64,000 bases of DNA, taken from the NCBI GenBank assembly GCA_934183255.1, contig CAKPSD010000001.1, positions 517,728 to 581,727 on the forward strand. The letters are read 5' to 3'. The notes beneath the pieces were generated by a model. The model saw nothing but the letters and a program-made list of their open reading frames with translations. It had not been told where the DNA came from and ran no database searches. The translations under genes were made by a program, and so were the position numbers. Source of the stretch: an uncultured Bacilli bacterium (lineage in GTDB: Bacteria; Bacillota_I; Bacilli_A; RFN20; DUOF01). Each line of letters begins with the position of its first letter. Position 1 is the stretch's first letter. Below are positions 1 through 64,000 of the stretch, in pieces.

Positions 1-1096
1 AAATATCCACCTTATCACTATTTATTACTTTATTTGCTTTAAGAGTAATCTTATCTTTTAGTTTATAATCATCATTAGCTATTATCTCATTTATTTTTAA
101 AGGATATCTTCCCTCTTTCAAACTAACATTATTATTTCTAATAACATTAAAATTACTAATATCATATAAATTATTCATTAATAAATCATAATTATTATAA
201 ATAGTATAGTTATTCTTCTTTAAAATATCTTTTGTTTTACTTCCTATATTAAAACATCTTTTTATTATTAAATTTTCTTCACTTTTCTTTTCACATTCCT
301 TTAAATAAAACTTATTATAATCTAAAGAATTACTAATACTCTCATTACACACATTATTAAAACATTCCCTCAAATTTGAAGTAAACAAAAGCATAAAACA
401 AATAAAAAAATATATTATAAAAAAAATAAAATTATTTCTCTTATTATTTTTAAAAGATACTCTTTTATATTTTCTTACTTTATATTTAGGTTTACTTCTT
501 TTTAAAACTTCTTTTTTATTATTTTTCTTCTTTATTAACCCTACTTTTTTATTCTTTATTTCATATATCTCATCACTATATTTCTTAATAAAATTTAAGT
601 CATGGCTAACTAAAAGAACTATTTTATCTTTGCTAATTCTCTTTAAACAATTCATTATTAAAGAAGCATTATATTTATCTAAGTGACTAGTAGGCTCATC
701 AAAAATTATTATTTCATTATTAGAGTGTGCTCCTAGTATACATATAATTCTTTGCTTCTCTCCAAAAGATAATTCTTTTAAATAATTATCTTTCTTATTA
801 AAAAGATGAAAACTCTTTAAAACATTTATATCTATATTAAACATTTTAAAATAATCTTTAACTTTTAAATTTTCTATTAAATGTAACTCTTGAGATATAA
901 AAATAGTTTTATGCTTATTTTTTATTTTTCCTTTACTAGGTTTTATTATTTTCCATATTATATTTAATAAAGTTGTCTTACCACATCCATTATCCCCTAT
1001 AAATGAATAAATACCTGGATTATTAATAACTAAATTAACATTAGAAAATAATAACTTTTTCTTATATTTCTTTTTCAAATTTTTTAACTGTATCAA
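1..1096 (-). CDS. ABC transporter, fused ATP-binding/permease protein (MacB/FtsX-like); partial, C-terminus lies beyond the window start
   Basis: Minus-strand translation gives Walker A GDNGCGKTT, signature LSFGEKQR and Walker B IIFDEPTSHLD. A TM helix and extracytoplasmic region follow. The frame stays open to position 1. Likely TTG start at 1096, preceded by AAGGGG. The gene is absent from the ORF track because its stop lies outside the window. Confidence 0.6.
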   Translation of the reverse strand, partial: MIQLKNLKKKYKKKLLFSNVNLVINNPGIYSFIGDNGCGKTTLLNIIWKIIKPSKGKIKNKHKTIFISQELHLIENLKVKDYFKMFNIDINVLKSFHLFNKKDNYLKELSFGEKQRIICILGAHSNNEIIIFDEPTSHLDKYNASLIMNCLKRISKDKIVLLVSHDLNFIKKYSDEIYEIKNKKVGLIKKKNNKKEVLKRSKPKYKVRKYKRVSFKNNKRNNFIFFIIYFFICFMLLFTSNLRECFNNVCNESISNSLDYNKFYLKECEKKSEENLIIKRCFNIGSKTKDILKKNNYTIYNNYDLLMNNLYDISNFNVIRNNNVSLKEGRYPLKINEIIANDDYKLKDKITLKANKVINSDKVDI

Positions 1097-1137
1097 AAAA
1101 GGTCCCCTTAATATCTATATAAGGAACCTTCTTAAAA

Positions 1138-1326
1138 TTACTCACTTACTTCTATTTTTTTTACACTTTTTTCAAATTTATATTTACTTATCATTACTGT
1201 ATGGCCACATCCCATGCATTTTATCTTAACATCTGCACCTACTCTAATGATCTTCCATTTGTCACATTTAGTAGCGCATGGATGAGCTTTTTTAGTAATA
1301 GCTATATCATTTAATTTATATTCCAT
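1138..1326 (-). CDS. DUF951-family small protein
   Basis: 62 aa, Cys-rich, with the conserved small-protein pattern. Translationally coupled to fhs by an ATGA overlap. Confidence 0.45.
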   Translation of the reverse strand: MEYKLNDIAITKKAHPCATKCDKWKIIRVGADVKIKCMGCGHTVMISKYKFEKSVKKIEVSE

Positions 1327-2999
1327 TAAAACAATCCCTCAATCTTTCCTTCTTTGTCCATATCTATTTTAGTAGCAGCAGGAACTCTAGGAAGTCCTGG
1401 CATTGTCATAACGCTACCTGTAATAACTACTGCAAATTTTACTCCATTAGATATACGGATTTCTCTAACATGAATATCAAAATTACTTGGTCTTCCTATT
1501 ACCTTTTCATCATCACTTAAAGACATTGGAGTTTTAGCCATACATACTAATAAATTATTATCCAAATCATTTTCTCTAAGAGCTTTAATATTTTCTAAAG
1601 CAGTCTCGCTATATATAACATTACTTGCTCCATATATTTCTTTGCATATTGTTTCAATTTTATTTTCTAAAGTATCACTAACATCATATATTTGCTTAAA
1701 CTTGCTATTGCCTTTTTCACAAGCCTCAATTACTTTTTTAGCTAGTTCAATAGCCCCTTCTCCACCTTTTGCAAATCCTTCGCATAATGCTACTTCATAA
1801 TTATTTTCTTTACACCAATCAAGTAATAATTTAACTTCCTTATCTGTATCAGTAAAGAATTTATTAATTGCTACAACTACTGGAAGATTATATTTTTTAA
1901 TATTCTCTAGATGTTTAGCTAAGTTAGGAATACCTAATTTTAAAGAATTTAAATCTTCTTTATCTAATTCTTCCTTAGATAATCCTCCATGCATCTTTAA
2001 TGCTCTAATTGTAGCCACTACAACTACTGCATTAGGTTTTAAATTGCCTTCCCTGCATTTAATATCTAAAAATTTTTCTGCTCCTAAATCCGCACCAAAC
2101 CCTGCCTCAGTAATACAATAATCTGCTAACTTTAACCCAAGACTAGTAGCAATCAAAGAATTACATCCATGAGCAATATTAGCAAATGGTCCTCCATGAA
2201 TTAAAACTGGAGTATTCTCTAAAGTTTGAACTAAATTAGGTTTAATTGCATCTTTCATTAACACCTTTAAAGAACCTACTATTTTTAAATCTTTTACTTT
2301 AACTACTTTGTTATCATAAGTATAAGCTACAATTGCCTCACCAATTCTACATGCAAAATCATCTAAATCTTTACACAAACACAAAATAGCCATTACTTCA
2401 CTAGCAACAGTAATATTAAAGCCATCTTTTCTCTCTACACCATTTTTATTACCTTGTCCTACTGTAACTTCTCTTAAAGCTCTATCATTTAAATCAACAC
2501 ATCTTTTCCAAACTATTCTAGTAGGATCTATGTTTAATTCATTACCAAAATAAATAGAATTATCAATGCAAGCACTAATTAAGTTGTTAACACTAGTAAT
2601 CGCATGCATATCTCCAGTAAAATGAAGGTTTATGTCTTCCATTGGTACAACCTGTGCATATCCTCCACCTGCTGCTCCTCCCTTAAGCCCAAATACTGGT
2701 CCCATTGATGGTTCTCTTAAAGCTAAAACAGCTTTTTTATTTAATTTAGCAAAGGCTTCTCCAAGACCTATAGTAGTTGTTGTCTTTCCCTCTCCTGCTT
2801 TAGTGGGATTAATCGCAGTAACAAGCACTAACTTACCATCTTTTTTATCTTTCAAATCTTTTAAAATATCTAAGTTTATTTTAGCCTTGTACTTACCATA
2901 CATCTCTAAATAATCATCACTAATATCTAGCTTTTTAGCTATTTCACTAATTAGTTCCATTTTACATTCTCTTGCTATCTCTATATCTGTTTTAAACAT
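1326..2999 (-). CDS. fhs: formate--tetrahydrofolate ligase
   Basis: 557 aa with the hallmark [15 protein letters not shown] and an FTHFS-length protein. Confidence 0.95.
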
Positions 3000-3056
3000 A
3001 GTATCTCTCCCCCTTAATATTATGTTTTTAAAATAAAAGGCAAGCTTAACTTACCC

Positions 3057-3464
3057 TTATTTATTAACTTCTTTTTTAATATCTTCCACCTTTAATCTAA
3101 TCATTTTAACAAGTGAGAAAACATCTAACTTTTTACCTGAAGCAAAATTAGGAACAGGAATGTATTTGTCATCAACATATTGACATTCTTCTAACTCAAA
3201 TCCAATAATTTTCTCTTCACTTCCATCTGCAAATTTCACTTCTTTATAATCCATTTCTCTACATTTATTTGCATTAGTAACATTACAATAATAACTAATC
3301 CAACCTCTCTTATCTACTACCTTATCATAGTACTTAGTTAAAAAATTATTTTGTCTTTTAGAAGTAACTCCGCTTTTAGGAGTACATACTGCTAATGGTA
3401 TTGTATTATTGTCTATATAATCATCCAAATCCTCAACATTTATTACATCTACTAATATTTTCAT
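3057..3464 (-). CDS. hypothetical protein
   Basis: 135-aa ORF in an operon position between tcdA and fhs. No recognisable motif. Confidence 0.4.
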   Translation of the reverse strand: MKILVDVINVEDLDDYIDNNTIPLAVCTPKSGVTSKRQNNFLTKYYDKVVDKRGWISYYCNVTNANKCREMDYKEVKFADGSEEKIIGFELEECQYVDDKYIPVPNFASGKKLDVFSLVKMIRLKVEDIKKEVNK

Positions 3465-3550
3465 AAGTTATCAACCCCTGATATTAAAATAATAACATTT
3501 ACTATTTTTTGGTGCAACAATTTAACTAAGAATAGTCTTGTTTTTATTTT

Positions 3551-4279
3551 TTATTGCAAACATTTTTTTAATATATAGTATGCACATAGCATTCCCGCTG
3601 CTGATGGTACAAACATAATACTTGCAGGTGGGCATGTTTCTTTCATCGTTTTGCCATTTACATTTACTATAGTTTGTTGTTTTTTTGGTAATTCATTTGA
3701 AAACACAACATTAATTTTTTTCATATCTTTTAATCTATTATCTTTTCTTACTAATTCTCTAAGTTTTTTACTTACTGGATCATAATTAGTTTTATCTAAA
3801 GTAGTAATAACTAATTTAGTTAAATCCATTCTATTCCCCATACCTGTACTACTTATAAAATCAATATTATTATCTAAACATAATTTTATTAACTCCCATT
3901 TGCAACTAATTGTATCTATTGCATCTACTACAAAATCAGGCTTTTCTTCTATAATTGTATTTATTGTTTCTTTATTTAAAAACATTGAATACTCTTTTAC
4001 TTTAGCATTAGGATTTATATCTAATACTCTTTCTTTTAAAACACTTGTTTTTTCTTTATTTAAAGTAGATTGTAATGCTATTATTTGCCTATTTATATTA
4101 GTAATATCAACTTTATCTTTATCTATCAAAACAAAGTTACTAACCCCTAATCTAGCAAGAGATTCTACTGCATATGATCCTACTCCACCTACTCCTACTA
4201 CACACACTTTTATTAGAGAAAGTTTTTTACAAACTTCTTCTCCAAAATAAAGTTCATTTCTTTCAAATCTATTATCCAT
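3551..4279 (-). CDS. tcdA: ThiF/MoeB-family tRNA threonylcarbamoyladenosine dehydratase (TcdA/CsdL-like)
   Basis: Rossmann motif VVGVGGVGS. Length of 242 aa and overall pattern fit the TcdA subgroup of E1-like enzymes. Confidence 0.7.
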   Translation of the reverse strand: MDNRFERNELYFGEEVCKKLSLIKVCVVGVGGVGSYAVESLARLGVSNFVLIDKDKVDITNINRQIIALQSTLNKEKTSVLKERVLDINPNAKVKEYSMFLNKETINTIIEEKPDFVVDAIDTISCKWELIKLCLDNNIDFISSTGMGNRMDLTKLVITTLDKTNYDPVSKKLRELVRKDNRLKDMKKINVVFSNELPKKQQTIVNVNGKTMKETCPPASIMFVPSAAGMLCAYYILKKCLQ

Positions 4280-5189
4280 TATAATCCCTCACATAATCTT
4301 TAACTTCTTTAACAGTTTCATCAAAGTTATCTAAATTAACATTAAACCATTTTGTATTGAACTGGTTATTAAACCAAGTATATTGCCTTTTAGCATAATT
4401 TCTAGACTTTTTCTTTATTAGATTAATTGCTTCATCTAGAGTAATTTCTCCTCTAAAATAAGAAAATAATTCTTTGTATCCTATTGCTTGTAATGATTTA
4501 TAATTATTATCTTTATATTTATTATATAAATTTCTAGCTTCCCCTACTAAACCATCTTTAATCATTATATCTACTCGTTCATTAATTCTTTCATATAAGA
4601 CATCTCTAGGCAAAGTTAACCCAATAAAGCAAATATCATATATTGGTTTATGATCTTGATTTTCTAAAATATTGCTTTTAGTAGTCTTACTCTTTTCAAT
4701 AATATTAAGCGCTCTAACTACTCTTTTTCTATTATTAACATGTAACTTTAAAGCTTCTTTTTCATCTTTTTCCATTAATAATTTATATACTTCTTCATTA
4801 GATAAATCTTCATATAAATTATCCTTACTCTCTTCATCATTAAACTTATAATCATATAATGCTGCTTTAAGATACAAACCACTACCACCTACAATAATTG
4901 GCAATAAATTAGCATCATTAAACTCTTTTATCTTATTTCTAACATCATTTTGATAATCATAAATTGTATAATTATCTTCAATATTTTTAATATCTAATAA
5001 ATGATGTCTAATATTTTCTTTTTCTTCTTCCTTTATTTTAGCACTTCCAATATTTAATTCTTTATATACTTGCACACTATCTCCATTAATTATTTCACTA
5101 TGAAAATACTTAGCAAGTTCAATACTAAGTTTTGTTTTACCTACTCCTGTAGGTCCTACAATAACTATTACTTTATTCATCTTAAACAA
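4272..5189 (-). CDS. miaA: tRNA dimethylallyltransferase
   Basis: P-loop VIVGPTGVGKT at the N-terminus. 305 aa. Overlaps the mutL end, matching the classic mutL-miaA linkage. Confidence 0.9.
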   Translation of the reverse strand: MFKMNKVIVIVGPTGVGKTKLSIELAKYFHSEIINGDSVQVYKELNIGSAKIKEEEKENIRHHLLDIKNIEDNYTIYDYQNDVRNKIKEFNDANLLPIIVGGSGLYLKAALYDYKFNDEESKDNLYEDLSNEEVYKLLMEKDEKEALKLHVNNRKRVVRALNIIEKSKTTKSNILENQDHKPIYDICFIGLTLPRDVLYERINERVDIMIKDGLVGEARNLYNKYKDNNYKSLQAIGYKELFSYFRGEITLDEAINLIKKKSRNYAKRQYTWFNNQFNTKWFNVNLDNFDETVKEVKDYVRDYNG

Positions 5190-6945
5190 TCCTTTTAAAC
5201 ATTTTATCTAGTTCATAATCACTATAAACTATAATAACTGGTCTACCATGAGGACATGTAAAAGGATTATTACATGTAAATAAGTTATCTAATAAAACTT
5301 GCATTTCTTCAAGTGATAAATTTTTATTTGCTTTAAGAGATGCTTTACATGCTAAAGTAGCAATAGCCTTAATTCTTAAATCTCCTACTTTAATTCTTCC
5401 ATTTGACGATAACACTTGTTCAATCATCTCATCTATGTATTCATTAACATTAGATTCTTTAACCCATAAAGGTATTGAATTAACTTTAAAAGCGTTAATT
5501 CCAAAAGGAACTAAATCTATACCTATCTTTTTAAAATTATCTATATAATCTAATATTCTTATTGCTTGAGCATTACTTACATTAATTACTACTGGTATTA
5601 ATAAATCAGTATATGACCAATTATCTTGATTGTTTAATTCTCTTTGAAACTTTTCATAATTAATACGCTCTGCTGCAGCATGTTGATCTATTAAATATAA
5701 AGCACTTTCATCATATGCTAAGATATATTTAGCGTGATATTGCCCTATTGGTCTTAATCTTATATATTTTTTATCTGTATTCTCTTTGCTTGAATAATCT
5801 ATAACTTGCTCTAACTCTATTTTCTCTTCTTGAATCAAATTCTCATTTATAGGTAATTCTTCATTAGTATTAAAATAAGCTTCCCTATTATAAAAAGTAT
5901 CAACATCTAACTTTATTTGCTCATTTTTACTAGCTGGTTCATTATAAATTCTAGGAGCAATATCAGTAACTTTAAATAGTTCTCTAATAGTTTCCTCTAC
6001 TAATTCTTTTAATTCTCTTTCTTTAGATAATCTAACTTCATGTTTAGCAGGATGAACATTAACATCTACTAGTGTTGGATCTACAGTAATATTTATAACA
6101 GTTATGGGAAATCTATCATCACTTAAATATGTTTTATAGGCTTCAATAACAGCATTAGTAACTCCTATCATCTTTACACATCTACCATTTAAAATAGTAA
6201 TAATAAAGTTTCTATTAGCCTTAGATACTCCAAGAGAACTAGTATATCCTGTTATCTCAAAATCATCAGTACTACTACTGAATTTCTTCATTTCTCTTGC
6301 TACATTAATACCATATAAACTAGAAATAACTTCTAATGTATCATTTCTTCCTGTACTAAAGAAGTTAACTTTATCATCCACATATAAAGTAAAACCAATA
6401 TCAGGATGTGAAAGCGCTAGTTTAGAAACAATTTCATTAATATGTGCTATTTCAACATTATCTGATTTTAAATATTTTAATCTAGCAGGAGTATTATAAA
6501 ATAAGTTTTCTACTTTAATAGTAGTCCCTACTCTAGAAGCACATACAGTATCTTCAACAACCTTACTATCTACTAATTTTAATTTAGTACCTACTTCACC
6601 CTTACAAGTTTCTATAGTTACTTCTGCAACTGCAGCAATTGAAGGTAACGCTTCTCCTCTAAATCCTAATGTATGAATATTAAATAAGTCTCTTTCTTTT
6701 ATAATTTTAGAAGTAGCGTGTCTTTTAAATGCTAAATGGGCATCTTCTTTATCCATTCCTTTACCATTATCACTAACGATAATAGTTTTTTTCCCAGCTT
6801 CTTTTATTTTTATTTCAATTAGTTTAGCACCTGCATCTATAGAGTTTTCTACTAACTCCTTAACTACACTTGCTGGTCTCTCTATTACTTCTCCTGCTGC
6901 AATCTTATTTGCTAAAGAAGGATCTAATTCTCTTATAAAGCCCAT
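5182..6945 (-). CDS. mutL: DNA mismatch repair protein MutL
   Basis: GHKL ATPase motifs (ELVENSIDAG, DNGKGM). 587 aa. Follows mutS. Confidence 0.95.
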   Translation of the reverse strand: MGFIRELDPSLANKIAAGEVIERPASVVKELVENSIDAGAKLIEIKIKEAGKKTIIVSDNGKGMDKEDAHLAFKRHATSKIIKERDLFNIHTLGFRGEALPSIAAVAEVTIETCKGEVGTKLKLVDSKVVEDTVCASRVGTTIKVENLFYNTPARLKYLKSDNVEIAHINEIVSKLALSHPDIGFTLYVDDKVNFFSTGRNDTLEVISSLYGINVAREMKKFSSSTDDFEITGYTSSLGVSKANRNFIITILNGRCVKMIGVTNAVIEAYKTYLSDDRFPITVINITVDPTLVDVNVHPAKHEVRLSKERELKELVEETIRELFKVTDIAPRIYNEPASKNEQIKLDVDTFYNREAYFNTNEELPINENLIQEEKIELEQVIDYSSKENTDKKYIRLRPIGQYHAKYILAYDESALYLIDQHAAAERINYEKFQRELNNQDNWSYTDLLIPVVINVSNAQAIRILDYIDNFKKIGIDLVPFGINAFKVNSIPLWVKESNVNEYIDEMIEQVLSSNGRIKVGDLRIKAIATLACKASLKANKNLSLEEMQVLLDNLFTCNNPFTCPHGRPVIIVYSDYELDKMFKRIV

Positions 6946-6957
6946 TTTTCATACCTC

Positions 6958-9483
6958 CTAATTCATTTTATTTTTTAACTCCACTAAATAACTAAGAGCC
7001 TCCATAGGAGTCATATTTAATGGATCTATATTTCTTATTTCCTTTACATATTCTGGTTCTATTTCTTTTATAATTACTTCTTTTTTCATAGCACTTGTAT
7101 TATCATTTTTCTCTAAATTAGCAAGTATTTGTTTTGCTCTTTCAAGAAGAGTTTCTGGTAAATGAGCTAAACGTGCAACATTAACACCATATGATTTATT
7201 AGCGCATCCATCTTGAAGTGTATACAAGAATGTTACTTTATCATTTTCTTCATAAACCGCTACATTTTTATTAACAATTCCATCAATCTTACTCTCTAAG
7301 AATGTTAATTCATGATAGTGAGTAGAAAATAATGTTTTTGCTTTAATATTTACTGCTATATATTCAATTATTGCTTGTGCTAAAGCCATACCATCATAAG
7401 TAGATGTTCCTCTACCTATTTCATCAAAAATAATTAATGAATTACTAGTAGCGTTTCTAAGAGCATTATTAGCTTCCATCATCTCTACCATGAATGTAGA
7501 CTTACCTGTTGTTAAATCATCACTTGCACCTATACGTGTAAATATTTTATCAAACAAGCATAAACTTGCCTCTTTACATGCTACATAACTACCAATTTGA
7601 GCCATGATTACGGCAATAGCAACTTGTCTCATAATTGTAGATTTACCACCCATATTAGGACCTGTAATAATTTGTAAGAACTTTTCATTATCAATATAAA
7701 CATTGTTCTTAACAAAGTTTTCTTTTCCTACTAATTGCTCTAATACTGGATGTCTTACTTCTTCTAAAGATACTACTCCATCACCATTAAAATTAGGTCT
7801 TACATAGCCATTACTTACTGCTACTTCTGCAAAATCGCTTAAAACATCAACAGATGATAAGATATCTGCTAAGTTTTGAATTTGCTCTGTATATTCTTTT
7901 ACTTTATCTCTTATTTCACTAAATAATTCATACTCTAATTTAACAATCTTTTCTTCTGCCTTTAAAATCATATCTTCTTTTTCTTTTAACTCATTAGTGA
8001 TAAATCTTTCTGCACCAGTTAAAGTTTGTTTTCTAATATAACCAAATTCATCTTTGACCATATCAAGATATGAATTAGTAATTTCAATATAATAACCAAA
8101 TACCTTGTTATAACCAACCTTCAAACTCTTAATACCTGTCTTTTCTCTTTCACTAGCCTCAATACCAGCAATAAAAGCTTTACCATTATGTGATATATAT
8201 TTTAATTCATCTAAATCTTTATTAAAGCCTTCTTTAATTATGCCACCCTCTTTTATTATTAAAGGAGGATTTTCTATAATAGATCTATCAATTAAATCTA
8301 CTATTTCAGGCAATGCTTTTATCTTATCAGATAAAACAAATAAATCCATTTCTCCACTATCTTTTAATAAGTTTTTAATATCAGGAACTACACTTAATGA
8401 TCTCTTTAATTGAATTAAATCTCTAGCATTCGCATTACCATAACTAATTCTTGCTACTAATCTTTCCAAATCATAAACTTCTTTTAATAATTCTATAACT
8501 TGCTTTCTACATATAAAATTATTAACAAAACTATCTACTATTTTTAATCTCTCATCAATTGCCTTTTCATTACATAATGGGTTAGCTATCCATCTCTTTA
8601 GCATTCTTGATCCTGCCGCTGTTTTGCACTTATCTAGTATCCAAAGTAATGATCCATATCTATCTTCACTTCTAAGTGTTCTTGTTAATTCTAGGTTATT
8701 TCTAGAATATCCATCTATTTGTAATAGTTCTGTTTTAGTAATAACTATTGCTTTCTTTAAATAGTCCAAGTTTCTTTTTTGTGTTTTTATTAAGTAACCA
8801 ATTAATCTATTAATAGATTTAATTTGTCTGTAATCACTAACATTTTCACTAATATGAGCATATTCTTTTTCATCCGCTAATTCCTTTTGGTAAGAAATTG
8901 TTAATCTACAATTTTCTTTTATTTTAAGAATCATTTCACTATCAAAATCTTCACTTACTACTATTTCTTTACACTCTAAAGATTCTATTTCACTCTTTAA
9001 TGCATTAAAGTTTCTATCTATATTTAAAACGCTTATTTCTCCAGTAGATAAATCAACATAACTTAATATATAGTTATTTCCTGCTTCTTCAACTTCAAGC
9101 AAGTAGTTGTTTCTTCTTTCATTTAATCCTAAATCAATTAAAGTACCAGGAGTAATTATTTGTACTACATCTCTTTTTACAATGCCTTTTGCTAAAGCAG
9201 GATCTTCTAATTGTTCTACTATTCCTACTTTATATCCTCTATCAATTAATCTTTCAATATATCCTTTTACACTATGATATGGAACTCCACACATTGGAAC
9301 TTTTTCTTCTACTCCTGCATCTCTTCCCGTTAACACTAATTCTAATTCACGAGAAGCAATTTTCGCATCTTCAAAGAACATTTCATAAAAGTCTCCTAAT
9401 CTATAAAAAATTAAAGTATCTTCATATTGTTCCTTAACTTTTAAATATTGAGTCATCATTGGTGTATAATTTTTCTTTTCCAT
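6958..9483 (-). CDS. mutS: DNA mismatch repair protein MutS
   Basis: 841 aa with the N-terminal TPMMTQY and Walker A GPNMGGKST. Confidence 0.95.
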   Translation of the reverse strand: MEKKNYTPMMTQYLKVKEQYEDTLIFYRLGDFYEMFFEDAKIASRELELVLTGRDAGVEEKVPMCGVPYHSVKGYIERLIDRGYKVGIVEQLEDPALAKGIVKRDVVQIITPGTLIDLGLNERRNNYLLEVEEAGNNYILSYVDLSTGEISVLNIDRNFNALKSEIESLECKEIVVSEDFDSEMILKIKENCRLTISYQKELADEKEYAHISENVSDYRQIKSINRLIGYLIKTQKRNLDYLKKAIVITKTELLQIDGYSRNNLELTRTLRSEDRYGSLLWILDKCKTAAGSRMLKRWIANPLCNEKAIDERLKIVDSFVNNFICRKQVIELLKEVYDLERLVARISYGNANARDLIQLKRSLSVVPDIKNLLKDSGEMDLFVLSDKIKALPEIVDLIDRSIIENPPLIIKEGGIIKEGFNKDLDELKYISHNGKAFIAGIEASEREKTGIKSLKVGYNKVFGYYIEITNSYLDMVKDEFGYIRKQTLTGAERFITNELKEKEDMILKAEEKIVKLEYELFSEIRDKVKEYTEQIQNLADILSSVDVLSDFAEVAVSNGYVRPNFNGDGVVSLEEVRHPVLEQLVGKENFVKNNVYIDNEKFLQIITGPNMGGKSTIMRQVAIAVIMAQIGSYVACKEASLCLFDKIFTRIGASDDLTTGKSTFMVEMMEANNALRNATSNSLIIFDEIGRGTSTYDGMALAQAIIEYIAVNIKAKTLFSTHYHELTFLESKIDGIVNKNVAVYEENDKVTFLYTLQDGCANKSYGVNVARLAHLPETLLERAKQILANLEKNDNTSAMKKEVIIKEIEPEYVKEIRNIDPLNMTPMEALSYLVELKNKMN

Positions 9484-9623
9484 ACTTTCACTCCTACTGC
9501 CTTGTTATTATACCATTTCTTTATTTCTTAATAAAGAATTAAAAAGAGTAATTTATTTTAAAATTGATTGTAAAAAATGTTACTTTTGCTATAATATACA
9601 ATGTATTGAAAGGAAGAAGTATT

Positions 9624-10187
9624 ATGTGTTTTTTTTGGAAAAGAAAAAAGAATAAAAAAGAAGAAGTAAAAAAAGAAGAGGTAAAGGTTGAAAAAACTAA
9701 AGTAGAAGAAGAGCCTAAAGAAAAAAAGGCTGCTCCCGTAAAGGGTGAACAAAAGGCAAAAACTGAACAAAAAAATACTACTAAAAAAGAAGATACAAAA
9801 AAGCAACCAGTAACTGAATCAAAAACATCTAAAGCTAAAAATAAAAAGGTTGAAGAAAAAATTGAGACCAAAAAAGCTCCAGTAGCAAATAAAACTATTG
9901 TTAAAAAAGTTGAAGTTAAGGAAGAAAAAGTTGAAGAAAAAGAAGTAAAGAAAGCTCCTGCTAATAAAGTTTACCATGTATCTTTAAGAAAAGATGATGG
10001 AAAGTGGCAAGTAAAATATGGCGGAGGTCAAAAAGCTATAAAGTTATTTGATACTCAAGCTGAAGCTATCAAATTTGCTGAAGAAAGAGCAGAAAGCCAA
10101 GATGGTTCTATTTCTATTCATAAAAAAGATGGAAAAATTAGAAAACAAGATTACAGTAAAAAAGCAGAAAACAAAGAAGATAAATAG
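9624..10187 (+). CDS. Lys/Glu-rich low-complexity protein with C-terminal DUF2188 domain
   Basis: The C-terminal ~65 aa (YHVSLRKDDGKWQVKYGGGQKAIKLFDTQAEAIKFAEERA...IHKKDGKIRKQD) matches the DUF2188 pattern. RBS GGAAG sits 7 nt before the ATG at 9624. The upstream track ORF start at 9564 has no RBS. Confidence 0.6.
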   Translation: MCFFWKRKKNKKEEVKKEEVKVEKTKVEEEPKEKKAAPVKGEQKAKTEQKNTTKKEDTKKQPVTESKTSKAKNKKVEEKIETKKAPVANKTIVKKVEVKEEKVEEKEVKKAPANKVYHVSLRKDDGKWQVKYGGGQKAIKLFDTQAEAIKFAEERAESQDGSISIHKKDGKIRKQDYSKKAENKEDK

Positions 10188-10201
10188 TATAGGTTTTTCA
10201 A

Positions 10202-10231
10202 AGTAGTATTCATAGAATATTACTTTTTTTA
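10202..10231 (+). terminator. rho-independent terminator after DUF2188 gene
   Basis: Imperfect 10-bp stem AGTAGTATTC/GAATATTACT followed by TTTTTTT. Confidence 0.55.
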
Positions 10232-10258
10232 TATATTAAAAAGAAAGGATGTAATGAA

Positions 10259-11698
10259 ATGAATGATATAAAAAATGAAAAGATAACATCTCGTGATGTA
10301 GATTTTGCAAAATGGTATACGGATGTTGTAAAAGCAGCTCGTTTGGCAGCTTATTCAAATGTTAAAGGATGTGTTGTATTTGAGCCTAATGGCGCTGCAT
10401 TATGGGAAAGAATACAAAAAGTATTAGACGATAAATTCAAAGAAACAGGGCACCAAAATGTTATGATGCCAATGTTAATACCTGAAAACTTAATGAAAAA
10501 AGAAGGAGAATTAATTAACGGATTTGCTCCTGAAGTTGCTTGGGTAACTATTGGTGGTACTAAACAACTTGAAGAAAAATTATGTATAAGACCTACGAGC
10601 GAAACATTATTTAGTGACTACTATAGTGGCATAGTAAATTCTTATAGGGATTTACCTATAAAATATAATCAATGGTGTAGTGTTATGAGATGGGAAAAAG
10701 AAACAAGGCCTTTTTTAAGAAGTAGAGAATTTTTCTGGCAAGAAGGACATACAATACACGAGACTCAAAAAGAAGCTGAAGAAGAAACCTTAAATATGCT
10801 TAATGTATACAAAGATTTTTTTGAGCAATATTTAGCAATTCCTGTGCTTACTGGCAAAAAAACAGAAAAAGAGAAATTTGCAGGTGCTGAATATACATAT
10901 ACTGTTGAAGCTCTTATGTACAATGGTGTTTCATTACAATCTGGAACTAGTCATTATTTTGGTCAAAAGTTTTCTAAGGCATATGATATTAAATTTATGG
11001 GAAGAGACAATAAAATTGAATATGCTTATCAAACATCATGGGGAGTTTCAAATAGAATGATTGGGGCTTTAATCATGGTTCATGGTGATGATAATGGGTT
11101 AATTTTACCTCCTCGTATTGCTCCAAGACAAGTAGTAATTGTTGGTATTGGTAAAAATGACGAAATTGTAAATTCTGCAGTTAACAAATGCTATGAAGAC
11201 TTAAAAAAAGCTGGCATTTCAGTATATATTGATTCAACTGAAAGAAGTCCTGGTTTTAAATTTGCAGAAGCAGAAGTGAATGGCATACCTGTAAGACTTG
11301 AAATTGGCAAAAGAGATTTAGCTAATAACCAAATAACAATTGCAAGACGTGATACTAGAGAAAAATTATTATTTAACTATGATAAAAATTTATTTGACAA
11401 TATAAAAAAATTAATGGAAGATATTCAAACTAACATGTATAATAGAGCAAAAAAAAGAATGGAATCTCTAACATATAGCGCTACAACTTATGAAGAAGTA
11501 AAAAAAATCATGGATACTCAACCAGGATTTATATATGCACCTTGGTGTGGTGAACAAGAATGCGAATTAAAGATGAAAGAAATTAGAGGAACCAAATCTA
11601 GATGTATAGTAGAAACTTATGATCACGATCACGAACACAAATGTGTAGTGTGTGGTAAAAAAGCTAAGCATAATGTTGTATGGGGTATACAATACTAA
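10259..11698 (+). CDS. proS: proline--tRNA ligase, archaeal/eukaryotic-like type
   Basis: 479 aa with class II motifs and a C-terminal Zn-Cys cluster, ending in Tyr (…CVVCGKKAKHNVVWGIQY). Confidence 0.93.
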   Translation: MNDIKNEKITSRDVDFAKWYTDVVKAARLAAYSNVKGCVVFEPNGAALWERIQKVLDDKFKETGHQNVMMPMLIPENLMKKEGELINGFAPEVAWVTIGGTKQLEEKLCIRPTSETLFSDYYSGIVNSYRDLPIKYNQWCSVMRWEKETRPFLRSREFFWQEGHTIHETQKEAEEETLNMLNVYKDFFEQYLAIPVLTGKKTEKEKFAGAEYTYTVEALMYNGVSLQSGTSHYFGQKFSKAYDIKFMGRDNKIEYAYQTSWGVSNRMIGALIMVHGDDNGLILPPRIAPRQVVIVGIGKNDEIVNSAVNKCYEDLKKAGISVYIDSTERSPGFKFAEAEVNGIPVRLEIGKRDLANNQITIARRDTREKLLFNYDKNLFDNIKKLMEDIQTNMYNRAKKRMESLTYSATTYEEVKKIMDTQPGFIYAPWCGEQECELKMKEIRGTKSRCIVETYDHDHEHKCVVCGKKAKHNVVWGIQY

Positions 11699-11714
11699 CA
11701 AAAAATATCAATAT

Positions 11715-11740
11715 AAAAGAGCTAGTTAGCTCTTTTTTTA
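11715..11740. terminator. bidirectional rho-independent terminator
   Basis: AAAAGAGC-TAGTTA-GCTCTTTTTTT hairpin, flanked by A and T runs. Confidence 0.6.
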
Positions 11741-11860
11741 TATCTTAAGATTGCGTTGATTATTGATTTTGTAACATAGATTAAAATATGAAATTGGCTA
11801 GTAACCAATTTCTTGTCATAGTTTATAACTTTACACAAATTTATTTATAGACTCTTGCAT

Positions 11861-12937
11861 CTAATAATCTACATGACTTCCTCCATACTTATCTAGTGAT
11901 ATAGATTTCATCCTTTCTTTACTTACTCCAATACATTCAATTATTTCATTAAACATACTAAATAATTCTATATCAATTGAATTATCTACTACCTTCATTT
12001 TTTTCATTTGCTTATAGAACTTTTTACTCACTTTTAATCCTATTGAATAAGCATAATATTTTTCCCACATAAGCACTCCCATAATTGGATGATTAGGTAT
12101 TTCACTATAATGCTTCAAATATTTTTTAAAGCCCTTCCATTTTTTATAATCTTCATTACCTTGTTTACTAAACTCATTATAATAACAAGTTAAATTAAAT
12201 GTGAATGTAACAATAAACTTTAATACCCATAAAATTAAAGCACTTATTAAAGACCATATAAACAAAATGGCTATAAATTCATCACCATCTGATGCTTCTG
12301 CAATTAAACCTATTATACCAAACATTACACTTGCAATGCTTGCCATCAAAGTAACAATTTTATTAATAATTTTATATGTTTTCATTTTCCATTTAGCATA
12401 ACTTTTGCTAAAAAAATCTTTTTCTTTTGCTTCATCTTGAATACCTTTTAAAAACTCACTATAAAATTTTTTATCTAAGTTCTCTTTATATAACTTATTG
12501 CTTAAATCTTTCTCGTTTATTTCTAATTTATCTCTAAACAAATAATTTATTAATAGTACTTCATATTTATTCAATTTTTCTTTATTTAACAAAGTAATTC
12601 TATACTCTCCTGAATTACTATTAATCGATCCATAAAGCAAATCTATTTTTATTTTTCCTTTTCCAATCAAATCGAATAAAGTTGAGCAAATTTCTCTTCT
12701 TCCAATTTTTTGCATATTTACTAAATATGCCATTATCGCAGGTTCATAGTCAGGAATATTAACAGTTTCACTCACAAACAAATTAAACATCTCTTTAAAT
12801 TGTTTTCTAGAATTAAATGATAGGACCTCTATTACTAAATAGACTAGATAAATAGCTACTATTAAGGTTGCTAAACCAACTATAAGCACAAAGGGTATAC
12901 TTAAAGCAAAAAATAAATCACTAGTTTTTAAAAACAT
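11861..12937 (-). CDS. membrane protein (DUF2207-like)
   Basis: N-terminal TM helix and several internal TM helices. C-terminal region WKGFKKYLKHYSEIPNHPIMGVLMWEKYYAYSIGL resembles the DUF2207 tail. Confidence 0.4.
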   Translation of the reverse strand: MFLKTSDLFFALSIPFVLIVGLATLIVAIYLVYLVIEVLSFNSRKQFKEMFNLFVSETVNIPDYEPAIMAYLVNMQKIGRREICSTLFDLIGKGKIKIDLLYGSINSNSGEYRITLLNKEKLNKYEVLLINYLFRDKLEINEKDLSNKLYKENLDKKFYSEFLKGIQDEAKEKDFFSKSYAKWKMKTYKIINKIVTLMASIASVMFGIIGLIAEASDGDEFIAILFIWSLISALILWVLKFIVTFTFNLTCYYNEFSKQGNEDYKKWKGFKKYLKHYSEIPNHPIMGVLMWEKYYAYSIGLKVSKKFYKQMKKMKVVDNSIDIELFSMFNEIIECIGVSKERMKSISLDKYGGSHVDY

Positions 12938-13016
12938 TCAACATCACCTTTTTTAGTATATTAAATTTACAACTTTTATTCCACTAATGATATAATATTT
13001 TTGTGGTGATTTTTAA

Positions 13017-13730
13017 ATGATGAGATTAGATAAGTATTTATCTTTTTTAGGAAAAGGTTCTAGAAAAGAAGTAAAAGAGTTTATAAAGAAAGGATTAGTA
13101 AGTGTTAATGGAATTACTATAAAAAAAGATGACTTTAAAATTAATGAAGAGAATGATATAGTAATATTTAATAATGAAAAATTAGAATATGAAGAGTTTG
13201 CATATTTAATGCTTAATAAACCAAGTGGAGTAGTAAGCGCTACTTATGATAATAAAGATAAAACTGTTATTGATTTAATTAAAGAATATAAACATTTAGA
13301 TTTATTTCCTTTTGGTAGACTTGATAAAGATAGCGAAGGATTACTTGTAATTAGTAATGATGGCAAACTTGCTCATGAATTGTTATCACCTAAAAAGCAT
13401 GTTAACAAAAAGTATTATGTTGAAGTGCTAGGAAAAGTTACTAATGAAGATGTTCTTGCCTTTAAAGAGGGGATCACTCTAGATAATGAGTTATGCAAAA
13501 GTGCAACTCTTGAAATAATAAAAAGCGATGATATTAGTTATTGCTATGTTACTATTAGTGAAGGAAAGTACCATCAAGTAAAAAGAATGTTTGAAAGTGT
13601 AAATAAAAAGGTAACTTACTTAAAAAGAGTTACCTTTGGAAATCTAAAACTTGATGAAAATTTAAAACTTGGTGAATATCGAAAATTAACAGAGCAAGAA
13701 ATAAATTTACTAAAAGAAAAGGACAACTAA
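13017..13730 (+). CDS. rsuA: 16S rRNA pseudouridine synthase (RsuA/RluB family)
   Basis: S4-like N-terminus (RLDKYL) and the catalytic motif GRLDKDSEGLL. Confidence 0.8.
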   Translation: MMRLDKYLSFLGKGSRKEVKEFIKKGLVSVNGITIKKDDFKINEENDIVIFNNEKLEYEEFAYLMLNKPSGVVSATYDNKDKTVIDLIKEYKHLDLFPFGRLDKDSEGLLVISNDGKLAHELLSPKKHVNKKYYVEVLGKVTNEDVLAFKEGITLDNELCKSATLEIIKSDDISYCYVTISEGKYHQVKRMFESVNKKVTYLKRVTFGNLKLDENLKLGEYRKLTEQEINLLKEKDN

Positions 13731-15269
<1,539 letters not shown>

Positions 15270-15294
15270 TTATTATTATTTATCAATTATTTAA

Positions 15295-16134
15295 CTACTT
15301 TGAATATTCCTCTATCTTATTATCTAAAGCAATTTTACATAAAATATCTTTAACAATAATATCTACTCTAGAGTTTTCACTATAATCAGCTGGAGCAATA
15401 AAATTAACTCTACCATCTTTAAATATTTTTTTAGCTATTTTAAGTTTTTTCTCCGAAGTTGGATTATAAACGCATATCGAGTGACCATCATCTTTTTTTA
15501 CAGTTTTAAAACAAGGAATGTCAGTTTCACCATCGCCAATATAAATCATGTTTTTATATGGGAGAAGTGACGCTCTATCTTCTACATATTCATTTAGTTC
15601 ATATGGATCATACAATTTGTCTAATTGATTCTTTCTTATACGATATATATATTGAGTTTTAGTAGTAAAATTAACTGCTTGAGATGCCCAAATAGGTTCT
15701 TTTGTTTCTTCATCATAGGCAAAACTACAAGCAAATATTCTTTTAAATTCTTTAGCAATTTTAGTGCCCTCTACTATTTCTTTTAATCCACAAGAAATAA
15801 TGTAGTGTTCTACTTCAAGTCCTAAACTTTTTCCATATTCATTTATTCTTTTAAACCAACTCTCTACTCCATTAAAGAAAGATATAACTTCTCCTTGTTT
15901 ATTAAATTCTTCTCTACTTATTTTAAGTTTCTTTTCCTTAACTAATTGTATTGATGTGTACATGTATGCAAGGATACTATCCATATTATGTTTTTTAGCA
16001 ATTTCTCCTGCTACACCCCAGAAATCATTTGCACTTATTTGTAAATTAGGAATAAACCCATACTCTTGCATATTTCCCGGCGCTAATGTCTCGTCAAAAT
16101 CATACATTATTGCTACTTTATTTTTAACATTCAT
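15295..16134 (-). CDS. HAD-superfamily hydrolase
   Basis: N-terminal DxD motif (MYDFDETL) and a later GDGETD motif. Confidence 0.6.
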   Translation of the reverse strand: MNVKNKVAIMYDFDETLAPGNMQEYGFIPNLQISANDFWGVAGEIAKKHNMDSILAYMYTSIQLVKEKKLKISREEFNKQGEVISFFNGVESWFKRINEYGKSLGLEVEHYIISCGLKEIVEGTKIAKEFKRIFACSFAYDEETKEPIWASQAVNFTTKTQYIYRIRKNQLDKLYDPYELNEYVEDRASLLPYKNMIYIGDGETDIPCFKTVKKDDGHSICVYNPTSEKKLKIAKKIFKDGRVNFIAPADYSENSRVDIIVKDILCKIALDNKIEEYSK

Positions 16135-16152
16135 AAAACAACCTCCTAATAA

Positions 16153-16180
16153 AAAAAGCTATTTATATTATAGCTTTTTT
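16153..16180. terminator. rho-independent terminator (bidirectional shape)
   Basis: AAAAAAAGCTAT-loop-ATAGCTTTTTT. Confidence 0.5.
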
Positions 16181-16189
16181 CTTATTCAT

Positions 16190-16606
16190 TTATCTACAAA
16201 ATTTATTAAGATTTTTAACTGTAAACTTTTCTTCTTTTCCTAAAACTTCACGAGCCTTCTTCATTAATTCTTTTGTCATTACTTTATATTCTTCATTATC
16301 AATGATTTTAGGATTATCTTTTGCATCATAAAATGTAGGAAATTTTTTAATATATGCAGAACATAATTTTTTAATTTTCTTTAACTCTGGGTATTGCAAT
16401 TCAATGCTTCCAGATAAAGTTCTAAAGTTTAATATTTCTGCATCTCTTCTTCTCTCTTTTGGAACTTTATTAAAATCTATAAAGAATAAAGAACCATAAC
16501 TATGTAAAAATTCCTCTTCTTGTTCGTTATAATCTCTTGTACCTACTGGTCTTCCTCCCATATATAAAGATAAAAGTTGAGCTAAAGTTAATTTAATTTC
16601 ATCCAT
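16190..16606 (-). CDS. hypothetical protein
   Basis: 138-aa ORF with no recognisable motif. Confidence 0.35.
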   Translation of the reverse strand: MDEIKLTLAQLLSLYMGGRPVGTRDYNEQEEEFLHSYGSLFFIDFNKVPKERRRDAEILNFRTLSGSIELQYPELKKIKKLCSAYIKKFPTFYDAKDNPKIIDNEEYKVMTKELMKKAREVLGKEEKFTVKNLNKFCR

Positions 16607-16699
16607 TTAAAACACCTCTAGTTACAATTATATCAAACAAAAATTAAATGTCTACTAAAATTTTTCTAGCAAGTGTTTCACATGGAAACTTTTTATTTT

Positions 16700-17230
16700 T
16701 TAACAAGAAAATTTCTTTTTATAGTTTTCTATACTATCTTCAATAATTTCTTTTGCCTTATTTACATTTTCAACTTTTTCAATATAAGTTTTCTTTCCTT
16801 CTAACTGTTTATACACTCTAAAGAAATGTTGCATTTCATCTAACATATGATTAGGCAATTCACTTATATCGTTATATATATTCATAACTGGATCATGCTC
16901 AACTACAGCAATTATTTTTTCGTCAACCTCTCCACCATCAATCATTAATACTACACCAATTGGTTTACACTTTACAAGTGATAATGGTTCTAGTACTTCT
17001 TGACATAAGACAAGAACATCTAAAGGATCATTATCACCTGAATAAGTTTTTGGTATAAATCCATAATTAGCAGGGTAATGAGTCGAAGTATAAAGGATTC
17101 TATCTAGTATTATTAAACCAGTTTCTTTATCTAATTCATATTTTTTCTTACTACCTTTTGGTATTTCTATACAAGCAATAAAACTATCTTTATTTACTCT
17201 TTTGCTATCTAAATCATGCCAAATATTCAT
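16700..17230 (-). CDS. ppa: inorganic pyrophosphatase (family I)
   Basis: DPLDVLV and DGGEVDEKIIAV motifs. 176 aa. Confidence 0.9.
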   Translation of the reverse strand: MNIWHDLDSKRVNKDSFIACIEIPKGSKKKYELDKETGLIILDRILYTSTHYPANYGFIPKTYSGDNDPLDVLVLCQEVLEPLSLVKCKPIGVVLMIDGGEVDEKIIAVVEHDPVMNIYNDISELPNHMLDEMQHFFRVYKQLEGKKTYIEKVENVNKAKEIIEDSIENYKKKFSC

Positions 17231-20200
17231 TATTCTTCACTCATTTTCTTTAATCTATCAAATCTCTTCATTGCATATACTTTAGATAATTCTAGTAATT
17301 CTTCTGCTTCATCAGGATTTGCTATTGGTAATCTGTTATATCTTGTTTGATTTAATAAGAAGTTTTTAAATTTATTAAAATCTGGTTCTTTGAAATCTAG
17401 TTGCAAAGGATTCTTACCTTGCGCATCTAATCTTGGATCATATCTAAATAAGTTGAAGTAACCACACTCTGTTGCTTCTTTTTGGTTTTCTTGATGATTT
17501 ACTAATCCACCTTTAATACCATGTTCAATACATGGAGAATAAGCGATAATTAGGGATGGTCCATCATAGCTTTCTGCTTCTTTCAAAGCCTTAATAGCTT
17601 GCATGTTATTTGCTCCCATATTTATTTGAGCTACATATACATGACCATATGCCATAGCAATTGCAGCTAAATCCTTTTTAGCAGTTTTTTTACCAGAAGC
17701 AGTAAACTTAGCAATTGAACCTGTTTGACTTGACTTAGAAGATTGACCACCTGTGTTAGAATAAACTTCTGTATCTAAAACTAAGATATTTACATTTTCA
17801 TTATTAGCTATAACATGGTCTAATCCACCATAGCCGATATCATAAGCCCATCCATCTCCACCTATAATCCATTGTGATTTGCTTACTAAATCTCTTTTAA
17901 AGTCTAATAATTCTTTTACATAAGCATTTTGCGATTTAGTTACTAATTCTACAATTTTAGGAGCTAATTCTTTTTCCTTTTCTCTATTTCCTTCACTAGC
18001 AAGATATTCATTCAATACATCTTGTAATGGTTTCTCTAAATAAGGTAAATTTTTATGAATTATATTAGCAATTTCATATTTTTTATATTTAGATGCAATT
18101 GCCATACCAAACCCATACTCTGCATTGTCTTCAAATAATGAGTTAGCCCATGCAGGTCCTTGTCCTTTATTATCCTTTACAAATGGAGTTGAAGGAGTTG
18201 AACCACTATAGATTGATGAACATCCTGTAGCGTTAGCAATTAACATATCTTCTCCAAATAATTGAGATACTAGTCTATAATAAGGAGTTTCACCACATCC
18301 TGCACATGCTCCACTAACTTCAAAATAAGGTTTAAGTAATCCTGCACCTTTTACAGTGTTTTCTTGGAACAATCCTTTTTTATAGAAATCACCAGTATAT
18401 AAATAATCAGCGCCTTCTTCTTGTTTAACTTGTTCTTTTACAGATTCCATAGTTAAAGCTTTATTACCTTTCATACCTGGGCATTGTTCTACACAAAGAC
18501 CACATCCAACACAGTTAAGAGGTGATACTTGAACACGATATTTTAAATCCTTTACAGCAGGTCCACCTAATGCATTTAATACATCATCCTTTACTACTTC
18601 AGGAGCCTTTTCTAGTTCTTTATCATTTAGTAAGAATGTTCTAATAGTAGCGTGTGGGCATACAAATGAGCACTTATTACATTGAATACAATTTTCTTTA
18701 TGCCATACTGGTACTTCTTCAGCAATATTTCTCTTTTCTTTAAAAGCAACATTGCTTTCCATAGAACCATCTAATAATGTTTCAGTTGTAAATGCAGATA
18801 CTGGTAAATCATAACCATCTAGATGAGTAATTGGATAAACAAAGTTATCAAAGTAATCATCTCCAGTTAGTTCGCGTGTTTCTTTAGTGGATAAATTTTT
18901 CCAATTTGGGTTAACTTCTACTTCAACTAATTCATCACCTTTATCAATAGCTAAATAGTTAGCTTTTACTACATCATCACCTTTTTTACTATAAGATTTC
19001 TTAGCCATTTCTTTCATAAGTTCTTTAGCTTTTTTATAATCTAATAGTTGTGGATTTAATTTAAAGAAAGCACTTTGTAAAATAGTATTTGTTCTTCTAC
19101 CCATACCAATACTCTTAGCAATTTCAGTAGCATCTATAATATAGAATTTTGCATTCTTTAAAGCTAATTGTTTTTTAAATCTGTTAGGTAAACTTTTTAA
19201 TAAATCTTCTTTCTTTAATTCTGTATTAAGTAAGAATGTTCCGCCTTCTTTTAGGTTAGATAACATATCATACTTAATAATATATGAATCCATTGAGCAA
19301 GATATAAAATCAGCATTTTTTACATAATAAGTAGATCTAATTGGAGAATCTCCAAATCTTAAATGTGATCTAGTAGTACCACCTGATTTTTTAGAATCAT
19401 ATGCAAAATAAGCTTGAATGTATTTATCAGTATTATCGCCAATTATTTTAATAGAGTTCTTATTAGCACTTACTGTACCATCACTACCTAATCCATAGAA
19501 TAAACATGAAGTGTAGTCTCCGTCAATATGGAAGTTTTCATCAACTTTTAAACTTAAATTAGTTACATCATCATTAATACCTATTGTAAAACTATTTAAT
19601 GGTTTTTCTTTTTCTAAATTATCATACACTGCTTTAATTTGATTTGGTTGAGTATCTTTACTTGATAATCCATATCTACCACCAACTACTACAACATCTA
19701 CATTATTTTGTTTTAAAGATGCAACAACATCTAGATATAATGGTTCTCCTGCTGCTCCACTTTCTTTAGTTCTATCTAATACAGCTATTTTCTTAACTGT
19801 TTTAGGTAATACTTTTAATAAATATTTACTAGAGAAAGGTCTGTATAAATGAACTTTAATTAATCCTACTTTTTCACCATTTTTCATTAACTTATCTATA
19901 GTTTCTTTAATTGTTTCAGTAACAGATCCCATAGCTACAATTACTTTAGTAGCATCTTTTGCTCCATAATAAGTAAATGGTGCATATTCTCTTCCTGTGA
20001 TTTCTGAGATTTTCTTTAAATATTTAGCAGTAACTTCTACTATATTATCAAAGTGTTTGTTTTGTGCTTCTCTACCTTGAAAATAAATATCATCGTTTTC
20101 TGCTCCACCACGTGCTATTGGATTAGTATGTGGGTTTAAAGCTTTCTTCCTAAAATTTTCTAATGCTTCTTTATTTAGTAAATTTCTTAATACATCATAA

Positions 20201-20781
20201 TCTTGTAATTCTACTTTTTGAATTTCATGACTTGTTCTAAATCCATCAAAGAAATGAATAAAAGGAGCACTTGCTTCAATTGCACTTAAGTGTGCTACTG
20301 GAGCTAAATCAGCAGCTTCTTGAACTGAATGTGAACAAAGCATTGCTACACCAGTTTGTCTAGTTGCATATATATCTTGGTGATCTCCAAATATTGATAA
20401 TGCACGTCCTGCAATTGCTCTTGCTGATACATGCAATACTCCAGGAAGCATTTCTCCTACCATTTTATATAAGTTAGGAATCATTAATAATAATCCTTGT
20501 GATGCTGTATATGTTGAAGCTAAGGCACCTGCTTGTAAAGCACCATGTATTGCTCCACTTGCTCCTGCTTCTGATTGCATTTCTACAACCTTAACTACAT
20601 TTCTAAAAATATTTTCTTTTCCTTTACTTGCCCATGCATCTACATGTTCTGCCATAGTTGAACTAGGAGTAATAGGGTAAATTGCTGCTACCTCACTAAA
20701 AGCATAAGAACCATAAGCTGCTGCCTCATTACCATCTAATGAAGCTATAATCTTTTTGTTTTCCATTCTCTTTCTCCTCAC
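17230..20781 (-). CDS. nifJ: pyruvate:ferredoxin (flavodoxin) oxidoreductase
   Basis: 1183-aa single-chain PFOR with two ferredoxin-type CxxCxxCxxxCP motifs and a TPP domain (GGDGW). Confidence 0.95.
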   Translation of the reverse strand: MRRKRMENKKIIASLDGNEAAAYGSYAFSEVAAIYPITPSSTMAEHVDAWASKGKENIFRNVVKVVEMQSEAGASGAIHGALQAGALASTYTASQGLLLMIPNLYKMVGEMLPGVLHVSARAIAGRALSIFGDHQDIYATRQTGVAMLCSHSVQEAADLAPVAHLSAIEASAPFIHFFDGFRTSHEIQKVELQDYDVLRNLLNKEALENFRKKALNPHTNPIARGGAENDDIYFQGREAQNKHFDNIVEVTAKYLKKISEITGREYAPFTYYGAKDATKVIVAMGSVTETIKETIDKLMKNGEKVGLIKVHLYRPFSSKYLLKVLPKTVKKIAVLDRTKESGAAGEPLYLDVVASLKQNNVDVVVVGGRYGLSSKDTQPNQIKAVYDNLEKEKPLNSFTIGINDDVTNLSLKVDENFHIDGDYTSCLFYGLGSDGTVSANKNSIKIIGDNTDKYIQAYFAYDSKKSGGTTRSHLRFGDSPIRSTYYVKNADFISCSMDSYIIKYDMLSNLKEGGTFLLNTELKKEDLLKSLPNRFKKQLALKNAKFYIIDATEIAKSIGMGRRTNTILQSAFFKLNPQLLDYKKAKELMKEMAKKSYSKKGDDVVKANYLAIDKGDELVEVEVNPNWKNLSTKETRELTGDDYFDNFVYPITHLDGYDLPVSAFTTETLLDGSMESNVAFKEKRNIAEEVPVWHKENCIQCNKCSFVCPHATIRTFLLNDKELEKAPEVVKDDVLNALGGPAVKDLKYRVQVSPLNCVGCGLCVEQCPGMKGNKALTMESVKEQVKQEEGADYLYTGDFYKKGLFQENTVKGAGLLKPYFEVSGACAGCGETPYYRLVSQLFGEDMLIANATGCSSIYSGSTPSTPFVKDNKGQGPAWANSLFEDNAEYGFGMAIASKYKKYEIANIIHKNLPYLEKPLQDVLNEYLASEGNREKEKELAPKIVELVTKSQNAYVKELLDFKRDLVSKSQWIIGGDGWAYDIGYGGLDHVIANNENVNILVLDTEVYSNTGGQSSKSSQTGSIAKFTASGKKTAKKDLAAIAMAYGHVYVAQINMGANNMQAIKALKEAESYDGPSLIIAYSPCIEHGIKGGLVNHQENQKEATECGYFNLFRYDPRLDAQGKNPLQLDFKEPDFNKFKNFLLNQTRYNRLPIANPDEAEELLELSKVYAMKRFDRLKKMSEE

Positions 20782-20945
20782 ATATATATTTTTTATATCA
20801 AACTACACTTTTATAATGTAATTATACTTTTTTTGTTTTAAGCAAACAATAAATCTAGCAATTTATCTAACGAAATATTTTTTACTATACATTACTTTGT
20901 TATTATTAACTTTTTTGTTACTATTAAATCAAGAGGAGAGATAGA

Positions 20946-22205
20946 ATGAAAGAAGAACTTAAACTAAATTATAAAAGAACCTTTTTTATTGGTTGTGCAT
21001 TTTTCACAATAATGCTTTTATGGCAAGTGTACAACTACATGTGTCCATTATTTTTAGAAGAAATGGGTGTTTCTGATAAATATAAAGGATTAATCATGGC
21101 TGCTGATAATATATTTGCATTAGTTATGTTACCAGTATTTGGAGCAATGTCTGATAAAACAAAAACAAAATTAGGCAAAAGAATGCCTTACATTATTGTT
21201 GGAACTATTCTAGCAGCTCTTGCATTTCCTTTTGTAGCAGTATTTGGAATGAAAGGAAACTTAATAGGATTATTAATAGTAATGGGATTAATATTATTCT
21301 TTATGAATATATATAGAGCACCTGCTGTTGCATTAATGCCTGACTTAACCCCTAAAAAGCATCGTTCTAAAGCTAACGGGATTATTAATCTAATGGGAGG
21401 AATCGGAGGAATATTTGCATATGGTACAGCACTTCTATTTGGAAGTAAGTATCCAATTATTCCATTCATTGTAACTAGTATATTAATGATTACTGCTTTA
21501 ATAGTTTTACTTTTAACTGTTAAAGAAGCAAAAATTTTAGCAGAAATAGAAGAGGATGAAGAAGTAAAAGAAGAATTAACTAATACTGAACCATTAAATA
21601 AGAGTCAAAAGAAAAACTTAATATTTATTTTATGTGCTGTATTCTTCTGGTTCTTTGCAGTTAATGCTGTTGAAACATTCTGGGGAACATATTCTTGGGA
21701 TGTATTCTTCAATAACGACGTTTCTAAAAAAACAACTGGAGCAATAGCACTACTTATATTTACAGCTGCTGCAATTGTTTCTTATTTGCCTGGAGGAATT
21801 ATTGCTACTAAGATTGGAAGAAGAAGAACAATACTTATTGGTATAGGTTGTATCTTCACTGCCTTTTTAATTGCATCATTCTTAACTAAATGGAGTCTTA
21901 TTGGATTTGTTGCATTATTTGTTCTAGCAGGTTTTGGATGGGCAGCAATTAATGTAAACTCATACCCAATGGTTGTAGAATATGCAAGTGAAAGTAATGG
22001 TGGTAAATTTACTGGATTCTATTATACAGCATCTCAACTTGCTCAAACGGTTACTCCATTTATTATAGGAACTATCATGGACTTTATTGGTAGAAGAATG
22101 ATGTTCCCATACGCTTCATTCTTCTTGTTCATATCATTTGCATTTATGTTTATAGTTAAAGAAAATCACAGAGAAGAAAAACAAACAGAAAGTACTACAA
22201 AATAG
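20946..22205 (+). CDS. MFS transporter
   Basis: 419 aa with about 12 TM helices and an acidic linker between the two halves. Confidence 0.8.
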   Translation: MKEELKLNYKRTFFIGCAFFTIMLLWQVYNYMCPLFLEEMGVSDKYKGLIMAADNIFALVMLPVFGAMSDKTKTKLGKRMPYIIVGTILAALAFPFVAVFGMKGNLIGLLIVMGLILFFMNIYRAPAVALMPDLTPKKHRSKANGIINLMGGIGGIFAYGTALLFGSKYPIIPFIVTSILMITALIVLLLTVKEAKILAEIEEDEEVKEELTNTEPLNKSQKKNLIFILCAVFFWFFAVNAVETFWGTYSWDVFFNNDVSKKTTGAIALLIFTAAAIVSYLPGGIIATKIGRRRTILIGIGCIFTAFLIASFLTKWSLIGFVALFVLAGFGWAAINVNSYPMVVEYASESNGGKFTGFYYTASQLAQTVTPFIIGTIMDFIGRRMMFPYASFFLFISFAFMFIVKENHREEKQTESTTK

Positions 22206-22248
22206 TACTTTTTTTATTACCATTTTAATATACTTTAGTGGTGATAAA

Positions 22249-23280
22249 ATGAAAGAAAAGTTAATAGAGATTAACTCTAAAAATTTATTATTTAATTATG
22301 AATTTTACAAAAAGAATACTAACAAAAAAATAATAGCAATTGTCAAAGATAATGCTTATGGGCATGGTTTTAAACAAGTTATTGAAGTATTAGATAATAC
22401 TGATAATATAATGTATGCCGTAGCTAATTTAGAAGAAGCACTTGAAGTAATAAAATACACTAAAAAAGATGTTTTAATCTTAGATAAAGTAAATGATTAT
22501 TCTAAAGTTACTAAACAAATGGTAATAACTATTATTAGTAAAGAACATTTATTAGAAATGACAGAGAGTAATTATGATTTAAGGGTTCATTTAAAGATTA
22601 ATACCGGAATGAATAGAAAGGGTATTTTTGAAGAAGAGTTTAATGAAGTAATAGATCTTATAAATGGTTCTCCTCATATTGCTCTTGAAGGAATATATAC
22701 TCATTATGCTAGCAATAAAAAAAGTGATTTAAATAAACAATTTGAGTATTTTAAAAGAACTATAAAAAATATAGATACAAGTAAATATTTAATACACGCT
22801 TCAAGTAGTGTTTCTTCCCTTTTACTAAAAGAAAATGTTACTAATGCCTGTAGAATAGGTATAGGTTTATATGGATTAAATCATAGATATGAAATAATGA
22901 AAGATGTAAAACCTGTTTTAAGTTTATATTCATATGTTGATAAATGCACCTTAGTTAAAAAGAATACTAAAATAGGATATAGTTATATGTTTAAAGCACC
23001 TGCTGACGGATATATTGTATTATCTCCAATTGGATATGGACTTGGTTATTTAATTAGACAAAAATATCACGCTTTTTATAAGGGAGAATATTTAAAGCAA
23101 ATGTGTAGAGTTTGTATGGATTGCTGCATTTACTTTTCTAGTAAATATATAGAAGAAAATGAAAGATTAGAATTAATTGGAGAACATGTAAAAGCAGATG
23201 AAATAGCTAGATTAAATAAATGTAGCCCTTATGAAATAGTTACATTATTAAGTAAAGATATTAAACGAATTGTAATTTAA
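22249..23280 (+). CDS. alr: alanine racemase-like PLP enzyme (short form)
   Basis: PLP-lysine motif AIVKDNAYGHG near the N-terminus. 343 aa. Confidence 0.6.
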   Translation: MKEKLIEINSKNLLFNYEFYKKNTNKKIIAIVKDNAYGHGFKQVIEVLDNTDNIMYAVANLEEALEVIKYTKKDVLILDKVNDYSKVTKQMVITIISKEHLLEMTESNYDLRVHLKINTGMNRKGIFEEEFNEVIDLINGSPHIALEGIYTHYASNKKSDLNKQFEYFKRTIKNIDTSKYLIHASSSVSSLLLKENVTNACRIGIGLYGLNHRYEIMKDVKPVLSLYSYVDKCTLVKKNTKIGYSYMFKAPADGYIVLSPIGYGLGYLIRQKYHAFYKGEYLKQMCRVCMDCCIYFSSKYIEENERLELIGEHVKADEIARLNKCSPYEIVTLLSKDIKRIVI

Positions 23281-23320
23281 AAGTTAAAGTATAACATCAT
23301 TATTATTTCACAAAATAATT

Positions 23321-23737
23321 TTGGTGATTACTTTGAAAACTATATATAAAACATTATGGAAAAGTGGAGCTGTTCTTATTATATTAACTATTATGCTACT
23401 TGGAGCTATCTCCATTTTTTCCATGTCGCAAAAAGGTAAAATTTATTATGGGAGTAGATGTGTATTATCTTTAGATAATAAAGCTATAGATTATTTAAAT
23501 CAAGATGAAATAATAGCGTATGATTACGATTTTAAATGCAATACTCTATATTTAGATTTAAATGTAGATGAAAACATTACTAAAGAAAAATCTAAAGCAT
23601 TACTTGTAAGAATATCTTCATATTATAAATCTATTAATTTTAATAGTAATACCCAAGTATCTTTAAAAGGCAATGACTATCTAATACTTGCTAGTTTAAT
23701 GAATGGTGAAGTAAGTATGACTACATCTACCTTATAA
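23321..23737 (+). CDS. hypothetical membrane-anchored protein
   Basis: TTG start and one N-terminal TM helix. No motif. Confidence 0.35.
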   Translation: MVITLKTIYKTLWKSGAVLIILTIMLLGAISIFSMSQKGKIYYGSRCVLSLDNKAIDYLNQDEIIAYDYDFKCNTLYLDLNVDENITKEKSKALLVRISSYYKSINFNSNTQVSLKGNDYLILASLMNGEVSMTTSTL

Positions 23738-25351
23738 ACTACATTTTTCTTTATAATAGTCATAATTACCATCATATATTTTAATTTTCTTATCTTTAAA
23801 TTCAATTATTTTTTCAGCAAATTTATTAATAAAATATCTATCATGAGATACAAAAATAAAAGTCCCATTAAACTCAGAAATAGCACTTTCTAATACCTCT
23901 TTAGTAGGTATATCTATATGATTAGTAGGCTCATCAAATATCAAGCAATTGACATTAGTTTGAAGTAATATAGCAAGTCTTAATCTAACTCTTTCCCCTC
24001 CAGATAAACTCTTTAATAACTTATTAACTTCTTCTTTATAAAAATAGAAAGTTGCTAAAATACTTCTAGCTTTTTGCTCATCTAAATAAGTTTCACTTTT
24101 AAAATAATCTAATACTTTCACATTATCTTTTTCAAAGTTTATTATTTGAGGTAAATATCCTATTTTTACACTAGGCCCTATAGTTACTTCTCCTTCTACT
24201 TTTAAATCTTGCTTTCCTAATATTGCTTTTAAAAATGTTGATTTTCCACTTCCATTATTACCTAAAAGCGCTACTTTTTCTCTTGCTAAAATTTTCAAAG
24301 AAACATCATCAATTATCTTATCATTATTAGGCTTATAAACACTTAATTGTTTTGTTTCTACTACCACTTTACTGCTCTTCTTATCTTCGTTAAAATCAAT
24401 ATTTAATTTTTTCACTTCTTTTGGCCTTTCTATTTTTTTAGCTAATATTCTATTTAAATTTGTTTGTAACGCATGCGCTCTATCACATAAAGTAGAACTA
24501 TTAGTAGCCATACCTCTTTCTCTAAAATATTTAATTTGGTCTTGTAATCTTTTTATAATTATTTGTTGGTCTTTATAATCACTTAATTGTTTTTCTATTT
24601 CTTTTTCTCTTTCAATCAAATATCCACTATAATTAGTGTTGTATACCTTAGCTTCTGTATCTGTTAAATCTAGTATTTTAGTAGACATCTTATCTAAGAA
24701 ATATCTATCATGTGAAATTATTACGCATGCTCCTTTAAAGTTTTTAATATACTTTTCTAACCATTCTATTCTTTCTATATCTAAATGGTTAGTTGGTTCA
24801 TCTAATAAAAGCAAATCAGGTTTTATTAAAAGAACTTTAGCTAATTGAACTAATGTCTTTTCTCCTCCACTTAAAATATTATAATTTCTTTTTAACATAT
24901 CTTCACTTATTCCAAGTCCTGTACACACAGTATTTATTTTTGTATCTATATCGTAGCCCCCTAAAGAGGAATACTCCTCTAATGCTTTACAATAATTATC
25001 TAAATATTTTTCATAATCTTCTTCCATTAATTTTTCATATTTTTTTATTTTTAAATATAATTCATTTAATGATACAAATGTTTCTCTAAGTATTTCTTCT
25101 ACTAGTTTATCATTAGTTTTATCTGCAATAACCTGATCAAAGTAAGATACTTTTGCATCTTTTTTTATACTAACACTACCACTATCAGTTCTTTCTACTT
25201 TTGCTATTATTTTTAATAAGGTAGACTTTCCACATCCATTTGGTCCTACTATTGATATACTTTCTCCCTCGTTTAAAGAAAAAGTAACATTACTAAATAA
25301 AGTACCATATCCAAAGTTTTTACTAACTTTGTTCACATCTAATATTATCAT
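23732..25351 (-). CDS. ABC-F family ATPase (two ABC domains, no TM domain)
   Basis: Two Walker A sites (GPNGCGKST and GNNGSGKST) and two LSGGE signature motifs. Confidence 0.9.
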   Translation of the reverse strand: MIILDVNKVSKNFGYGTLFSNVTFSLNEGESISIVGPNGCGKSTLLKIIAKVERTDSGSVSIKKDAKVSYFDQVIADKTNDKLVEEILRETFVSLNELYLKIKKYEKLMEEDYEKYLDNYCKALEEYSSLGGYDIDTKINTVCTGLGISEDMLKRNYNILSGGEKTLVQLAKVLLIKPDLLLLDEPTNHLDIERIEWLEKYIKNFKGACVIISHDRYFLDKMSTKILDLTDTEAKVYNTNYSGYLIEREKEIEKQLSDYKDQQIIIKRLQDQIKYFRERGMATNSSTLCDRAHALQTNLNRILAKKIERPKEVKKLNIDFNEDKKSSKVVVETKQLSVYKPNNDKIIDDVSLKILAREKVALLGNNGSGKSTFLKAILGKQDLKVEGEVTIGPSVKIGYLPQIINFEKDNVKVLDYFKSETYLDEQKARSILATFYFYKEEVNKLLKSLSGGERVRLRLAILLQTNVNCLIFDEPTNHIDIPTKEVLESAISEFNGTFIFVSHDRYFINKFAEKIIEFKDKKIKIYDGNYDYYKEKCSL

Positions 25352-25907
25352 TATTTAACACCTCTCTAATTATGCCCTTAAATATAGGCTCATTTCCTTT
25401 ATAACTAAGAGGACTCGCAGGTGAAGGATGATATATAGGTATAACTATTTTCTTTTTATCACCTATCATTATTTCATAACTTTTACCCACTACATCCTTT
25501 AATTTTTCTACTTTAAAACCTAACATTATTTCACTAGGATATTGCCCCATTGTTAAAATAACATCAGCATCAAACTCTTTTATTTGTTCTAGTAAAATGT
25601 TCTTACAATTATATGAACATTCCCTTAATCTTTTTCTATCACTTATTATACATTTACAAACTTCTGTAAAATTAATATCATCTATACTAATATCCACTAT
25701 TTTTAATAACCTATCTAATATCTTTCCTGATGCTTGTAAATTACCTTCTTTATTATAAAAAGGTTTACCAGTAACTATCCATCCATCTTTAGCAGGAGAT
25801 TCTCCTAAAACTAGTATTCTACTACTTCCTTTTTTGGTTGAATCACAAGTTAGTTTTTCTAGATTACCACATTTATTACATTTAATAATTATCTCTTTTA
25901 AATTCAT
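25323..25907 (-). CDS. uracil-DNA glycosylase superfamily protein (family 4-like)
   Basis: GESPAKDGW…GKPF…G and a C-terminal HPSP motif, with an N-terminal Cys cluster. Overlaps the ABC-F start by 29 nt. Confidence 0.55.
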   Translation of the reverse strand: MNLKEIIIKCNKCGNLEKLTCDSTKKGSSRILVLGESPAKDGWIVTGKPFYNKEGNLQASGKILDRLLKIVDISIDDINFTEVCKCIISDRKRLRECSYNCKNILLEQIKEFDADVILTMGQYPSEIMLGFKVEKLKDVVGKSYEIMIGDKKKIVIPIYHPSPASPLSYKGNEPIFKGIIREVLNNDNIRCEQS

Positions 25908-25925
25908 AAAAAACTACTCTCCAAC

Positions 25926-26663
25926 TTACATAATACTACTTACTATATTAACTATACTTTCTAATTCACCTTTATTTTTAAATCTATGATCTGCATTCTC
26001 CATATAGAAGAATCTATAATTTTTAGCATTACCTTTAAAGAACTCTTCATTTTTCTTATAATCTACTACATCATCTTTTTTGCCTTGAATAATATTATAA
26101 GCATACTCATTATTAATGTTATTTATTTTATTATTTAATAAATCATTATAAAAACTCTTATCAATCATTAATTCTTTTTCAAATCCTAAATTAATATTTT
26201 TAGTATTTAGATCATCTTTTGTATAACCATGCTCTTTTAATATATTGTTAATTAAAATCTCATCCATAAATACTGCTGGTGCTCTTAAAATTATTTTATT
26301 AAATTTTATATTAGTTTTATTTAAGTAGTTTAATAAAATGTACCCTCCAAAACTAGTAGCAAAGAAAGATATATCATTATTATAACTACTTATAACATGC
26401 TTGATAACTCTATCTAAATAATCATAACACTCCTTTAATTCTAGCTTTGTATTGTCCTCTCCATGAGATGGTAAATCAAATGCTACTACTAAAGTATTAC
26501 CTTTAGTTAATTTTTTAGCTATTTCTTTTATTGTAGAACTTTCTTTATCTCCTGCAAAACCATGAATTGTTATTAAAACTTTTTTTATTTCCTTTTTTGG
26601 CATGAAAAAAGAACAATAAATATCATTTATCTTAGAATCAATTTGTTCCATTTTCATCACCAC
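25926..26663 (-). CDS. alpha/beta hydrolase
   Basis: HGFAGDKES and nucleophile elbow SFGG. Confidence 0.6.
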   Translation of the reverse strand: MVMKMEQIDSKINDIYCSFFMPKKEIKKVLITIHGFAGDKESSTIKEIAKKLTKGNTLVVAFDLPSHGEDNTKLELKECYDYLDRVIKHVISSYNNDISFFATSFGGYILLNYLNKTNIKFNKIILRAPAVFMDEILINNILKEHGYTKDDLNTKNINLGFEKELMIDKSFYNDLLNNKINNINNEYAYNIIQGKKDDVVDYKKNEEFFKGNAKNYRFFYMENADHRFKNKGELESIVNIVSSIM

Positions 26664-26782
26664 CTACTTTTAGATTTACATTTTTAACTATAAAAGTCAA
26701 GAAAATAACAAATATATACCTTATTTATATATATTTGACACAAATAACTCTAAATGCTAAACTTTTAAAAAGGTGATTAATT

Positions 26783-27337
26783 ATGAGTTTTTATCATGGG
26801 AGTAAAGATTCTAATATTACTACTTTATATTGTAACTATAATAGTTTTAAAGAAGTTTATGTAACAAATGATAAATTAGTAGCTTTAGTATATGCAAGTA
26901 GAGAATTTCCTAATTTGTTTTATCAAATGAAAGATGGAACTATAATTTTTAATGAAATTGTTCCTAACCTATTTAGTAAAATGTTTTCTAATAAAATTTG
27001 CTACATATATACAGCAGAAGATTTAGAATATTCTCCTATTGTTCAAGGAAATCATTGTGCTATGCAAAACTGTTTTTCAATTAATAAAGATGTAAAATTA
27101 ATAAATAAAGAAATAGTTTCTGATTGTGAAAAAGAACTACTAAAATATGTTAAATCTAAAAGACTAATTATAAAAAGAATAAATGATTTATCTATTAATG
27201 AAATAAAAAAGATTATTAATGGGATATTAGCATTAAAAGATTATGATGAATCTAAATTAAGAGGGAAGAAAAACTATACTTCTTACATATTATCTAATGA
27301 ATACATTAAATCTGTATTAGCAAATATGAGTAGATAA
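26783..27337 (+). CDS. hypothetical protein
   Basis: 184-aa ORF, no motif. Confidence 0.4.
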   Translation: MSFYHGSKDSNITTLYCNYNSFKEVYVTNDKLVALVYASREFPNLFYQMKDGTIIFNEIVPNLFSKMFSNKICYIYTAEDLEYSPIVQGNHCAMQNCFSINKDVKLINKEIVSDCEKELLKYVKSKRLIIKRINDLSINEIKKIINGILALKDYDESKLRGKKNYTSYILSNEYIKSVLANMSR

Positions 27338-27500
27338 TAAAATAAACTTAGTTTTTTGAACTTTAATATTCAAATAGTTATTCGTTTAACCTCACAATAA
27401 ATAACAAAGCATACTTTATTGTCACAAATTTTAATATTTTCTCTTTTACTTTTTAAATTAACACATACCAATGATCAGGCATATTATCAACTCCTTTATA

Positions 27501-27529
27501 TTGACATAAAGTCTTTTTAATAATATAAT
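27501..27529 (+). promoter_or_regulatory. orphan consensus sigma-A promoter (TTGACA-17-TATAAT)
   Basis: Exact TTGACA at 27501-27506, a 17-nt spacer and exact TATAAT at 27524-27529. No downstream plus-strand CDS. Confidence 0.45.
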
Positions 27530-27536
27530 TAATTTA

Positions 27537-27600
27537 AGATTAGCGATAGGTTAAGTCCTATCACAGCTTGAATTAAGTTTCAATACCGCTAATCTTTTTT
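27537..27600 (+). ncRNA. candidate small structured RNA / complex terminator (twin hairpins with identical TTAAGT loops)
   Basis: A 9-bp outer stem AGATTAGCG/CGCTAATCT encloses two 5-bp hairpins, each with a TTAAGT loop, followed by a TTTTTT tract. It sits directly downstream of the consensus promoter. Confidence 0.3.
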
Positions 27601-27928
27601 ATTTGTATTTGTCTTTGGCTTTATCAATAATAGAGTCAAAAACTTTTTTATTTTCTTTAGATACTTTCCAAGGCATTTTTCTTCCTGTAGATTTATGCAT
27701 TACTTCTACTTTATTTAATGCATAATTTCTTTTAGTATCATCTTTGTTATCATTCTTTGGTAAAGGAACATTTTTTACTTTATTTGTGTATTCACTATGC
27801 GTTACACCTATACCATAATACTCTGTTTTATTATATTTTCTATCTTCATCAAAGACATAATAACTATGATTTCTTTTGCCTTTATCTCTATTTCTTTTAT
27901 AATAAGGAACAAATTTTTTCTTGCTCAT
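27599..27928 (-). CDS. small basic Lys/Tyr-rich hypothetical protein
   Basis: 109-aa ORF, highly basic, no motif. Confidence 0.35.
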   Translation of the reverse strand: MSKKKFVPYYKRNRDKGKRNHSYYVFDEDRKYNKTEYYGIGVTHSEYTNKVKNVPLPKNDNKDDTKRNYALNKVEVMHKSTGRKMPWKVSKENKKVFDSIIDKAKDKYK

Positions 27929-27934
27929 AAACTA

Positions 27935-28186
27935 TTATCTTTTTTTATTACGTTTATTATGGTTATAAGCTCCAGCACTATCTTTAGCATGAGCTATATA
28001 CCCAGCCCTATATGCTTTTTGTTCATCATCTAATCTTAAGGTCTTACCATTTTTATCAAGTTTAAATTTACGATTGTTAGTTTCTCTAACCCCTCTTTTT
28101 AATTCTCTTGAATACTTCAATAATTTTTCTGATGGATTTAACAATGTAATTGTTTTACCATTTTCTTTTTTTATTTTTACTACCAT
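27935..28186 (-). CDS. small basic hypothetical protein
   Basis: 83-aa ORF, highly basic. Tandem with the previous ORF. Confidence 0.35.
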   Translation of the reverse strand: MVVKIKKENGKTITLLNPSEKLLKYSRELKRGVRETNNRKFKLDKNGKTLRLDDEQKAYRAGYIAHAKDSAGAYNHNKRNKKR

Positions 28187-28410
28187 AATTCATTCCCCTT
28201 TCTAAATAATTATCTCTAGTTTGCATTATTCTTCCATCACCTATTTTATGAGATCTATTTTTGTTTTTTCTTTTCATCACTTTAAATTTATACTTTTTAA
28301 ATTAAAATACTTCGACACTATTTATTATAAAAGAAATTATTTTTGATTAGTGTTAGTCTTGTTTCAATGTAATCTCACAATGAGTTCTAGATTGATTGTA
28401 TTATTATAAA

Positions 28411-28445
28411 CAAATAAAAAAAATAGAGCTTTGTTCGCTCTATTT
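28411..28445 (-). terminator. rho-independent terminator downstream of tRNA-Lys
   Basis: AATAGAGC-loop-GCTCTATT hairpin with an A8 run on the plus strand, which is a U-tract on the minus strand. Confidence 0.5.
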
Positions 28446-28519
28446 TTGTATTCAATAATCATATTGAAATAATATATAGTCATACTAACACTAAAATAGC
28501 ATTAGTTGAAATTTAAAAA

Positions 28520-28595
28520 TGGTGATCCGTACAAGATTCGAACTTGTGACCCATTGATTAAGAGTCAATTGCTCTACCAGCTGAGCTAACGGACC
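28520..28595 (-). tRNA. tRNA-Lys (anticodon CTT)
   Basis: Cloverleaf folded by hand. Anticodon stem ATTGA/TCAAT with loop CTCTTAA. T-arm ACAAG-TTCGAAT-CTTGT. CCA is encoded. Confidence 0.85.
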
Positions 28596-28607
28596 AACTG
28601 CTTTTTT

Positions 28608-28636
28608 ATAATAATGCATTTTTAATCAAATATCAA
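28608..28636 (-). promoter_or_regulatory. putative sigma-A promoter for tRNA-Lys (TTGATA-17-TATTAT)
   Basis: Read on the minus strand: TTGATA, 17 nt, then TATTAT, about 12 nt upstream of the tRNA 5' end. Confidence 0.45.
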
Positions 28637-28753
28637 TAACTTTTTCTAACTTTTATTGATTTTTGCTATAATTCGACAAAATCTCCTATTACAAATATTG
28701 TTTAATATAAAACGTCAGCAATCTTTTTTATAGACAAATAGGGGGAAGGATAA

Positions 28754-29074
28754 ATGAATGATGACACTGTCGCAGTTAATAAAAATAAAATGTACAAATT
28801 AATTAATGTAAAGAAGTATGATAAAGCACGTAGTTATTTATATGAGGAGCAAAATAATGTATATCAAATGGCAATAGAAAGATTAAAACCTTTCATTGAC
28901 CATAAAATTATATATGAAGATGAAGTAGATATTTTTGTTCAAATAATTGAAGAAAATTTAATCTATAATATGTTAAAAGAAGAAGGTAATATACCTATGA
29001 ACTGTATGTTCTTAGATAAAATAATAGATAAAAAGAAAAAATTAGAGTTTTTAAAAAAGATCAGAAATTGCTGA
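28754..29074 (+). CDS. hypothetical protein
   Basis: 106-aa ORF preceded by an extended -10 (TGCTATAAT) and followed by a terminator. Confidence 0.4.
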   Translation: MNDDTVAVNKNKMYKLINVKKYDKARSYLYEEQNNVYQMAIERLKPFIDHKIIYEDEVDIFVQIIEENLIYNMLKEEGNIPMNCMFLDKIIDKKKKLEFLKKIRNC

Positions 29075-29088
29075 TCTTTTTATTTTTT
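29055..29088. terminator. bidirectional rho-independent terminator
   Basis: AAAGATCAG-AAATTG-CTGATCTTT plus a T-run. The A-run gives a U-tract for the minus strand, so it can also terminate the hydrogenase operon. Confidence 0.6.
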
Positions 29089-30510
29089 CTCTAATATTGA
29101 TATTGCATCAGTAATAGTCTTTTCGTATGCCTCTTTACCATAACTATCTACTTCTGCTTTATTCTTTTCTCCATGAGTTAAGCAACCTGCTCCTCCAATA
29201 CAGCCACCAATACAAGCCATACCTTCAATAAAGTTTGCATCTAATACATTTCTATTCTTTTTCATTAAAGCAATCTTACATGCTTCAATTCCATCGCATA
29301 CACATGGTTTTAATTCAAAATCTGTGATATTTTGTTCCTTTAAACCTTCAACTACAGCATCGGCTAATCCACCTGATCTAGCAAATATTCTTCCATAGTA
29401 TGAAGCATTATCTAATACATTTTCACTTAATGCAGTAATATCTATATCTTTACTATCAAATAAAGCTTGCAACTCTTCAAAAGTAATTGCAGAATCTACA
29501 TAAGGCTTAACACTATCTTTTAATATTTCTTTTTTCTTAGCAGTACATGGGCCAATAAAAACTACTTTACAGTTTTCTTCATGCTCTTTTAAATATTTAG
29601 AAATTGTAGCCATTGGAGATAAATTGTGTGAAACATGCTCTTTTAAAGATGGAAAATTCTTTTCTAAATAATCAACAAAAGCAGGGCAACAAGAACTAGT
29701 TAAAAAACCTTTTTCTGCAAGTTCCTTAGATTCTTTTTGCGCAACCATATCTGCTCCTAAAGCTGCTTCAATTACTGTATAGAAACCTAGCTCTTTTAAA
29801 CCAGTTATTACTTGACCTAATTTAGCATAAGTAAATTGGCTTGAAATAGAAGGTGCTACAATTGCATATACTTTATAATTTTTATTATCATTGCTATTCT
29901 TTATGATATCTATAACATTTAAAATATATGACCTATCTGTAATTGCTCCAAATGGGCATTGATAAACACATGCACCACATGATATACACTTTTCATTATC
30001 AATACAAGCTTGTTTATCTTCACCCATTGAAATAGCATTTACTTTACATGCACTTTCACATGGTCTTTTATAGTTATGAATTGCGCTATAAGGGCAAACT
30101 CTAGCACACATGCCACACTCTTTACATTTACTCTTATCAATATGAGCAGTATGGTTACTATCAAAGGTTATTGCACCAAACTTACAGGCACCTTCACATC
30201 TATGAGCAATACACCCTCTACAAGAGTTAGTAACCTCATAACCACCTACTGGACATTCATCACAAGCAATATCTATTACTTGAATAACATTGCTATTATC
30301 TTTATATCCACCCATAGCCATTTTTACTCTTTCCAGTAAAATTGCTCTTTCCTTATATACACAACATCTCATTGTAGGCTTTTTACCTGGAACAATAGTC
30401 ATTGGTATATCTATTGCAGTTTCTGGAAGTGTTCCTTTCCATGCTTCACTAGCTACTTCTCTAAGAACTTGATATTTCAACTCTTGTACTTTTGTATCAA
30501 ATTTTCTCAT
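29080..30510 (-). CDS. [FeFe]-hydrogenase homologue with multi-FeS N-terminus (H-cluster motifs TSSCCPAF / GPCTAKKKE / EGMACIGGCIGG)
   Basis: N-terminal ferredoxin-like Cys clusters. All three H-cluster motifs L1, L2 and L3 are present, but L2 has Gly in place of the canonical Met. Confidence 0.8.
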   Translation of the reverse strand: MRKFDTKVQELKYQVLREVASEAWKGTLPETAIDIPMTIVPGKKPTMRCCVYKERAILLERVKMAMGGYKDNSNVIQVIDIACDECPVGGYEVTNSCRGCIAHRCEGACKFGAITFDSNHTAHIDKSKCKECGMCARVCPYSAIHNYKRPCESACKVNAISMGEDKQACIDNEKCISCGACVYQCPFGAITDRSYILNVIDIIKNSNDNKNYKVYAIVAPSISSQFTYAKLGQVITGLKELGFYTVIEAALGADMVAQKESKELAEKGFLTSSCCPAFVDYLEKNFPSLKEHVSHNLSPMATISKYLKEHEENCKVVFIGPCTAKKKEILKDSVKPYVDSAITFEELQALFDSKDIDITALSENVLDNASYYGRIFARSGGLADAVVEGLKEQNITDFELKPCVCDGIEACKIALMKKNRNVLDANFIEGMACIGGCIGGAGCLTHGEKNKAEVDSYGKEAYEKTITDAISILEKK

Positions 30511-30521
30511 TTATTTACCTC

Positions 30522-31694
30522 CTAAAAATAACTAACTTTTATTCTTTTACCCATTTCTTTCAAACATTTTGATAATTCTTCTGCTAAATTCATTTTTATA
30601 CTAAAACTAATTGGAAGATTTGGATTTTGGTGAGCCGGATTTATTGCTCTACCAACAAAGAAATTTATATCTGTTGCCTCTTCAAATAATAATCTAGCAA
30701 TTAAAGAAGCTCCATCTCTTTCAAAACACCATTTTTCATATAGTGTATTATCTTTTATATAATCTTTTGCATATTCTAACACCCTATTAATAGTAATTAC
30801 TCCCTCTGTCACCAAATCTACTCCATCTATCTTTGAAGTTGGAGGAATATCATTAGAAACAAAATCAAGACTTGTTGTAATTGGCTTATTTAGATACTTT
30901 GAAACCAATGATGAAGTTGTACCTCCACATACAATATGCTTTCCATCTTTAGCAAAAAACAAAGTCATCATTCTATTAACATCATCTCTATTTGATGGTG
31001 GTCCAAATAAAATATTAACAGGTACTCTTTTCTTTACCTTTATAACACATGCAGTTGCATCATCACCAGGCTCATAGCCATATAATCTATCACATTCATT
31101 TATTAATATTGTAGATAATGTTTTTGCAGTATATCCTACCTTACAAAAGCCATCCATGTAATTAATAATATCTTCTCTTTTCCATCCAAAATTATAAGAA
31201 AAGCCAATTCCAGCATGAGGACATCCATCACTCATAGCTATAAAAATATCACCCTCATTAAGTTTAATAACAGATTTATATATTTTCTTTCCACCAATTT
31301 CTAACTCTTCCTTATCATAATCAAAGTTATTACCATCTCTAAACATAATAACTTGTGGATTATCATATTGAATTAATTCAGCTTCTTCATTATTAACAAT
31401 ATGAATAATAGTAAAAGTGGAATACGCTACTCCTCTAACTGAACATATTGGGAGAGTTGCCGCAATTGTCTCTACACAATCTTCAATAGATAATCCTTCT
31501 GCCATCATCGTAGAAATTATTTTAGAAGTTAAGGTAGATAAAATGCTTGCTTTAACACCACTTCCAAGTCCATCTGCTAAAACTATAACTGTAGAGTTAT
31601 CACCTTCGTTTGCAATTTCAACGTGATCTCCGCATAATTGTTCACCTGCATGATTAATACTTTTATAACCTATATCCACACACAAATCATTCAT
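30522..31694 (-). CDS. PP2C-family (SpoIIE/RsbU-like) serine phosphatase with uncharacterised C-terminal domain
   Basis: Metal-binding motif VLADGLGSGVKASILS (compare SpoIIE/RsbU ADGMGxG). ~230-aa phosphatase core plus an unassigned ~160-aa tail. The start overlaps the hydS stop by 8 nt. Confidence 0.7.
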   Translation of the reverse strand: MNDLCVDIGYKSINHAGEQLCGDHVEIANEGDNSTVIVLADGLGSGVKASILSTLTSKIISTMMAEGLSIEDCVETIAATLPICSVRGVAYSTFTIIHIVNNEEAELIQYDNPQVIMFRDGNNFDYDKEELEIGGKKIYKSVIKLNEGDIFIAMSDGCPHAGIGFSYNFGWKREDIINYMDGFCKVGYTAKTLSTILINECDRLYGYEPGDDATACVIKVKKRVPVNILFGPPSNRDDVNRMMTLFFAKDGKHIVCGGTTSSLVSKYLNKPITTSLDFVSNDIPPTSKIDGVDLVTEGVITINRVLEYAKDYIKDNTLYEKWCFERDGASLIARLLFEEATDINFFVGRAINPAHQNPNLPISFSIKMNLAEELSKCLKEMGKRIKVSYF

Positions 31695-33363
31695 CGGAAA
31701 TAGACTCCTTTAATTTAGTTAACGCTATCTTTGTTTCTGCAGCAGTCTCTCCAAGTAAAGATGCTATTTCTTGAACTATTCTCATTTGCTTTTCTACTAC
31801 TTTATCTGCTACTTCTATTGTTTGTTTTGAAATATTTTCTTTTTTAACTTTTTCATCTTGAACATCGCTTATATCTCTTAAAATACATACTAACATTTGA
31901 TTATTTTCATCATATACAACTGTTTCTTCAACATACTTATTATATTCTGCTAAATAAGCTCTTTTATTATTTATACCACGCTTTGTTTCTAATACTTTTA
32001 AGAAAATATCTGGATCTAATATTCTAACTACTTGATCACCTAAAATATCATTTACATTATTAATTCTTAACATACTTTTAGCAGCATTATTAATTTGCTG
32101 AACTTCTAATTTATCATTTAACACTATTAATCCATTTGGGGTATTATTAACAATACAATCAGAAAAACTTTCAGCTTTCTCTTTTAAATAAGGAAGACAC
32201 ATTGATATCTCTGCTTTACCATTATAAATAGCTATTGCTTTTTCTCTGCATGTATTATATCCACAAGATCCACAATTAAGTTCATCTTCTTTTTTAATCT
32301 TTCCCATTTTCTTCATTATTTCTCTTATCTCATCTTCACTAGGATTAAGTCTTTTGCAATCAATTTGCTCAAAATGTTTTCTTATTTCTAAAGAGTCTGG
32401 CTGCTCTACACTAAAATCTTTCTTTCCAGCATAGTTTGCTACATACATATAGTCTTTAACTATTGCATGATGATACTTTTCCATTACTGGTCCACCTATA
32501 CAACTATTAGTGCACGCTGACATCTCTATAAAGCATTTATGTATATTACCACTTTCTATATCTTTAAGTGCTGCTATACAATTTTCTACCCCATCGATTG
32601 CCATATATGTATATTCACTATTTTTAGTATCCATTGTTTTTAAAATTCCCCCAGTAGTTGGAAAGAATCTTGCCTTACTATTATCATTTTTATCTATATT
32701 TTTAACTAACTCTATATTTTCTTCTTTTAACCAGTTAGAAAGTTCTTCAAAAGTCAAAACAGCATCTACTATTCCCTCATAATGACTAGCTTCATCTTTT
32801 TTAGAAACACAAGGGCCTATAAATACAACTTTTGCATTAGGATTACGCTTTTTAATATCACTAGCATGTGCTTGCATTGGTGACATAACATCTGCTAAAT
32901 AAGCTATTTCTTTTGGAAAATATTTTTGTATTAATAAATTAATAGAATGACAACAAGAAGAAATAACAATATCTCTTTTTTCCTCTTTAAGTAATCTCTC
33001 ATACTCATTTTTCACAATAGTAGCACCTATCGCTGTTTCTTCTACTTCTGCAAATCCTAACTTCTTTAAAGACTTTCGCATTTCATTTATTCCTACTCCA
33101 TCATAATTAGCAATGAAAGAAGGCGCTAAACTTACATATACAGGAACATTAGATTGAATTAAAACTTTTGCTTTCTCAACTTCGCTTGTTATTTGTTTGG
33201 CATTTTGTGGACATACAACAAAACATTGGCCACATAAAATACATTCATCATCATTTATATGAGCTTGATTAGCAGAAAAACGAATTGCCTTAACAGGGCA
33301 ATGCCTTATGCACTTATAACAATTTTTACAATTTGATTTTTTTAGTGTTAAAAAACTAGCCAT
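31687..33363 (-). CDS. hydS: putative sensory [FeFe]-hydrogenase (HydS-type: 2x[4Fe4S] + H-domain + Cys4 + PAS)
   Basis: Two CxxCxxCxxxCP ferredoxin motifs. H-domain motifs SSCCHS (L1), GPCVSKKDE (L2, Met to Gly) and EMSACTNSC (L3, Met to Ser). An extra CGSCGYNTC…C four-Cys site, then a PAS-like domain and a coiled-coil tail. Confidence 0.8.
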   Translation of the reverse strand: MASFLTLKKSNCKNCYKCIRHCPVKAIRFSANQAHINDDECILCGQCFVVCPQNAKQITSEVEKAKVLIQSNVPVYVSLAPSFIANYDGVGINEMRKSLKKLGFAEVEETAIGATIVKNEYERLLKEEKRDIVISSCCHSINLLIQKYFPKEIAYLADVMSPMQAHASDIKKRNPNAKVVFIGPCVSKKDEASHYEGIVDAVLTFEELSNWLKEENIELVKNIDKNDNSKARFFPTTGGILKTMDTKNSEYTYMAIDGVENCIAALKDIESGNIHKCFIEMSACTNSCIGGPVMEKYHHAIVKDYMYVANYAGKKDFSVEQPDSLEIRKHFEQIDCKRLNPSEDEIREIMKKMGKIKKEDELNCGSCGYNTCREKAIAIYNGKAEISMCLPYLKEKAESFSDCIVNNTPNGLIVLNDKLEVQQINNAAKSMLRINNVNDILGDQVVRILDPDIFLKVLETKRGINNKRAYLAEYNKYVEETVVYDENNQMLVCILRDISDVQDEKVKKENISKQTIEVADKVVEKQMRIVQEIASLLGETAAETKIALTKLKESISDE

Positions 33364-33396
33364 TACCTATACCTCTTTTCTATTAATAAGCATTAT

Positions 33397-33639
33397 TTAA
33401 ATTCTAGTAAGAACCTCTTTTTTAAAGAATTCTTCTACAGTAGTTGGACTAACTGAATAAAATTCACCATTAACAGTTACACAAACACCTTGCTGACATT
33501 TTCCCATACAAAAAGTACCAGAAAGTTCAACCCTATCTTTAACATTATTAGTATCTATTAAATTTTGTAAACTCTCTACTACTTGTCTTGATCCTTTAAT
33601 ATGGCATGAACTTCCTATACACACTACTACCTTAACCAT
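33397..33639 (-). CDS. thioredoxin-like [2Fe-2S] ferredoxin (NuoE/HndA-like)
   Basis: 80 aa with Cys7, Cys12, Cys44 and Cys48 (CIGSSCHIKG…CMGKCQQG). First gene of the hydS operon. Confidence 0.7.
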   Translation of the reverse strand: MVKVVVCIGSSCHIKGSRQVVESLQNLIDTNNVKDRVELSGTFCMGKCQQGVCVTVNGEFYSVSPTTVEEFFKKEVLTRI

Positions 33640-33802
33640 TATTCCATCCTCCTAATTACATAAAGTATTAAATAATTACAAACATATAATATAACATTTT
33701 CATCATTTTCTCTTATTATTTAAGATACTTTTTATCATAATTTTGTATTATGAAATCATGCATTTTTTAATATAATTTTTTCTTTTTTTAATAACTAAAA
33801 AG

Positions 33803-33876
33803 AAAAATGTGTCATTTTTTAAAAATTTGACACATTTTTATTAGAAATCATACTCATTTTTCTATTTCATGACACA
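33803..33876. promoter_or_regulatory. candidate operator: inverted repeat AAAAATGTGTCA-N13-TGACACATTTTT plus a third TGACACA half-site
   Basis: A perfect 12-nt inverted repeat at 33803-33814 and 33828-33839, with another TGACACA at 33870-33876. It lies 165-240 nt upstream of the hydrogenase operon start. Confidence 0.4.
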
Positions 33877-33935
33877 ATTTTGTATATTAATTTATAATTT
33901 TTTTCAAAATTTTCAAAAATGATATATTTACAAAA

Positions 33936-34274
33936 TTACTTTTTATTTTTTCTTATAAATTCTTTTATGTCATTAGAATCAAGTTCTGGCATTTGCCTTT
34001 TTATTATTTCACTTGTAGTCTTAAATGAAGGGATATCTCCCTTCTCGTATTTTTGAGCCTCTATAATTGTCTTAACAGTATTCATAGTCTCTTTATCTGC
34101 ATATATAGCATTTTTAATAGCCTTGCAAACATCTTCATCATTGCCTTCTTTGTATAATTCAAGCAGATACTTCTTATCTTCATTTTTAACTAGCAAATAT
34201 AACAAAGTCATTTCATACAATTTTTTGCTTTTTTCTAATTCATTGATTATCTCTTCAACGTTCATGTTCATCAT
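33936..34274 (-). CDS. hypothetical protein
   Basis: 112-aa ORF, no motif. Confidence 0.4.
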   Translation of the reverse strand: MMNMNVEEIINELEKSKKLYEMTLLYLLVKNEDKKYLLELYKEGNDEDVCKAIKNAIYADKETMNTVKTIIEAQKYEKGDIPSFKTTSEIIKRQMPELDSNDIKEFIRKNKK

Positions 34275-34372
34275 TCCTTTTTATATAGTATAACATTATT
34301 TTTTAGGTAATAGTGCATTTTTTACACTTTAGCAATAATTATTAATATTATGTAATGAATAGGAGTGAAATT

Positions 34373-35125
34373 ATGGATAATAACATTTTAAATATGCAAA
34401 ATATATCCAAAAGTTTTTTTACTCTTGAAGGTGAAGTTGAAGTATTAAAAGATATTAATTTAGAATTAAAAGAAGGAGAAAAGATAGCAATTGTAGGTCC
34501 TAGTGGATGTGGTAAATCTACTATTCTCAATTTAATAAGTGGGCTTATAAAACCTAGTAAAGGTACTATTGATCTACATAAAAATGTTGGTTATATGTTT
34601 CAAAAGGATAATTTACTTGAATGGAGAAATATATATAAAAATATTACTATTGGACTAGAAATAAGAAAACAAATGAATGATACACAAAAAGAAATAATAA
34701 ATGAGTTATTAAAAAAATATGGTTTATATGAATTTAGAAATAGTTATCCTAGTGAATTAAGTGGTGGTATGAGGCAAAGAGTAGCTTTAATCAGAACACT
34801 TGTTTTAAATCCAGATATATTATTACTCGATGAACCATTTAGCGCCTTAGATGCTCAAACAAAAATTGCTGTAAATGATGATGTATATGATATTGTAACA
34901 AAAGAAAATAAAAGTGTTATTTTAGTAACTCATGACATATCTGAAGCAATTGCTTTTAGTGATAAAGTAATTGTTTTAACAAGTAGACCTGCAAGTGTAA
35001 AAAAAGTATATGAAATTAAATTTGATGATTTAGAAAAAAGAACTCCTCTTAGTTCAAGAAAACATGCCTTATTTAAAGACTATTTTGACAAGATATGGAG
35101 GGATTTAGATGAATTTAAAAAGTGA
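34373..35125 (+). CDS. ABC transporter ATP-binding protein (NitT/TauT family)
   Basis: Walker A GPSGCGKST, signature LSGGMRQR and Walker B LLLDEPFSALD. I placed the start at the ATG at 34373, 8 nt after GGAG. Confidence 0.85.
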   Translation: MDNNILNMQNISKSFFTLEGEVEVLKDINLELKEGEKIAIVGPSGCGKSTILNLISGLIKPSKGTIDLHKNVGYMFQKDNLLEWRNIYKNITIGLEIRKQMNDTQKEIINELLKKYGLYEFRNSYPSELSGGMRQRVALIRTLVLNPDILLLDEPFSALDAQTKIAVNDDVYDIVTKENKSVILVTHDISEAIAFSDKVIVLTSRPASVKKVYEIKFDDLEKRTPLSSRKHALFKDYFDKIWRDLDEFKK

Positions 35126-35912
35126 TGATGCTAAAAAATATATAAAGAAACAAAAAATTAATAAAATAAAAATTATTTTTGCACAAATATTTATATTAAT
35201 AAGTTTCTTTTTAATATGGGAGTTATTAACAAGAAAAGAAATTATAAATAGTTTTTTAGTATCTAGCCCTAGTGAAATATTTTTATTATTAAAGAAATAT
35301 ATAGCAAGTGGTGAATTATTTTCTCACATCTACATATCAGTATATGAAACTATACTTGGATTAATAATAGGTACTGTTATAGGTATTTTTATAGCAATAA
35401 TACTTTGGTGGAGCAAAACTTTAGCTAAAATATTTGATCCATTTTTAGTAGTTTTAAATGCCCTTCCTAAAACTGCGCTTGCCCCAATATTTATAATATG
35501 GGCTGGAACAGGAGTAAAAGGAATTGTTGTAGTAGCAGTCTCCATCTCTCTTATTTTAACTGTTTTATCTGCTTACAACTATTTTAAAAATGTTGATGAA
35601 GAGAAAATAAAAATGTTAAAAAGTTTTGGTGCTAATAAATTTCAAATATTATGCAAACTTGTAATACCTTCGAATATTGTAAACATCGTTGATATTATAA
35701 AGATTAATATAGGAATGTCTTGGGTTGGAGTTATAATGGGAGAATTTATTGTTTCTAGAAGCGGTATAGGATACTTAATTGTATATGGTAGCCAAATATT
35801 TAAACTAGATTTAGTAATGATGGGAGTCTTTGTTTTGGCAATAATTGCATATGTTATGTATCAATTAGTTAATATATTAGAGAAAATATTAAAGAAGAAA
35901 TTAAGTAAATAA
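35109..35912 (+). CDS. ABC transporter permease (NitT/TauT family)
   Basis: 6-TM BPD-type permease with the EAA-like loop. Overlaps the ATPase gene. Confidence 0.8.
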   Translation: MNLKSDDAKKYIKKQKINKIKIIFAQIFILISFFLIWELLTRKEIINSFLVSSPSEIFLLLKKYIASGELFSHIYISVYETILGLIIGTVIGIFIAIILWWSKTLAKIFDPFLVVLNALPKTALAPIFIIWAGTGVKGIVVVAVSISLILTVLSAYNYFKNVDEEKIKMLKSFGANKFQILCKLVIPSNIVNIVDIIKINIGMSWVGVIMGEFIVSRSGIGYLIVYGSQIFKLDLVMMGVFVLAIIAYVMYQLVNILEKILKKKLSK

Positions 35913-35968
35913 TCACATATTTAATTTAAATTAATATTCTATTAATAGAGTAAAAGGAGAATAATTAA

Positions 35969-36991
35969 ATGAAAAAAATAAAATGTTTTTTAGCTTCTTT
36001 ACTAGCTTTTCCATTTTTACTTATAAATGGATGTAGTTGTAAAGATGATGGCTTAACTAAACTTACAGTAGCGGAAGTCACCCATTCAGTTTTCTATGCT
36101 CCTCAATATGTAGCAGATACTATGGGATTCTTTAAAGAAGAAGGGTTAAAAGTATCTTTTGTAAACACTAATGGTGCTGATAAAACAATGGCAGCTTTAT
36201 TATCTAAAGATGCTGAGATAGGTTTAATGGGTAGTGAGGCTTCAATTTATGTTTATAACGAAGGTCAAAAAGACTATGCAATTAACTTTGCTCAATTAAC
36301 TCAAAAAGATGGAAGTTTCTTAGTTTCAAGAACTAACACAAGTAACTTTGATATTTCTATGTTAAAAGGTAAAGAAATACTTGGTGGTAGACTTGCTGGT
36401 ATGCCAGAAATGGTTCTTGAATACATATTAAAAAATGCTGGATTAAATGTTGGAGTTAATGATTCTACTAAAGATGTAAATGTAAGAACAGATGTTCAAT
36501 TTGCGGCAATGGCTGGAGCTTTTACTTCAGGAGAGGGAGATTATGTTTCTTTATTTGAGCCTACTGCTTCTAGTATTGTGAAAGCAAATAAAGGATATAT
36601 AGTAGCATCTCTAGGTGAGTTATCAGGAAATATTCCTTATACTTCATATTCTACTTTAAAAAGTTATATGAATAAAAATAGTGATACTATTCAAAAATTC
36701 ACTAACGCTATATATAAAGCTCAAAAATGGGTGTATGAGCATACTGATGTAGAAGTTGCAGAGGCGATAAAATCATATTTTAGTGATTCTTCAATCGAAG
36801 ATTTAACTACTGCAGTTAAAAATTATAGATCAATTGAAGCATGGGCTAAAGATCCTACTTTAACTGTTGAATCTTTAAACAAATTAATGGATATTATCGA
36901 ACTTGCTAATCAATTAGATAAACGTGCCCCTTATGATAAAATAGTAACAACAGAATATGCAAGAAATGCTATTTCAAGTCTTAGTGAATAA
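35969..36991 (+). CDS. ABC substrate-binding lipoprotein (NMT1/THI5-like)
   Basis: Lipobox LLINGCS after a signal peptide. The SBP fold fits the NitT/TauT family. Confidence 0.8.
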   Translation: MKKIKCFLASLLAFPFLLINGCSCKDDGLTKLTVAEVTHSVFYAPQYVADTMGFFKEEGLKVSFVNTNGADKTMAALLSKDAEIGLMGSEASIYVYNEGQKDYAINFAQLTQKDGSFLVSRTNTSNFDISMLKGKEILGGRLAGMPEMVLEYILKNAGLNVGVNDSTKDVNVRTDVQFAAMAGAFTSGEGDYVSLFEPTASSIVKANKGYIVASLGELSGNIPYTSYSTLKSYMNKNSDTIQKFTNAIYKAQKWVYEHTDVEVAEAIKSYFSDSSIEDLTTAVKNYRSIEAWAKDPTLTVESLNKLMDIIELANQLDKRAPYDKIVTTEYARNAISSLSE

Positions 36992-37138
36992 AAGATATTT
37001 TCTTGCTTAATTTAACTATTTGATGTATCATTAAGTTGGTAATAGTAAACATATAGCTTATACAATCAAATTTGTATGGTTGTATAGGCTATTTTAATTT
37101 ATTACTACTAATTATTAAGAAGGAGGATTTTTCTACCT

Positions 37139-37342
37139 ATGTATCAAGGAACTGTAAAATGGTTCAATTCTGAAAAAGGTTATGGATTTATCACTACTAG
37201 TGATGGTAAAGATGTATTTGCTCACTATAGTGCAATCAATGCTGAAGGTTATAAAAGTTTAACACAAGGTCAAAAAGTTAGCTTTGATATCGTTGAAGAC
37301 AATGATAGAACTAGAGCTAGTAATATAACTGTTATTGAGTAA
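37139..37342 (+). CDS. csp: cold-shock protein (CspA family)
   Basis: [15 protein letters not shown] and VFAHYSAI motifs. 67 aa. Confidence 0.92.
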
Positions 37343-37349
37343 GAACTAA

Positions 37350-37377
37350 AAAAAGGTCACTTGGACCTTTTTTTATT
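37350..37377. terminator. bidirectional rho-independent terminator
   Basis: AAAAAGGTC-ACTTG-GACCTTTTTTT. Confidence 0.7.
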
Positions 37378-37696
37378 ACTCTTTAAATATTTCTGCCATT
37401 CCTATTGCATCTTCTACAGGCAAGACAAATGATAAGGCATGAGCCTTAGTATTCATTCCAGCTTTATTACTAATAGCCTCTACTATAGCTTTTGTTTGTT
37501 CTCCCTTACAAAGAATTAAAACAATTTGTTTATCTGGTTGAATATTTAGTTTAAAGAACTTATTAGGCTCTTTAGAAGTACTTCCTCTTCCATTTATAAT
37601 AGTAGCACCTTTAGCACCTGCTTCTTTACTTGCATCCACTACATAATCACTATATCCACCATCACAAATAGTAACTATACACTCAAACTTATTCAT
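37376..37696 (-). CDS. P-II-like (GlnB-fold) small signalling protein
   Basis: 106 aa with a P-II-like pattern (…GRG…KAIVEAI…). Overlaps the upstream paralogue. Confidence 0.55.
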   Translation of the reverse strand: MNKFECIVTICDGGYSDYVVDASKEAGAKGATIINGRGSTSKEPNKFFKLNIQPDKQIVLILCKGEQTKAIVEAISNKAGMNTKAHALSFVLPVEDAIGMAEIFKE

Positions 37697-38030
37697 TTTC
37701 TATCTCCTCCTTTAAGAAATACTTTAAACTATCTAAACTAGATATACCTTTTATTGGAACTCTAAAAGCAATTGTATTCTTTAAAAATTCGCTTATTTTT
37801 ATAGCTTCCATTATCTTTGAAGAATCCTCTTCACTACAAGGATAAATAAGAATATTTTTTTTAGTTTCTCCTATTCCTAAATAATCTAATATGCTTGAAC
37901 TAGCGCTACCCATTGCATACATTAAAAAGTATTTATTTACTCCCACATTTTCTAAATATTTAGTTACTTTATTTACAATATCTCTTTCAGTAATTAATAT
38001 TGTAAATTTAAGTTTTTTATCAACTTTCAT
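37689..38030 (-). CDS. P-II-like (GlnB-fold) small protein, paralogue
   Basis: 113 aa with a similar pattern. Its start abuts the DUF1538 stop. Confidence 0.5.
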   Translation of the reverse strand: MKVDKKLKFTILITERDIVNKVTKYLENVGVNKYFLMYAMGSASSSILDYLGIGETKKNILIYPCSEEDSSKIMEAIKISEFLKNTIAFRVPIKGISSLDSLKYFLKEEIENE

Positions 38031-38032
38031 AC

Positions 38033-39520
38033 TTATACCTCCAATTCAATATATTCTTCAAATTCACGAGTTTGTTCTTCTTTACTTTGTTTCTTAAGTT
38101 TATAATTATACATAATACCTAATACTTGAATACTAATTAAAGGAGTTAAAGCAATAAAGGCTACTAAACCAAAAGCATCTAAAACCACACTATGATTTAA
38201 AGCTAAGCATGCTCCTATTGCAAATGGTAAAATAAATGTAGCTGCCATTGGTCCACTAGCCACTCCTCCTGAATCAAAAGCAATCGCAGTAAATAATTTT
38301 GGTGTAAAGAAAGTCATTATTAAAGCAATTAAATATCCAGGCAATAAAATATACATAACAGGAATATCAAAAACAATTCTAAGCATTGATAAACCAACTG
38401 CTAAAGAAACACCTAAAGCTAAACTAATAGTTAATGATTTTCTAGTAATTAAACCACTAGATATTTCCTCAACTTGTTTATTAAGAACATATACTGCTGG
38501 TTCAGCAAGTATTGTAAGTAATCCCATAATCATTCCAAGTGGTATTAAAATATTTGGATGATTACTTACTATTTCCTTACCAAGATAGTTACCAACATTA
38601 CTAAACCCATAATTAACCCCTACTAAAAATAAAACTAATCCAATAAATGTATAAACAATACTAATTAATATTTTAATTAAAGATTTTTTTGATATTTTAA
38701 GGAAAAATATTTGAAACACAATAAATAGTATTACAATTGGGCTTAATGCTATTAATACTTCTTTGCCATATTTTAAAAGACATTCAAATATACTTAATGA
38801 ACTAGAATTTAAAACATAATCTGTATTACCATTTTTAAAGAATAAACTTAAAAATAAAACTGCCACAATTGGTCCAATAGAGCATAATCCAATTAATCCA
38901 AAACTATCATCTTTTGATGTTTCTCCACCATTAACAGATGCTATTCCTACCCCTAATGCCATAATAAAAGGAACCGTTATTGGTCCTGTTGTAACACCAC
39001 CTGAATCAAATGATAATGGTATGAATTTAGATGGTATGAATATAGTTAATATAAATAATAAACCATATGATATTAATAATAATTTTGATAAGCTTAGTTT
39101 AAAAATAATTCTTAATACTGATAATGCTAAAAAGATTCCTACTCCTATTGCAACCGTAATAATCAAAGTTGTACTAGGTAAATAACTTGCTTGTTCAGCT
39201 AACACCTTTAAATCTGGTTCTGCTATAGTGATGCATGTTCCTAATAAAAAGCAAGTAAAAACTAATAAAGTTAAACTTTTATGCTTTGATAAAAATGATC
39301 CCATTTTATTACCTATAGGCATCATTGCATTATCTGCACCTAGAGTAAATAAAGACATTCCTAAAACTAATAATAATGTTCCTACTATAAAAGAAGAAAA
39401 CATACTATTATTTAATGGAGCAAGAGTAAAATGTAAAACAATTACAAGCAAAAACACTGGTAAAATTGATAAAAACGATTCTTTTATTTTTGTAAATAAC
39501 TCCTTATACATTACTATCAC
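38033..39520 (-). CDS. DUF1538-family polytopic membrane protein (two internal repeats)
   Basis: 495 aa with about 12 TM helices. Each half has the repeated FDSGGVT/ASGP motifs typical of DUF1538. Confidence 0.6.
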   Translation of the reverse strand: MIVMYKELFTKIKESFLSILPVFLLVIVLHFTLAPLNNSMFSSFIVGTLLLVLGMSLFTLGADNAMMPIGNKMGSFLSKHKSLTLLVFTCFLLGTCITIAEPDLKVLAEQASYLPSTTLIITVAIGVGIFLALSVLRIIFKLSLSKLLLISYGLLFILTIFIPSKFIPLSFDSGGVTTGPITVPFIMALGVGIASVNGGETSKDDSFGLIGLCSIGPIVAVLFLSLFFKNGNTDYVLNSSSLSIFECLLKYGKEVLIALSPIVILFIVFQIFFLKISKKSLIKILISIVYTFIGLVLFLVGVNYGFSNVGNYLGKEIVSNHPNILIPLGMIMGLLTILAEPAVYVLNKQVEEISSGLITRKSLTISLALGVSLAVGLSMLRIVFDIPVMYILLPGYLIALIMTFFTPKLFTAIAFDSGGVASGPMAATFILPFAIGACLALNHSVVLDAFGLVAFIALTPLISIQVLGIMYNYKLKKQSKEEQTREFEEYIELEV

Positions 39521-39582
39521 AACACCTTTATAATTAATATTAAATTATATGTTTTTAATAGTCAATTAATGAAGAAAACAAA

Positions 39583-39867
39583 TTAAGAGAAATAATTAAA
39601 TCCAACAGGTGCTTTCATACATTGATTATAAAAGTATTTATCATTTATATCTTTATAAGTATAGTTTTTGTATATCTTTAAATTTGCTTTTTTAGCTACA
39701 CATTCAATATAATTTATAGAATAATTAGACTTCATTTCTTCATTTTTCCATGCTGCTAACTTCTTATTTAACTTTTTTTCACTCTCACAATTAATAGAAT
39801 AATCAAATACAATATAACTATTATCTCCTACTAACTCAATAGTCCTTCCAAATATTTCTTTATCCAA
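39583..39867 (-). CDS. hypothetical protein (possible frameshifted longer gene)
   Basis: 94-aa ORF. An overlapping 44-codon ORF in another frame runs upstream to about 39960. Confidence 0.3.
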   Translation of the reverse strand: MDKEIFGRTIELVGDNSYIVFDYSINCESEKKLNKKLAAWKNEEMKSNYSINYIECVAKKANLKIYKNYTYKDINDKYFYNQCMKAPVGFNYFS

Positions 39868-40075
39868 GTAATAACTTTAATCTTTTCTTCATACACTTTA
39901 TCTTTATTATTTTTAGTATAGTAATATCTAACAAAACAACTCATTAATGCTGTCATATTTTTCATTTTTTTTACACCTCTACATATTTAATACACTAACA
40001 TGTACAAGCATTACAAGACTTGAAAAAATTCTCGTTTTGTGGCAATATAAGCACATAAATAAGCAATAAAAAAGA

Positions 40076-40744
40076 TTAGTTTTCACTAGTCTTTTTATTT
40101 TCTAAACGATCAATAATAGTGTAATAAATCATAAGTAATGCACTAGATATAATAACTCCACCTACTATATCAGTAAACCAATGCACGCCTGATAGAGTTC
40201 TACCTATCACCATTAAAATCATAACAAATGATAATGCTATATTAAGATATCTAACAATATTATTTTTAAATAGTTTGCTATTTATAATAATTGCACTTCC
40301 ACATACACATAAGGTAATCATTGTATGAGATGAAGGATATGATGCCTCAAGTACACCATCTACTAATATAGGTCTATAGTTAATTATTACTTTTTCAAAT
40401 AAAACATACATTAAACCTATTACCACATAAAAGCAACCCAAAACAAGAAGTTCTTTATCTACTTTAAACAAACTCTTTCTTTTTACTATCTCTATAATTC
40501 CTATTACTGCATATGCTAAAACAATTAACACAAATATATAACCTAAATATTTAGTTAAATTATACCAATGACTATTTTCTCCAAAAACTCTAAAAACAGC
40601 CTTATTAAGATTAGCAAACCCAACTTTAGAATTATTAGGTCCTACTTCTTTTACATCAACAAATTTAACTAATAATGTATACACTATTGCAAACACACTT
40701 AAAACAACACTTATTATAATATTTCTTTTCTTATTCACTTTCAT
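40076..40744 (-). CDS. PAP2-family membrane phosphatase
   Basis: PSGH-like YPSSHT and SGVHWFTDIVGG motifs. Several TM helices. RBS GGAGG. Confidence 0.7.
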   Translation of the reverse strand: MKVNKKRNIIISVVLSVFAIVYTLLVKFVDVKEVGPNNSKVGFANLNKAVFRVFGENSHWYNLTKYLGYIFVLIVLAYAVIGIIEIVKRKSLFKVDKELLVLGCFYVVIGLMYVLFEKVIINYRPILVDGVLEASYPSSHTMITLCVCGSAIIINSKLFKNNIVRYLNIALSFVMILMVIGRTLSGVHWFTDIVGGVIISSALLMIYYTIIDRLENKKTSEN

Positions 40745-41086
40745 GTTTTACCTCCTACATGCAGTTTTAATTTTAGCATAACTCTCATTAAAATCATATA
40801 CATGTATTATTTTATTTTTAATCGTTTTATACGCACAATAAACACATAAATAAAAAGAAAATATATGTTATTATATTAAATAAAGTACCTACAATTTTAA
40901 AACAAATCCTATTGCTGCTTTACCATTAATTTTTTAAAACAAAATATGAAAATGCTACTATTATAATATTATAATCATCAATAGAAAATGCAACACTTAC
41001 TTCTCCATCTTGTAAAACTTTATAATAACATAACCACGATATTCTAAATAATATTAAAAATATAATTATTTTTGCTGTAAGTTCAC

Positions 41087-42130
41087 TTATTGGATATACT
41101 CTATAGTACTCTCTTCATATAATTTTTGAACTTCTTTTAAGATTTCTTCTGCTTTATATGGGATTCTTCCTAACCAATCCAACCCCACATTTATCAAATA
41201 ATTAATTCCAAGTTTCTCTAATTTTATTCTATTTTCAAAAATAGTTTCAGCAGTTTTCCATTCATCATCAATAGAACTATATCCCCAAGAATTATTTAAA
41301 GTACATGCTGACTCATATAAACCATATGGTGATTTTTTAAACCCATATATTTCATTTTCATTAATATCTTCACTTATATTTTTGGGAATCGAATCTGGGA
41401 TTTCATTATCTCCTAATGAAACATAATCGAATTTTCCATTTCCAAGTCTAGAGTTTATTAGACAATTTGGTTGCAATCTTTTTACTAACTTATACAACTC
41501 TTCACTTTGCTCTTTTGTAGAATCTAATGGCATATCAAACCAAGCTAAAAAAACATATCCATAATTAGACATAATTTCTTTAACTTGAGGAACAATTTTT
41601 TTACTAAATAGTTTACTGTAGTCTTTGTTTTTTCTATCTGGAAAATCCCAATTATTATCCCATGAATCACCAGCAGAGTATTTAGCATCTACTGTATATC
41701 CTCCTCCATCATGCTCTCTCCAATCGATGCATTGAGAATAATAGAAGCCCAATTTCAAGTCATATTTTTTACATGAATCCGCTAACTCTTTTATTAGATC
41801 TCTTTTACAAGGTGAAGCATCATAACTATTAAAACTATCTGTTTGTGATTTAAAAAGAGCAAAACCTTCATGATGCTTTGTAGTAATAACTATATATTTC
41901 ATGCCACATTCTTTTGCAAAACGACAAATATAATCTGAATCGAAATAAATTGGATTAAAAATTTTTGCTAGTTTATCCATTTCACTATTAGGTATTTTTT
42001 TATTACACTCAATCCATTCAGCATATGCTGGACCTTTTTCTCCCTTGTACATACCTCCTAGCAAGCTATATAATCCAAAATGAATCATTAATCCATATTT
42101 TGCATTTTTAAATTCTTGAATGTTATCCAT
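41087..42130 (-). CDS. alpha-L-fucosidase (GH29), catalytic domain only
   Basis: YIVITTKHHEGFALFKS and WFDMP motifs. No signal peptide and no C-terminal beta-sandwich. Confidence 0.85.
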   Translation of the reverse strand: MDNIQEFKNAKYGLMIHFGLYSLLGGMYKGEKGPAYAEWIECNKKIPNSEMDKLAKIFNPIYFDSDYICRFAKECGMKYIVITTKHHEGFALFKSQTDSFNSYDASPCKRDLIKELADSCKKYDLKLGFYYSQCIDWREHDGGGYTVDAKYSAGDSWDNNWDFPDRKNKDYSKLFSKKIVPQVKEIMSNYGYVFLAWFDMPLDSTKEQSEELYKLVKRLQPNCLINSRLGNGKFDYVSLGDNEIPDSIPKNISEDINENEIYGFKKSPYGLYESACTLNNSWGYSSIDDEWKTAETIFENRIKLEKLGINYLINVGLDWLGRIPYKAEEILKEVQKLYEESTIEYIQ

Positions 42131-42317
42131 GCCTTATTCCTCCATTTAAAGAACTTATCCATACACATTATATATTTTGTTTATGTATCTGTCCATATAG
42201 CATAAAAACTATTAATTCTTAAACAAGGCATAAACACATAAAACAAGAAAATAGTATTGAATACATGCAAATATCTATTAATCAAAAAGTAATATACTCA
42301 TTCAACTTTTATATAAT

Positions 42318-42356
42318 AAAAACTCACTAGCCTATTAGTTAGTGAGTTGATTTTTA
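42318..42356. terminator. rho-independent terminator after tRNA-Gly
   Basis: AACTCACT-loop-AGTGAGTT with flanking T and A runs. Confidence 0.5.
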
Positions 42357-42357
42357 A

Positions 42358-42431
42358 TGGAGCAGGCGAGGGGAATCGAACCCCCGTAGTCAGCTTGGAA
42401 GGCTGAAGTTCTACCATTGAACTACGCCTGC
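42358..42431 (-). tRNA. tRNA-Gly (anticodon TCC)
   Basis: Manual fold: anticodon stem TCAGC/GCTGA with loop CTTCCAA. T-arm GGGGG-TTCGATT-CCCCT. Confidence 0.85.
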
Positions 42432-42473
42432 ATGTATATTTAAAGCAGTTATTCCACACACCAAGTTTTTTTT

Positions 42474-42550
42474 TGGTGACCCGTACGGGATTCGAACCCG
42501 TGAGTGCATCCTTGAGAGGGATGTGAGTTAAGCCACTTCTCCAACGGGCC
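42474..42550 (-). tRNA. tRNA-Glu (anticodon CTC)
   Basis: Manual fold: anticodon stem CATCC/GGATG with loop CTCTCAA. T-arm ACGGG-TTCGAAT-CCCGT. Confidence 0.75.
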
Positions 42551-42556
42551 TTTTAG

Positions 42557-42647
42557 TGGCGGAGCAAGAGGGACTCGAACCCTCGCACCAGTTTCCCGAT
42601 CTATATCCTTAGCAGGGATACCTCTTCACCAACTTGAGTATTGCTCC
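42557..42647 (-). tRNA. tRNA-Ser (anticodon GCT)
   Basis: Long variable arm. Anticodon stem TATCC/GGATA with loop CTGCTAA. Confidence 0.85.
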
Positions 42648-42666
42648 AGATAACTACTGCCCTAAG

Positions 42667-42695
42667 ATATTAACACAAAAATTTTTTTAGTGCAA
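42667..42695 (-). promoter_or_regulatory. putative sigma-A promoter of the tRNA Ser-Glu-Gly operon (TTGCAC-17-TAATAT)
   Basis: Read on the minus strand about 20 nt upstream of tRNA-Ser. Confidence 0.45.
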
Positions 42696-42758
42696 TAGTT
42701 ATTATTAACTTTTATTTATTTTAACTACTATAATTGTATGAATAACTACTTTAAATTA

Positions 42759-43697
42759 TTATTTATTTTCTTTATCGTTATTTATCATCTTTTGAAGTTC
42801 TTCAATTTCTTTAATAACATTCTTTAATTCATTATCAAAGTCTTCTTTAAATGGCTTAGAATACTCTTTATAAGATGCAATATAAAACAACTGTTTGTAC
42901 AGTGCTAAAGGTGCTGACAAGATACAAAATACTATTGATGAAATAAAGTAAATTGTAGTATCAGATAAAATTTCATTTTTAGACATTAAATACTTTGTTA
43001 AATAAGCAAGTCCTCCAGGAATTGCAAATAATAATACAATAAACAAACTAGTCAACAAGAACTTAACATATTTTCCTTTTAAAATCTTATCATTCATTGT
43101 TATTGCTCTTTTGCTAGAAATAGGCATTTCAAAAGCCATAAGTGGGATAAAATCTCTCTTTAATTTAAAACAAAAATATACTAAAAAGCCCACTACTATT
43201 GAAACTATTTCACCAATATTAAGTAAGTTTTTAACTTTTTCTATTGCAAGCATTTCTTCATAAGCATACTCAAATGTACTATGATGAGATAAAGTTTCCA
43301 TTAAATTTGGAATAGTTTCGCTAGCTATATTAATACCATTTGATAAAAATATTGAATAAACAATTATACCTACTAATAATCCAATAAAAAATGGTTTTAA
43401 AATAACAATAAAATATATTTTTATAGATTTAAAAAAAGTAATAAATCCTACCTTTAAACTTCTATATTCTACCTTTGGTTTATCATAAGATTGGAATGCT
43501 ACAAATTTTAAACTAATAATCGCAGGTATTGCTATAATAATATACGCTAAAAGCATACCTATCATTGTTTTACCTATTAATACGCCAATAAATATAATTA
43601 CTCCAAAAACAAATGAAATTGCTAAATAATCTTGCCAATTCTTTTTAAAAGAATTAAATGCTAACTTTAAATTTGTAAACATTTCATCACTCTCCAA
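42759..43697 (-). CDS. polytopic membrane protein (DUF975-like)
   Basis: 312 aa with about 6 TM helices and a C-terminal coiled-coil tail. Confidence 0.4.
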   Translation of the reverse strand: MESDEMFTNLKLAFNSFKKNWQDYLAISFVFGVIIFIGVLIGKTMIGMLLAYIIIAIPAIISLKFVAFQSYDKPKVEYRSLKVGFITFFKSIKIYFIVILKPFFIGLLVGIIVYSIFLSNGINIASETIPNLMETLSHHSTFEYAYEEMLAIEKVKNLLNIGEIVSIVVGFLVYFCFKLKRDFIPLMAFEMPISSKRAITMNDKILKGKYVKFLLTSLFIVLLFAIPGGLAYLTKYLMSKNEILSDTTIYFISSIVFCILSAPLALYKQLFYIASYKEYSKPFKEDFDNELKNVIKEIEELQKMINNDKENK

Positions 43698-43782
43698 GTA
43701 CTTTACTATTATACTCGAATACTAAAAAAAAACAATCACTACGTCAATAATGATTGTTTTATTTCATTAAAATGAACTATTT

Positions 43783-44790
43783 TTATTTCATTCCAACAAC
43801 TTCTAATCCATTTGCAATGTCAATGTAACTATTAACAGTTAAGTTATCTCCATAAATTACACATTCTACTCCATTGTATAAATATGTAACTTTATCTGTA
43901 TCTAAAGCTGCAAATCCATTAACAAGTAACACTAAATCTCCATCAACTTCTGTAATACTCATTTCTTCACTACTACTAATGATTTTTTGAACTACTGTAA
44001 AGTTAGCTTCTCCCTCATAAGACATAATATAAACTTTATCACCATTAATACTAGCGCTTGTTTGATCTTTAACGCTTACATTCATATTAGCTCCTGTTAA
44101 AGCAAGTGGTAAATCATCAAATGTTGAACCAGTCGTAGAACTTAAATTTTTTCTTGATTCTTCCATATTTTTAGATAAATTAAAGTAATCTTCGCTAAAC
44201 TCTACTCCTGTTTCTACTTTGGTAAAAGTTACATTTACTAAAACTTCATTTTTGTCATTATATAAATGAACCCATAATGGAGTTAAATCCTTAGTAAATT
44301 TAATTTCTTGTTTTGAATATTGAGGAGCATTTTTATAACTTGGTTCGCTAGTAACAATAATTCCATCATCAACTTTTTTAGTAGTATATTCACCATTAAA
44401 TACATCTAATAATGATTGATAAATATATGGTTTAGCACTGTTTAATGGCCATCCAGATTTAAACTCATATACTTGATTTAAAGTTGGTGTTAAAACATAT
44501 ACTCCTTCTTCATTTCTTAACATAATTTGTTCTTGATTGATTGTAGTGTCGTATAAACTAACTCTAAATAAATCCTTATCTTCCTTTTTAGCATATGATA
44601 CTACTACATTAAATTTTCTTTGCTCTTCCCCATTGTTTAACTCCATATTAGCTTCTAATTGATAAGAGTTTAAATTTTTGTTTACATTTTGCAAAGTATC
44701 ATTAATTGATGGTTTTGAAAAGAAAACCTTCCAAACTCCTACACCTAATAATGCCATAACTAAAACTGCTACCATAATTTTTTTAAACAT
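43783..44790 (-). CDS. exported protein, LolA/RseB-like (DUF4367-like)
   Basis: N-terminal signal/anchor, a beta-rich body and the LolA-like pattern. Confidence 0.4.
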   Translation of the reverse strand: MFKKIMVAVLVMALLGVGVWKVFFSKPSINDTLQNVNKNLNSYQLEANMELNNGEEQRKFNVVVSYAKKEDKDLFRVSLYDTTINQEQIMLRNEEGVYVLTPTLNQVYEFKSGWPLNSAKPYIYQSLLDVFNGEYTTKKVDDGIIVTSEPSYKNAPQYSKQEIKFTKDLTPLWVHLYNDKNEVLVNVTFTKVETGVEFSEDYFNLSKNMEESRKNLSSTTGSTFDDLPLALTGANMNVSVKDQTSASINGDKVYIMSYEGEANFTVVQKIISSSEEMSITEVDGDLVLLVNGFAALDTDKVTYLYNGVECVIYGDNLTVNSYIDIANGLEVVGMK

Positions 44791-44906
44791 TTTTTATTTT
44801 CACCTATCCCTTTGTAAAAGTCTATGCAAGTAATTATTAAAAAATGTAAAAATATGAATTATTTTTTTAAATCTGGATATATTAATAAAGAAAAGGGAGG
44901 ATTTTT

Positions 44907-45137
44907 ATGAATATTTTACAGAAAACAGCACTTGTTTTAACTGTTATTGGTGCTTTAAACTGGGGTATGATAGGTTTATTTAATTTTGACTTAGTTGCTT
45001 CAATATTTGGATCTATGACAATTGTTACTAGAACTATCTATACTTTAGTTGGTATTGCTGGACTTATTAACATCATGTTATTCTTTGTGAATCTTGATGA
45101 AATGGTTGTTATCGATAATAGAGAAAAAGCAAGATAA
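44907..45137 (+). CDS. DUF378-family small membrane protein
   Basis: Motif VIGALNWGMIGLFNFDLV. 76 aa. Confidence 0.7.
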   Translation: MNILQKTALVLTVIGALNWGMIGLFNFDLVASIFGSMTIVTRTIYTLVGIAGLINIMLFFVNLDEMVVIDNREKAR

Positions 45138-45186
45138 TCATTTAAAGACTGTCTTTGATTTCTAATAATATTATTAGAAAGTAAAA

Positions 45187-45219
45187 ATAAGCGAGTTATT
45201 TAATTCGCTTATTTTTTTA
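45187..45219. terminator. bidirectional rho-independent terminator
   Basis: ATAAGCGA-loop-TCGCTTAT followed by TTTTTTT. A-run upstream. Confidence 0.6.
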
Positions 45220-46519
45220 TTTTCGCTATATTATGATTCTTATAATTTTCATCATCCGTTACTTCCTTTATAACTTTAACAAAAGGAGGTATTTCTACAT
45301 CATCTGATTCTGTAAGCAATTCTACTTCTAATAAAGCATCTTTATTATTATCTTTAAATACATCTATTTCATAATAAGTCTTACCATAAGTTATACAATA
45401 TCTTGTTTTTCTTATTTGTCTATAAGAAGGATCAGCATTCATCAATAAATTTAGATATTCTTCCTTAGATAATCTTTTTTCTGTTTCTATTCTTTTTAAA
45501 TTTGATATATTCTTTTTAATTGTTTGATAATAAATATAATTACCATTTTTTCCTCTTTGCCTAACTCTAACTTCTTCATCATTATCACTAAACAAATATG
45601 TTTGAATAATTTCTACTTTTTCACAATTATCCATGCTTTCTAATACTTTTATATTTGGATACTCTATTAAATATTTTCTCTCTATTTCATAACCTATTGG
45701 CTCTTTTAAGAAAGAATCTATTTCTTTTAATAATTTCTTTATTTTTTCCTCAAAAGACACAGAATTATCTATTATTCTAAAATGAGGATGACCAGTCCAT
45801 GCAGCGATTATTCTATCATCCACTATTCTAGCTTCATCTATATTTTCTTGTCTTGCTGAATTGTTATCTTTTGTATAAAATTCTTCTGCTCCTTTTGCAC
45901 AACTCACAAGATGAAATACAGCATCATAATTATCACGCATTTCTATTTCATTAGTATTAAAGTCATTGCATATTTTTTGAAACTCTAATTCACTTATAAA
46001 GGCTTTAGAATCCAAAAGGCCTCTATCACAAACAATTAAAATTTTACCATCCATTAGTTTAGCAGCATTCATATATATTTTTTCTTTTTCTAATTGCAAT
46101 CCCACTATTGCCTTTTGAAAATCAAGTCTTGATTTACAAGTTTCATAATTTATTCCATTATTAATTAACTCAGTTGCGCTTTCATTTATAAACAATACTT
46201 TATATCCCTTTTTTATAAAATGATTTTGAATCCAACTTAAAGCTGTAGACTTTCCTGCACATGGACCACCAGTTATAACAATTTTAGTAATATTAATGTT
46301 TTCATTTTTATTATCTATTAAATATTCTAATTTCACATTAAAAACATCACATATTTTTTTTAAAACATCTACATTAGGTTTTGCCTTACCCATTTCCCAT
46401 TTAGAAACAGCTTTATTACTAACTCCTACTAATTCTCCTAATTTTTCTTGAGATATCTTACATTTCTTTCTTAATTCATATATTTTATTGCCAAACTCAT
46501 AATCATTCACTTTTAACAC
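45209..46519 (-). CDS. HTH-XRE / P-loop NTPase (NadR-RNK/AAA_28-like) / CYTH three-domain protein
   Basis: N-terminal Cro/CI HTH (ISQEKLGELVGVSNKAVSKWE). Walker A VITGGPCAGKST. C-terminal CYTH-like EIERKYL…EVRVRQ. Confidence 0.6.
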   Translation of the reverse strand: MLKVNDYEFGNKIYELRKKCKISQEKLGELVGVSNKAVSKWEMGKAKPNVDVLKKICDVFNVKLEYLIDNKNENINITKIVITGGPCAGKSTALSWIQNHFIKKGYKVLFINESATELINNGINYETCKSRLDFQKAIVGLQLEKEKIYMNAAKLMDGKILIVCDRGLLDSKAFISELEFQKICNDFNTNEIEMRDNYDAVFHLVSCAKGAEEFYTKDNNSARQENIDEARIVDDRIIAAWTGHPHFRIIDNSVSFEEKIKKLLKEIDSFLKEPIGYEIERKYLIEYPNIKVLESMDNCEKVEIIQTYLFSDNDEEVRVRQRGKNGNYIYYQTIKKNISNLKRIETEKRLSKEEYLNLLMNADPSYRQIRKTRYCITYGKTYYEIDVFKDNNKDALLEVELLTESDDVEIPPFVKVIKEVTDDENYKNHNIAKIKK

Positions 46520-46594
46520 CTCATCTTTATTCTAGCATTATTCTAAATTAATTTTATCTACTTTAAGTAGAAACTAAAAAAGTAGCTCTCGCTA

Positions 46595-47251
46595 CTAATT
46601 TGCTTTTTTAGTATTAACTTCTTTAAAATTAATTATTGATTCATTATGATAATCAAATATCTTCTTTGCTGCTTCATTTATAGATTTAATTGAAAATTCA
46701 TTTAATTTACACTCTTTTTCATAAACCTCTATAAAGTTTTCAAAATCATCTTCATATATAACAAACTCTTTTTTATTTGTTCCTTCTATTTTACTAGTAA
46801 CAACAGGCTTAGATAAGTAAACTATATTTACAAAATCTTCCATTGAATTATCTAGTAAATTAGATAAAATTCTAATTCTTTTTTCATTATATCTTAAAGG
46901 ATTTTCAACATGCACTAATTTATCTCTTTTATATAAAACCCACTTCTCATCTATTGCTTTAGCATTTAAATAACCATAATAACATTTACAAGCAATAACA
47001 TAAATATATTTATTACCAATCATAATATGATCAATTTTAATATATTTATTCTCTCTTATTTGAATAACAACATCACTTAAAAGTGGAAAATCATGGTCGA
47101 CTGCAAACCTCTTTAATTTTGCCGTTATTCTCTTCTTTTTCGTTAATCCAATTATTAAATTTTTTAAATCATCCATAAAAATATAACAAATTGAAAATAT
47201 AACTAATAAGAATAAAAATAAAATCATTAACCAAAGGCCTAATTTATCCAT
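46595..47251 (-). CDS. NERD-domain membrane-anchored protein
   Basis: N-terminal TM helix and NERD core KIDHIMIGNKYIYVIACK…W…ENP. Its start overlaps the deoD stop. Confidence 0.55.
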   Translation of the reverse strand: MDKLGLWLMILFLFLLVIFSICYIFMDDLKNLIIGLTKKKRITAKLKRFAVDHDFPLLSDVVIQIRENKYIKIDHIMIGNKYIYVIACKCYYGYLNAKAIDEKWVLYKRDKLVHVENPLRYNEKRIRILSNLLDNSMEDFVNIVYLSKPVVTSKIEGTNKKEFVIYEDDFENFIEVYEKECKLNEFSIKSINEAAKKIFDYHNESIINFKEVNTKKAN

Positions 47252-47961
47252 TATAACTCACTCGCTACTTCTAGACTTAATTTCATCATATTAGTAAAGC
47301 CATTTTGTCTCATTTCAGATGTTGTTACTTCCTTAGTAATAAAACTATCCGAAATACTTAATACAGTCATAGCTTTCTTTCCAAGTTTAGCAGCATTTAT
47401 ATATAAGGCATATGATTCCATCTCTACTGCTAAAACTCCAAGATTAGCCCATCTTTTCCAATACTCATTATCATTTTCATAAAAAATATCACTACTAAAT
47501 ACATTTCCAACATGATATCTATAATCATTTTCTCTACATATTCTAACAGCTTTTTCTACTAAATCAAATGAAGCTATTGCGCTATAAGTACCCCTTAAAT
47601 CAAATTGTGAAGCATAGTTAGAATTACTACATGCTCCGAGTGCTATTACGATATCTCCTATTTTAGCATCTTTATTATATGCTCCTGCTGTTCCTACTCT
47701 TATAATAGTATCTACATCATACTCTGTATATAATTCATAAGAGTAAATACCCATTGAAGGTATTCCCATACCACTACCTGCTACACTTATCTCTTTTCCT
47801 TTATAGTGACCTGTGTAACAATACATATTTCTTACTTTATTAACTAATTTATAATCATCAAAGAAATTTTCTGCTATATACTTTGCTCTAAGTGGATCTC
47901 CACACATTAAAACAGTCTTAGCTATTTCTCCCTTTTTTGCTTCATTATGTGCTGTTGGCAT
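47251..47961 (-). CDS. deoD: purine nucleoside phosphorylase, DeoD-type
   Basis: VLMCGDPLRAKYIAE and VEMES motifs. 236 aa. Confidence 0.9.
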   Translation of the reverse strand: MPTAHNEAKKGEIAKTVLMCGDPLRAKYIAENFFDDYKLVNKVRNMYCYTGHYKGKEISVAGSGMGIPSMGIYSYELYTEYDVDTIIRVGTAGAYNKDAKIGDIVIALGACSNSNYASQFDLRGTYSAIASFDLVEKAVRICRENDYRYHVGNVFSSDIFYENDNEYWKRWANLGVLAVEMESYALYINAAKLGKKAMTVLSISDSFITKEVTTSEMRQNGFTNMMKLSLEVASEL

Positions 47962-48437
47962 TATAATTCCTCACTTTCATATAAATCTATAACTTTTGTT
48001 TTTGCTATTATATCAGCTAAGTCTTTATTGTCATCTCTTAATATCATTATAATAGTAGATGCTATTGCTGTTATTGCTAAAGATCCAAAACCTATAAAAA
48101 TTCTACCAATTACTTCTCTAAAGAACATCGTTTTATAATCTACTTCTTCACCATTTTCTTTTACTATTTTAAGTTTAAATACTTTTTTTCCTAATGTTTG
48201 TCCATTAAATAATAAAGGAGTAACCATATAATAAAACATTAATAATAATCCATATAAAATTCCCCATCTAAACATATCTACAATAAATTTAGTAGTAACT
48301 AAATGTTCTCCTTGCTTAAGCATACTTATAATAAATGGAAGTTTCCATAAAGCAAGAAGCACTAATACTCCAAACACTATTCCAAAATCTACTATTGCAG
48401 CCATCACACGATGTCTTACTTTCGCTAATTTCATCAT
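47961..48437 (-). CDS. RDD-family membrane protein
   Basis: GQTLGKKVFKLKIV and RDD residues. 3 TM helices. Confidence 0.6.
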   Translation of the reverse strand: MMKLAKVRHRVMAAIVDFGIVFGVLVLLALWKLPFIISMLKQGEHLVTTKFIVDMFRWGILYGLLLMFYYMVTPLLFNGQTLGKKVFKLKIVKENGEEVDYKTMFFREVIGRIFIGFGSLAITAIASTIIMILRDDNKDLADIIAKTKVIDLYESEEL

Positions 48438-48445
48438 TTCACCCC

Positions 48446-49828
48446 TTAAACAAACAATGGTATTAATATTTCCTTAGCCATTGTAAAATATATTAAAATT
48501 GCAATTGCATCTGCTATTGTTGTAACTAATGGTCCTGCCATTACAGCCGGGTCTATTTTACATATTTTTGCTAAAATTGGTAATGTTGTAGCTATTAATT
48601 TAGAAACTACTACAACTAACATTAGACTAAGAGAAACAACCATAAATATAGAATTAGCATTTTTCTCTACTTCTACTATTCCTGTAATGTTTTCAAGCCA
48701 TAATAAGCCATAACAAATAATTGCTAAACTTCCCCCTACTAATATACCAACTACAAGTTCTTTTCTCAAGGCTTTAAGAAAATCTTTTGTGGTTATTGTA
48801 CCTAGTGAAAGTCCTCTTATAAGTAATGCTGTTGTTTGACTTCCTGCATTTCCTGCCATTCCTGTAATCATTGGCATAAATACTGTTAACACTGATATTG
48901 TAGCAATTGTAGATTCTGCTTTACTTAAAACAAAAATAGATACAACGGAAGCAAACATAAGAATAATTAGCCAAACTATTGTCTTCTTAAATAACTTAAT
49001 ATTTGATACTTCAAAATAATTATCTTCAAGAGGAACCATATGAGCCATCTTTTCGATATCTTCTGTAGCTTCATCATCAATAACATCAATGATATCATCC
49101 GCAGTAATAATTCCTAACATCTTCATTTCTTGGTTAACGACTGCTATTGAACTCAAATCGTATTTTTTAAAGTAATTAGCAACATCTTCTTTATCTTCAT
49201 CAACAACAACGCTAACTATATCTTTTTCCATGATATCTTTAATCTTTGTATCTTCTTCATTAAATAATATTTCTTTTAAAGATATGTATCCCTTTAATGT
49301 TCTTTTATTATCTACAATATAACAATAAGATATTGTTTCTGCTTCTTTTCCTTCTTTTCTTATCTTATTTAAAGCACTTTTACAAGTATCATTTTCCTTA
49401 AGTTCTATATACTCAATGGTCATTATAGATCCTGCACTATTTTCTCTATAACTCAAGATTTGATTTACTTCTCCTCTTAAATCTTTATCAATAGATTTTA
49501 AAATCTTTTTTACAATGTTTGATGGCATTTCTTCTATAAAATCTACTATATCATCTGTATATAATTCTTCAATAATATTTTTAACATCACTACTAGCTAA
49601 AACATTAACAAGTTTTTCTTTATACTCACTATCTAAATAACTAAAAACTTCTGCAGTTAAACTCGAAGGGACTGTTTTAAAAATAAAAATTGCTTTTTTT
49701 ACATCTAATTCATTAATTGCTTCTGCTAGATCTACACTATTGTAATATTCAAAAGCATTTCTTAATTTTACTACATCTTTTGATGTTATTATTTCATCTA
49801 GCATTTCTACTGTTACATCATTGCTCAT
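48446..49828 (-). CDS. mgtE: magnesium transporter MgtE
   Basis: N-domain, tandem CBS domains and a 5-TM C-terminal domain (PLVTTIADA). Confidence 0.9.
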   Translation of the reverse strand: MSNDVTVEMLDEIITSKDVVKLRNAFEYYNSVDLAEAINELDVKKAIFIFKTVPSSLTAEVFSYLDSEYKEKLVNVLASSDVKNIIEELYTDDIVDFIEEMPSNIVKKILKSIDKDLRGEVNQILSYRENSAGSIMTIEYIELKENDTCKSALNKIRKEGKEAETISYCYIVDNKRTLKGYISLKEILFNEEDTKIKDIMEKDIVSVVVDEDKEDVANYFKKYDLSSIAVVNQEMKMLGIITADDIIDVIDDEATEDIEKMAHMVPLEDNYFEVSNIKLFKKTIVWLIILMFASVVSIFVLSKAESTIATISVLTVFMPMITGMAGNAGSQTTALLIRGLSLGTITTKDFLKALRKELVVGILVGGSLAIICYGLLWLENITGIVEVEKNANSIFMVVSLSLMLVVVVSKLIATTLPILAKICKIDPAVMAGPLVTTIADAIAILIYFTMAKEILIPLFV

Positions 49829-49895
49829 TCAATTCCCTCCTATTTAAATTATACATTCATTATTTAAATTTATTTTATGATTTGAGCTTATTTTT

Positions 49896-49930
49896 TACTA
49901 AAAATAAAAGAGTTAGAACTTTCTAACCCT
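49896..49930 (-). terminator. putative terminator after ddl
   Basis: GGGTTAGAA-AGT-TCTAACTC hairpin overlapping the ddl stop, followed by a T-rich tract on the minus strand. Confidence 0.4.
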
Positions 49931-51035
49931 TTATTTTATTTGTGTTAAGATTAATTTTATTAAAAATATTCATTTTATCAATACTTTTAAGTAGTTTGTT
50001 TTCATAAAAATAATCTCTTTTACTGTTTTCAATTACCGTATCAAGCAATTCTAAAAAATCCATTTTATCTTTCCATAAATAATAAGAATACGATCCTGGT
50101 ATTGCATTAACTTCATTAACATATAATTTATCTTTATATAAGAAATCTATTCTTATTACTCCTTTTGCTTCAAATGATTTATAAATGGTTTTAGCTGTTT
50201 TTTCCATTTCTTTTTTTATTTTATCATCCATAATACAAGGAAATATTCTTTTTGAAGAAACCATTCCATTAACCTTTTCTCCGCCTTCATATTTTTGTGA
50301 ATAATCTAATATATCTTTACTTGATAACACTTCTTCAATACTTGATGTTAATATCTCTCCATTTTTTTCCACTACTGAAATATTGTATTCTCTTGCTTCG
50401 TTTAAGTACTCTTCTACTAAAACATTTTTATCATATTCAAATGCTACTTTTATTGCTTTCTCTAACTCCTCCTTATTATTAACTTTTTTTATTCCAATTG
50501 ATGATCCTAATGTGTTTGGTTTAACAATAAGTGGATAATTCATTTTATCTATTTCTTTTAAATCATCATCTTTATTTATCTCTACAAACTTAGAATTATT
50601 TATATTTAAACTATTTAATACTCTTTTAGTTAAACTTTTATTTTGTGCTAGTGAATAAAAAGACAATGAATCATTAATAACAGGTATCTTTTTAAACTTT
50701 AAATACGATAAAAGTGTACCATCTTCCATCCCCTTGCCATGCACTACAGGGAATACCATATCAAAATATACTTTCTTTTTTAATTTTCTTTTTAAGTAAC
50801 ATTTTTTATTATCTTTTTCTATTTTAACTTCATGTTTTTTCTTTAAAATCTTTTTTATATTTTTATATGTTTCTAAATCTTTTAATTCATTTAAATAATA
50901 TATCTTATTTTCTTTACTTATATAAGCAGGTATTACTGTATAACCAACACTTAAAGCATTCATTACTTGATTTGCTGTTATGACACTAATCTCGTGCTCC
51001 ACACTTTCTCCACCAAACAAAACTAATATTCTCAT
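49923..51035 (-). CDS. ddl: D-alanine--D-alanine ligase family ATP-grasp enzyme
   Basis: N-terminal ILVLFGGESVEHEISV, central GSSIG and C-terminal EVNAIPG motifs. A ~30-aa Lys-rich insertion. Confidence 0.8.
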   Translation of the reverse strand: MRILVLFGGESVEHEISVITANQVMNALSVGYTVIPAYISKENKIYYLNELKDLETYKNIKKILKKKHEVKIEKDNKKCYLKRKLKKKVYFDMVFPVVHGKGMEDGTLLSYLKFKKIPVINDSLSFYSLAQNKSLTKRVLNSLNINNSKFVEINKDDDLKEIDKMNYPLIVKPNTLGSSIGIKKVNNKEELEKAIKVAFEYDKNVLVEEYLNEAREYNISVVEKNGEILTSSIEEVLSSKDILDYSQKYEGGEKVNGMVSSKRIFPCIMDDKIKKEMEKTAKTIYKSFEAKGVIRIDFLYKDKLYVNEVNAIPGSYSYYLWKDKMDFLELLDTVIENSKRDYFYENKLLKSIDKMNIFNKINLNTNKIKG

Positions 51036-51045
51036 ATTATTCCTC

Positions 51046-52545
51046 CTATTTTAAATATATGCGTGGCAAATCATTTTCTATTAAAACTATTTTATTTTCT
51101 TTATCACAACTTCTAACAAACTCAAATGCTTCCAAAAAATCTTTCTTTATAAACACTTTATTTTCATCAAATTTACCACTAATTAGTCCCTCTTTAATAG
51201 TCATGGCGTTTTGCTCTACTAATACAACTAAATCAACTTTATCACTCATATATTTTCCTAATTCATAATTAATATTTTCACTATTTTTCCCTTGTTCTAT
51301 TATTCCTGGAGTAATAACTATCTTATACCCATCCATCATACTTAAAATATCTATTGCATTTTTAAAACCAGATTCATTAGAATTAAAAGCATCATCAATA
51401 ACTTTAATATTGCCTAGTTTTTTTAACTCTAATCTATGCTCTATTTGTTTTATGTTACTAGTTAATTTATCTATATTTTCTAAACTAATATTAAGCCCCA
51501 CTAAAACACCAATTGCACCTAGTACATTTGACACATTATGTTTACCTAATAGTTTTATTCTTACATGCTTTATAAATTTATTATAAACATACAAATCAAA
51601 CTCAGATCCTTCTTTATTAAAAGAAATATTTTTACAAGTTATATCTTCATTATCTTTAATTCCATATGTTATAACATTGCATTTAAATTCTTTAATTGAT
51701 GCTTTTAGATATTTATTATCTCCATTAATAACTAATGCTTCATTTTCTTTTAATATCTTCCCAAGTTTTATCTTTTCTTTTCTTATATTTTCTATATTTT
51801 TAAATGACAATAAATGTTGAGGTCCTACTTCTGTTATAAGAGAAATATTAGGTTTAACTACGTTTAATAACTTATCCATACCTCCTACCTTATCAACCCC
51901 ATATTCACAAATAAAATAATCATCTAAAGAATTACAATTTTCTCTAATACTTTTTATAATACCTACTTTTGTATTATATGATTTAGGAGTCTTACTAACA
52001 TTTACTATTTCACTTAACATATCATATAAAATGTTTTTACAACTGGTCTTTCCATAACTTCCCGTTATACCTATAACATCTATATCTTTTATCATTTTTT
52101 GTGCATCTTTTTTATAATTAAATAAAATTATTTTTTCTATTAAAGAAGATATATAATGAACTATTAATATATAAAAAATAATAAAACTATTAACTATTAG
52201 TAATAAGTTAATTTTACTTACTTTAAATAAAACTAAAAGATATGTAATAGTAAAATAAACTATGATAAATCGTTTTACTCTACTAGTGAATTTTATTTTG
52301 CTACTACTAATAAAACTTATATTAGTAATTATTAAAGAAGTAATTAAAGACACATATTTATATTTAGTAAAAATTCCCATTAAAAAGATTAAAAATAATA
52401 AACATGTAACTATTATCTTTTTCTTTTTTTCATATAGCATATATTTTTGAACTTCATAATGATTACATTGCATTATATAATATTCATTTAAAATAATAGG
52501 AAGAAATATAAAAGGGAAAATGATACTTATTATTATATTGATCAC
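51046..52545 (-). CDS. murF: MurF-like Mur ligase with N-terminal 5-TM membrane domain
   Basis: GITGSYGKTS P-loop and the MurF-type C-terminal motif VIDDAFNSNESGF. The first ~150 aa form five hydrophobic helices. GTG start with AGGAGG 7 nt upstream, embedded in the stop region of the preceding gene. Confidence 0.7.
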   Translation of the reverse strand: MINIIISIIFPFIFLPIILNEYYIMQCNHYEVQKYMLYEKKKKIIVTCLLFLIFLMGIFTKYKYVSLITSLIITNISFISSSKIKFTSRVKRFIIVYFTITYLLVLFKVSKINLLLIVNSFIIFYILIVHYISSLIEKIILFNYKKDAQKMIKDIDVIGITGSYGKTSCKNILYDMLSEIVNVSKTPKSYNTKVGIIKSIRENCNSLDDYFICEYGVDKVGGMDKLLNVVKPNISLITEVGPQHLLSFKNIENIRKEKIKLGKILKENEALVINGDNKYLKASIKEFKCNVITYGIKDNEDITCKNISFNKEGSEFDLYVYNKFIKHVRIKLLGKHNVSNVLGAIGVLVGLNISLENIDKLTSNIKQIEHRLELKKLGNIKVIDDAFNSNESGFKNAIDILSMMDGYKIVITPGIIEQGKNSENINYELGKYMSDKVDLVVLVEQNAMTIKEGLISGKFDENKVFIKKDFLEAFEFVRSCDKENKIVLIENDLPRIYLK

Positions 52546-52546
52546 T

Positions 52547-53251
52547 TTATTTCCTCCTTAAATGCTTTTGAATTACAAGCCTAGTAAACTCTATATTTTT
52601 TATATATGCAAAATGATCTCCATTCATTATATATAATTCACTATTTTTTAATTTTTTATTTAACTCACAAGCCTTTTTTAAAGGAACTTTTTCATCATCT
52701 TTTCCCCATATTAATATTACTGGTATTTCAATATTTCTTACTAATTTATCATAATGAGTATTAACTACATTTACAAAAAATGATTTCATTTTTTTAGGAC
52801 AATTTTTATAATCTTCACTTCCCTCATTACCTTTTATTTTTAAATGTTTTTTTAATTTATATTTAATAATTTTATAATAATAATTTAAATGTCTTTTAGG
52901 TTTTAAAATAGGACTAGCAATAACAAATAATTTATCTATATCTTTATATTTTAAATAGTATTCAACTGCTACTTTTCCTCCAAAAGAATGTCCTACTATA
53001 TACTTAGGTAACAAATTATTATCCTCTAAAAATTTCCTTATGTATTCAGTATATTCTTCAATATTTTTAACATTATTAAAATCAGATTTTCCAAACCCAG
53101 GTAAATCTATAAGAACACATTTATATTTGTTTTTTAAAGTTTCTATTAAAGGAATCATACTTTCTTTACTTTGTCCCCATCCATGTAAAAAAAGAATAAT
53201 ATCTCCTTTACCCTCTACTACACATGATATATTATTAGGCATTATACCCAC
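52547..53251 (-). CDS. alpha/beta hydrolase
   Basis: HGWGQS and GHSFGG motifs. Confidence 0.6.
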   Translation of the reverse strand: MGIMPNNISCVVEGKGDIILFLHGWGQSKESMIPLIETLKNKYKCVLIDLPGFGKSDFNNVKNIEEYTEYIRKFLEDNNLLPKYIVGHSFGGKVAVEYYLKYKDIDKLFVIASPILKPKRHLNYYYKIIKYKLKKHLKIKGNEGSEDYKNCPKKMKSFFVNVVNTHYDKLVRNIEIPVILIWGKDDEKVPLKKACELNKKLKNSELYIMNGDHFAYIKNIEFTRLVIQKHLRRK

Positions 53252-53288
53252 CTCAATATTAAGGTATGTATAATATTAATTTTTGACA

Positions 53289-53314
53289 TAAAAAAAGGTG
53301 AAATTAATCACCTA
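53289..53314 (-). terminator. rho-independent terminator
   Basis: AGGTGA-AATTAA-TCACCT with an A7 run on the plus strand, which is a U-tract on the minus strand. Confidence 0.45.
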
Positions 53315-54199
53315 TCTACGCATATTAGGAAAGCTTTTTTCATATAAAGATATATACTTAGGAGCACCATCTCTTACCGCTTCATCAATATAGCTTTTAA
53401 GATTATTATTTCTTGCTTTTACAAAATAATCATAAGAATCATTTATATTATAATAATCTGAATATCTAGTATTTTTAATTCTTTCATCGCCACACATAAT
53501 TCCCATAAAATAACAAGCTCTTGGATCTGATTTGTCTGAATTAAATGCTCTTATAGTATTCTCACAAAAGCTTTCTATATTAAATAAAGATGCTACTTTT
53601 GTACTTTGATATAAATAATATTTAGCATAAATAACATATGCTGCTACTTTGGCACTTCTTTCTTTTTTCGTTATTAATAATTTTGCCCATGCCATTGCTG
53701 CTTCTTTATTAGCATCTGTTGAATCATATACATAAGCACCTTGACTACCTAATCTTATACAGTTTAATCCATATTCTGTCATCGCAGGAACATTGCCATT
53801 AAGTGCTGCATCATACATATACTTTCTATAAATATGTCCTATTTTTTCATAAGCAGTTGCATTAGGTTTTGTTTTTTTGTAATTTGCAATTTCTGCATTA
53901 GATGATTCAATCACTTTAATAAATTCTTCTGGATCTACTTTACGTAAAGTTTCTCCTAAATAGAATTCTGCTCTTCCTTTAGTTGCTTTATCACATTTTG
54001 CATTTTTATAAACTTTGTAAAGATGATTATATGCTTGCTCATATTTGCCATTTTCACAAGCAATAACACCACAATTTACTTCTTCATCTAAACTTTGAGG
54101 ATCTAAAATTTCTGTCAAGTTTTGTATTTTGTTTTCTTCTAGCATAAAGTAGCACCCTTCTTTCAATACAATTTTATAATACGAAAAGAAATATTTCAA
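53312..54199 (-). CDS. hypothetical protein with Sel1/TPR-like repeats
   Basis: Ala/Tyr-rich repeat pattern (…AAMAWAKLL…). The true start is probably the internal Met (MLEENK). Confidence 0.3.
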   Translation of the reverse strand: MKYFFSYYKIVLKEGCYFMLEENKIQNLTEILDPQSLDEEVNCGVIACENGKYEQAYNHLYKVYKNAKCDKATKGRAEFYLGETLRKVDPEEFIKVIESSNAEIANYKKTKPNATAYEKIGHIYRKYMYDAALNGNVPAMTEYGLNCIRLGSQGAYVYDSTDANKEAAMAWAKLLITKKERSAKVAAYVIYAKYYLYQSTKVASLFNIESFCENTIRAFNSDKSDPRACYFMGIMCGDERIKNTRYSDYYNINDSYDYFVKARNNNLKSYIDEAVRDGAPKYISLYEKSFPNMRR

Positions 54200-54310
54200 C
54201 TAATATTTAAGTGGGTACCATTATTTTTTGACTTTTTTCTACAAATTTTCTTTAATTTATTTTATAATATGAATATATAACCAATTAATTAGATAGAAAG
54301 AAGAGATTAT

Positions 54311-54757
54311 ATGACACAGTTATTAGAAATCATGCCTTGGATATGGGGAACAATTGTATTAATTACACTTATTATAGAATTGTTTTCTACAGATATAGAC
54401 GCTATATGGTTTTCAATAGGTGCAGCATTATCTCTATTCTTATCAGTATTTAAACTTAATATAATTTTGCAATTATCTACATTTATAATTTTTACATCTT
54501 GTTTACTATTTACAGTTGGAAAATTAGTAAAAAGAATGCTTGCAAAAAAAGATATAAAAAATACAATAGATTCATTAGTTGGAAAAGAAGTATTTGTTAT
54601 TGAAAACGCTGATGAATTTAATAAAGGCAGTGGGGTAATAAATGATACTGTATGGACTCTTACTTGTGAAGCAAATAATTATGTAGAAAAAGGTCAACAT
54701 GCAATAATATCAGGAATTAAAGGTAACAAATTAGTTGTAACTAATAAAAATGAGTAA
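54311..54757 (+). CDS. NfeD-like membrane protein (short form)
   Basis: Two N-terminal TM helices and a C-terminal OB-like beta domain. No SPFH partner nearby. Confidence 0.5.
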   Translation: MTQLLEIMPWIWGTIVLITLIIELFSTDIDAIWFSIGAALSLFLSVFKLNIILQLSTFIIFTSCLLFTVGKLVKRMLAKKDIKNTIDSLVGKEVFVIENADEFNKGSGVINDTVWTLTCEANNYVEKGQHAIISGIKGNKLVVTNKNE

Positions 54758-54760
54758 ATT

Positions 54761-54788
54761 AAAAGCAATCATTGATTGCTTTTTTTAT
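54761..54788 (+). terminator. rho-independent terminator
   Basis: AAGCAAT-CATTG-ATTGCTT followed by TTTTTTT. Confidence 0.6.
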
Positions 54789-54793
54789 TATAA

Positions 54794-54867
54794 TGGTGCT
54801 GCTTGTAAGAATCGAACTTACGCTTAAGCCTTACCATGGCTTCGGTCTACCATTAACCTAAAGTAGC
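54794..54867 (-). tRNA. tRNA-Thr (anticodon GGT)
   Basis: Manual fold: anticodon stem AAGCC/GGCTT with loop ATGGTAA. T-arm GTAAG-TTCGATT-CTTAC. One A-C mismatch in the acceptor stem. Confidence 0.7.
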
Positions 54868-54900
54868 ATACCATTATTGTAAATAAGTATTTGAATTAAT

Positions 54901-55497
54901 TCAATTATTTTCTATATGAAAAGCTATATAATTTAAAATTTCTAATTCATTATAATAATTACTAACATCTTCCTTAACAAAATAATTATTAATATGATTT
55001 TTTACCTTTTCTAATTGTTCTTCACTTAGTGTTAGTTTTCCATATTGCTTATTAGGCATTCTTCCTATTCTTCTTTTACTAACAGACCTTATGGCATCTA
55101 GTTTTAAATAAGATCTAGTTAATCCATCATCATTTAATTCATTTATAATTCCTAAATCAAGACATAACATTGAATTATAAGAATTTCTACTAGTAAGAGG
55201 AATAACTACTACATTTCCTAAATCCACTGCCCAAACCACTGCATAATGACCTTTAGTAAACACATCACTAAGTTCATTTCCTACATTGACACCAAACTCT
55301 ACCCATACAATATCTCCTCTTTTTATATCATCTGGTTGAGCCCCATAACTTACTTTAAGTACACTTTGCCTAAAATATAATGTTTTCTTTTCTAACCATA
55401 ACAAATATTGAAGCACTAAATCTGGATCTAGATTAATTAAATTTTTTTTAATGTTTTTAAAAATTTTTTCCTCTACTAATTTATAGCTATTGTGCAT
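54901..55497 (-). CDS. PemK/MazF-fold protein with ~58-aa N-terminal extension
   Basis: RGDIVWVEFGVNVGNELSDV…HYAVVWAVDLGNVVVIPLTS parallels MazF/EndoA RGDVYFADL…GSEQ…RPVLVIQND…PT. 198 aa. Confidence 0.45.
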   Translation of the reverse strand: MHNSYKLVEEKIFKNIKKNLINLDPDLVLQYLLWLEKKTLYFRQSVLKVSYGAQPDDIKRGDIVWVEFGVNVGNELSDVFTKGHYAVVWAVDLGNVVVIPLTSRNSYNSMLCLDLGIINELNDDGLTRSYLKLDAIRSVSKRRIGRMPNKQYGKLTLSEEQLEKVKNHINNYFVKEDVSNYYNELEILNYIAFHIENN

Positions 55498-55531
55498 AAA
55501 AACACCTCTATAAATAATATGAAAAAAGAGG

Positions 55532-56833
55532 TTATAACTTAACCCCTTTTAAATCATAATTTTTAGCATCAGTAATTTTTACATCTACTAAAGTTCCTAT
55601 ACTTATATTATCATCACTAGTAAAGTAAACATATCCATCTACATTGTCAGGCGCACTCATATAACTTCTTCCTCTATATTCTTTAGTAATTGGATTATAA
55701 ATTTCAGTTCTGACTTTATATGTATTACCTATTTTCTTTTTATTTAATTCTAATGATACTTCTTTTTGAATATCCATAATCTTTTTTAGTCTTTTTTCTT
55801 TTACTTTTTCATCTATTTGACCAGCATAAGAATATGCTCTAGTGTTTTCTTCTTTAGAATAAGTAAATGCTCCCATTCTATCAAATGGATATTCTTTTAT
55901 AAAATCGCATAATTCATTAAATTGTTCTTCACTTTCTCCTGGATATCCAATGATAAATGTTGTTCTAATTATGCTATCAGGTATCATTTTTCTTATTTTA
56001 GTTATTACATCTATTATTTCTTTTTTAGTTCCTCTTCTATTCATATTCTTTAATAATTCATCATTTACATGTTGTAGTGGTATATCAAAATATGGGACTA
56101 TTCTTTTTTCTTTTGCTACTAGATCAATAAGAGAATCTTTTACTTCATCTGGATATAAATAAAGCATTCTAATTTGTTTAGCATCTGTTTTTAAAATATC
56201 CTTTAATAAGTCTTCTATATAATAATTATCATTCTTATCGTATCCATATCCAGTAGTATCTTGAGCAATTAAAATAATTTCTTCTTTTCCTTCACTAACA
56301 GCTTTTTTAACTTCTTCTATAATTGTTTTTCTATCTTTACTAACTAATCCTCCACGTATTAAAGGTATTGCACAAAAGCTGCAATTATTTTTACATCCTT
56401 CTGCTATCTTTATATATGTATAATATTTAGGAGTTAAACTTACCTTTACTGTATCTTCTATTTTCTTGTTTATTTCTTCATTTCCAAGTAAATTAGAAAT
56501 TATTTCATAAGCTTTAGGGTATTCATTTATGCTCATAAAGTAATCTACTTCCGGTATACTATCTTTTAATTCTTTTTTATATCTTTGTGCAAGACATCCA
56601 GCAACTAATATTTTAGCTCCTTTTTTCTTTTTATGTATGCATTCAAAAATAGTATCTAAAGCTTCTTGTTTAGCACTTTCAATAAAACCACATGTGTTTA
56701 TAATAATCAAATCACTATCTTTTATTTGATTTACAAACCTGATATTTTTCTTATCTTTAAATAATCCTAGGATCATTTCTGAATCCACTAAATTTTTACT
56801 GCATCCTAATGATATAATTCCTATATTTTTCAT
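55532..56833 (-). CDS. rimO: ribosomal protein S12 methylthiotransferase RimO (radical SAM, MiaB family)
   Basis: UPF0004 N-domain (IISLGCSKNLVDSE), radical SAM CxxxCxxC (CKNNCSFC) and a C-terminal TRAM domain. 433 aa. Confidence 0.8.
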   Translation of the reverse strand: MKNIGIISLGCSKNLVDSEMILGLFKDKKNIRFVNQIKDSDLIIINTCGFIESAKQEALDTIFECIHKKKKGAKILVAGCLAQRYKKELKDSIPEVDYFMSINEYPKAYEIISNLLGNEEINKKIEDTVKVSLTPKYYTYIKIAEGCKNNCSFCAIPLIRGGLVSKDRKTIIEEVKKAVSEGKEEIILIAQDTTGYGYDKNDNYYIEDLLKDILKTDAKQIRMLYLYPDEVKDSLIDLVAKEKRIVPYFDIPLQHVNDELLKNMNRRGTKKEIIDVITKIRKMIPDSIIRTTFIIGYPGESEEQFNELCDFIKEYPFDRMGAFTYSKEENTRAYSYAGQIDEKVKEKRLKKIMDIQKEVSLELNKKKIGNTYKVRTEIYNPITKEYRGRSYMSAPDNVDGYVYFTSDDNISIGTLVDVKITDAKNYDLKGVKL

Positions 56834-56860
56834 TTATTACTTCTCTTCTTTCTATTAAAT

Positions 56861-57244
56861 TTATTTACTATAATCATCATCTATTTCATCATAGTTTTTA
56901 GCTTTTACATGAACTCTATCTCCATTTTCTAATTGCTTTATAATTTTTTTATCTGTATACGCTATTATTCTTTCATTAATTTTAAATTCTGTTCTACTTT
57001 CATTTTTCTTTTTTCTAGTAAATAATCCTGTTGATTCATTGTTTTTTATTTTTTCTAATGATTTTCCTACATTAATGCCGCAAATAAAAATTACTATATA
57101 TGAAATAAAGGGAAATACAAAATAACTAAAAGCAAAATTATTTACTTCTTTACTTACTAAGTAAACAGCAAATACTATTGCAAAGGAAAATATTATTTTT
57201 AAACTTATATCTAGCATTGCTCCTAATGAACTTCCCTTTTTCAT
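56861..57244 (-). CDS. hypothetical membrane protein
   Basis: Two TM helices. No motif. Confidence 0.35.
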   Translation of the reverse strand: MKKGSSLGAMLDISLKIIFSFAIVFAVYLVSKEVNNFAFSYFVFPFISYIVIFICGINVGKSLEKIKNNESTGLFTRKKKNESRTEFKINERIIAYTDKKIIKQLENGDRVHVKAKNYDEIDDDYSK

Positions 57245-57385
57245 TTAAATCACATCCATGTTTTAATTATACTTTATCTTTTATTTTTAGACAATAAATT
57301 GTTAGCATGCTTATTTATATATTTTATATTTTTTTAATTGCTTTAAATATTAAATAAGTATAAAATTCTAATGGGAGGAATAAAG

Positions 57386-57973
57386 ATGAAAAAATTATTT
57401 AAAAATAAAACCGTTTGCATAGTACTTGGATTTGTCTTCTTATTGGCTGCATTACTATTTGCACCTATTTGGAATTTCTGGGATTCTTGTCCTTGGAAAG
57501 ACTGGGGAACTAAAATTATTAACTTATTAATAGCTGCTGGCATAATTTGCTATCTTTCTATGTTCTTATGGAAAAAGATAAAAGGCAGTGGAAAAAGAGT
57601 TATTAAAGTTCTTACTATTGTTGAATTTGCAATGTTAGCTTTAATTGCACTAGGCTGTATATTAAGTCAGTTCAAAGTATTTAACATTCAAGGAGCTTGT
57701 AAGATATTTGGATTTGCTTTATGGACTAGAGGTGTAGTTGAATTATTTAGAGCATATTACTATAGAGCAGATAGTAAAGAAGTTTATCCAGTTTGGTATT
57801 TAGCTCTATCAATTGTTTTAGTTACATTTGGTACATATTGCTTCGCTAAACCATTTATTCAAGATATTGTTTTATTATGGATATTTGTAGTAGCTCTATT
57901 ATGTTTAAGTATTTTATGTCTTGTTTATGGTTTTAATAAGCCTAGTAAAACTGCTAAAAAATCTTCAAAATAA
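57386..57973 (+). CDS. hypothetical polytopic membrane protein
   Basis: ATG at 57386 sits 8 nt after GGGAGG. About 5 TM helices. Confidence 0.4.
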   Translation: MKKLFKNKTVCIVLGFVFLLAALLFAPIWNFWDSCPWKDWGTKIINLLIAAGIICYLSMFLWKKIKGSGKRVIKVLTIVEFAMLALIALGCILSQFKVFNIQGACKIFGFALWTRGVVELFRAYYYRADSKEVYPVWYLALSIVLVTFGTYCFAKPFIQDIVLLWIFVVALLCLSILCLVYGFNKPSKTAKKSSK

Positions 57974-57981
57974 TTAAAGGA

Positions 57982-58008
57982 AAGTTCACTTCAAAGTGAA
58001 CTTTTTTA
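57982..58008. terminator. bidirectional rho-independent terminator
   Basis: AAGTTCACT-TCAA-AGTGAACTT followed by TTTTTT. Confidence 0.7.
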
Positions 58009-58806
58009 TTATATTAAATTTATACTTTTTAAAGCATAGTAAATTCCATCATTATCGTTATTATTTGTGTGATTTACTATTCTTTTTTTTAATTTTTTAG
58101 GCGCATTATCCATTAAAAAGCCTTTACCAACTGTCTCTAACATTTCTAAATCGTTATAGTTATCTCCAAAAGCTATAGAGTTATTTAAAGGGATATTTAA
58201 ATAAGAGCATAAGAACTTTATTGCATTAGCCTTATTTATTCCTTTTTGCATAATTTCAATTAAACAATCGGATGATTTTGCAATGGCATAGTCCTTAAAT
58301 TTTTCTTTTAATAATTTTTCTATTTTAATTGTTTCACTAGGATTGCAAATGCATAGTACTTTATTAACTTCATTTTTAGTAACACTATTAACGTTTCCAT
58401 TAATTGCTTGAGCCTCTACTATATTCTCTTCATTTATTATTCTATGATCATTTTTATCTTTTACTATCCATTCATCAAAAGAATATAGACACCATGATAA
58501 ATCTAATTTATTTTCTTCTATAAAATTTATAATATTTGTTGTTTCTTTTTTAGAGAATCCCTTATGATAAAGAACATTCTTTTTATCATCTAGTATTAAT
58601 CCACCACTATAAGAAACTATATAGCAATTAAAATTATATTTATTTAATATAGGATAAATGCCCGATGGACTTCTAGCGGAAACTATAACAAACGGATAAT
58701 TTTTTTCATATATTATATTTTTAATAGCTTCTTCTGTAAGTTTAGTTATTTTATGATTACAATTCAATAAAGTTCCATCTACATCACTAAATATAATTTT
58801 TCTCAT
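58009..58806 (-). CDS. Cof-type HAD-IIB hydrolase
   Basis: IIFSDVDGTLL and GDNYNDLEML motifs. Confidence 0.8.
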   Translation of the reverse strand: MRKIIFSDVDGTLLNCNHKITKLTEEAIKNIIYEKNYPFVIVSARSPSGIYPILNKYNFNCYIVSYSGGLILDDKKNVLYHKGFSKKETTNIINFIEENKLDLSWCLYSFDEWIVKDKNDHRIINEENIVEAQAINGNVNSVTKNEVNKVLCICNPSETIKIEKLLKEKFKDYAIAKSSDCLIEIMQKGINKANAIKFLCSYLNIPLNNSIAFGDNYNDLEMLETVGKGFLMDNAPKKLKKRIVNHTNNNDNDGIYYALKSINLI

Positions 58807-58876
58807 GAATGTGTCTCTCCTTAGTTATACATATAGTATATCAAAGATTTCATTTGTTATATATTTTTGTAATAAA

Positions 58877-58900
58877 AAAACCTAGTCACCTAGGTTTAAA
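58877..58900 (-). terminator. terminator of the nine-tRNA operon
   Basis: AAACCTAGG-TGAC-TAGGTTT hairpin with a T-run on the minus strand. Confidence 0.5.
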
Positions 58901-58908
58901 ACTCAAGA

Positions 58909-58984
<76 letters not shown>

Positions 58985-58987
58985 AAA

Positions 58988-59064
58988 TGGCGGTCCTGAC
59001 GGGGATCGAACCCGCGATCTTCTCCGTGACAGGGAGACATGTTAAACCACTACACCACAGAACC
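58988..59064 (-). tRNA. tRNA-Asp (GTC)
   Basis: Anticodon stem TCTCC/GGAGA with loop CTGTCAC. Discriminator G. Confidence 0.85.
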
Positions 59065-59141
<77 letters not shown>

Positions 59142-59161
59142 ATATATAAATGTAAACAAGC

Positions 59162-59252
59162 TGGCGGAGAAACAGGGATTCGAACCCTGGCGGGCCTCTC
59201 AGCCCCTACCGGTTTTCAAGACCGGACCCTTCAACCACTTGGGTATTTCTCC
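59162..59252 (-). tRNA. tRNA-Ser (TGA)
   Basis: Long variable arm. Anticodon stem CCGGT/ACCGG with loop CTTGAAA. Confidence 0.85.
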
Positions 59253-59267
59253 ATATTAATTTTTAAG

Positions 59268-59344
59268 TGGTGGACCCTGTAGGACTCGAACCTACGACCA
59301 ACCGGTTATGAGCCGGTAGCTCTAACCAACTGAGCTAAGGGTCC
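59268..59344 (-). tRNA. tRNA-Ile2 (CAT, lysidine type) or tRNA-Met
   Basis: GGACCCTTAGCTCAGTTGGTTAGAGC… with loop CTCATAA. Resembles Bacillus tRNA-Ile(LAU). Confidence 0.7.
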
Positions 59345-59351
59345 GATACAA

Positions 59352-59428
59352 TGGTAGCGGAAATAGGACTTGAACCTACGACCTGTCGGGTATGAACCGA
59401 ATGCTCTAGCCAACTGAGCTATTCCGCC
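59352..59428 (-). tRNA. elongator tRNA-Met (CAT)
   Basis: The …CGGTTCATACCCG… anticodon arm is typical of Firmicute elongator Met. Confidence 0.75.
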
Positions 59429-59439
59429 ATAAAATAAAA

Positions 59440-59515
59440 TGGTGGAGCCAAGGGGGATCGAACCCCTGACCCCCTGCGTGCAAGGCAGGTGCTCTCCCAG
59501 CTGAGCTATGACCCC
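59440..59515 (-). tRNA. tRNA-Ala (TGC)
   Basis: G3-U70 identity pair. Anticodon loop CTTGCAC. Confidence 0.85.
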
Positions 59516-59522
59516 ACTAACA

Positions 59523-59599
59523 TGGTCGGAATGACAGGATTTGAACCTGCAACCCTCTGGTCCCAAACCAGATGCACTACCAAGTTGTGCTACATTCCG
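59523..59599 (-). tRNA. tRNA-Pro (TGG)
   Basis: Anticodon stem TCTGG/CCAGA with loop TTTGGGA. Confidence 0.85.
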
Positions 59600-59677
59600 A
59601 TTACAAATGCTTAAATATAATAACAAAACACAACTAATATTTCAATACTTTTTTAAATTTTTTTAAAGTTATTGAAA

Positions 59678-59752
59678 TGGAGGTTCCTGTCGGACTCGAA
59701 CCGGCGATCATTGAGTTGCAGTCAATTGCCTTACCAACTTGGCTAAGGAACC
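59678..59752 (-). tRNA. tRNA-Cys (GCA)
   Basis: Anticodon stem ATTGA/TCAAT with loop CTGCAAC. Discriminator U73. Confidence 0.8.
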
Positions 59753-59763
59753 AGTGCTTTTTT

Positions 59764-59792
59764 ATTATAACATTGATTTTAGGAGTTAGCAA
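59764..59792 (-). promoter_or_regulatory. near-consensus sigma-A promoter of the nine-tRNA operon (TTGCTA-17-TATAAT)
   Basis: Read on the minus strand: TTGCTA, exactly 17 nt, then TATAAT, about 12 nt upstream of tRNA-Cys. Overlaps the 3' end of the LCP gene. Confidence 0.55.
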
Positions 59793-59794
59793 CA

Positions 59795-60631
59795 TTAGAT
59801 ATAATATTTTTTTATCTTTTCTAAATAGTTCAAATCTAATTTATAATAATAGTATTTATTAATATAATCTTCTCCCTTTAAAGTATATTCATATAAATTT
59901 ATTTGTTTCACATTTATTATTTTTTTTATATTAAAATCCGTTAATTTTAGATCTGTTTGAACATTTTCTTTAGCGTAATTGTAAAATTTTATTTTATCTA
60001 TTACTCCTAAGCTCAGATACTTATTGATTAATATTTTTAAAACTTGCCTTTGATTCTTTACACGATCAAAATCGCCATTAGGCAATGATTTTCTATTTCT
60101 CATGTATGCAAGAGCCTGCCTACCATCTATCAATATTTTTTTACCTTTTTCAAAGCAATACTTGTTTGTATATTTTTCATCTGATTGGCAAAAAGTATAA
60201 TTAGGAGTTAGCTCTATTAATCCAAAATAATCTATCAACTTAACAACATCATTAAAGCTTAGCATTACATTATTAGGTTTGCTTATTCCAAATAAATTTG
60301 ATACTGTATCATTCAAACACTTTTCTTTTCCATATGCATAAGCATGATTAATCTTATCATATCTATTGTTTTTACAACTTATCTTTACATAACTATCTCT
60401 AGGAATAGAAGTTGCTGTTATTTCACTATTATTAAAATTATAGTTAACAAGAATGATTGAATCGCTTCTTTCTACTTCATCTATATTTTCTCTTCCGTCT
60501 ACCCCATAAATAAGAATATTAAGTTTTTCATTATTGAAAGCTTTAACAAATACTGTTCCCATTACAAAAGTAATGGTTAATATAATGGATGCTATTATAA
60601 ATAGTTTTTTCATTTTTCTTAATCTCCTCAT
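59795..60631 (-). CDS. LytR-CpsA-Psr (LCP) family protein
   Basis: N-terminal TM anchor followed by NILIYGVDGRE…RSDSIILV, which is the LCP signature. Confidence 0.6.
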   Translation of the reverse strand: MRRLRKMKKLFIIASIILTITFVMGTVFVKAFNNEKLNILIYGVDGRENIDEVERSDSIILVNYNFNNSEITATSIPRDSYVKISCKNNRYDKINHAYAYGKEKCLNDTVSNLFGISKPNNVMLSFNDVVKLIDYFGLIELTPNYTFCQSDEKYTNKYCFEKGKKILIDGRQALAYMRNRKSLPNGDFDRVKNQRQVLKILINKYLSLGVIDKIKFYNYAKENVQTDLKLTDFNIKKIINVKQINLYEYTLKGEDYINKYYYYKLDLNYLEKIKKYYI

Positions 60632-60811
60632 TAAAATTTACTTACTTATCAAAATTATTATATCCATTTTATTATTTTAAATTTGTCTTAATATTAAAAA
60701 AGAATTAACTAAAAGTTCTTTACAATATATAATCTTAATAATATAATAGTAAAAGCAAAAAACAAAAATGTTTTATTTTATTGGATAATATAAAAAGATA
60801 GGAGAGAAAAA

Positions 60812-62593
60812 ATGAAAGATTTGGTTAATAATTCAACCAAAACCTTGGTTTTTGCGCTTGGCGGACTAGGTGAAGTTGGTAAAAATATGTATTGTATTCA
60901 ACATGGAGACTCTATTGTTATAATAGATTCTGGTGTTATGTTTGGTGATGAATATCTACCTGGTGTAGATTATATTCTACCTGATTATTCTTATTTAGTT
61001 GAAAATAGTGAAAAAGTTAAAGCTTTAGTTATTACACATGGTCACGAAGATCATATTGGAGGAATCCCATTCTTATTAAAGAGTATTAATGTTCCTTGTA
61101 TATATGCTCCTAAACTTGCTGCAGCTTTCATTAGAAATAAACTTGAAGAAAATAAAATTGATAGAAAAAGTAAAATAATAGAAATTGATGATAATAGTAA
61201 CTTTAAAGTTGATTGCTTCTTATTCTCTTTCTTTAATACTACTCACTCTATTCCTGATAGTCTTGGTATCATTGTTGATACACCTAATGGTAAAATTGTT
61301 GAAATGGGAGATTTTAAAGTAGATCTTACCCCAGTTGGAAAAGATATGGATTTACTAAAAATAGCAAAACTTGGTGAAGAAAATGTTACTTTATTAATGA
61401 GCGATTCTACAAACATTGAAGTTCCTGGTATTACTCTAAGTGAAAAAGCTGTTATTTCATCAATTCATGATGTATTTAGAAACTCTACAAGTAGAATAAT
61501 AGTTGCTACTTTCTCATCAAATGTTCATAGAATTCAACAAATAGTTGAAGCTGCTGTTTTATTTAAAAGAAAAATTCTTGTTTTGGGTAGATCTATGGAA
61601 AAGAATATTTTACTTAGTAGACAGCTTGGATATATAAAATGTGCTGACAACAACTTTATATCTCCTGAAATAGCTAACACATTAAGACCTGATGAAGTTT
61701 TAATTTTCTGCACTGGTACACAAGGAGAATCAATGGCAGCTTTATCTCGTATTGCAAGTGGCCAACATAAGCATATTAAGTTAATGCCTGGTGATACTGT
61801 TATTTTCTCATCTAGTGCTATTCCTGGAAATACTGCTAATATTAATAAAGTTGTTAATAATTTAAGTCGTGCTGGAGTTACTGTTTTAACAAATTCTGTA
61901 TTATCGAATTTACACGCTTCAGGTCATGCTGCTAGAGAAGAATTAAAACTAATTTTAAAGTTAGTTAAACCTCAATACTTTATGCCTGTTCATGGTGAAT
62001 ATAGAATGCTTAAACTTCATGCCGAATTAGCGCAAGAAATCGGAATGAAAAAAGAGAATACATTTGTTCTTGCTAATGGTGATGTACTTTGTCTTGATAA
62101 AGGTAAGGTTACACTTGCTAATTATAGATTCCAAGCTGATGATATTTATGTTGATGGTCATGATACAAATGGTTTGTCTACTGCTGTTATTAAAGATAGA
62201 AAGTTGTTATCTACAGATGGATTAGTTGCTATTCTTATTAGTATTGATTCTAAGAATAACACTTTATTAACTAAACCTTCTGTTTTATCTAGAGGATTTA
62301 TATATATTAAAGAAAATGGCCAATTAATAACAGAAATAGAAAACTTAGTTAATGAATCATTAGATAATTTATTTAAAAAAGAAAGAACAACTTTCTTAGA
62401 AATTAAAAACACAATAAAAAGCACAGTTTCAACATTCTTATTCCATAAGACTAGAAGAAACCCTATGATAATTCCTGTTATTATGAATAAAGTAGATAAT
62501 AATGATTCTAACAATTATAATTTTGTAAAAAAAGAGACTAAAAATTCAAAAAGAATTAATAACAAAATAGAACAAGGAACTACTGCTGAATAG
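60812..62593 (+). CDS. rnj: ribonuclease J
   Basis: Metallo-beta-lactamase HGHEDHIGG, a beta-CASP domain and a C-terminal domain. 593 aa. Confidence 0.9.
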   Translation: MKDLVNNSTKTLVFALGGLGEVGKNMYCIQHGDSIVIIDSGVMFGDEYLPGVDYILPDYSYLVENSEKVKALVITHGHEDHIGGIPFLLKSINVPCIYAPKLAAAFIRNKLEENKIDRKSKIIEIDDNSNFKVDCFLFSFFNTTHSIPDSLGIIVDTPNGKIVEMGDFKVDLTPVGKDMDLLKIAKLGEENVTLLMSDSTNIEVPGITLSEKAVISSIHDVFRNSTSRIIVATFSSNVHRIQQIVEAAVLFKRKILVLGRSMEKNILLSRQLGYIKCADNNFISPEIANTLRPDEVLIFCTGTQGESMAALSRIASGQHKHIKLMPGDTVIFSSSAIPGNTANINKVVNNLSRAGVTVLTNSVLSNLHASGHAAREELKLILKLVKPQYFMPVHGEYRMLKLHAELAQEIGMKKENTFVLANGDVLCLDKGKVTLANYRFQADDIYVDGHDTNGLSTAVIKDRKLLSTDGLVAILISIDSKNNTLLTKPSVLSRGFIYIKENGQLITEIENLVNESLDNLFKKERTTFLEIKNTIKSTVSTFLFHKTRRNPMIIPVIMNKVDNNDSNNYNFVKKETKNSKRINNKIEQGTTAE

Positions 62594-62597
62594 CTAT

Positions 62598-62636
62598 AAA
62601 AAAGGAGAAAAGATAAATAATTCTTTCTCCTTTTTT
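62598..62636. terminator. bidirectional rho-independent terminator
   Basis: AAAAAGGAGAAAG-loop-CTTTCTCCTTTTT. Confidence 0.7.
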
Positions 62637-62637
62637 A

Positions 62638-64000
62638 TTATTCTTGGTTATTTGATTCTTCATTTGAATCATTTTGTTTGTCATCATTTTCTGATTTGTA
62701 TTTTCTAATAAATGGTCTATATTTTTTCTTTATTTTATTTATGTCATATCCCTTTTTCTCAACTAATTTTCTATTTAATGTTATATTAATAAAATACAAT
62801 CCACCAATCATTCCCAAAACAATTACCAATGTTATCCATCCATTAAGTTTAGGTTGCTTTATTTTCTTTTCTGTATAAAAAGAATTACCTTTTAAATGAA
62901 TAACGTCTCCATCTCTATTGGAATTATTATAATTATACACTCCTTGTGTACCTTTTTCGTATTTTTCATCTATGTCATAATCATTATTTGAAAAATTAAA
63001 TAATACAGTAACTTTTTCAACATATTTTGTATAAGCATTAGGATATTTTCTAACATACCCAATTAGCCCTACTTTGTCTTCTTCTGTATAAAAGTTAACA
63101 TTTTTTGCACTAGTAGCTGAGTCTGTTTGAGCTAATAAATTATCCCCTCTTTTAAAGTTTATATAAGACTTTAACGTATTAATAATATTTTGATTAGTTT
63201 TTGCATAGCTCCAATCTATAATTTTTTTATCTTCTTCTGTATAAAAGCAAAAAGAATTAGAGCTACCACTACATACTGATGAACTTTGAGCTGTAGAATC
63301 TAAATATGAAGATAAAAATTCCTCTCCAGAATAAATATAAGGAGTACCTCCGCTCATCATTAAAACACTAAATGATAAAATTAGTTTTTCTTGAATTATT
63401 GCGTTACTAGTGAAATTTTTAATAAATAATTTATCATATACTGATAAGCCATTTCTATTTCCTAAATAATTAATTATTTGATATGAATCATTATTTTTCC
63501 AATAATTTTTATAGTTTACTCCTAAAACCTTACTATAATCCATTTCACCATTATCAACTGTACTTAATAAAGTGAACTTTAATGTCTCAATTATATTATC
63601 ACTAAAATTACCATCTAATATCCCTGTATTATTGTTATCAAACAAATTTCCAAATAGTGCATATGTTAAACTACCATTAAGCATATTGATATTATTTAAT
63701 TTATCAAGATTATTTTGTCCTGCTGTATTATCGTTTATAGTATTATATTTTCCTTCTCCATATATATAAATATTATCATTTATTTTTGTTAATTCTTCAC
63801 TAATTTTATTTGCAAACTCAACACTATAATCAGCCATATTTTCTATCATAATGCCTGATAACATATATTCTTTTGTATAATATTTTAATAGACCAATAAT
63901 ATAGTTTTGAGTCATTTGTTTATTTATATCAAGATTGCCATCTTCTGTCAAATAACTACTTGAATCTATTTTTGAAATATTATTAGTGAATAATCCATTT
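62638..64000 (-). CDS. pullulanase-like GH13 C-terminal region with C-terminal TM anchor; partial, N-terminus beyond the window end
   Basis: IYIYGEGK resembles pullulanase region III (YGEGW). GTPYIYSGEEF resembles GTPF…GEEF. The frame stays open past 64000. A C-terminal TM helix is followed by a KR-rich tail. Confidence 0.4.
   Translation of the reverse strand, partial: NGLFTNNISKIDSSSYLTEDGNLDINKQMTQNYIIGLLKYYTKEYMLSGIMIENMADYSVEFANKISEELTKINDNIYIYGEGKYNTINDNTAGQNNLDKLNNINMLNGSLTYALFGNLFDNNNTGILDGNFSDNIIETLKFTLLSTVDNGEMDYSKVLGVNYKNYWKNNDSYQIINYLGNRNGLSVYDKLFIKNFTSNAIIQEKLILSFSVLMMSGGTPYIYSGEEFLSSYLDSTAQSSSVCSGSSNSFCFYTEEDKKIIDWSYAKTNQNIINTLKSYINFKRGDNLLAQTDSATSAKNVNFYTEEDKVGLIGYVRKYPNAYTKYVEKVTVLFNFSNNDYDIDEKYEKGTQGVYNYNNSNRDGDVIHLKGNSFYTEKKIKQPKLNGWITLVIVLGMIGGLYFINITLNRKLVEKKGYDINKIKKKYRPFIRKYKSENDDKQNDSNEESNNQE

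Follow-up and report, generated by a model that had tools for sequence, protein, structure and literature searches.

The window, that is to say, the whole 64,000-nucleotide stretch of DNA analysed here, contains an exact consensus promoter followed at once by a branched twin-hairpin structure, and the two together most likely form a small antisense RNA gene that a decayed mobile element left behind with a convergent gene, which we designate X. In the reading that we prefer, to which we give a probability of roughly 45%, the product is a cis-encoded antisense RNA of about 62-65 nt that would control the X transcript in the manner of a type I antitoxin, but with a partner protein of predicted MazF fold. 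The coordinates of the features are listed in Table 1.

Table 1. Features of the small RNA unit and its surroundings, with positions counted along the window
Feature	Positions	Strand	Description
Promoter of the small RNA	27501..27529	+	-35 TTGACA 27501-27506, 17-nt spacer, -10 TATAAT 27524-27529
Predicted ~65-nt Y-shaped small RNA	27536..27600	+	Minimum free energy -19 kcal/mol, z about -4.2 to -4.5
Closing stem, 5' strand	27536..27544	+	Pairs with 27588-27596
Hairpin 1	27545..27562	+	GAUAGG-UUAAGU-CCUAUC; hexaloop 27551-27556
Hairpin 2	27568..27583	+	UUGAA-UUAAGU-UUCAA; hexaloop 27573-27578; recurs in distant relatives
Closing stem, 3' strand, and U-tract	27588..27600	+	Stem 27588-27596; U-tract (T6) 27595-27600
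Gene X	27599..27928	-	109-aa basic protein, predicted MazF/PemK-like fold; convergent with the small RNA
83-aa gene	27935..28186	-	Adjoins X on its upstream side and shares its operon; not conserved as a partner
Truncated 9-codon gene remnant	27453..27482	-	What is left of a gene that stands behind the RNA unit in the intact element; homologous to L010 3418-3464
Mobile-element remnant, about 1.1 kb	27386..28509		Absent from the sister species (L012 locus)

Promoter and structure of the predicted small RNA

The promoter matches the consensus at 12 of 12 positions and is the sole exact one in the 64 kb, where 0.05 would be expected; no plus-strand open reading frame lies downstream of it. Judged from the sequence, transcription would start at A27536 or A27537, 7-8 nt past the -10 box, and the 5' end of the RNA is paired within the closing stem. 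The outer stem can be read as AGATTAGCG (27537-27545) paired with CGCTAATCT (27587-27595); in the minimum-free-energy fold, it is shifted by one base to the positions given in Table 1, and G27545 passes to hairpin 1, the loop of which opens with a YUNR motif (UUAA). The fold has a free energy of -19.4 kcal/mol, compared with -8.4 +/- 2.5 kcal/mol for shuffled sequences (z = -4.45), and none of the 200 shuffles equalled it. The anatomy thus agrees with the earlier note on this DNA, which had described a TTGACA-17-TATAAT promoter with no plus-strand reading frame downstream, a 9-bp stem beginning 7 nt past the -10 element, two 5-bp hairpins with TTAAGT loops, and a T6 tract: each of these elements was found in its place.

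The complementary strand of the structure folds equally stably, but a U-tract follows the stem on the plus strand only; on the minus strand, what comes after the stem is UUAAAUUAAUUAU, not a U-tract. That is to say, the 9-bp closing stem and the U6 tract constitute an intrinsic (Rho-independent) terminator on the plus strand and not on the minus strand. Because the loop inside the stem is branched, a simple terminator scanner overlooked this site. The U-tract and the stop codon of X (27599-27601) overlap. The proposal of a strong insulating terminator holds by half: the structure terminates transcription on the plus strand alone, and what it stops is transcription from the RNA's own promoter; it does not insulate two gene sets. 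Nor are the neighbours equivalent, in that the 109-aa gene X ends inside the U-tract, whereas the 184-aa plus-strand gene, which stops 160 nt upstream of the promoter, is chromosomal and lies outside the inserted element.

Gene X and its predicted fold

X encodes a hydrophilic protein with the family motif GHPxYVF...IGITH..T.GvKNIPL.KNPNP and the invariant residues H21, T43, T48, and N53. The dN/dS ratio between X and its homologue in the intact element described below is 0.11, which indicates purifying selection. The AlphaFold2 model of X (pLDDT 85, pTM 0.78) predicts a β-barrel with a C-terminal helix, and its best matches are MazF/PemK proteins in both the PDB and BFVD. Foldseek comparisons with MazF-type folds gave E values of 0.07-0.3, probabilities of 0.97-0.98, and TM scores of 0.53-0.62, and hhalign comparisons with the MazF proteins of B. 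subtilis and E. coli gave an E value of about 0.7. X had no Pfam match at all even at E <= 10, and hence none to the PemK/MazF profile with its catalytic Arg and Thr; PADLOC returned no match to X, and the ToxN/AbiQ/CptN/TenpN models (PADLOC, Pfam) matched none of the 12 X-family members. A MazF/PemK-like fold is predicted for X with good confidence from the structural model, and the sequence comparisons do not support it.

Type I toxins are hydrophobic membrane peptides of <60 aa, and X (109 aa, basic, hydrophilic) falls outside this description; SymE and RalR are exceptions to the small-hydrophobic-peptide rule. MazF-type toxins are textbook type II toxins, paired with protein antitoxins. 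Just upstream of X, no gene for a MazE/PemI-type protein antitoxin was recognised, and the upstream genes are unrelated across lineages. The 83-aa protein encoded there was considered as a MazE-like antitoxin, for which neither Pfam (no match) nor structure comparison (poor model with pLDDT 68, no antitoxin-like fold match) gave support. The loci that carry homologues of the 83-aa gene (L025, L026, and L028) are without the RNA element.

The unit in an intact element and in the remnant

An intact integrative element (L010) carries both X and the promoter-structure-terminator unit. The 59-nt RNA core is 100% identical in L010 and in L011, whereas X differs from its L010 homologue at 20% of synonymous sites (dS 0.20) and 14 of the 72 positions of the spacer on the promoter side have changed. 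At this dS, the chance of 0 changes in 59 core positions is (0.8)^59, about 2e-6, a figure to be read beside the identical runs of 58-71 nt that occur within the X coding region too. Both promoter hexamers and the distance from the -10 box to the stem are kept in L010, where 5 of the 24 bases around the hexamers differ and an extended -10 TG is added. Intact elements encode rolling-circle initiators (Rep_trans in L010, Rep_1 in L025). Some of the neighbouring genes have faint matches to Zot.

In the window, all that survives of the element is the 83-aa gene, X, and the RNA. The remnant adjoins the 3' end of a tRNA-Lys(CTT) gene (28520-28595); integration by duplication of the tRNA 3' end was considered and set aside, as no clear direct repeat flanks the insertion. 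The Shine-Dalgarno sequence of the 9-codon remnant, AAGGAG (complement of 27491-27496), adjoins the -35 box. The segment of about 27507-28141 behaves as a cassette, which in other strains of the same species (L109-L113) is swapped for a different gene-plus-RNA pair. The promoter and RNA of the window are intact and identical in nine compared contigs. Samples that contain the species include ERZ27287395, ERR7738268, and related ones. The promoter had been called an orphan; this description does not hold, because the unit is part of a mobile-element remnant and is convergent with a gene of predicted MazF fold.

Recurrence behind X homologues in other lineages

Homologues of X were sampled in six lineages: the window together with L010, L109, L115-L120, L121, L122, and L123-L128. 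Across these lineages, protein identity falls to about 33-40% and the G+C content of the hosts ranges from about 27% to 55%. In 6 of 6, the antisense strand past the X stop codon carries a near-consensus promoter, a structure of 51-110 nt, and a U-tract over the stop codon, with the -10 box ending 6-8 nt before the closing stem. Promoters with 10-12 of 12 matches stand at the same place even in hosts of 45-55% G+C, for which fewer than about 1 such site per kb would be expected. The geometry of a type I pair, an antisense RNA overlapping the toxin mRNA, is thus present in the lineage of the window and in the five others. In sequence, the structures vary greatly from one lineage to the next, and the stability of the L115 RNA does not exceed that of shuffled sequences (z = -0.5). 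No protein neighbour of X, upstream or downstream, is conserved across lineages, which leaves the RNA as the only constant partner of X. The option of a small regulatory RNA, raised in the earlier note, is supported by this comparison: the unit is kept intact in L010, an independent and complete mobile element, and, judged by sequence, the same layout stands behind every sampled X homologue, including those of other gut Clostridia.

A hairpin of the form (C/U)GAA-UU[AA/CG]GU-UUC(G/A) recurs with compensatory changes in its stem. Its core, GAA-UU[AA/CG]GU-UUC of hairpin 2, is common to L115-L120, a second unit of L122, and L123. Loop positions U1, U2, G5, and U6 are invariant, and all five stem pairs have changed on both sides; none of 500 shuffles reached the score of the shared hairpin, and slid controls scored much lower. 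Both loop versions, UUAAGU and UUCGGU, start with YUNR (UUAA or UUCG), a U-turn motif that Franch et al. in 1999 reportedly described as typical of antisense RNA recognition loops. The RNAs of L109 and L121, and the L122 RNA that adjoins X, lack the UUNNGU hairpin. What is conserved is not the pair of identical loops that had been singled out as a notable feature: relatives keep one UUNNGU hairpin only. L121 and L122 each have a second antisense unit, which does not abut X and follows a 73-76-aa gene two genes upstream of it, and the UUAAGU hairpin of L122 sits in this second unit. These RNAs may thus be a general feature of such operons and not the private partner of X.

Proposed control of X by the small RNA

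As read from its sequence, the unit has the features of a cis-antisense RNA: a promoter of its own opposite a gene, a terminator, complementarity, and YUNR hexaloops. In the antisense reading that we prefer, the RNA would be transcribed from its consensus promoter by polymerase carrying the housekeeping sigma factor; its first bases would pair with its last into a closed Y shape, which should confer stability; and its own U-tract would end transcription precisely where the stop codon of the convergent X lies. Its sequence is perfectly complementary to the mirror-image structure that closes the X mRNA at its 3' end, which in intact elements is the intercistronic region from X to the next gene. 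The UUAAGU hexaloops, which are of the YUNR type, may kiss the ACUUAA loops of the sense RNA, after which RNase III would cut the full duplex or the sense transcript would be destabilised in some other way. As a result, X, and in intact elements the genes behind X, would be kept low. The stretch shared with X takes in only its stop codon and 3' flank and leaves out the coding region and the ribosome-binding site, so that repression would have to act on the stability or processing of the mRNA. For X, a fold like that of endoribonuclease toxins is predicted, and we infer that X may be toxic. Given this MazF-like fold and the fact that the pair of X and RNA has outlived the decay of its element, the pair is most likely an addiction or regulatory module of the type I toxin-antitoxin kind, though with a protein of predicted MazF fold.

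Comparison with known systems

The txpA/RatA and bsrG/SR4 pairs of B. subtilis are type I systems with 3' overlap. As a rule, type I systems of Firmicutes lie in prophage regions and have a convergent antisense RNA that overlaps the toxin transcript at its 3' end (PMC6563280). Like C. difficile CD2517.1/RCd8 and its relatives, the unit described here comprises a putative small antisense RNA convergent with a gene on a prophage or remnant, the 3' ends of the two transcripts would meet at a shared stem-loop, and the pair persists in decayed mobile elements; in those systems, RNase III helps to degrade the duplex (PMC6563280). The present unit differs from them in that (i) the partner is a hydrophilic 109-aa protein, predicted to be MazF-like, and not a membrane peptide of 30-60 aa; (ii) the overlap is limited to the stop codon and 3' flank; (iii) the RNA is a closed three-way junction of only ~65 nt; and (iv) the target in intact elements is intercistronic and not terminal. 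In the SymE/SymR system of E. coli, which is of type I with a toxin that binds nucleic acids, a cis-antisense RNA from a strong constitutive promoter controls a non-membrane toxin of ~110 aa (PMC1891008). The pairing of a cis-antisense RNA with a non-membrane protein of ~110 aa, with a fold akin to the MazE/MazF world, is shared with our unit (PMC1891008). By contrast, SymR lies across the 5' end of symE, ribosome-binding site included, whereas the RNA here is placed at the 3' end; SymE has an AbrB/MazE fold, whereas that of X is predicted to be a MazF fold; and the two RNAs show no similarity in sequence or structure.

With the type III systems (ToxIN, CptIN, TenpIN, and AbiQ), the unit shares a Kid/MazF-like fold, predicted in the case of X, and a structured non-coding RNA on mobile DNA in place of a protein antitoxin; in those systems, the antitoxin is encoded as a tandem array of short repeats that precedes the toxin gene in the same orientation and is set off from it by a terminator, and the toxin processes the RNA (PMC5086642). 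The RNA here, by contrast, is single, with no array, and lies downstream on the opposite strand under its own promoter, and X matches no ToxN-family model and shares, by prediction, only the general MazF/Kid-like fold class. Lambda OOP and P1/P7 c4 are short (about 77 nt), highly structured RNAs transcribed from their own promoters inside early operons of phages; OOP, which triggers RNase III cleavage, is complementary to the last part of cII (its 3' end) and to the intergenic region behind it, and two loops of c4 RNA serve as recognition sites. Our RNA resembles them as a short, highly structured transcript with its own promoter. It differs in that it has no sequence or Rfam (RF01695) match to them, hosts and element types are different, and the partner is predicted to be MazF-like, whereas theirs is a lysogeny regulator.

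Alternative explanations

Pure cis-antisense pairing leaves the conservation of the loop across distant elements unexplained, and it is here that a protein-binding antitoxin or decoy comes into consideration. Its UUNNGU hairpin or hairpins would bind X or an X dimer and block the active site in a type III-like manner, and the antisense position would reflect genetic linkage only. Recognition by a conserved protein, as opposed to pairing in cis, would demand that the loop be conserved, and U1, U2, G5, and U6, together with the closing GAA/UUC, are kept while the X proteins are ~35-40% identical. The predicted MazF/Kid-like fold of X is the class of the type III toxins ToxN and CptN (PMC5086642), the RNA is the sole constant neighbour of X, and the two identical loops in the window would suit a symmetric dimer. 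We nevertheless regard this reading as unlikely: under the definition of type III (PMC5086642), the RNA should be a tandem repeat array upstream of X on the same strand with a terminator between, and it has none of these properties; the ToxN, AbiQ, and CptN models do not match X; the twin loops are not conserved; the hairpin is missing from the RNAs of L109 and L121 and the X-adjacent RNA of L122; and the L122 RNA that does have a UUAAGU hairpin is not the one that abuts X. A bolder proposal, which also seems doubtful to us, is an undescribed toxin-antitoxin or abortive-infection module in which a divergent MazF-fold family without a protein antitoxin is checked by a convergent, closed, Y-shaped RNA with a UUNNGU hairpin, whether as antisense, protein binder, or both, that is to say, a type I/III hybrid on integrative elements of uncultured gut Clostridia. 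The RNA could also be a by-product of transcriptional interference, in which a strong promoter fires against the sense operon, polymerase occupancy or collisions damp read-through into the genes downstream, and the Y-shaped terminator merely keeps the antisense polymerase out of X. The promoter does face the sense operon, and about 20 nt separate its -35 box from the next gene's start codon; sense transcription can pass, as the terminator works one way; and the two units at successive gene junctions in L121 and L122 look like general operon control. Interference, however, needs no particular RNA, yet the core is unchanged against L010, distant elements have retained a hairpin whose pairs covary and whose loop has invariant bases, and the start always falls at the base of the closing stem, which points to selection on the RNA itself. 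The window remnant, moreover, has no downstream genes to regulate and still has its promoter and RNA intact and identical in the nine contigs. This makes interference rather improbable in our view.

The remaining readings dispense with the antisense role altogether. That the structure acts as DNA, as the single-strand origin, packaging signal, or nick site of a rolling-circle or filamentous-phage-like element, with the promoter unrelated or used for priming, would be in keeping with the Rep_trans and Rep_1 initiators and faint Zot matches mentioned above and with the equally good folding of either strand as DNA. We consider it very improbable: in 260-nt single-stranded DNA folds of both strands, only the Y structure is stable and the promoter region is unpaired, so that the promoter hexamers lie outside the hairpin and no promoter mimic of the ssoA, Frpo, or M13 minus-origin type is formed; it leaves unexplained a duplex-type consensus promoter 6-8 nt from the stem in six lineages and a U-tract on the same strand; and the structure sequences vary greatly among lineages. 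Still less credible is a trans-acting or tRNA-like RNA, whose loops (UU-AAG-U, and UU-CGG-U in a relative) would display codon-like triplets or mimic tRNA arms and might be tied to cleavage of tRNA by the MazF-like protein; some MazF toxins cleave tRNA. Compared with the T arm, minus C56, of a tRNA-Met gene in the window, hairpin 1 agrees at 15 of 16 positions, a score that only 4 of 500 shuffles attain; since each of the two sequences is a self-complementary hairpin, this statistic is inflated. Bases C34-A38 in the anticodon loop of tRNA-Lys(CUU), the gene of which adjoins the remnant, are complementary to the loop UUAAG, but the resemblance between the sense hairpin and the anticodon arm of tRNA-Lys falls short of significance (116 of 2000 shuffles), the element is recognised neither by ARAGORN nor by the Rfam tRNA model, just two loop variants are known, and no trans target stood out. 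The least probable reading by our estimate is a chance promoter beside an ordinary terminator with transcription end as its sole function. Promoter-like hexamers are common in a genome of 27% G+C, the number of sites that match at 9 or more of 12 positions is close to expectation (22 found and 23.5 expected in 2.7 kb), and terminators are expected between convergent genes. Against this, the expected number of 12/12 promoters in the window is 0.05, L010 has retained the promoter although the sequence around it has diverged by about 20%, equivalent promoters (10-12 of 12) stand at the same place in hosts of 45-55% G+C, and the spacing from -10 box to stem is always 6-8 nt.

Implications

If the proposed pairing of RNA and protein is correct, the RNA would be a family new to Rfam and X a MazF-fold protein family new to Pfam, and the two would form a recurring two-part module in mobile elements of abundant, uncultured human-gut Clostridia. 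A MazF-fold protein under the control of an RNA would blur the boundaries between types I, II, and III and would provide a compact, easily testable 65-nt model. Toxin-antitoxin-type modules stabilise mobile DNA and often serve in anti-phage defence; the pair of X and RNA would therefore be relevant to the ecology of mobile elements in the gut. An apparently orphan consensus promoter, an immediate closed structure, and a U-tract can serve as a signature of small RNA genes that is usable from sequence alone.

Searches in sequence collections

Rfam models gave nothing at the gathering score in the window except 14 tRNAs; around the element, they gave two noise matches only, to eukaryotic snoRNAs (E > 1), and in six related loci, they gave nothing at E <= 1 except a tRNA, with C4 (RF01695) unmatched. 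In a covariance-model search of the kind suggested by the earlier note, the window-based model stayed at noise level on distant relatives (11-13 bits, E 3-7), and in 80 loci (about 1 Mb) of related Clostridia, it found no further copy. The exact 59-mer and 39-mer were absent from the genome and viral contig collections, and blastn and tblastn searches of phage and plasmid collections with the element and X returned nothing. Protein-guided scans of IMG/VR with X, the X-family alignment, and a 449-aa protein found nothing, nor did a two-arm DNA pattern there. A trans-target search for the small RNA picked out the cis site only. A loop-and-linker pattern had no match in viral contigs and 10 in JGI metagenomes, all of them chance matches without stems. 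The 16-mer CGAATTAAGTTTCGGG had 5 matches in IMG/VR, none with the promoter-structure-terminator layout of the family; two of the five are plain hairpins with the same loop, and one of these is terminator-like.

A promoter and predicted structured RNA antisense to gene X

Judging from the sequence, we predict that the unit at 27501–27600 is a conserved gene for an antisense RNA that has so far escaped annotation. It is part of the remnant of a mobile element and linked to a protein family with a predicted MazF-like fold. The promoter, stem, two hairpins and T6 tract read here by the earlier note match the sequence exactly, and the claimed absence of a plus-strand ORF downstream of the promoter was borne out, the 65-nt product having no AUG. 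The 12/12 promoter match occurs once in the 64-kb window (0.05 expected). Minimum free energy (MFE) folding gives this three-way junction too, except that G27545 goes to hairpin 1, at −19.4 kcal/mol compared with −8.4 ± 2.5 in dinucleotide shuffles (z = −4.45). The minus-strand complement folds equally stably but lacks a U-tract 3' of the stem, and the terminator is thus unidirectional. Rfam gave no match to the unit at gathering scores, nor at E ≤ 10 around it.

A little further downstream on the strand of the RNA, inside the last part of the X coding region, another hairpin with a T-tract resembles a terminator. It is well formed in the intact element L010 (described below), but a substitution weakens it in the window; it could serve as a reserve stop or give rise to a longer form of the RNA. 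The stem of a chromosomal terminator between a 106-aa gene and a hydrogenase-like gene (AAAGATTAG...CTAATCTTTTTT in the sister species) is nearly that of the unit's outer stem plus U-tract, which is probably a coincidence.

Features of the RNA unit, its insertion and related loci (window coordinates unless a locus is named; promoter, stem, hairpins and T6 tract read from the sequence)
Feature	Coordinates	Strand	Details
Promoter–RNA unit	27501–27600	+	
Promoter	TTGACA 27501–27506; TATAAT 27524–27529	+	17-nt spacer
Outer stem, 9 bp		+	AGATTAGCG pairs with CGCTAATCT; starts 7 bases after TATAAT
Hairpins 1 and 2, within outer stem		+	ATAGG-TTAAGT-CCTAT; TTGAA-TTAAGT-TTCAA
T6 tract	27595–27600	+	
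9-codon stump of a further gene	27453–27482	−	
X, 109-aa gene	27599–27928	−	stop codon 27599–27601 within the RNA's U-tract
83-aa gene	27935–28186	−	
41-codon GRxxxTRDNYL stump	28155–28280	−	
Second terminator-like hairpin	27611–27643; L010:3281–3313	+; −	
Chromosomal terminator	29054–29081; L012 (sister species):9122–9150		
Alternative cassette	L109:4719–5176; L110:3994–4367		
Second antisense units	L122:3411–3524; L121:3430–3517	−; −	
CGAA-TTAAGT-TTCG in viral contigs (IMG/VR)	L133:4228–4243; L131:7047–7062		
Hairpin 1 segment compared with tRNA-Met	27547–27561; tRNA gene 59352–59428		
Hairpin 2 segment compared with tRNA-Lys(CTT)	27568–27584; tRNA gene 28520–28595		

A mobile-element remnant beside tRNA-Lys

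The host (G+C ~27%), which we place in the Clostridia, is known from gut metagenomes only. Its sister species, with ~86–90% DNA identity in the flanks and the same gene order, lacks window ~27386–28509, and there tRNA-Lys(CTT) comes almost immediately after the 184-aa gene; the RNA unit therefore sits in a 1.1-kb insertion that abuts the tRNA gene at its 3' end. The intergenic region is 100% identical in 9 contigs of the window species from different samples.

A copy of X with 94% identity was found in the 12-kb contig L010 (and in L011). This contig starts its gene order with a tyrosine integrase and a divergently oriented HTH repressor; after an early promoter comes a long operon of small genes, all on one strand, then genes for large proteins of the surface and membrane and for a Rep_trans rolling-circle initiator. 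The RNA unit lies there on the antisense strand between X and the next gene. Window 27463–28015 aligns to L010 with 91% identity: no base of the 59-nt RNA core differs, the −10-to-stem distance and the two promoter hexamers are unchanged, and ~20% of positions differ in the spacer and promoter-side flank; the L010 promoter carries an extended −10 TG. Under a neutral yardstick of ~0.2 changes per site, the absence of change in 59 nt has a probability of ~2e-6; identical runs of 58–71 nt also occur within X, which is under purifying selection (dN 0.023, dS 0.20, dN/dS 0.11). We regard the window copy as a decayed mobile-element remnant in which the RNA unit, X and the gene upstream of X have stayed intact.

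The intact elements (L010:4387–9325; L116/L118:4061–4777) carry a tyrosine integrase, a repressor and Rep_trans or Rep_1 rolling-circle initiators, and also encode an Ig-like surface protein, membrane proteins and P-loop proteins with faint Zot matches, which points to inovirus-like elements or small integrative elements of another kind. Elements of this type were absent from IMG/VR and the searched phage and plasmid collections.

Other strains of the window species (L109–L113) match it on the left up to approximately the −35 box and on the right from 28142 onwards, with a different cassette in between; the swap points thus fall near the −35 box on one side and within the 83-aa gene on the other. 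The promoter of this cassette is TTGACA-18-TAAAAT with an extended −10, and 8 nt further on begins another Y-shaped, stem-closed structure (GAGUUACA...UGUAACUC, two inner hairpins) whose U5 lies over the stop codon of another convergent gene, unlike X and 120 aa long (cut to 92 aa in L110/L111), its product weakly like the X family (hhalign E 0.007). The same layout therefore recurs with different sequence. In some relatives (L028:1023–1457), a different basic protein (…KKRAALIIDKNDEGELGLVPMSGS…) comes after the 83-aa gene family; its N-terminal motif GRxxxTRDNYL persists as the 41-codon stump upstream of the window 83-aa gene, a further sign of repeated cassette exchange.

Antisense units of distant X homologues

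An exhaustive HMMER search of 1.84 billion proteins returned only 11 representatives of X relatives, which share the motif GHPxYVF...IGITH..T.GvKNIPL.KNPNP. Genomic context was obtained for four of the lineages, and in all four, at host G+C of up to ~55%, an antisense unit directly follows the X stop codon. Its promoter is TTGAC[AT] or TTGATT, a 16–18-nt spacer and TATAAT, TATACT or TAATAA, the −10 box ending 6–8 nt before the base of the closing stem; the structure (57–110 nt) is followed by a U-tract over the X stop codon. In the sense direction no U-tract follows these stems, so sense transcription should read through. In the folds of all 8 candidate RNAs the closing stem takes in the 5' end, and z-scores run from −2.0 to −5.4 except for L115 (−0.5). 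Because the protein neighbours of X on both sides are unrelated between lineages, the antisense unit is its only constant neighbour. The earlier note's small regulatory RNA is partly supported by the conserved unit in L010 and the X relatives. Formal homology of the window RNA to the distant RNAs is weak: a window-based covariance model finds the correct position and strand in L115–L120 and L123, but with only 11–13 bits (E 3–7).

One hairpin could be aligned across loci: window hairpins 1 and 2 (the latter UUGAA-UUAAGU-UUCAA), arm B of L115–L120 (GUAGC..CGAA-UUAAGU-UUCG..GCUAC), arm B of L123 (GGCG..CGAA-UUCGGU-UUCG..CGCC) and an arm of the second antisense unit of L122 (GUAGGAUU..CGAA-UUAAGU-UUCG..AAUCCUAC). 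Loop positions U1, U2, G5 and U6 are invariant, and each stem pair is changed on both sides. Paired cells amount to 87% (73% in shuffles), and the covariation score is 0.64 versus 0.33, reached by 0/500 shuffles, with slid controls at ≤ 0.24; given the small sample of related sequences, this is supportive rather than decisive. The loops start with YUNR (UUAA or UUCG), the U-turn motif of recognition loops in natural antisense RNAs. CGAA-TTAAGT-TTCG also tips longer stems in two unrelated viral contigs, directly followed by a T-tract in L133 (terminator-like) and by a T-run only after ~12 nt in L131; the loop may therefore be a generally favoured hairpin cap.

Protein X

X had no significant match in Pfam, PHROGs, NCBIfam, PADLOC or a PDB sequence search. 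An AlphaFold2 model from a 12-sequence family alignment was confident (pLDDT 85, pTM 0.78); in it, beta strands precede a C-terminal helix. In Foldseek, MazF toxins made up over 30 of the 50 best PDB matches, led by MazF-mt1 (probability 0.97, TM 0.61, E 0.28), and the top three viral models were a 'PemK-like protein', a 'PemK/MazF family toxin' and an 'Endoribonuclease' (probability 0.97–0.98, E 0.07–0.11). Profile comparison with MazF sequences gave no match (E ~0.7), and we therefore call X MazF/PemK-like by predicted fold, not a family member. The 83-aa upstream protein modelled poorly, with no antitoxin-like fold match.

Proposed function and alternatives

The best-supported reading of the sequence is a cis-antisense small RNA. 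It would be transcribed from a strong, constitutive promoter, should be stable because it is closed at both ends, and would terminate at the X stop codon. Fully complementary to a mirror-image structure in the X transcript, it would begin pairing loop to loop and form a duplex with the sense RNA, which would be cut in an RNase III-type manner or destabilised; this is the route by which the convergent type I systems in prophages of Firmicutes act (PMC6563280). An addiction or regulatory module fits, because X and the RNA outlived the element's decay, one site holds alternative gene-plus-RNA cassettes, and the predicted fold of X is of toxin type. X is not the small hydrophobic toxin that defines type I, and the nearest precedent is SymE/SymR, a non-membrane toxin under antisense control (PMC1891008).

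Counting against the antisense reading, the overlap leaves the X coding region untouched. A protein-binding, type III-like RNA would better explain loop conservation across distant elements, which cis pairing does not need; the upstream same-strand repeats that define type III (PMC5086642) are not the layout here, and we consider this reading unlikely. Such antisense RNAs may serve to control these operons in general: L121 and L122 each have a second unit (consensus promoter, structure, U-tract) after a 73–76-aa gene two genes upstream of X, thus not abutting X, and that of L122 contains the CGAA-UUAAGU-UUCG hairpin and, beyond it, a plain terminator as a distinct hairpin. This possibility keeps transcriptional interference alive, at still lower odds than protein binding. 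A role in the DNA itself, for instance as a packaging signal or an origin on the single strand, is unlikely, since no single-strand structure includes the promoter.

Resemblances of the hairpins to tRNAs are leads only. Hairpin 1 (TAGG-TTAAGT-CCTAT) agrees with the tRNA-Met T arm (TAGG-TTCAAGT-CCTAT) at 15/16 positions, minus C56, a score reached by 4/500 shuffles over all 14 tRNAs, a statistic inflated by the self-complementarity of both hairpins. The sense copy of hairpin 2 (ATTGAAACTTAATTCAA) resembles the tRNA-Lys(CTT) anticodon stem-loop (ATTGACTCTTAATCAA), a similarity that is not significant (116/2000 shuffles); the RNA loop UUAAG is complementary to C34–A38 of that anticodon loop.

Follow-up and report, generated by a model that had tools for sequence, protein, structure and literature searches.

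A DUF1538 membrane protein encoded with two PII-like proteins: a candidate PII-gated transporter module in an uncultured Bacilli bacterium

Few signalling proteins are as widespread as those of the PII type; of their transporter partners, only a handful are understood mechanistically: AmtB, SbtA and, more recently, Pot. Canonical GlnB and GlnK proteins hold the phosphates of ATP with a B-loop (T-G-x-x-G-D-G-K-I-F) and with R101 and R103, bind 2-oxoglutarate through Q39 and K58, and have a modification site at Tyr51 or Ser49. The ligands of SbtB are cAMP, AMP, ADP, ATP and c-di-AMP. Two adjacent PII paralogues, NifI1 and NifI2, form a hetero-oligomer that binds nitrogenase, and they keep canonical ATP and 2-oxoglutarate binding. 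SbtB and GlnK each serve as a "valve plug" for their own transporters (bioRxiv 10.1101/2023.08.10.552651).

The only characterized DUF1538 proteins are UmpA and UmpB of Halomonas zhaodongensis, each predicted to have 7 TM segments, which together were reported as a heterodimer with Na+(Li+,K+)/H+ antiport activity (PMC5484666). In E. coli, antiport was obtained with umpA and umpB alone, the cloned insert ending at umpB (PMC5484666), implying that a PII partner is not needed for basal UmpAB activity. That paper mentions no PII partner. The literature that we found mentioning DUF1538 makes no link between it and PII, and searches for PII-like proteins together with antiporter, gene neighborhood or uncharacterized membrane protein returned no account of such a pairing. 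Here we describe a locus in which the two occur side by side. It lies in a stretch of 64,000 nucleotides from an uncultured Bacilli bacterium, which we call the window.

The operon and its membrane protein

Table 1. Features of the DUF1538 locus and its flank, in window coordinates
Feature	Position	Strand	Details
DUF1538 membrane-protein gene	38033-39520	minus	495 aa from GTG at 39520; 492 aa from ATG at 39511
First PII-like gene, A1 type	37689-38030	minus	113 aa
Second PII-like gene, A2 type	37376-37696	minus	106 aa
Promoter-like site, 5' of the DUF1538 gene	39537..39565	minus	TTGACT-17 nt-TAATAT; consensus scan, 9/12 matches
Bidirectional hairpin terminator	37347..37375	.	12-pair stem; flanking T runs on both strands
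Convergent cold-shock gene	37139-37342	plus	terminator in common with the operon

The three genes follow one another with abutting or overlapping ends (Table 1), as the first-pass annotation of this DNA had described. A gap of 2 nt separates the DUF1538 stop codon from the ATG of the 113-aa gene, whose own stop overlaps the ATG of the 106-aa gene by 8 nt (ATGAATAA). Each gene has its own Shine-Dalgarno sequence, GGAGGT and AAGGAGG lying just 5' of the two small-gene starts, and the unit has a single promoter-like site and a single terminator. The promoter-like site is only a consensus match, in an AT-rich region that holds 28 such sites against 21.8 expected, that is, with no enrichment. An Rfam scan of the whole window returned tRNAs only, with no riboswitch upstream of the operon; across 15 related loci, the scan returned one unrelated T-box, one tRNA and nothing else. 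We read the three genes as one self-contained operon that would encode a secondary transporter together with a cytoplasmic PII-like regulator dedicated to it. Taken whole, with gating, effector and cation/proton exchange included, we judge this reading somewhat likelier to be right than wrong.

The two DUF1538 repeats that had been annotated in the membrane protein are evident from Pfam: PF07556 matches in two stretches that cover both halves (450.6 bits against a cut-off of 22.6, E 7.6e-136), and the halves are 27% identical to each other (E 5e-26). By hydropathy there are about 7+7 = 14 hydrophobic segments, as against the roughly 12 TM helices first counted. Each half has one copy of each of the motifs AEPD/AEPA and FDSGGVTTGP/FDSGGVASGP, and invariant acidic residues lie inside the conserved motifs of the two halves (E101, D103 and D172; E340 and D416). 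Because close homologues are all 492 aa long, and because the spacing of the ribosome-binding site suits the ATG and not the GTG, translation probably begins at the ATG at 39511. The family is abundant in gut Clostridia, and a search with the protein scored more than 8,000 homologues. A Pfam search at E <= 10 returned DUF1538 alone, with no similarity to SbtA or to any other transporter family, and phmmer and profile searches of PDB sequences found no solved relative.

The window protein resembles UmpAB in belonging to the same Pfam family and in bringing together two homologous 7-TM units, which form a heterodimer in UmpAB and a fusion here; it differs in being encoded by one fused gene rather than two. 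The first-pass annotation had called the module uncharacterized. UmpAB is a characterized member of the family (PMC5484666), so that this does not hold for DUF1538 as a whole. The window protein, however, misses both of the NCBIfam equivalogs for UmpA and UmpB by a wide distance (NF041627, 180.1 bits against a cut-off of 490; NF041628, 159.9 against 500). Because the scores fall so far under these cut-offs, its substrate could differ from that of UmpAB: it might be another small ion, such as bicarbonate as in SbtA-SbtB, or an organic solute, in which case the UmpAB activity seen in E. coli KNabc would be a side activity of the family. Consistent with this, the A1-type protein resembles SbtB and CPII most closely, and the group that described UmpAB has also reported, from the same KNabc screen, Na+/H+ antiport for several otherwise unrelated families. 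Nevertheless, UmpAB is the sole experimental datum for the family, invariant acidic residues recur in each half, and the protein shows no similarity with SbtA or with transporters of other families; we therefore consider a different kind of substrate possible, but on balance unlikely.

Two small proteins with a predicted PII fold

AlphaFold2 models of the two small proteins, of moderate confidence (pLDDT 79 for the 113-aa protein and 77 for the 106-aa protein, with low-confidence T-loops), both show the beta-alpha-beta-beta-alpha-beta order of a ferredoxin-like core, with a loop of 19-20 residues, the T-loop, between strands 2 and 3. The top Foldseek matches of both models are all PII or PII-like chains, at probability 1.00. 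For the 113-aa protein these are SbtB (6mmc, E 6.8e-5), then TTHA0516 and CPII; for the 106-aa protein, GlnK1 (2j9e, E 1.6e-6), then CPII and SbtB. The models thus support a PII fold for both proteins, as had been proposed at first pass. The 106-aa protein also passes the Pfam P-II family, PF00543, if marginally (29.5 bits against a cut-off of 25), and the 113-aa protein has no Pfam match; in a fused homologue from Peptoclostridium, both domains match PF00543. At the sequence level, the similarity of the small proteins to SbtB is not significant (E about 0.09). A receptor of the PstA/DarA type for c-di-AMP (PF06153) was considered and rejected: there is no Pfam match, and no PstA or DarA chain occurs in the top 50 Foldseek matches of either model. 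Many Alphaproteobacteria are not known to use c-di-AMP, yet the DUF1538/PII module occurs there, which also counts against this reading.

The two proteins had been described as paralogous. BLASTP gives no match between them, but hhalign of their family profiles does (E 0.0012 over 93 columns), and in other genomes the first (A1) domain cross-matches the profile of the second (A2). By sequence comparison, then, they are paralogous only remotely, at a distance that is detectable with profiles. The A1 type has a conserved T-loop motif, G-[ST]-A-x3-ILDYLG, and the T-loop is its best-conserved segment (0.66, compared with 0.38 for the core); its model also has an extra C-terminal helix. In the 106-aa protein, the T-loop that joins strands 2 and 3 has about 20 residues, a canonical length shared with GlnK. 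The two proteins end in ...EEIENE and ...EIFKE, and neither has a Cys motif, so that they lack the redox C-terminal R-loop (CGPxGC) of SbtB.

The ligand site of the 106-aa protein departs from that of GlnB and GlnK. Aligned to GlnK2, it reads KAHA at the position of the GDGK B-loop (G87, G89 and K90 are missing), and with no Arg in its C-terminal segment it has also lost the RxR of R101/R103. The A2 type does keep the equivalent of Lys58 (K56) and a G-G/A-T strand motif, both conserved across phyla; in the 106-aa protein the latter is G30-A31-T32, which we take to correspond to G27-M28-T29 of E. coli GlnB. Read against E. coli GlnB, the sequence also lacks G37, R38 and Q39 at the base of the T-loop and the Tyr51 uridylylation motif. 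Among the residues that define a canonical GlnB or GlnK, only the K58 and G-M-T equivalents are therefore found. Of the T-loop and nucleotide-site features, whose retention the first-pass annotation had left as a check, the canonical T-loop length, K56 and the GGT motif are kept; the GDGK B-loop has gone, as have the arginines near the C-terminus. A canonical GDGK B-loop is likewise absent from SbtB, as it is from both window proteins. With that loop and the arginines absent, the effector of the pair may be something other than a nucleotide.

Linkage of DUF1538 and PII-like genes across genomes

The first-pass annotation had staked its reading on the linkage being found beyond the source genome, and it is. 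We took the 80 top-scoring GTDB loci out of at least 597 matches, most of them from Clostridia. In 78 of the 80, DUF1538 is followed directly by both PII-like types; in the remaining two, a contig end interrupts the locus, and one of them still shows the first domain. Similarly, among 72,556 plasmids, the DUF1538 matches and the A2-type matches fall in the same 9 records, with the genes adjoining. A tblastn search of this plasmid collection with the 113-aa protein gave no match; the A1 type has diverged too far to be found with a single sequence. We propose to define a dedicated DUF1538-partner PII subfamily by the gene lying directly downstream of DUF1538 and the reverse; the 78 loci agree with this, and so do, in both directions, all 9 plasmid records, some of them from Alphaproteobacteria. 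Chance adjacency of the two kinds of gene was rejected. The pairing ranges over Clostridia, a spirochaete, Symbiobacteriaceae and Alphaproteobacteria, the last with a split arrangement of two DUF1538 genes and a single A2-type PII. The commonest real extra neighbour in the 80 loci is an ABC ATPase, present in 9.

In 71 of the GTDB loci, A1 and A2 are fused into one tandem protein, always in that order, and 7 loci, each from a different species, have the split form seen in the window. The two-gene arrangement is thus a minority state, which had been missed at first pass. A frameshift splitting a fused gene was ruled out as its origin by these 7 species and by 42 homologues of the 113-aa protein that are 110-114 aa long, in which the split form is conserved. 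The A2-type family as a whole comprises 2243 clusters at 50% identity (E <= 1e-3), and about 143 of its best 150 clusters are two-domain proteins.

All-against-all clustering of ORFs in the 80 loci revealed no further conserved neighbour, the rest being alternative-frame artefacts over the same genes. Because of this, and because there is no riboswitch upstream, the partnership appears to be between these proteins alone. As the pairing recurs across such distant bacteria, the small proteins very probably control the DUF1538 transporter. Fold and linkage thus support the pairing in the transporter-plus-P-II-regulator logic put forward at first pass; its gating step is something that we infer.

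The near-absolute linkage, the fixed gene order and the frequent fusion into one polypeptide would also suit PII-like proteins that are obligatory structural subunits, that is, a permanent cytoplasmic cap or an assembly factor with no ligand switch. Translational coupling, which suggests a fixed stoichiometry, and the loss of the canonical ATP-binding motifs fit this explanation too. We nonetheless think it unlikely. The PII effector cleft is lined by the Lys58 equivalent and the GGT motif, and their conservation across phyla speaks for a ligand site that persists; the PII-transporter pairs known so far are reversible; and UmpAB alone gave antiport in E. coli vesicles (PMC5484666).

We give still less credence to the idea that the DUF1538 protein is mainly a membrane sensor or anchor, which would sequester PII-like proteins that really act on soluble enzymes or regulators elsewhere. 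There is precedent in the AmtB-GlnK sequestration that controls DraG and in the second targets of SbtB, and the extra C-terminal helix modelled for the A1 type could serve as a second interface. Known PII and SbtB proteins likewise act on several targets (bioRxiv 10.1101/2023.08.10.552651; PMC8654305). However, no other gene is conserved beside the module in the 80 loci, and every one of the nine A2-type plasmid matches adjoins DUF1538, all of which makes this explanation improbable.

A proposed mechanism and its relation to known systems

We favour a model of dedicated gating, in which the transporter would be a fused pseudo-heterodimer of two DUF1538 halves; given the roughly 7 TM segments in each, the halves are probably antiparallel. 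It most likely swaps a small cation for protons, as suggested by its kinship with UmpAB and by the invariant acidic residues of each half. Translational coupling would allow the two PII-like proteins to be made in fixed proportion, and they most likely form a hetero-oligomer that is equivalent to the tandem protein of most relatives. This assembly would dock through its T-loops on the cytoplasmic face of the transporter and would open or plug it according to the small effector bound, as GlnK does with AmtB and SbtB with SbtA. An adenine nucleotide is the probable effector, held non-canonically in the manner of SbtB, because the residues on the adenosine side are kept and those for the triphosphate, the B-loop and the C-terminal arginines, are lost. 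We lean, by a modest margin, towards this picture, in which a dedicated PII-like sensor, itself a hetero-oligomer, gates a transporter of the cation/proton type, and in which binding, gating, effector and substrate are what we infer.

This proposed system shares with SbtA-SbtB a small PII-like gene that lies immediately downstream of, and would be co-transcribed with, a secondary transporter, and for both small proteins an SbtB structure is the best fold match or close to it. It differs in that the transporter is a DUF1538 protein with no detectable sequence relation to SbtA, and in having two PII-like paralogues or a tandem fusion where SbtA has one SbtB. The operon logic is likewise that of AmtB-GlnK, although there is no Amt protein here. 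The symmetry may also be different: the homotrimers of AmtB and SbtA match the PII trimer, whereas UmpAB is a reported heterodimer. As for the regulator, the side-by-side arrangement of two divergent paralogues, which we propose to form one heteromeric unit, recalls NifI1 and NifI2, whose target is a soluble enzyme rather than a transporter.

These comparisons lead us to suggest, tentatively and with less than even confidence, that DUF1538 and its dedicated PII-like subfamily constitute a further widespread class of PII-gated transporter beside AmtB-GlnK and SbtA-SbtB, found in Alphaproteobacteria as well as in gut Clostridia. No earlier class would have a tandem or two-gene heteromeric PII, in which one domain docks (through the ILDYLG T-loop) and the other senses the effector; by way of a non-canonical site, an energy or second-messenger signal would be linked to cation/proton homeostasis. 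A PII subfamily of its own, with about 2,200 clusters at 50% identity, is tied here to one poorly known transporter family. If the model is right, it would give DUF1538 a physiological context, extend the "valve plug" principle to ion/proton exchange, and provide a natural case of a tandem or heteromeric PII with two halves that have taken on different roles.

Finally, that the small proteins are ordinary GlnB or GlnK proteins sensing 2-oxoglutarate and ATP, with an ammonium or nitrogen-compound carrier as partner, would agree with the PF00543 match, the GlnK1 fold match and the PGAP name, but it is highly improbable given the marginal score, the change of GDGK to KAHA, the missing R101/R103, the lack of G37/R38/Q39 and of the Tyr51 motif on comparison with E. 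coli GlnB, a membrane protein that is DUF1538 and not Amt, and flanks that are free of nitrogen genes such as amtB and glnA, both in the window and in the 80 GTDB loci. The name that PGAP gives to the homologues, "P-II family nitrogen regulator", is thus probably a misleading public label for these proteins.

Operon structure and surroundings

The ORF listing places a DUF1538 gene and two PII-like genes consecutively on the minus strand of the window, which is AT-rich (~27% G+C). A direct reading of the DNA bears out the first-pass annotation, which had described the trio as overlapping or abutting: the ATG of the 113-aa gene lies 2 nt past the transporter TAA, with GGAGGT six bases 5' of it, and the stop of the 113-aa gene overlaps the start of the 106-aa gene (ATGAATAA), which has AAGGAGG upstream. 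Downstream of the promoter-like sequence, an AAGGTG ribosome-binding site suits an ATG at 39511, not the GTG at 39520; starting there, the DUF1538 protein has 492 aa, as do all close homologues. The terminator hairpin is common to the operon and a convergent cold-shock gene. Spacing, overlap, ribosome-binding sites and hairpin therefore lead us to conclude that the three genes are a compact, translationally coupled operon.

Features of the operon and its surroundings in the window
Feature	Position	Strand	Detail
DUF1538 ORF	38033-39520	minus	495 aa from GTG
First PII-like ORF	37689-38030	minus	113 aa
Second PII-like ORF	37376-37696	minus	106 aa
Promoter-like TTGACT-17-TAATAT	39565-39537		upstream of DUF1538 gene; DNA reading
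Bidirectional terminator	37347-37375	both	perfect 12-bp hairpin between A and T runs
Cold-shock gene	37139-37342	plus	convergent with operon
ABC transporter operon	34355-36991	plus	ATPase, permease, NMT1-type binding lipoprotein; adjoins cold-shock gene
Methyltransferase remnant	39583-39867	minus	94-aa TTG ORF
tRNA clusters	42361-42647 and 58912-59752	minus	3 and 9 tRNAs; Rfam scan
Single tRNAs	28523 and 54797		Rfam scan

The ORF directly upstream of the operon is what is left of the 3' end of an LCM-family methyltransferase gene: a closely related gut contig has this gene intact (284 aa), and the ORF is 86% identical to its residues 178-274. The contig also has a gene for an HTH_3 regulator, absent from the window. 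The remnant and the missing gene therefore indicate that the window strain has lost DNA between PAP2 and the operon. Synteny is the same in the related gut metagenome contig L085, whose DUF1538 protein shares 97% identity with that of the window, and this includes the ABC transporter operon; in the flanks of 80 GTDB loci from other genomes, that operon is not conserved beside the module.

Domains and predicted folds of the three proteins

In Pfam, the 106-aa protein narrowly passes the P-II cut-off (29.5 bits vs 25) and the 113-aa protein matches nothing; BLASTP finds no similarity between them. AlphaFold2 models, built from alignments of 43 (113-aa) and 40 (106-aa) homologues with pLDDT 79 and 77, both have beta-alpha-beta-beta-alpha-beta order with a 19-20-residue loop joining strands 2 and 3. 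Their top Foldseek matches in the PDB are PII-type chains only: SbtB, TTHA0516 and CPII for the 113-aa model (from E 6.8e-5), and GlnK1, CPII and SbtB for the 106-aa model (from E 1.6e-6). The GlnB fold proposed for both proteins is thus upheld by prediction. Their proposed paralogy survives as a remote one, detected between profiles and missed by BLASTP; it is supported because hhalign aligns the two families (E 0.0012, 93 columns), the first domain of Peptostreptococcales homologues matches the 106-aa-type (second-domain) profile at 27-38 bits, and both domains of the Peptoclostridium homologue match PF00543.

The membrane protein has two Pfam DUF1538 matches (E 7.6e-136), and its halves share 27% identity (E 5e-26), in keeping with the two repeats first described. 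Hydropathy gives approximately seven hydrophobic segments per half, so 14 transmembrane helices are more likely than the earlier estimate of about 12; the odd number per half implies that the two would form an inverted repeat. Each half carries AEP(D/A) and FDSGGV(T/A)(T/S)GP, invariant among relatives down to 50% identity. PDB-sequence and Pfam searches detected no related solved structure or other Pfam family. The nearest NCBIfam families are UmpA (180 bits) and UmpB (160 bits), whose equivalog cut-offs, 490 and 500, lie far higher. Only one DUF1538 system has been characterised: UmpAB of Halomonas zhaodongensis, a heterodimeric Na+(Li+,K+)/H+ antiporter (PMC5484666).

Linkage across genomes and plasmids

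One genome per GTDB species was pattern-scanned, giving at least 597 confirmed transporter relatives, of which the best 80 were kept (46-54% identity). This sample is mostly Clostridia, toward which it is biased, and also includes one Breznakiella (spirochaete) and one Symbiobacteriaceae. Their stop-to-stop ORFs were searched with HMMs of both small-protein families. Both PII-like types lie directly downstream of DUF1538 in 78 of these best 80 loci; of the other two, L005 stops at a contig edge and L055 is cut inside the second domain. No further gene family recurs in the flanks. One ORF of ~210-280 aa holds both types in 71 loci, always with the 113-aa type first, and seven loci have separate genes; the window's two-gene layout is a minority split form, conserved within its clade (42 homologues of 110-114 aa). 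Against 1.84 billion representatives, the 106-aa family profile matches 2243 clusters at E <= 1e-3, of which 1300 reach E <= 1e-10, and about 143 of its 150 best matches are two-domain proteins. Three proteins match it in three stretches each (P0301, 357 aa; P0350, 345 aa; P0398, 340 aa) and may be triple-domain PII-like proteins.

Among PLSDB plasmids, tblastn finds the transporter in nine records and the 106-aa protein in the identical nine, its matches each falling a few hundred bases downstream of the transporter, so the linkage again extends beyond the window's genome. In the annotation of Paraclostridium and Peptoclostridium, DUF1538 is one fused gene, and the next gene encodes a 222-aa 'P-II family nitrogen regulator'. 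In Chelativorans and Methylocystis, two separate DUF1538 genes precede a single 112-122-aa PII, which is of the 106-aa type (67-73 bits). Taken with the GTDB loci, the plasmid records and the profile clusters, this single PII leads us to conclude that the 106-aa type appears to be the common DUF1538 partner across the sampled phyla, and the 113-aa type a diverged additional copy in Bacillota-type loci.

The module occupies 3714-5052 of the Chelativorans plasmid and 3288-5046 of the Methylocystis plasmid. Both alphaproteobacterial plasmids are conjugative or mobilizable, with IS elements and a RES toxin gene around the module, a setting that suggests horizontal movement of the DUF1538-PII cassette. 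The first Chelativorans DUF1538 gene is annotated at just 90 aa and is probably truncated.

Putative effector sites and a candidate mechanism

The 106-aa type was aligned to GlnK structures and its conservation assessed over 83 sequences, including Alphaproteobacteria. With GlnB residues numbered as in the E. coli sequence, it retains the equivalent of G27-M28-T29 in strand 2 (G30-(G/A)31-T32), a Gly at the T-loop base, E55-K56 (K56 corresponding to K58) and Pro93. The B-loop GDGK is lost, with KAHA at the aligned position, and R101/R103 have no counterpart; direct reading of the window sequence finds no G37/R38/Q39 or Tyr51 motif. We read this pattern as a retained effector cleft other than the canonical Mg-ATP/2-oxoglutarate site. 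The 113-aa type has a Lys at the beginning of strand 3, and its most conserved segment is the T-loop, G-[ST]-A-x3-ILDYLG (mean top-residue frequency 0.66 vs 0.38 in the core). We therefore read at least one T-loop as strongly constrained, as a docking loop would be.

On balance, we lean toward a DUF1538 secondary transporter of cation/proton type gated by a heteromeric PII-like sensor. The two small proteins would assemble in the cytoplasm and dock on the transporter through their T-loops, with a small effector setting the gating. This model follows the PII-on-transporter principle of GlnK-AmtB and SbtB-SbtA (bioRxiv 10.1101/2023.08.10.552651). The substrate by itself is a more tentative assignment, because it draws on one distant characterised relative and the invariant acidic residues of the motifs; a substrate other than an alkali cation is a serious rival. 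Less probably, the small proteins could be permanent transporter subunits, or the membrane protein could sense or anchor PII proteins whose targets lie elsewhere. That the small proteins are ordinary nitrogen regulators is improbable and contradicted by two findings: their signature residues are lost, and no nitrogen genes lie close by.

The gated-transporter reading shares its working principle with AmtB-GlnK and SbtA-SbtB, as first suggested, but the module belongs to neither: its transporter family is different, its small proteins lack canonical PII signatures and the SbtB R-loop, and it has two PII units rather than one. A literature search found no paper joining DUF1538 to PII, and their adjacency is visible just implicitly in genome annotation; the module is unsurprising in principle, but uncharacterised, widespread and directly testable. 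NifI1 and NifI2, adjacent PII paralogues that form heteromers, offer a precedent for the pair, although their target is a soluble enzyme.

What the first reader, a model, noticed from the sequence alone, without database searches (positions are those of the whole stretch)
49923..53251. MurF-like ligase with its N-terminal domain replaced by a five-helix membrane domain, translationally coupled to an alpha/beta hydrolase and followed by ddl
The Mur-ligase core, with GITGSYGKTS and the MurF-specific DDAFNSNESGF motif, starts about 150 aa into the ORF. The preceding residues form five clear hydrophobic helices instead of the soluble MurF N-domain.

The GTG start is served by an AGGAGG embedded in the last codons of the upstream hydrolase gene (…HLRRK*), which argues that the extension is really translated. 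A D-Ala-D-Ala ligase homologue with a Lys-rich insertion follows 10 nt downstream.

This is either a membrane-tethered housekeeping MurF, which would be unusual, or a paralogous ATP-grasp plus Mur-ligase plus hydrolase module. Such a module could make or remodel a peptide-containing envelope polymer.
Basis: partly seen in the sequence, partly recalled or inferred. Interest (0 to 1): 0.6.

Follow-up and report, generated by a model that had tools for sequence, protein, structure and literature searches.

The report
Membrane-embedded MurF in hydrolase–murF–ddl operon
This is a three-gene cell-wall operon in which the enzyme that adds D-Ala-D-Ala to the peptidoglycan precursor (MurF) carries a conserved five-helix membrane domain instead of its usual soluble N-terminal domain; the type is widespread in gut Firmicutes, has been noted in Helicobacter pylori, and has never been explained mechanistically.

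Summary
On the minus strand, an α/β hydrolase (53251–52547), a 499-aa MurF-like ligase (52545–51046) and a Ddl (51035–49923) form one tightly packed unit. Terminator-like hairpins flank it on both sides. The ligase core matches MurF best, but residues 1–153 form a five-helix membrane domain that replaces the canonical N-domain.

The extension is not lineage noise:
- All 120 best homologues carry it.
- A profile of the domain finds 2,093 cluster representatives, always at the N-terminus of a MurF-like ligase.
- It holds invariant polar residues on its cytoplasmic face (Q26, Y30, T87, R89, K91, R92, E137).
- The hydrolase–murF–ddl trio is kept in about 75 of 81 loci labelled Erysipelotrichaceae, Lachnospiraceae, Oscillospiraceae and others.

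Papers report that H. pylori MurF is essential, is 494 aa long and has four predicted N-terminal transmembrane helices. C. jejuni has ddl, an α/β hydrolase that may be essential, and murF clustered together. The window's hydrolase is closest to the H. pylori EstV family.

Best reading: this is the organism's housekeeping, membrane-integral MurF module. I could not show that it is the only murF and ddl in the genome. The real family-specific insertion lies in the ω-loop.

The parts
53296..53313 (-). Terminator-like hairpin ending the upstream gene. It marks the 5' boundary of the three-gene unit.
   Evidence: 6-bp stem with 3 G-C pairs, followed by a T-run. Two such sites were found in 6.1 kb, against 0.8 expected from shuffles.
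52547..53251 (-). EstV-like α/β hydrolase, 234 aa, cytoplasmic. Catalytic triad Ser89 (GHSFGG), Asp186 and His213; family motif GSxDY at 144-148.
   Evidence: Abhydrolase_1, Hydrolase_4; best NCBIfam match is NF058580 (EstV family lipase), 142.7 bits, E 1.4e-41, over the full length; all 41 scanned partners match NF058580 with the best E-value of any family; conserved residues.
52553..52558 (-). Shine-Dalgarno AGGAGG for murF, inside the last codons of the hydrolase gene and 7 nt before the GTG start.
   Evidence: sequence read directly. Across 76 relatives the median gap from the hydrolase end to the murF start is 8.5 nt, and many pairs overlap.
52087..52545 (-). N-terminal integral-membrane domain of the ligase (residues 1-153). 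It has five helices in an N-out/C-in arrangement. Invariant residues on the cytoplasmic face: Q26, Y30, T87, R89, K91, R92, E137, A148.
   Evidence: (N-domain model pLDDT 95.3); 2,093 cluster representatives; the domain is found only at the N-terminus of MurF-like ligases; no solved structural relative; no counterpart in canonical MurF.
51046..52086 (-). MurF-type ligase core (residues 154-499 plus the stop codon). It comprises the central ATP-binding domain with P-loop GITGSYGKTS and the C-terminal domain with DDAFNSN.
   Evidence: Mur_ligase_M and Mur_ligase_C. TIGR01143 scores 219 bits, and the next Mur family (MurC) scores 85; the best Foldseek matches are MurF structures 4qf5, 4qdi, 3zl8, 1gg4 and 4cvk; hhalign E 3e-56.
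49923..51035 (-). D-Ala–D-Ala ligase homologue, 370 aa, long form. The ω-loop keeps K248-Y249. It carries a family-specific insertion followed by invariant M258.
   Evidence: 240 and 226 bits, just below the curated cut-offs; best PDB matches are VanG at 141 bits, S. aureus Ddl at 134 and H. pylori Ddl at 130.: ω-loop alignment of 75 partners.
49907..49932 (-). Terminator-like hairpin overlapping the ddl stop codon. It marks the 3' boundary of the unit.
   Evidence: 11-bp stem followed by a T-run.

Best explanation
The three genes form one operon that carries out the last soluble steps of peptidoglycan precursor synthesis at the membrane.

- The 499-aa ligase is this organism's MurF. It uses ATP to add that dipeptide to the stem tripeptide of the muramyl precursor (inferred from the intact MurF catalytic core).
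- The soluble N-terminal domain, which in canonical MurF holds the UDP end of the substrate, has been replaced by a five-helix integral-membrane domain (shown).
- That domain is not a passive anchor. Its only invariant residues are polar or basic and all lie on the cytoplasmic face (FQxxHYE after helix 1, TxRVKR before helix 4, E137 at the exit of helix 5). They most likely form the replacement binding platform for the nucleotide-diphosphate end of the substrate. They would also hold the active site at the membrane surface, next to MraY (inferred).
- The upstream cytoplasmic serine hydrolase is translationally coupled, co-inherited and related to H. pylori EstV. It is an obligate partner whose reaction is unknown. 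My guess is that it edits or clears a mis-made or dead-end precursor or dipeptide.

The module is the Firmicutes counterpart of the essential membrane-anchored MurF of H. pylori and of the ddl–hydrolase–murF cluster of C. jejuni.
For: MurF identity of the core:
- NCBIfam murF scores 219 bits, against 85 or less for MurC, MurD and MurE.
- The best structural matches are MurF structures.
- hhalign against canonical MurF gives E 3e-56 over residues 154-490.
- The catalytic motifs are invariant.

The N-domain is real and functional:
- It is present in all 120 top homologues.
- There are 2,093 representative clusters, and the domain is always N-terminal to a MurF core.
- The models are confident: pLDDT 92 for the whole protein and 95 for the domain alone.
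- Invariant polar residues sit only in the loops that the positive-inside rule places in the cytoplasm.

The operon:
- The Shine-Dalgarno site lies inside the hydrolase gene; the two intergenic gaps are 1 nt and 10 nt.
- Terminator-like hairpins flank the unit.
- The trio is present in 76 (hydrolase) and 73 (ddl) of 81 loci, and nothing else is conserved around it.
- Median intergenic gaps across relatives are 8.5 and 17 nt.
- Pairwise distances of the three proteins correlate (Spearman 0.80-0.85), and clusters follow the taxonomic labels.

Housekeeping character:
- ddl…mgtE…deoD synteny is shared with distant relatives, and one relative has cdaA-ybbR-glmM next door.
- H. pylori MurF (HP0740) is 1485 bp (PMC6501431), has four predicted N-terminal transmembrane domains and is called an inner-membrane protein (PMC9448923), and is essential (PMC9507126).
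- In C. jejuni, ddl (Cj0798c), the α/β hydrolase Cj0796c (deletion attempts failed) and murF (Cj0795c) are clustered (PMC5530802, PMC3229698).
- All 41 scanned partner hydrolases match the EstV family with the best E-value of any family.
- E. rhusiopathiae is annotated with a single murF, away from mraY-murD (PMC9637936).
Against: - I could not scan any complete genome that carries the trio for a second, canonical murF or ddl. 'Sole MurF' is therefore inferred, not shown.
[quoted passage not shown] Co-occurrence in some trio-bearing Clostridia therefore remains possible.
- The trio also occurs in Pseudalkalibacillus, a Bacillaceae genus expected (from general knowledge) to have the ordinary ddl-murF pair. 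There it sits next to an M15 D-Ala-D-Ala dipeptidase and a class B penicillin-binding protein. That looks more like an accessory cell-wall module.
- All three proteins score below the curated NCBIfam cut-offs for MurF, Ddl and EstV.
- The Ddl ω-loop insertion could change its specificity.
- Homology of this N-domain to the H. pylori one was not tested, because I could not reach that sequence.
- I could not obtain model coordinates, so the position of the conserved loops relative to the active site is inferred from topology only.
Confidence: 0.66

Rival explanations
1. The trio is a paralogous, accessory cell-wall module. The genome also has a canonical murF and ddl. The trio would make or repair an alternative precursor, for example a different C-terminal dipeptide made by the ω-loop-modified Ddl. 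Or it would work only under particular conditions such as stress, sporulation or antibiotic exposure.
For: - All three proteins are divergent subfamilies that score below the curated cut-offs.
- The Ddl has a family-specific ω-loop insertion, and its best PDB match is the D-Ala:D-Ser ligase VanG.
- In Pseudalkalibacillus the trio is followed by an M15 D-Ala-D-Ala dipeptidase and a penicillin-binding protein.
- Canonical MurF is widespread in Clostridia MAGs (metagenome-assembled genomes).
Against: - The ω-loop keeps the Lys-Tyr pair of D-Ala-D-Ala ligases, not the His of VanA or the Phe of D-Lac ligases (the residue rule is from general knowledge).
- VanG-type NCBIfam models score far below their cut-offs (176 against 495).
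- The trio is inherited vertically, with conserved housekeeping synteny, in small low-GC genomes.
- The H. pylori and C. jejuni counterparts are the essential, only annotated murF (PMC9507126, PMC3229698).
- No Mur ligase other than this one lies in the 64-kb window.
- No copy of this type was found on any plasmid in PLSDB.
Confidence: 0.2
2. The ligase acts on a lipid-linked substrate. The membrane domain would bind undecaprenyl-pyrophosphate, and the enzyme would add D-Ala-D-Ala to lipid I or lipid II tripeptide. The hydrolase would supply or edit that substrate. By analogy, MurT/GatD works on lipid II without a UDP-binding N-domain.
For: - The UDP-binding N-domain is absent.
- An invariant basic cluster, TxRVKR, together with Tyr, Gln and Glu residues, sits exactly at the membrane-cytoplasm interface.
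- The domain fold has no solved relative.
- MurT is among the structural matches of the core.
Against: - There is no direct evidence.
- The same residues could equally bind UDP.
- MraY normally needs the pentapeptide (general knowledge).
- H. pylori MurF is treated in the literature as the ordinary last cytoplasmic step (PMC9507126).
Confidence: 0.1
3. It is not a MurF. It would be a CapB/PgsB-, cyanophycin-synthetase- or Mpl-like ligase that builds or recycles another peptide polymer.
For: It has a membrane anchor plus a Mur-ligase fold, as in PgsB (general knowledge). There are weak NCBIfam matches to cyanophycin synthetase (34 bits) and Mpl (37 bits).
Against: MurF models score 219 bits, and no PgsB model matches. 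The cyanophycin cut-off is 850 bits. The MurF-type DDxxNxN motif and the adjacent Ddl fit a D-Ala-D-Ala-adding enzyme.
Confidence: 0.02
4. The N-terminal extension is an annotation artefact. The true start would be an internal ATG or GTG near the ligase core.
For: The start codon is a non-ATG GTG in an AT-rich genome, where long spurious ORF extensions are easy to get.
Against: - A strong AGGAGG lies 7 nt upstream.
- The extension is conserved, with invariant residues, in hundreds of clusters down to about 20% identity.
- The fold prediction is confident.
- No canonical N-domain is left to make a functional short MurF.
Confidence: 0.01

Closest known systems
Helicobacter pylori MurF (HP0740) and the Campylobacter jejuni ddl (Cj0798c) – α/β hydrolase (Cj0796c) – murF (Cj0795c) cluster
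   Same: - Similar length: 494 aa in H. pylori against 499 aa here.
- Predicted N-terminal transmembrane helices ahead of a MurF core (PMC9448923, PMC6501431).
- An α/β hydrolase just upstream of murF, with ddl nearby (PMC5530802).
- The window's hydrolase is closest to the H. pylori EstV family.
   Different: - Four helices were predicted in H. pylori; five are found here.
- The gene order is ddl…hydrolase-murF there and hydrolase-murF-ddl here.
- The phylum differs (Campylobacterota against Bacillota).
- Sequence homology of the membrane domains was not tested here.
- That EstV is HP0739, lying between ddlA (HP0738) and murF, rests on my memory only.
Canonical three-domain MurF (E. coli 1GG4, A. 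baumannii 4QF5/4QDI, T. maritima 3ZL8, P. aeruginosa 4CVK)
   Same: The central and C-terminal domains, the catalytic motifs and the fold match.
   Different: The soluble N-terminal domain of about 100 aa is absent and replaced by a 153-aa membrane domain. The protein scores below the TIGR01143 cut-off (219 against 288.6).
ddl-murF operon of Bacillus, Staphylococcus and Streptococcus (general knowledge)
   Same: The housekeeping ddl and murF lie next to each other, outside the dcw cluster.
   Different: The order is reversed here, a hydrolase gene is added, and MurF is membrane-integral.
MurT/GatD lipid II amidotransferase
   Same: It is a Mur-ligase-fold enzyme without the nucleotide-binding N-domain. 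It works at the membrane on a lipid-linked precursor together with a partner hydrolase-type subunit. It appears among the structural matches.
   Different: MurT is soluble, has a DUF1727 C-domain and amidates D-iGlu. Similarity here is far weaker than to MurF.
VanT membrane-bound serine racemase (general knowledge)
   Same: It is a precedent for a normally soluble precursor-pathway enzyme fused to an N-terminal multi-span membrane domain.
   Different: The enzyme and the membrane domain are unrelated to those here, and VanT belongs to resistance operons.

Membership tests
MurF (UDP-MurNAc-tripeptide:D-Ala-D-Ala ligase; TIGR01143; PF01225+PF08245+PF02875) | Central ATP-binding domain with P-loop GxxGKT/S and the Mg/catalytic Glu and His residues | tested here: met
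   PF08245 at residues 160-347, E 2.7e-41. G162, S163, G165, K166, T167, E214 and H244 are invariant.
MurF (UDP-MurNAc-tripeptide:D-Ala-D-Ala ligase; TIGR01143; PF01225+PF08245+PF02875) | C-terminal domain with a DDxYNANP-type motif | tested here: met
   PF02875 at residues 370-489. In DDAFNSN, D384, N388 and N390 are invariant and D385, F387 and S389 are at least 90% conserved. The motif aligns to the canonical D-C-Y-N-A-S-P.
MurF (UDP-MurNAc-tripeptide:D-Ala-D-Ala ligase; TIGR01143; PF01225+PF08245+PF02875) | Soluble N-terminal domain (PF01225 region; positions 1-73 of TIGR01143) | tested here: not met
   No Pfam match in residues 1-159. The TIGR01143 alignment starts at model position 74. 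hhalign aligns only residues 154-490.
MurF (UDP-MurNAc-tripeptide:D-Ala-D-Ala ligase; TIGR01143; PF01225+PF08245+PF02875) | Score at or above the curated family cut-off | tested here: not met
   219.2 bits against a cut-off of 288.6. The shortfall is consistent with the missing N-domain.
MurF (UDP-MurNAc-tripeptide:D-Ala-D-Ala ligase; TIGR01143; PF01225+PF08245+PF02875) | Closer to MurF than to the other Mur ligases in sequence and in fold | tested here: met
   MurF scores 219 bits, MurC 85, MurD 70 and MurE 59. The top nine Foldseek matches are MurF structures.
MurF (UDP-MurNAc-tripeptide:D-Ala-D-Ala ligase; TIGR01143; PF01225+PF08245+PF02875) | Catalyses addition of D-Ala-D-Ala to UDP-MurNAc-tripeptide | not testable with these tools
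   This needs an enzyme assay.
Membrane-anchored MurF of the H. pylori type | Several N-terminal transmembrane helices preceding a MurF core, total length about 495 aa | tested here: met
   (499 aa, five helices). The literature values for H. pylori come from PMC9448923 and PMC6501431.
Membrane-anchored MurF of the H. pylori type | An EstV-type α/β hydrolase gene directly upstream, with ddl in the same cluster | tested here: met
   The C. jejuni arrangement is described in PMC5530802.
Membrane-anchored MurF of the H. pylori type | Sequence homology of the membrane domain to that of HP0740 or Cj0795c | not tested
   No Campylobacterota sequence could be reached.
Membrane-anchored MurF of the H. 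pylori type | It is the only, essential murF of the genome | not testable with these tools
   No whole genome with the trio was accessible. There is no other Mur ligase in the 64-kb window.
EstV family lipase (NF058580) | Score at or above the equivalog cut-off | tested here: not met
   142.7 bits against a cut-off of 300. NF058580 has the best E-value among the NCBIfam families matched by the 41 scanned partners, so the window's hydrolase is a related family, not a member.
EstV family lipase (NF058580) | α/β-hydrolase Ser-Asp-His triad | tested here: met
   S89, D186 and H213 are invariant in 41 sequences.
D-alanine–D-alanine ligase (TIGR01205 / PRK01966) | Dala_Dala_lig_N and Dala_Dala_lig_C architecture, with the ω-loop Lys-Tyr of D-Ala-D-Ala-forming enzymes | tested here: met
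   PF01820 and PF07478. K248 and Y249 are at least 90% conserved in 75 partners.
D-alanine–D-alanine ligase (TIGR01205 / PRK01966) | Score at or above the curated cut-off | tested here: not met
   240 bits against 310 (NF002527) and 226.4 against 245.65 (TIGR01205). There is a family-specific ω-loop insertion.
   Cyanophycin synthetase scores 34 bits (cut-off 850) and Mpl 37 bits (cut-off 389). No PgsB or MurT model is listed.

The most novel reading that the evidence does not exclude
The membrane domain and the EstV-like hydrolase would define an unrecognised membrane-level step in peptidoglycan precursor synthesis. The invariant basic and aromatic patch at the membrane interface would bind the undecaprenyl-(pyro)phosphate carrier. 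MurF would then either act on lipid-linked tripeptide or be gated by carrier-lipid availability. The hydrolase, which may be essential, would proofread the stem-peptide terminus. This would hold in a large share of gut Firmicutes as well as in Campylobacterota.
Probability: 0.12. Interest if true: 0.85.

Novelty: new member of a known kind. Interest (0 to 1): 0.5.

Why it matters
Textbooks treat MurC to MurF as soluble cytoplasmic enzymes. A membrane-integral MurF has been noted only in passing for H. pylori.

This locus shows that the same design, with a fixed hydrolase partner and a distinctive Ddl, is a conserved unit in loci labelled Erysipelotrichaceae, Lachnospiraceae, Oscillospiraceae and related groups. 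These include many gut bacteria. The membrane domain also carries invariant residues on its cytoplasmic face.

That turns two vague observations into testable questions:
- How is the substrate recognised without the UDP-binding domain?
- What reaction does the co-inherited serine hydrolase perform?

Both proteins are potential narrow-spectrum targets, because they differ from the MurF of Bacillales, Lactobacillales and Proteobacteria. The finding also flags that curated MurF and Ddl models miss this whole subfamily by score.

Tried and rejected
**Is this the only murF?**
- The single genome-contig scan went on defining the family.
- I searched with a canonical Clostridia MurF and compared contig lengths with those of the trio loci. 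There was no overlap.
- PLSDB contains some mislabelled chromosomes. Acetoanaerobium, Fusobacterium, Bacillus sp. N5-665 and Monoglobus have canonical MurF only, and no record carries the membrane type.
- The Pusillibacter hit was an isolated murD, not a dcw cluster.
- The look-up of encoding contigs returned only short contigs for the window's own protein, although a contig longer than 1 Mb exists.

**Getting an H. pylori or C. jejuni sequence to test N-domain homology**
- Blair 2018 and Ruiz 2007 are not held in the library.
- Four attempts to make the H. pylori Ddl entry 2pvp print in a PDB alignment failed.
- One protein-database search was left unused, because no query I could build would rank Campylobacterota proteins among the 120 listed.

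**Fold searches**
- Foldseek against the PDB found nothing for the N-domain.
- A profile of the hydrolases singled out no solved family member.

**Ideas considered and dropped**
- CapB, cyanophycin synthetase and Mpl.
- A mis-called start codon.
- A VanG-type D-Ala-D-Ser ligase.
- Horizontal transfer of the Pseudalkalibacillus copy from Clostridia. Its nearest neighbours are equally distant Bacilli- and Clostridia-labelled sequences, at about 45% identity.

**Literature**
Searches for a described membrane MurF in Firmicutes found nothing. A 2023 survey of Mur-enzyme fusions does not mention transmembrane fusions.

Full report
**What is in the window**

The region 49923–53251 holds three co-directional genes on the minus strand:
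- an α/β hydrolase, 53251..52547, 234 aa;
- a MurF-like ligase, 52545..51046, 499 aa, GTG start;
- a D-Ala–D-Ala ligase homologue, 51035..49923, 370 aa.

The sequence shows AGGAGG at 52558–52553, inside the last hydrolase codons. The hydrolase stop TAA is at 52549–52547. One base follows, then the GTG. The gap between murF and ddl is 10 nt.

The scan found two terminator-like hairpins in 6.1 kb, against 0.8 expected. They lie just upstream of the hydrolase gene (53313–53296) and across the ddl stop codon (49932–49907). The three genes are therefore a discrete transcription unit. The window has about 26% G+C and a strongly negative GC skew. It contains no other Mur ligase.

**The ligase**

Pfam finds only the Mur ligase middle domain (160–347) and C-terminal domain (370–489).

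NCBIfam's murF model is by far the best match. It scores 219 bits, against 85 for MurC, 70 for MurD and 59 for MurE. Cyanophycin synthetase, Mpl and FolC score 22–37 bits. The murF alignment starts at model position 74, and the score stays below the curated cut-off of 288.6.

I built a profile of 110 family members and compared it with a profile of 36 canonical Clostridia MurFs. It aligns residues 154–490 to canonical residues 104–444 (probability 100%, E 3e-56, 28% identity). Nothing aligns for residues 1–153.

The AlphaFold model is confident (pLDDT 92.2, pTM 0.82). Its best PDB matches are MurF from A. baumannii, T. maritima, E. coli and P. aeruginosa, over about 365 columns. These columns cover the two ligase domains only.

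The P-loop GITGSYGKTS, E214, H244, the HN motif (H336, N340), R371 and the core of DDAFNSN are invariant or nearly invariant in the family. The core is therefore a MurF, and the canonical N-domain has been replaced rather than extended.

**The N-terminal domain**

Hydropathy and the model give helices at 2–27 (kinked), 40–59, 63–78, 88–105 and 111–152. The last helix runs out of the membrane into the ligase.

A model of residues 1–156 alone reaches pLDDT 95.3. Foldseek finds no solved relative for it; the best E-value is 1.6.

Across 110 homologues, loops 1 and 3 and the post-helix-5 segment carry 3.3, 6.1 and 5.5 Lys+Arg on average. The N-terminus and loops 2 and 4 carry 0.2, 1.0 and 0.6. This indicates an N-out/C-in topology.

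The domain is poorly conserved overall: 22% identity among distant members, against 41% for the core. Yet it holds strictly invariant polar residues: Q26 and Y30 (motif FQxxHYExxRY), T87, R89, K91 and R92 (motif TxRVKR), E137 and A148. All of them lie in the segments predicted to be cytoplasmic.

That pattern is what a functional surface looks like, not a plain anchor. My inference is that this surface substitutes for the lost UDP-binding domain. I could not obtain model coordinates to measure distances to the active site.

**How widespread it is**

All 120 best database homologues (34–99% identity) are 485–532 aa long and have the same hydrophobic N-terminus, apart from obvious fragments.

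A profile of the N-domain alone was searched against 1.84 billion cluster representatives. It finds 2,093 proteins at E ≤ 1e-3 and 919 at E ≤ 1e-10. Among the 150 best listed, the domain sits at the N-terminus in all but one (a 330-aa fragment in which the match starts at residue 57). The proteins are either 475–560 aa long or fragments that run into the P-loop or stop at a contig end. I saw no other architecture and no stand-alone form.

A scan of species-representative genomes returned 80 loci. They are labelled:
- Erysipelotrichaceae (including Amedibacillus dolichus DSM 3991, Holdemania and Longicatena), 'Bacilli', 'Mycoplasmatota/Tenericutes' and a Haloplasma MAG (metagenome-assembled genome);
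- Lachnospiraceae, Oscillospiraceae, Acutalibacteraceae, Ruminococcus and Acidaminobacter;
- two Pseudalkalibacillus isolates.

NCBI names these proteins MurF or, more recently, 'Mur ligase family protein'.

**The trio is the conserved unit**

tblastn with the window's proteins finds the hydrolase directly upstream in 76 of 81 loci and Ddl directly downstream in 73 of 81. Clustering of all flanking ORFs shows nothing else conserved in more than about nine loci.

Median intergenic distances are 8.5 nt (hydrolase to murF, often overlapping) and 17 nt (murF to ddl).

Pairwise distances of the three proteins correlate (Spearman 0.80–0.85). MurF clusters separate the Clostridia-labelled loci from the Bacilli- and Erysipelotrichaceae-labelled ones. 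The trio is therefore co-inherited, largely vertically.

In the Bacilli-type relatives the wider synteny is also kept. A ddl…mgtE…deoD arrangement occurs in the window and in L045, and deoD follows ddl directly in L001. L001 additionally has cdaA–ybbR–glmM upstream and a Nudix gene between murF and ddl.

**The partners**

*Hydrolase.* It has an invariant Ser89–Asp186–His213 triad and a family motif GSxDY. I saw no signal peptide when reading the sequence. Its best NCBIfam match is the EstV family lipase of H. pylori (142.7 bits, E 1.4e-41, full length, below the cut-off of 300). All 41 scanned partner hydrolases match that model, and its best E-value beats the next family by 13 orders of magnitude. 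No solved structure is a clear family member.

*Ddl.* It has the normal two-domain architecture and scores just below the curated cut-offs. Its best PDB matches are VanG (141 bits), S. aureus Ddl (134 bits) and H. pylori Ddl (130 bits). The true family hallmark is in the ω-loop. After the conserved Lys248–Tyr249 there is a Gly/Ser/Lys-rich insertion, 7 residues long here and up to about 40 in relatives. It is followed by KGM.S..R.IPA with an invariant Met. The retained Tyr points to D-Ala-D-Ala formation; this residue rule comes from general knowledge. The effect of the insertion is unknown.

**Link to what is known**

Literature searches for a membrane MurF in Firmicutes found nothing. A 2023 survey of Mur-enzyme fusions does not mention transmembrane fusions.

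For H. pylori, however:
[quoted passage not shown] 2018) and treats MurF as an inner-membrane protein.
- PMC6501431 gives murF = HP0740, 1485 bp (494 aa).
- PMC9507126 calls it an essential enzyme of the last cytoplasmic step. MurF co-purifies with the shape proteins Csd5, Csd7 and CcmA.

For C. jejuni:
- PMC5530802 describes ddl (Cj0798c) lying just upstream of Cj0796c, an α/β-fold hydrolase whose deletion failed, with MurF (Cj0795c) in the same cluster.
- PMC3229698 includes cj0795c and cj0798c in a gene list within its section on essential-gene prediction.

From memory only, EstV is HP0739 and lies between ddlA (HP0738) and murF (HP0740).

The module in the window therefore looks like the Firmicutes version of a housekeeping arrangement already glimpsed in Campylobacterota. 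I could not obtain a Campylobacterota sequence to test whether the membrane domains are homologous.

**What remains open**

I could not run it, because no complete genome carrying the trio was accessible.

For the sole-copy reading:
- the vertical, syntenic inheritance in small low-GC genomes;
- the Campylobacterota precedent;
- the single annotated murF of E. rhusiopathiae, located away from mraY–murD (PMC9637936).

Against it:
- In Pseudalkalibacillus the trio is followed by an M15 D-Ala-D-Ala dipeptidase and a class B penicillin-binding protein. It probably co-exists there with the ordinary Bacillaceae genes (the co-existence is inferred).

My estimates are about 0.66 for a housekeeping membrane MurF module in this organism and about 0.2 for a paralogous cell-wall module. 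I give about 0.1 to the more radical idea that the enzyme works on, or senses, the lipid-linked precursor.

**Verdict**

The best label is a new member of a known but barely studied kind: membrane-integral MurF with an EstV-like hydrolase and Ddl. What this analysis adds:
- the breadth of the family across gut Firmicutes;
- the exclusivity of the membrane domain to MurF;
- its invariant cytoplasm-facing motifs;
- the strict hydrolase–murF–ddl coupling;
- the Ddl ω-loop signature.

I rate interest as moderate.

Noticed in passing
window 49923-51035 (Ddl residues ~245-262) and the Ddl genes of L002-L081: The Ddl proteins that accompany the membrane MurF share an ω-loop insertion of variable length, rich in Gly, Ser and Lys. 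It is 7 aa here and up to about 40 aa elsewhere. It follows the conserved Lys-Tyr and is followed by an invariant Met in KGM.S..R.IPA. Its effect on substrate choice is unknown.
   Followed up: partly
L075 9098-9823 and 10724-12802 (Pseudalkalibacillus sp. A8, NZ_CP174509): In this Bacillaceae genome the hydrolase–murF–ddl trio is followed by a Peptidase_M15 D-Ala-D-Ala dipeptidase and a class B penicillin-binding protein. This hints at an accessory cell-wall cluster in that lineage.
   Followed up: partly
L001 11611-12210: A Nudix hydrolase gene sits between the membrane murF and ddl in a distant relative with a 1.96-Mb circular contig. cdaA–ybbR–glmM lie just upstream of the trio there.
   Followed up: no
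window 58912-59752 and 42361-42647: There are clusters of 10 and 3 tRNA genes on the minus strand, plus single tRNAs at 28523-28595 and 54797-54867.
   Followed up: no
window 54901-55497 (-): A PemK/MazF-like toxin domain occupies residues 59-172, preceded by an N-terminal extension of about 58 aa. I saw no obvious adjacent antitoxin ORF.
   Followed up: no
window 45209-46519 (-) and 46595-47251 (-): A fusion protein combining HTH_3, AAA_28 (NadR-like kinase) and CYTH domains lies next to a NERD-domain membrane protein.
   Followed up: no
window 53312-54199 (-): The 295-aa ORF upstream of the operon has no Pfam match and is not conserved next to the trio in other loci. A called gene of 277 aa at the same place in L082 also has no Pfam hit.
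   Followed up: no
window 47251-49828 (-): Downstream of ddl lie mgtE, an RDD-family membrane protein and a deoD-type purine nucleoside phosphorylase. mgtE and deoD also follow ddl in L045, and deoD follows it in L001.
   Followed up: partly
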